Of a stretch of 352 nt of DNA, positions 1 to 352 are shown one piece after another. How positions within the stretch are numbered: the stretch's first letter is position 1; each line of letters begins with the position of its first letter. This DNA comes from Escherichia coli (GTDB lineage Bacteria > Pseudomonadota > Gammaproteobacteria > Enterobacterales > Enterobacteriaceae). A model generated the notes under the pieces. That model was not told where the DNA came from. It was given only the letters and a program-made list of their open reading frames with translations, and searched no databases. The stretch lies in assembly GCF_003334385.1 (NCBI RefSeq), contig NZ_QOWN01000196.1, one strand, 5' to 3'. A program made the translations under genes and the position numbers.

Positions 1-352
1 TTCGCCATTCCCGTATACAGAAAGGTATTCACCGTCTTCGTGTGAATGCCCATTTCACTGGCAAGGCGACAGGGTCTCGACTGGCGGTAGACGTAGCCAA
101 ACATCACCACCATCTCTGACATCGTCAGCGGACGGGCAACGCTGTTATACGTCCATACACCATTGCGTATGGCATCACTTATCTGCTCACCATCACGGAG
201 TGATTCCGCACCCAGTTGCAGAAAATGCCGTCCCTGGAACATGCAGCGCATCAGTCTGCCCAGCAACGTATCACAGATTATCAGCCAGGATTCGTCAAAG
301 TCCGGGATATAACGGCGGTTCTCCGGCAGGAAAAACTCCCTCGCCAGTATCA
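1..352 (-). CDS. Internal fragment of a protein-coding gene (hypothetical protein, possibly a DNA-binding regulator); 5' end lies beyond position 352 and 3' end beyond position 1
   Basis: Seen in sequence: the reverse-complement frame whose codons pair with + positions 350..3 is open for all 116 codons with no stop. The translation has a balanced, globular-like composition with a mixed hydrophobic and charged pattern. Leu is encoded mostly by CTG (8 of 12), as in enterobacterial genes. The other two minus-strand frames have stops near their starts. The antisense + frame is also open but encodes a Ser/Pro/His-rich low-complexity peptide. Function is not established; no database search was possible. 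Confidence 0.72.
9..131 (-). other. Putative helix-turn-helix-like DNA-binding segment within the CDS (residues 74-114 of the fragment: PLTMSEMVVMFGYVYRQSRPCRLASEMGIHTKTVNTFLYTG)
   Basis: Inference from residue pattern only: a hydrophobic helix-like stretch (SEMVVMFGYVY), a short basic turn (RQSRPCR), then LASEMGIHTKTVNTFLYTG with a hydrophobic-x-x-acidic-hydrophobic-Gly-hydrophobic ... T-x-T-V-x-x-x-L spacing. This resembles the second and third helices of sigma-70 region 4, LuxR-type, Mor/C-type or CaiF-type HTH motifs. Not verified by any profile search. Confidence 0.3.

Follow-up and report, generated by a model that had tools for sequence, protein, structure and literature searches.

ORF-156 of Escherichia coli prophages, a TosE-like putative LuxR-type regulator encoded behind Eib/YadA-type adhesin genes

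The window analysed here, a stretch of 352 nt of Escherichia coli DNA, is the interior of a prophage gene catalogued as ORF-156, and the best explanation overall is that this gene encodes an adhesin-linked prophage cargo ('moron') transcription factor of the TosE family that probably damps motility. We favour this explanation with reasonable though not strong confidence, and its parts differ in strength. The identity of ORF-156 as a DNA-binding protein of this kind is predicted with high confidence; motility as its target, which is suggested by analogy, is a tentative assignment that may well prove wrong. The assignment is new as annotation, because we found in the literature neither a mention of ORF-156 nor a link of Eib loci to a LuxR- or TosE-type regulator. 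ORF-156 itself is an atypical LuxR-type regulator of known type and not a new system.

Results

Extent of the gene and evidence for its coding strand

Minus frame 3 is open over the full window (1..352, minus strand), with 116 full codons (ILAREFF...YTGMA) and neither start nor stop. An earlier sequence-only reading had described this frame and had concluded that the gene must exceed 352 bp, and both statements held when the frame was translated and placed in longer records. The window is identical (100%) to positions 739-1090 of locus L001 from Escherichia phage PhiR5_1, where an annotated CDS of 474 bp and 157 codons (L001 690-1163, minus strand) contains it, and it also lies inside the gene of WP_032217753.1 in a chromosomal prophage of E. 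coli 2015C-3121. It corresponds to nt 74-425 of the 474-nt gene, leaving just 73 nt outside at the 5' end and 49 nt at the 3' end, and it comprises part of codon 25, complete codons 26-141 and part of codon 142 of a gene whose full product is 157 aa. The flanks contain neither a frameshift nor a premature stop, and therefore the gene is not a pseudogene, a possibility that the sequence-only reading had raised.

Identical genes (100%) occur in prophages of several E. coli strains, and a recorded 116-aa partial protein (P0011), encoded on a contig of 352 nt, is identical to the translation of the window. The intact gene is present in at least 20 phage records, 43 complete E. coli genomes and 35 IMG/VR loci, and GenBank records of the P-Eib prophages of ECOR-9 catalogue it as ORF-156A/C/D/E. 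Individual genomes carry up to six copies, which would fit the window being a whole short contig of a draft assembly, as it probably is.

By itself, an open frame as long as this one is weak evidence, because 10% of dinucleotide-shuffled versions of the window had at least one of the six frames fully open. What establishes the gene is its conservation together with its substitution pattern. When ten diverged alleles were compared pairwise over the part covered by the window (Nei-Gojobori method), dN/dS of the minus frame was 0.06-0.34 in every pair, which shows that the minus-strand gene is real and under purifying selection.

A second open frame, which the sequence-only reading overlooked, runs along the opposite strand (plus frame 2; 2..352, plus strand; 117 codons, rich in S, P and H). 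Such a frame is unusual given the sense codons, being open in 0.9% of codon-order shuffles, and on this frequency it is read as a chance property of this allele. Among 39 computable pairs its dN/dS was 1.2-5.9 in 37 and 0.68 and 1.03 in the other two, stop codons interrupt it in homologues, 92%-identical alleles included, and its earliest start codon would yield just 69 aa. By these start-codon, dN/dS, stop and shuffle tests the plus frame is an antisense shadow; dN/dS and the stops in homologues rule it out as a gene. We give practically no credence to the idea that it is the true gene or that the locus is in non-functional drift, since the minus frame combines the low ratios above with a confident predicted fold. 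In addition, no Rfam family matched L001 1-2600 at E up to 1, and the window is free of direct and inverted repeats.

Family membership and sequence searches

The sequence-only reading had called the gene unrecognised, and at the level of database labels and model searches this is largely correct. The databases label the product 'hypothetical protein', neither the fragment nor the full protein has a Pfam match (the threshold of GerE, PF00196, is not reached), the query matches no NCBIfam model, and phmmer against the PDB gave no match. A Pfam search of 24 family members likewise returned no hit, the best score being Sigma70_r4 at E 0.015 in one member, and neither ORF-156 nor the downstream ORF-60 matched a PADLOC anti-phage defence model. 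The family has no Pfam or NCBIfam model. In other respects the gene had been recognised: it stands in GenBank as ORF-156A/C/D/E, some UniProt relatives found by Foldseek against AFDB50 are labelled 'LuxR family transcriptional regulator', and it has a full-length homologue in TosE as well as a NarL/FixJ-LuxR fold and profile. Its failure to match transposases, integrases and replication proteins was borne out.

In PHROGs the protein falls into family 6585 (E 7e-97), whose function is given as unknown. The family is small: at 90% identity its members fall into 44 clusters, every one of them from E. coli and labelled 'hypothetical', and a profile of close homologues without TosE (A1) retrieved 36 representatives among 1.84 billion proteins. 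Beyond E. coli, one Salmonella entry and one contig of ~41% GC were observed. Against the PDB, A1 reached E 0.13 at best, and a broader profile that includes diverged members (A2) matched Bacillus subtilis GerE (1fse) at E 6e-4 and VraR at 0.016, followed by EvgA, with all three matches in register on the C-terminal helices. Moreover, distant members of the family show weak NCBIfam matches to the HTH regions of BglJ, NarL, EvgA and EcpR. Since the query itself fails Pfam GerE and all NCBIfam models, the LuxR assignment rests on profile, fold and homologues, with modest E-values.

Predicted structure and domains

AlphaFold2 with the family alignment gave a model with pLDDT 90.8 and pTM 0.86. 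In this model strands (residues 2-6, 25-27, 46-51 and 67-72) alternate with helices (chiefly 10-19, 53-62 and 79-88) in the N-terminal half, an α/β domain, and the C-terminal half is a four-helix bundle (102-113, 118-125, 129-142 and 150-154). The top 43 Foldseek matches in the PDB are all full-length NarL/FixJ regulators (E from 6.6e-4, probability up to 0.99) and include DesR, RcsB, FixJ, EvgA, VraR, LiaR, VpsT and DosR. Concomitantly, hhalign of A2 against an EvgA/RcsB/NarL alignment gave 146 collinear columns with a probability of 88% and E 3e-6. The model and the profile comparison show a predicted two-domain architecture of NarL/FixJ type, comprising a shortened receiver-like domain followed by a LuxR/GerE-type HTH.

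The window covers residues 26-92 of the receiver-like domain (residues ~1-92) at 150..352 on the minus strand, including strands 46-51 and 67-72 and helices 53-62 and 79-88. A short interdomain linker, delimited by the secondary structure of the model, follows at 132..149 (minus strand; residues 93-98), and the predicted HTH DNA-binding domain lies at 3..131 (minus strand; residues 99-141 of a domain that extends to ~154). The HTH is recognised from the alignment, the A2 matches in the PDB, the model and the weak NCBIfam matches of distant members, and it is here that the family is most conserved (LTMSEMVVMFGY...LA.EMG...KTVN.FLY.G..KNG). Within it, Lys130-Thr131-Val132, encoded at 30..38 (minus strand), are nearly invariant in the A1 and A2 alignments and, in the HMMER alignments to GerE and VraR, equal the 'KTV' of GerE, VraR and EvgA, where the predicted recognition helix starts.

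In the receiver-like domain, Asp52 at the end of strand 3 (GAT codon at 270..272, minus strand) is at least 90% conserved in alignment A1 and lines up with Asp52 of EvgA, the phospho-acceptor. The hhalign register is ungapped over residues 1-56, which places T7-R8 at the position of the Mg-binding acidic pair (D7-D8 in EvgA) and D52 on the EvgA Asp52. By alignment and model, the receiver active site is incomplete, with D52 alone kept and no conserved Thr/Ser or Lys, and one beta-alpha (strand-helix) unit of the receiver fold is missing. Because the acidic pair, this unit and the conserved Lys are absent, the domain is probably a pseudo-receiver that acts independently of phosphorylation.

Homology with TosE

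Sequence comparison shows ORF-156 to be a full-length homologue of TosE, a LuxR-family regulator of uropathogenic E. coli whose gene comes after the adhesin gene tosA. BLASTP against TosE (WP_001024300.1, 160 aa) gave 34% identity over 156 aa with 2 gaps (E 2e-33), and profile A1, from which TosE was excluded, retrieved it at E 2e-32 among 1.84 billion proteins. Foldseek gave a TM of 0.93 to A0A0H2V4I0 of CFT073, presumed from its length and 33% identity to be TosE itself. A distant relative of 160 aa (P0050) has a large repeat-protein gene ahead of it and, behind it, the gene of a 169-aa protein that matches Pfam GerE firmly. The locus in ABU 83972 reads, in order, a PapB/FocB-family regulator, a TolC-family protein, a type 1 secretion ATPase, an HlyD-family adaptor, a beta-strand-repeat protein, the 160-aa HTH regulator and the 169-aa HTH protein. 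The published order of the tos genes is tosRCBDAEF, and this correspondence identifies P0050 as TosE and its 169-aa neighbour as TosF.

TosE and TosF are described as LuxR-family members that suppress motility, TosEF are listed among the regulators of fliC, and tos expression is attributed to TosR; reviews call the mechanism of TosEF unknown. The sequence-only reading had held that a full-length match to a characterised family would make the gene ordinary, and TosE has this effect only mildly, because TosE is itself lightly characterised. TosF is not significantly similar to ORF-156, and hhalign of A2 against the TosF neighbour gave a probability of 59% that was confined to the HTH. With TosF as the query, tblastn found matches just in the tos loci (L004 and L063) and none in at least 50 ORF-156 loci. 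Hence the analogy may not transfer, since TosE was studied jointly with TosF and no TosF homologue occurs at Eib-type loci. In addition, with 66% divergence between ORF-156 and TosE, conservation of targets is not assured.

Genomic setting

The gene occupies an accessory region at the end of lambdoid prophages. J, lom and the tail fibre and assembly genes come first, then a YadA-like/Eib adhesin gene, ORF-156, ORF-60 and, near the prophage end, a convergent dinI-like gene. In the P-Eib prophages of ECOR-9, ORF-156A/C/D/E follow directly after eibA/C/D/E. We scanned 50 IMG/VR loci together with phage, plasmid and chromosomal loci by tblastn, and defined clade A as the loci with 68-100% protein identity to the query. 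A YadA/Eib trimeric autotransporter gene ends ~90 nt upstream in all 26 clade-A loci that have upstream sequence, and this linkage is kept despite strongly differing passenger domains. A copy on an IncFIA plasmid (69% nt identity) likewise has an Eib/YadA gene ~90 nt upstream. Downstream of clade-A copies, at ~50 nt, there is usually a homologue of ORF-60, a small conserved membrane protein of ~43 aa with a strongly conserved core (RYT[AT]GAMCFMLFVWLGGVV). The sequence-only reading had left room for a larger novel system; what surrounds the gene is a small cargo cassette of adhesin, regulator and, in part, small membrane protein at the end of a lambdoid prophage.

The 90-nt gap between eib and ORF-156 contains a conserved GC-rich terminator hairpin (-15.7 to -23.1 kcal/mol, z -3.5 to -4.7) with a tail of 5-8 T. 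Stem sequences differ among loci and the hairpin itself is retained. About 30 nt past the T-run come AGGAAGG, a good ribosome-binding site, and then ATG. A consensus scan predicted no sigma-70-like promoter in this gap. No sensor kinase gene was present within 8-10 kb in L001, L002 or L003.

The link to an adhesin gene holds in clade A and not across the whole family. Clade B, of the phage 2B8 type (67% identity, 180 aa), directly follows tail-fibre genes and has neither eib nor ORF-60, with an EspM2 effector gene nearby. More distant copies lie in a chromosomal island with a PerC-family gene nearby and no adjacent adhesin (P0033), after a split, secreted lipase-like RTX gene on a contig of ~41% GC (P0049), and beside a type 1 secretion cluster (P0046). 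In ~150 Stx phages, including 933W and VT2-Sakai, there is just a decayed mosaic remnant, annotated L0123, which retains residues 25-77 in one frame, has lost ~78-118 by an out-of-frame deletion, and retains residues 119-157 in another frame with 97% identity. Since so many Stx phages carry the decayed remnant only, the gene is dispensable to the phage.

Discussion

Proposed function

According to the explanation that we favour, the HTH of ORF-156 would bind host promoters, with K130-T131-V132 opening the recognition helix as in GerE and VraR, and the degenerate receiver would serve as a dimerisation or partner-binding module with no phosphotransfer. The protein is probably made at a low level through partial read-through of the eib terminator from the adhesin promoter. 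We propose read-through because the gap has no predicted promoter (by consensus scan alone), the start codon lies ~30 nt past the T-run and the ribosome-binding site is good; it would tie the dose of ORF-156 to adhesin expression. By analogy with TosEF, ORF-156 may then lower flagellar motility (fliC/flhDC) during adhesin production, giving reciprocal control of sticking and swimming. For the tos system, Engstrom and colleagues reportedly found in 2014 that over-expression lowered fliC expression and that deletion raised motility.

A different target would be the adhesin gene itself. ORF-156 could be a local regulator that exerts positive or negative feedback on eib transcription by binding the promoter of that gene, and it would then not act on motility. 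Such a role would account for the control of Eib expression by static versus shaken culture, and the strict linkage of eib and ORF-156 is consistent with it; eibG mRNA is strongly condition-regulated, in a paper that names no regulator. In addition, adhesin genes of E. coli are often under adjacent LuxR-type regulators, as with AutA/AutR, LuxR-type regulators adjacent to the upaB adhesin gene. We nevertheless consider local regulation unlikely, since TosE, the one characterised relative, is reported to affect motility while tos expression belongs to TosR, since clade B copies exist without an eib gene, and since a position 3' of the adhesin behind a terminator would be typical of 'output' regulators and not of operon activators. 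Less probable again is that ORF-156 heterodimerises with the host LuxR-type regulator RcsB and redirects it, which would be compatible with either motility or eib as targets. RcsB is reported to work with the auxiliary partners RcsA, BglJ, GadE, MatA/EcpR and DctR. With a TM of up to 0.46 across both domains, it is among the best structural matches of ORF-156. No gene for a TosF-like partner lies nearby, and the small size, degenerate receiver and absence of a cognate kinase recall GadE, DctR and EcpR, to which there is a weak collinear similarity. However, that similarity is not significant (5.8-8.8 bits), and structural likeness to RcsB is common to all NarL-family proteins.

A phage-borne gene with an HTH could also act in the phage life cycle, on lysogeny, late genes or superinfection immunity. 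We regard this as very improbable because of the position of the gene, outside the immunity and late-regulatory regions and beside the lom, eib and dinI-like cargo after the tail-fibre genes, because homologues lie on a plasmid and on non-phage chromosomal islands such as tos, and because the gene has decayed in ~150 otherwise functional Stx phages.

Implications

The preferred reading supplies a functional hypothesis for a 'hypothetical' gene found repeatedly in prophages that carry Eib genes, in commensal as well as in Shiga-toxin-producing E. coli. If true, it would make ORF-156 a candidate regulator of Eib-dependent chain and biofilm formation, and if the adhesin is coupled to motility or to other host programmes, the locus would offer a simple case of a prophage cargo gene rewiring host behaviour. 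Moreover, a TosE-family profile would allow annotation pipelines to name such genes. A broader proposal, which we offer as speculation and think unlikely, is that ORF-156 and TosE represent a distinct, unmodelled family of kinase-independent pseudo-receiver/LuxR regulators. These would accompany adhesin genes on prophages, plasmids and islands, the two together making up a portable 'adhesin + lifestyle switch' cassette. In prophages, the regulator would then reprogram the lysogen from a motile to a chain- or biofilm-forming state, possibly via RcsB, and would be the missing regulator behind static-versus-shaken control of Eib.

Comparison with known regulators

The NarL/FixJ regulators EvgA, RcsB, NarL, DesR and VraR resemble ORF-156 in having a receiver-like domain followed by a four-helix LuxR/GerE HTH; ORF-156 differs from them in being ~50 residues shorter and in having T7-R8 in place of the acidic pair. 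Closer in design are GadE, DctR/YhiF, EcpR/MatA, BglJ and RcsA, which are small (~175-210 aa), combine a degenerate N-terminal domain with a LuxR HTH and work without a kinase. GadE and DctR also share the N-terminal 'hhhhT+D/N' motif with ORF-156. As hhalign of A2 against single GadE and DctR sequences was collinear and not significant, we describe the likeness to GadE, DctR, EcpR, BglJ and RcsA as a common design and claim no specific relationship.

Regulators beside adhesin genes are known from several systems. EcpR, an adjacent LuxR-type regulator, controls ecp. HyxR and HyxA of APEC O1, presumed from their locus layout to be AutR and AutA of ExPEC, were considered as kin and proved unrelated, with A2 scores of 1.5 and -1.2 bits. 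The prophage regulators PsrA and PsrB of EHEC were also set aside, being AraC-like according to a review, unlike the LuxR-type fold predicted for ORF-156. PapX of pap and MrpJ of Proteus mrp are encoded at the 3' end of adhesin units and lower flagellar expression; they belong to other HTH families and are not known to be homologues. The logic proposed for ORF-156 is alike, as a works-like analogy only.

The nearest known system is TosE, by its full-length homology. TosE is similar to ORF-156 in size and predicted fold, has T-x-N in place of the canonical acidic pair of receivers, retains the Asp after strand 3 and carries a KTV-type recognition helix. In both cases the gene lies on horizontally acquired DNA, directly 3' of one for a surface adhesin. 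For TosE this is an RTX adhesin with type 1 export, the DNA is a pathogenicity island and TosF is the paired regulator; for ORF-156 it is a trimeric autotransporter (type 5c) adhesin, the DNA is a lambdoid prophage or a plasmid, and the next gene encodes a membrane protein of ~43 aa.

The 116 codons of the minus-strand gene visible in the window correspond to a database entry (P0011), a 'hypothetical protein, partial' of 116 aa, which is identical to the window translation and whose contig is exactly 352 nt long. Copies of the ORF-156 gene, which encodes a TosE-like LuxR regulator, reach up to 6 per genome. Most likely, repeat collapse in a draft assembly left the window as a mini-contig. On the plus strand, a second frame with a high content of S, P and H is open throughout positions 2-352 (117 codons). 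With the sense codons taken as given, it stays open in only 0.9% of shuffles of codon order. Because dN/dS exceeds 1 in nearly all pairs and stop codons occur in close homologues, the plus-strand frame is a shadow ORF.

Organization of the adhesin-linked loci

Between the stop codon of eib, which encodes a YadA-like trimeric autotransporter adhesin, and the start of ORF-156 lies a hairpin followed by a T-run, resembling an intrinsic terminator (positions 1202-1225, minus strand, in phage PhiR5_1; 6131-6159 in the P-EibA prophage of ECOR-9). This hairpin is kept across loci although the stem sequences vary, with folding energies of -15.7 to -23.1 kcal/mol, and a stem_loop was already annotated at the same site in GenBank record AF151091.

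About 50 nt downstream of ORF-156, the small gene ORF-60 (PhiR5_1 515-643, annotated as 512-685, minus strand) encodes a predicted membrane protein of about 43 aa with a very conserved core, RYT[AT]GAMCFMLFVWLGGVV. Its product matches PHROG 9340, a family of unknown function, and no match was obtained in PADLOC or NCBIfam. ORF-60 is found in most Eib-type loci, and is missing from clade B (the phage 2B8 type) and from a plasmid copy of the adhesin-regulator pair. That pair (L010, 4943-6272) is located on the conjugative IncFIA plasmid NZ_CP023358.1, where a gene with a YadA C-terminal domain precedes a 160-aa ORF-156 homologue of 67% identity, and its neighbours are an OmpA-family gene and a YadA-like gene of very large size. 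The P-EibA prophage has the large autotransporter gene eaaA (1341-5348, minus strand) after the cassette eibA-ORF-156A-ORF-60A; two genes for surface or secreted proteins stand on either side of the ORF-156A regulator.

Decayed and divergent copies

About 150 Stx1/Stx2 phages, 933W and VT2-Sakai among them, carry a decayed mosaic of the ORF-156 gene (3932-4287 in the 933W locus, L009, and likewise in L048-L061), which is annotated as hypothetical protein L0123 and matches PHROG 2014. The 5' part of the mosaic is clade-B-like (66% identity), the 3' part shares 97% identity with the window allele, and the first HTH helices were lost through an out-of-frame internal deletion. Clade B proper (phage 2B8; L008, 5001-5543 and 8214-8633) has copies of 180 aa with a C-terminal extension. 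They are placed after tail-fibre genes, behind a terminator unlike that of the Eib loci, and the roughly 170 nt upstream of them are unique and may hold a promoter of their own. A gene for the type III effector EspM2 lies about 3 kb away.

Relation to TosE and other homologues

A chromosomal paralogue, P0033 (164 aa, 55% identity; 7001-7495 in L065-L068), is common, with entries in 391 index blocks across the contig collection. It adjoins hpa genes, with about 1.1 kb upstream holding no called gene, and DcuA/DcuB fragments and a PerC-family gene on its downstream side.

In the tos locus (tosE and tosF, L063 16696-17709), TosF has a firm Pfam match to GerE. Since TosE matches Pfam only weakly, to Sigma70_r4_2, with no firm match, and RefSeq names both proteins merely as 'helix-turn-helix' proteins, the TosE family is without a dedicated Pfam or NCBIfam model. 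A distant homologue, P0049 (38% identity; L005/L006, 1252-3119), lies on a contig of about 41% GC behind two pieces of 391 aa and 198 aa, the latter with HemolysinCabind repeats, that look like a split PueAB-like RTX lipase/esterase gene.

Follow-up and report, generated by a model that had tools for sequence, protein, structure and literature searches.

It is probable that the 352-nt stretch of Escherichia coli DNA analyzed here (the window) is an internal piece of a 157-aa prophage cargo gene whose product is an adhesin-linked, TosE-like regulator of the LuxR type with a pseudo-receiver N-terminal domain. The gene, ORF-156/157, is a real protein-coding gene, as evident from its reading frame, its identity to deposited loci and its mode of evolution. 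Minus-strand frame 3 is the sole one of the six frames that is open over all 352 bases, and the window (positions 1-352, minus strand) is 100% identical to PV340545.1 49892-50243 (Escherichia phage PhiR5_1) as well as to E. coli chromosomal prophage genes. It covers residues 26-141 plus the partial codons 25 and 142, with both gene ends lying outside; the full gene in PhiR5_1 comprises 474 bp (PV340545.1 49819-50292). In length, the window equals the longest contig on record (352 bp) for P0011, a partial hypothetical E. coli protein of 116 aa, and it is probably a complete short contig. Already in 2000, the gene had entered the databases under the names "ORF-156A/C/D/E", from P-Eib prophages of strain ECOR-9 with no function stated, and the RefSeq label of the protein is "hypothetical protein". 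Pairwise dN/dS values of 0.09-0.26 among family members 49-93% identical indicate purifying selection, the ratio being lower in the C-terminal than in the N-terminal domain in most pairs with a defined dS. Full-length copies keep the start codon, the ribosome-binding site and the length across 49-100% identity. An Rfam scan of the window gave no RNA family match, and PADLOC defence-system models matched neither the query protein nor the window.

The original prediction had placed a possible helix-turn-helix (HTH) motif at window positions 9-131, and here the family profile, hhalign and an AlphaFold2 model all locate a LuxR-type HTH. Translated in frame on the minus strand, this segment reads PLTMSEMVVMFGYVYRQSRPCRLASEMGIHTKTVNTFLYTG, corresponding to P99-G139 of the 157-aa protein, and contains the 37-residue stretch from which the motif had been proposed. 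Evidence for the assignment came from profiles rather than from single sequences. Pfam returned nothing for the window fragment or for the full protein, even at E ≤ 10, NCBIfam and PDB phmmer searches with the single sequence gave no match, and the only single-sequence matches in PHROGs were the unknown-function families phrog_6585 and phrog_2014. When Pfam was run on each of 35 family members (alignment A1), only stray matches below threshold (E 0.015-0.1) appeared, with GerE at E 0.1 in only 1 of the 35 members and weak Sigma70_r4 matches likewise in 1 of 35; the Pfam GerE profile (PF00196) was thus not matched at its threshold. The profile of the 35 members, compared with the PDB, found only four sequences at E < 10, all of LuxR type (VqmA, GerE) and all in register on LTxxE...KTV. 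With a broader profile (A2) that adds members 28-49% identical, GerE was found at E 9e-4, VraR at 0.022 and VqmA at 0.05, along with other LuxR-type domains and EvgA. A direct hhalign comparison of the family with GerE reached a probability of 95.1% and E 3e-8, pairing residues 100-150 with GerE 12-61 and helix 1 with LTKRERE-VFELL. Similarity to a bona fide LuxR/GerE member is hence present at the profile level, and the profile check that had been suggested for the HTH claim points to a DNA-binding fold.

The AlphaFold2 model, built on the family alignment (mean pLDDT 90.8, pTM 0.85), shows C-terminal helices at residues 102-113, 118-125, 129-142 and 150-154, that is, a four-helix domain with the HTH formed from helices 2 and 3, as is the hallmark of the LuxR/GerE type (PF00196). 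Foldseek with this model returned, as its first 40 matches, exclusively full-length two-domain LuxR-type regulators, nearly all of the NarL/FixJ type (RcsB at the top, then EvgA, FixJ, DesR, LiaR, VraR and DosR), with VpsT also among them. Because no useful Pfam or NCBIfam match exists for the query or its close relatives, LuxR/GerE membership rests on this combined profile and fold evidence, and the C-terminal domain is accordingly best modeled as a divergent four-helix LuxR/GerE-type HTH domain. The full domain spans residues 99-157, of which residues 99-141 are encoded in the window (1-131, minus strand). Helix 1 (residues 102-113, MSEMVVMFGYVY, window 87-122) follows the conserved L100-T101 of the 'LTxxE' motif. 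Helix 2, the first HTH helix (residues 118-125, PCRLASEM, window 51-74), aligns to TKEIASEL of GerE and is followed by a turn in the gap between the modeled helices (residues 126-128, G-I-H, window 42-50) and by the recognition helix, TKTVNTFLYTGMAK in full. The window cuts the latter one residue short (residues 129-141 of 129-142, TKTVNTFLYTGMA, window 3-41; aligned to EKTVRNHISNAMQK of GerE). Given these helix positions, the HTH proper corresponds to residues 118-142 (window about 1-74), and helix 4 is not part of the window, which breaks off within the recognition helix. The layout initially envisaged, a helix, a turn and a recognition helix within its residues 74-114 (residues 99-139 of the full protein), therefore stands insofar as the model does show an HTH arrangement there, whereas the stretch taken for the first helix of the motif (SEMVVMFGYVY) corresponds to helix 1, a supporting element of the domain. 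Conservation within the family is highest in two blocks of this domain, LTMSEM..F.Y and KTVNTFLY.G..KNG: L100, T101, M102, S103, E104, M105, V107, F109 and Y111 are nearly invariant in the helix 1 region, as are K130, T131, V132, L136, Y137 and G139 in the recognition helix.

The N-terminal domain, encoded in part by the remainder of the window (residues 26-98, window 132-352, minus strand), has a (beta-alpha)4 topology. The model contains four beta-alpha units plus a short strand and lacks alpha5, thus falling short of a complete (beta-alpha)5 fold; in model comparison, the fold is nonetheless receiver-like. Since hhalign of this domain against the DosR receiver domain detected no sequence-level similarity (E 0.34), the receiver-like assignment is one of fold. 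Invariant in the family are T7, E13, G15, F32, D52, L58, F63 and G65. Among these, Asp52 (codon at window 270-272, minus strand; C-terminal end of strand beta3) does not vary anywhere in alignment A3, which includes members of just 31-33% identity, and would occupy the receiver phospho-acceptor position, as judged from the secondary structure of the model rather than from a residue-level structural alignment. According to the positions in the model, T7-R8-N9 replace the acidic pair, and there is neither a conserved Thr/Ser after beta4 nor a beta5 Lys. In the prophage loci, no histidine kinase gene was found nearby; a BtsS/BtsR-like pair seen in L007-L011 belongs to the host flank beyond the prophage end. 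Taken together, the domain reads as a shortened, degenerate pseudo-receiver. The Cys/His-containing string noted upstream of the HTH, CDTLLGRLMRCMFQGRH, is indeed present (residues 51-67 of the full protein) and corresponds to helix 3 and its flanks in the model, but a metal site is not supported, as C51, C61 and H67 vary within the family.

A phmmer search of 1.84 billion representative proteins yielded 33 family clusters at E ≤ 1e-3, with E. coli as the source of nearly all and Citrobacter farmeri of one; a match to a protein of 1869 aa (P0061) was repeat-driven and discarded as spurious. For one distant member, P0051, a DNA match of 99.9% identity lies in E. coli CFT073, in the gene that comes immediately after a large repeat adhesin gene. 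The operon concerned has the order PapB-family regulator, TolC, ABC exporter, HlyD, repeat protein, 160-aa HTH protein and 169-aa HTH protein. As this order matches tosRCBDAEF (PMC5956150), P0051 is identified as TosE. Alignment of the query with TosE runs from end to end, with 34% identity over 156 residues (1-156 versus 1-154; BLASTP E 8e-34), and phmmer linked the two at E 3.3e-22 in the library of 1.84 billion proteins; direct BLASTP of TosF against the query gave no significant similarity. To judge from these alignments, ORF-156 is a full-length TosE homologue and stands for a subfamily of TosE-like regulators, equipped with a pseudo-receiver domain, that had not been assigned before. NCBI names reflect the relationship unevenly: TosE copies are called "helix-turn-helix transcriptional regulator", another related cluster "LuxR family transcriptional regulator" and the ORF-156 cluster "hypothetical". 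TosE and TosF have been described as conserved LuxR-family proteins associated with motility suppression by a mechanism described as unknown (PMC5956150), and are listed among the regulators controlling fliC expression (PMC5956150, PMC10392849).

In at least 10 loci, ORF-156 homologues lie directly downstream, on the same strand, of a gene for a YadA-anchor trimeric autotransporter adhesin (eib or eib-like): PhiR5_1, strain 2015C-3121, P-EibA and P-EibE, together with five loci that carry a variant of 69% identity and one whose variant is 49% identical. These adhesin-linked genes sit at the tail-fibre end of lambdoid prophages, so that the notion of a LuxR-like transcriptional regulator on a mobile element holds in its core. 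More distant family members follow genes for RTX-type secreted proteins. Exceptions to the adhesin linkage are phage 2B8, which carries a family gene without an adhesin gene, and a chromosomal copy beside hpaBC, which is widespread and 55% identical. The latter (L012-L016, gene 5001-5495) is preceded by 1.1 kb of AT-rich, ORF-free DNA (3850-5000) and followed by DcuA/DcuB fragments and, at about 8600-9500, by PerC-family genes. Adhesin and regulator genes are separated by a spacer of 88 nt (eib-ORF157) in which no promoter-like site was found. In all loci, a hairpin with a T-run (z -3.25) lies between the two genes, for instance at L001 (PhiR5_1):5862-5892, L018 (P-EibA):4862-4890 and L019:2458-2485, where it is annotated as stem_loop; at the most divergent (49%-identical) locus, L017, the structure is kept with a different stem sequence.

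Several neighboring genes were seen on the way. Small conserved ORFs occur 3' of the regulator gene (L001:6406-6579; L018:5398-5580, ORF-60A; L007 about 5500-5650; L019 about 3010-3170), with hydrophobic products of about 40-60 aa that share a core ...(R/K)KRYT(A/T)GAMCFMLFVWLGGVV..., are not of LuxR type and are probably single-pass membrane peptides; the ORF-60A-type gene is uncalled in several annotations and absent from phage 2B8. In P-EibA, the regulator gene and ORF-60A lie between eibA upstream and the autotransporter gene eaaA downstream (L018:5673-9680). At L017 (2881-6237), the 49%-identical member follows a YadA-type adhesin gene and is itself followed, within 2 kb, by TolC-like and ABC-exporter genes; their resemblance to the tos genes for type I secretion may point to a common history of both types of locus. 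A gene with PAPS_reduct and DUF3440 domains (L003:9559-9678, L004:9548-9667), running off the locus end, lies at a distance of about 6 kb from P0049, a member of 39% identity. The two domains are those of IbrA, a known activator of eib expression; the co-location with P0049 may be coincidental.

Combining these lines, the ORF-156 protein would bind DNA through helix 129-142, probably as a dimer, with K130, T131, V132, N133 and Y137 at or close to the face of the recognition helix that would contact DNA. It would be made together with the adhesin, but at a lower level, via read-through of the terminator-like hairpin, as in other adhesin operons. By analogy with TosE and TosF, the protein may couple adhesin expression to other surface or behaviour genes, motility repression being one example. 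A compatible second possibility is that it also acts on the eib promoter, such that genes of motility or adhesion, or else the eib promoter, are the predicted targets.

The eib promoter region is also where the strongest competing explanation arises, which overlaps the one we prefer: ORF-156 might be a dedicated local activator or repressor of the adjacent eib gene, acting via an inverted repeat. We regard this as possible, though distinctly the less probable reading. The repeat, CATCAGAT-N11-ATCYGATG, is present in 8 loci, 47-73 nt before the eib start codon (for example L001 (PhiR5_1):4693-4719, L002:4492-4518, L007:3691-3717 and L018:3586-3612) and forms a conservation island amid diverged DNA; in the PhiR5_1 record, the eib upstream region at about 48,500-48,660 contains it as CATCAGAT-N11-ATCCGATG. 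It abuts a -35-like hexamer, with the sigma-70-like TTGAAC-17-GATAAT coming directly after, and downstream of it lies a conserved palindrome, TTTGTATACA(G/A)ATAA, that contains the -10-like GATAAT. LuxR-type dimers typically bind inverted repeats of this sort, and the sequence is a candidate operator for some regulator. Further in favor of a local function, Eib expression differs strongly between static and shaken growth, with no responsible regulator named in PMC4352079 and PMC5450701, and a precedent is provided by AutA and AutR, encoded beside upaB, which bind the upaB promoter (PMC4844996). On the other hand, the eibE locus does not have the repeat in this form, even though the regulator encoded there, ORF-156E, hardly differs from the P0020 variant, at whose loci the repeat is present; regulator and repeat thus do not co-vary. 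The recognition helix, for its part, is identical in all prophage variants. Moreover, family members occur without any adhesin gene, and in the tos system it is TosR that regulates tosA, whereas the trait associated with TosE, the closest characterised homologue, is motility and not tosA expression (PMC5956150). Sandt et al. in 2002 reportedly saw little Eib in K-12 carrying P-Eib prophages, and with them ORF-156, except when ibrAB was supplied; if so, ORF-156 is not a sufficient activator of eib.

A second alternative, which we consider improbable, holds that the ORF-156 protein does not bind DNA on its own but serves as a heterodimerising partner of a host NarL/FixJ-type regulator such as RcsB, or as a decoy. 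RcsA, BglJ, MatA/EcpR and DctR act as heterodimer partners in this way, and the degenerate receiver-like domain, the lack of a kinase gene nearby and the rank of RcsB as top Foldseek match would all suit such a role. In line with this, hhalign aligned the family with EcpR over both domains (132 columns, E 3e-3, probability 10%), and the best NCBIfam near-matches of TosE are EcpR (top; 17.5 bits against a cut-off of 300) and BglJ. However, all these similarities are weak and under the family cut-offs, auxiliary RcsB partners still bind DNA as heterodimers and hence still use their HTH, and the recognition-helix positions are the most conserved ones in the family, as expected of a DNA-contacting surface.

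That the gene is a decaying remnant without a present role appears very unlikely. Most Stx1/Stx2-converting phages (933W/EDL933-Stx, VT2-Sakai, Min27, PA series) do carry only an internally deleted remnant of 287 bp, matching in two pieces within residues 25-157 (for example NC_000902.1 39330-39616 and CP111102.1 10728-11014), and many database entries are partial or truncated; the full-length copies, by contrast, show the constraint described above (dN/dS 0.09-0.26; start codon, ribosome-binding site and length kept) and a confident fold. In annotations, the 287-bp remnant figures as one or two tiny hypothetical proteins; it probably explains phrog_2014. No better founded are the remaining suggestions of the original prediction, namely a sigma-70 region-4-like module, which would make the protein a piece of a sigma factor or the target of an anti-sigma factor, a Mor-like activator, and an antiterminator of phage origin. 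They are largely refuted: a sigma-70 family member needs region 2 N-terminal to region 4, where ORF-156 has an alpha/beta, receiver-like domain instead, LuxR-type domains rank higher in the searches, and for Mor-like and antiterminator proteins there was no match anywhere and the gene lies in the wrong prophage region.

Returning to the TosE-like adhesin-linked regulator as the preferred reading, its placement gives a testable function to a gene that goes by 'hypothetical protein' in phage records and in the genomes of E. coli, Shiga-toxin producers among them, and that has no Pfam or NCBIfam assignment. The eib adhesin genes thereby gain a candidate regulator in their immediate vicinity. This is useful for annotation and offers a concrete hypothesis for Eib regulation, but will hardly surprise the specialist. 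Going further, one may speculate that adhesin and TosE-like regulator form a portable two-gene cassette of lambdoid prophages that switches the lysogen from swimming to chains or aggregates once Eib is produced, the regulator being controlled via Asp52 or through pairing with a host regulator such as RcsB and with no dedicated kinase. We consider this rather unlikely; if true, it would supply the missing regulator of static-versus-shaken Eib control.

Compared with known two-domain regulators, the ORF-156 protein combines familiar elements in reduced form. Relative to the C-terminal domain of GerE and NarL (LuxR/FixJ-type HTH, PF00196), its helix 4 is short (150-154), and the length of the C-terminus varies in the family. 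DosR keeps the acidic pair, the Thr and the Lys of receiver domains and is phosphorylated by DosS/DosT. Measured against DosR/DevR of Mycobacterium tuberculosis (3c3w), ORF-156 keeps only Asp52 of the catalytic residues. In overall build it is akin to EcpR (MatA), BglJ, RcsA and CsgD, small two-domain orphan regulators with a non-canonical N-terminal domain and a LuxR-type HTH. EcpR is likewise tied to an adhesin (pilus) operon, but is encoded at the operon start and not after the adhesin gene, and its likeness to the ORF-156 family is far below the family cut-offs. The arrangement of a LuxR/GerE-type regulator beside an autotransporter adhesin gene recurs with AutR/HyxR (and AutA) at upaB/hyxB. 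These regulators are reported to bind the upaB promoter and to act globally (PMC4844996). Judging from gene context, we equate APECO1-1682/1683 with hyxA/hyxR. HyxR shows weak similarity to ORF-156 in the HTH only (E 0.024) and HyxA none, and both are larger proteins (264 and 253 aa); AutA/AutR (HyxA/HyxR) are thus not detectably related beyond the HTH. The EHEC prophage-encoded regulators PsrA, PsrB and PatE are of AraC type and belong to a different family.

The closest counterpart is TosE of the uropathogenic strain CFT073 (tosRCBDAEF, PAI-aspV; WP_001024300.1), which is of similar size (160 versus 157 aa) and has the same two-domain layout. Both proteins carry the LTMxEM and KTV..H/F.Y...KNG motifs, and both genes lie directly downstream of a surface adhesin gene on the same strand. 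The tos adhesin is the type I-secreted RTX protein TosA, whereas the neighbor of ORF-156 is a YadA-type trimeric autotransporter; the tos locus resides in a pathogenicity island and ORF-156 in a prophage; and the gene downstream of tosE is tosF, again of LuxR type, whereas ORF-156 has the small hydrophobic ORF behind it and no TosF-like partner. Recognition-helix residues differ as well (NTFLYTGM in ORF-156 versus YTHIYKAK in TosE), and the DNA specificities of the two proteins therefore probably differ. ORF-156 would thus introduce no new kind of system, but would extend a known pattern, in which a terminal regulator in an adhesin locus adjusts other surface traits: besides pathogenicity islands, the pattern would then include prophage cargo, and besides RTX adhesins, those of the trimeric autotransporter class.

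Follow-up and report, generated by a model that had tools for sequence, protein, structure and literature searches.

ORF-156, a gene carried as cargo by lambdoid prophages of Escherichia coli, probably encodes a DNA-binding regulator of the LuxR type that is related to TosE, acts independently of phosphorylation and would be made in low amounts; we place the probability of this reading at roughly 0.7. The object itself is an already deposited, uncharacterised prophage gene, and the novelty lies in assigning it to the TosE-like regulators of the LuxR type. Entered in 2000 as ORF-156, it has been labelled 'hypothetical' ever since, and can now be described as related to TosE and as having a LuxR-type fold that is predicted with confidence. 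As annotation, the result is an ordinary case, useful but incremental. A regulator that travels with Eib-type adhesins is nonetheless a sensible target for expression studies.

The stretch of DNA analysed, termed the window, is the whole of a 352-bp draft contig (QOWN01000196.1), and its genomic context is taken here from complete genomes. Only one reading frame is open from end to end, on the minus strand from window position 350 to 3 (116 codons), and the codon counts given in the original prediction, which named no strand, all match this frame. The window is 100% identical to part of E. coli 2015C-3121 (locus L001, 20001–20352) and encodes residues 26–141 of the 157-aa WP_032217753.1 ('hypothetical protein'). 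It is, therefore, an internal fragment of an ORF-156 family gene (3..350, minus strand). That ORF-156 is a real gene is clear from selection on the protein (dN/dS 0.06–0.20 for the window's gene against four homologues), from a family whose members can be aligned from end to end, even where prophage copies have only about 50% identity, and from an AlphaFold2 model with a pLDDT of 91 and a pTM of 0.86. Assemblers probably left the gene as a tiny contig because it can occur in up to seven places in a complete genome. The same 352-bp contig recurs in several draft assemblies, L004 and L005 among them, and is probably a collapsed repeat derived from several prophages.

Comparison with phage records by tblastn identifies the gene as ORF-156A/C/D/E of P-EibA, P-EibC, P-EibD and P-EibE, the prophages of E. 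coli ECOR-9. The protein is 92–94% identical to ORF-156A, C and D and 69% identical to ORF-156E, and the corresponding GenBank records (AF151091 and AF151674-6) state no function for ORF-156. In P-EibA and P-EibE, ORF-156 lies directly after eib, which encodes an immunoglobulin-binding adhesin, and a stem-loop; the window's gene is placed in the same way after its Eib-like adhesin gene. The window's copy differs from the P-Eib prophages in its insertion sites (yecE, prfC and btsS) and in its Eib-like adhesin, which has the stalk and anchor in common with EibA and a different head; otherwise there is nothing of substance to separate them. The family is very narrow, since a profile search of 1.84 billion proteins returned only 35 cluster representatives. 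The protein is matched by PHROG 6585, a family without known function, while the models of Pfam (even at E ≤ 10), NCBIfam and PADLOC gave no match for the window's protein, and a single-protein sequence search of the PDB gave no match. A second phage profile, PHROG 2014 (80 residues), matches residues 24–80 and may represent truncated remnants of the gene.

The functional assignment begins with P0050, a protein of 160 aa with 34% identity to the window's protein over 156 residues (E 2e-33 pairwise; E 3e-32 with the family profile). P0050 maps to the genome of E. coli Nissle 1917 and to about 190 others. In Nissle 1917 it is the gene directly after the adhesin gene of an operon that runs in the order PapB-family regulator, TolC-family protein, type I secretion ABC transporter, HlyD, repeat adhesin, helix-turn-helix (HTH) protein, HTH protein. 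This order matches the description of the tosRCBDAEF operon (PMC5956150), which identifies P0050 as TosE. TosE and TosF are members of the LuxR family and are reported to suppress motility (PMC5956150), and the mechanism of TosE is described in the literature as unknown. The gene after P0050, TosF, has a Pfam GerE domain. As judged by sequence, TosE is a full-length homologue of ORF-156 and its only named relative; the literature searched contains no paper that links the two.

TosE and ORF-156 are alike in having T-x-N after strand 1, an Asp after strand 3 and a helix of the form KTV..T..Y..KKNG, and each is encoded by the first gene after that of a surface adhesin. Their settings differ: TosE is found in the pathogenicity island PAI-aspV of uropathogenic E. 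coli and Nissle 1917, behind an RTX adhesin exported by type I secretion, whereas ORF-156 is found in prophages behind a trimeric autotransporter. The next gene differs as well, TosE being followed by a second regulator, TosF, and ORF-156 by a 57-aa ORF with a hydrophobic tail. The gene for a third member, P0049, is preceded by one of the RTX type (HemolysinCabind). With ORF-156, TosE and P0049 each placed after such a gene, the family repeatedly trails genes for secreted, adhesin-type proteins. From the homology we infer a TosE-like regulatory role for ORF-156.

The neighbourhood of the gene can be divided into three parts: the adhesin gene upstream, the short interval before ORF-156, and the small ORF that follows. 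Eib-type adhesins contribute to the chain-like adherence of Shiga-toxin-producing strains that lack LEE, and the Eib papers in the literature searched do not discuss the downstream gene. An adhesin gene lies immediately upstream of ORF-156 in loci L001, L002, L003, L006, L007 and L015. Phage 2B8 has its homologue directly after the tail-fibre genes instead, and copies of the 2B8 type are also present in Stx1a phages. A full-length copy is found in 185 genomes, and 71 genomes have a contiguous junction between the adhesin gene and ORF-156. The linkage is thus frequent, not universal. A GC-rich hairpin followed by a run of T (L001 19862–19896) separates the stop codon of the adhesin gene from the ribosome-binding site of ORF-156; its folding energy is -30 kcal/mol and its z-score -2.6. 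All five loci that were aligned have this hairpin, although the upper stem and the loop vary somewhat, and its form suggests an intrinsic terminator that precedes the regulator gene. In the remaining 30 nt from the hairpin to the start codon, a consensus scan found no sigma-70-like promoter.

On the downstream side, the 57-aa ORF (L001 20406–20579) begins 4 nt beyond the stop codon of ORF-156 and is itself followed by a palindromic hairpin. It matches PHROG 9340, which has no known function, and it occupies the position held by the small ORF-60A after ORF-156 in P-EibA. It accompanies ORF-156 in every close annotated locus examined (L001, L002, L003, L006 and L007). With its hydrophobic C-terminal stretch, it may encode a small membrane protein.

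The close association with adhesin genes raises the alternative that ORF-156 is a dedicated activator or repressor of the neighbouring eib-type adhesin gene, and not of host functions such as motility. P-EibA, P-EibE, three complete genomes and PhiR5_1, a deposited phage genome, all have the gene immediately downstream of the adhesin gene. In addition, an imperfect palindrome of 18 bp, TTATTTGTATACAGATAA, is found at three loci (L001 18529–18546, L002 3882–3899 and L007 3476–3493). Upstream of the Eib-like adhesin gene there is only one promoter-like site, and the palindrome falls within its spacer and -10 region, where it could serve as an operator for a dimeric regulator. A precedent exists in AutA and AutR, regulators of the LuxR/GerE type from avian pathogenic E. 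coli, which bind the promoter of the adjacent adhesin gene upaB and also affect host regulons. However, the palindrome is absent from the region upstream in P-EibE, and its conservation elsewhere may reflect nothing but near-identical DNA. Some full-length homologues, that of phage 2B8 for one, have no adhesin gene beside them, and the contiguous junction is the minority arrangement in the genome counts given above. Activation of eib is also reportedly attributed to the unlinked genes ibrAB. Together these points make a role confined to the adjacent adhesin gene unlikely, albeit the least unlikely of the alternatives considered here.

The reading of ORF-156 as a TosE-like regulator draws its structural evidence from the AlphaFold2 model, which comprises two domains. 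When the whole model is compared with the PDB by Foldseek, the top 43 matches are all full-length regulators of the NarL/FixJ type. The window encodes part of the N-terminal domain, a degenerate, receiver-like alpha/beta domain (residues 26–97; 135..350, minus strand), which among regulators is nearest to that of DevR/DosR. It also encodes most of the C-terminal HTH domain of the LuxR/GerE type (residues 98–141; 3..134, minus strand), including the predicted recognition helix (residues 129–142; window 3–41, minus strand). In the predicted model, the four helices of this HTH domain can be superposed on NarL-C and GerE. The same two-domain architecture is predicted for ORF-156 as is found in NarL/FixJ regulators and in their phosphorylation-independent relatives DosR/DevR, RcsB, EvgA and VpsT. 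Unlike the NarL/FixJ family, however, the window's protein fails the sequence definition of both domains (Pfam GerE and Response_reg). No significant match to GerE (PF00196) is obtained for the window's protein, and one of the 29 family members reaches GerE at an E-value of 0.1. The family profile, when compared with the PDB, finds GerE (E 0.33) and VqmA (E 0.08), both short of significance, and hhalign of the family against TosF gives a weak match in the HTH with a probability of 33%.

These structural likenesses would also suit a canonical two-component response regulator of the NarL/FixJ type, in which Asp52 is phosphorylated by a kinase of the host or the phage. The model aligns as a whole with full-length regulators of this kind, and an Asp that is invariant in the family alignment stands at the end of strand 3 (codon at 270..272, minus strand), where D52 would be equivalent to the phospho-acceptor position of receiver domains. 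This Asp, however, is the one residue of the five-residue receiver signature that is present. T7-R8-N9 stands in place of the acidic pair after strand 1, and strand 4 is followed by G/D-A, without Thr or Ser. The domain is also shorter than a receiver by about 25 residues, the fifth strand/helix unit being absent together with its Lys. Response_reg matches neither the window's protein nor, even weakly, the other 28 members of the family, and no kinase gene was found in the cassette. We therefore consider control by phosphorylation of Asp52 very unlikely.

The genomic position of ORF-156 is that of prophage cargo. It occupies the right end of a complete lambdoid prophage in E. coli 2015C-3121. 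This element measures approximately 47.7 kb and extends from the integrase to a dinI-like gene. The right arm carries, in order, the portal, capsid and tail genes, J, the tail fibre gene, a DUF4376 gene, the YadA-type adhesin gene and ORF-156; beyond these are the 57-aa ORF, the dinI-like gene on the other strand, and chromosomal yecD and aspS. On the other arm are the integrase, excisionase and repressor-type genes, the antiterminator Q, the lysis genes and the terminase. The integrase gene overlaps yecE (a DUF72 gene), which is the insertion site. Both junctions have an exact core of 11 bp, TTAACTGCGTG, which the intact yecE shares with the displaced fragment of that gene; with the flanks included, the att match is imperfect (about 19 of 23 positions). 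A core as short as this is consistent with site-specific integration and is not strong evidence alone. The location of the gene, inside a prophage with the 11-bp core at its junctions, agrees with the original prediction. A search of the prophage ends at the yecE site found no tRNA gene.

The same cassette closes prophages that adjoin prfC and btsS in other strains, so that carrier prophages occupy three or more chromosomal sites (yecE, prfC and btsS), and a protein 100% identical to that of the window's gene is encoded in PhiR5_1. A sensitive DNA search found a match in 452 of 5426 complete E. coli genomes, the gene being absent from more than 90% of them, and copies with at least 80% coverage were found in 185 of the 5426. 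Far from being conserved and syntenic across the species, the locus is thus patchily distributed and moves with its prophages. The presence of the gene inside prophages at several sites, its patchy distribution and its occurrence in phage genomes bear out the original prediction of a horizontally acquired accessory gene; location, synteny and distribution all favour it. With a location bounded by attachment sequences and a patchy spread, ORF-156 is accessory cargo of lambdoid prophages, probably of the kind termed a 'moron'.

Residence in a phage genome could also mean that ORF-156 serves the phage cycle, as an accessory to late genes or tail fibres or as a superinfection or defence factor, and is not a regulator acting in lysogenic conversion. 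The gene does close the late operon, with the tail-fibre genes upstream of it, and, since no promoter of its own was found, would be reached by Q-antiterminated late transcription. Against this, the predicted fold is that of a DNA-binding HTH protein and not of a fibre chaperone, no PADLOC model is matched, and TosE, the closest named relative, belongs to an adhesin operon that is not of phage origin. Nor is an intact gene retained throughout the phages: Stx2 phage PA28 has only a split remnant, as two short ORFs beside IS elements (L009 3971–4393), and about 150 further phage records, mostly of Stx-converting phages, show partial matches only. A function in the phage cycle is on this evidence highly improbable. 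The more specific notion that the protein is a phage antiterminator Q was rejected: Pfam lends it no support of any kind, and a Q gene is already annotated at another place in the prophage.

Codon usage was what first drew attention to the window. Its isoleucine codons are four ATA, two ATC and one ATT, and its arginine codons are two AGA, one AGG, one CGG, five CGC and three CGT; GGA is used twice and CTG accounts for nine of the 12 leucine codons. By the codon table, with residue positions converted to window coordinates, there are eleven rare codons within 12..350 on the minus strand: ATA at 348–350, 279–281, 180–182 and 168–170, AGG at 339–341, AGA at 255–257 and 75–77, GGA at 231–233 and 12–14, CGG at 228–230 and CCC at 72–74. 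The claimed enrichment of ATA (four of seven Ile codons) and of AGA/AGG (three of 12 Arg codons) is real in the sense that it exceeds chance when judged against the flanking core genes, with binomial probabilities of 4e-4 for at least four ATA in seven and 0.012 for at least three AGR in 12. The reference for core genes consists of 17 genes that flank the same locus in one complete genome. All of these codon tests are post hoc and the sample is small.

Across the full gene of 157 codons, ATA makes up four of eight Ile codons and AGA plus AGG four of 14 Arg codons, a set of eight rare codons contributes 7.6% and GC3 is 0.63. The corresponding values are 18 of 298, 15 of 361, 2.9% and 0.53 in the 17 flanking core genes, and 35 of 272, 39 of 363, 5.3% and 0.60 in 21 other genes of the same prophage. 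Fisher tests against the core genes give p-values of 0.001 for ATA, 0.003 for AGR and 0.003 for the eight rare codons; against the other genes of its own prophage the difference is marginal (0.015, 0.06 and 0.2 in the same order). The GC3 of the gene is above that of the core genes, so AT-richness does not account for the rare codons. The codon adaptation index (CAI) of the full gene is 0.255, calculated with weights after the table of Sharp and Li (1987) and compared with the 17 neighbouring core genes only. It is at the low end of their range (0.24–0.63), among core genes of weak expression such as yebB (0.241), with znuC (0.267) also close by, and CAI alone would not have set the gene apart from these. 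In base composition the gene itself is host-like at 52.4% GC, and only the surrounding DNA is mosaic, ranging from 37% to 65%.

Rare codons make up 7.6–14% in eight of eight family members examined, including some that are only 34–69% identical, and are therefore a trait of the family and not noise. The divergent members are very AT-rich, with 28% GC in tosE (L013 2195–2677), as against 52% in the ORF-156 gene, and 34% in the P0049 gene (L010 3211–3678). Prophage copies have 44–53% GC, and the high use of ATA and AGR is kept in the AT-rich members too. This pattern suggests an AT-rich ancestry followed by partial amelioration, with the ATA/AGR habit persisting. The idea that the codon pattern is a small-sample accident in an ordinary, weakly expressed chromosomal gene can appeal to the seven Ile and 12 Arg codons of the window, to the choice of codons after inspection, to the overlapping CAI and to the host-like GC, but it is scarcely credible given the recurrence in distant homologues and the binomial values, and as an account of origin it is already refuted by evidence independent of codons, namely several prophage sites and absence from most genomes. 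Rare ATA, AGA and AGG codons in 352 bp had rightly flagged prophage cargo, for which GC and CAI alone would have been insufficient.

How might a TosE-like regulator of this kind operate? The predicted protein would combine a receiver-like alpha/beta fold that lacks a phosphorylation pocket with an HTH of the LuxR/GerE type, and most likely binds DNA independently of phosphorylation. Because a terminator-like hairpin lies upstream and no promoter of its own was found, ORF-156 would be transcribed by read-through, either at a low level from the adhesin promoter in lysogens or on a Q-modified late transcript upon induction. Rare codons would further limit translation, resulting in a small dose of regulator that could adjust the expression of host or phage-cargo genes when the adhesin is expressed. 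By homology to TosE and by analogy with AutA and AutR, the target may be host motility, other surface-structure genes or the adhesin promoter; like TosE and TosF, ORF-156 could suppress motility. The literature searched holds no expression, DNA-binding or phenotype data on ORF-156. AutA and AutR resemble ORF-156 in being small LuxR-type regulators within a horizontally acquired adhesin cluster, a likeness that is one of analogy only, and no Aut protein was identified among the 35 ORF-156 profile hits.

A bolder proposal, which we regard as possible but doubtful, is that a TosE-type regulator delivered by a phage rewires the host when the phage adhesin is made, for example by shutting down flagellar genes or by acting via a host partner such as RcsB. 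If true, temperate phages would bring both an adhesin (Eib) and a matched switch to 'stick and stop swimming', and the rare codons and upstream terminator would serve to keep the dose of regulator low relative to that of the adhesin.

Several further observations concern these loci and their regulators. A supposed likeness of ORF-156 to the Psr regulators of O157 prophages, taken as LuxR-like, was discarded since a review shows Psr to be of the AraC/XylS type. About 6 kb downstream of P0049 is a gene with PAPS_reduct and DUF3440 domains (L010 9559–9678 and L011 9548–9667), a combination also seen in IbrA, which is reported to activate eib genes; this may be coincidence. Where the prophage ends, a short way upstream of the dinI-like gene, there are two CTGT-N8-ACAG motifs, which have the pattern of a LexA box (L001 20878–20925) and suggest that this gene is under SOS control. 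In the early region, the same prophage carries a gene for a transcriptional regulator of the PerC family (L014 15468–15962), and with this gene and ORF-156 the prophage brings more than one potential host-directed regulator.
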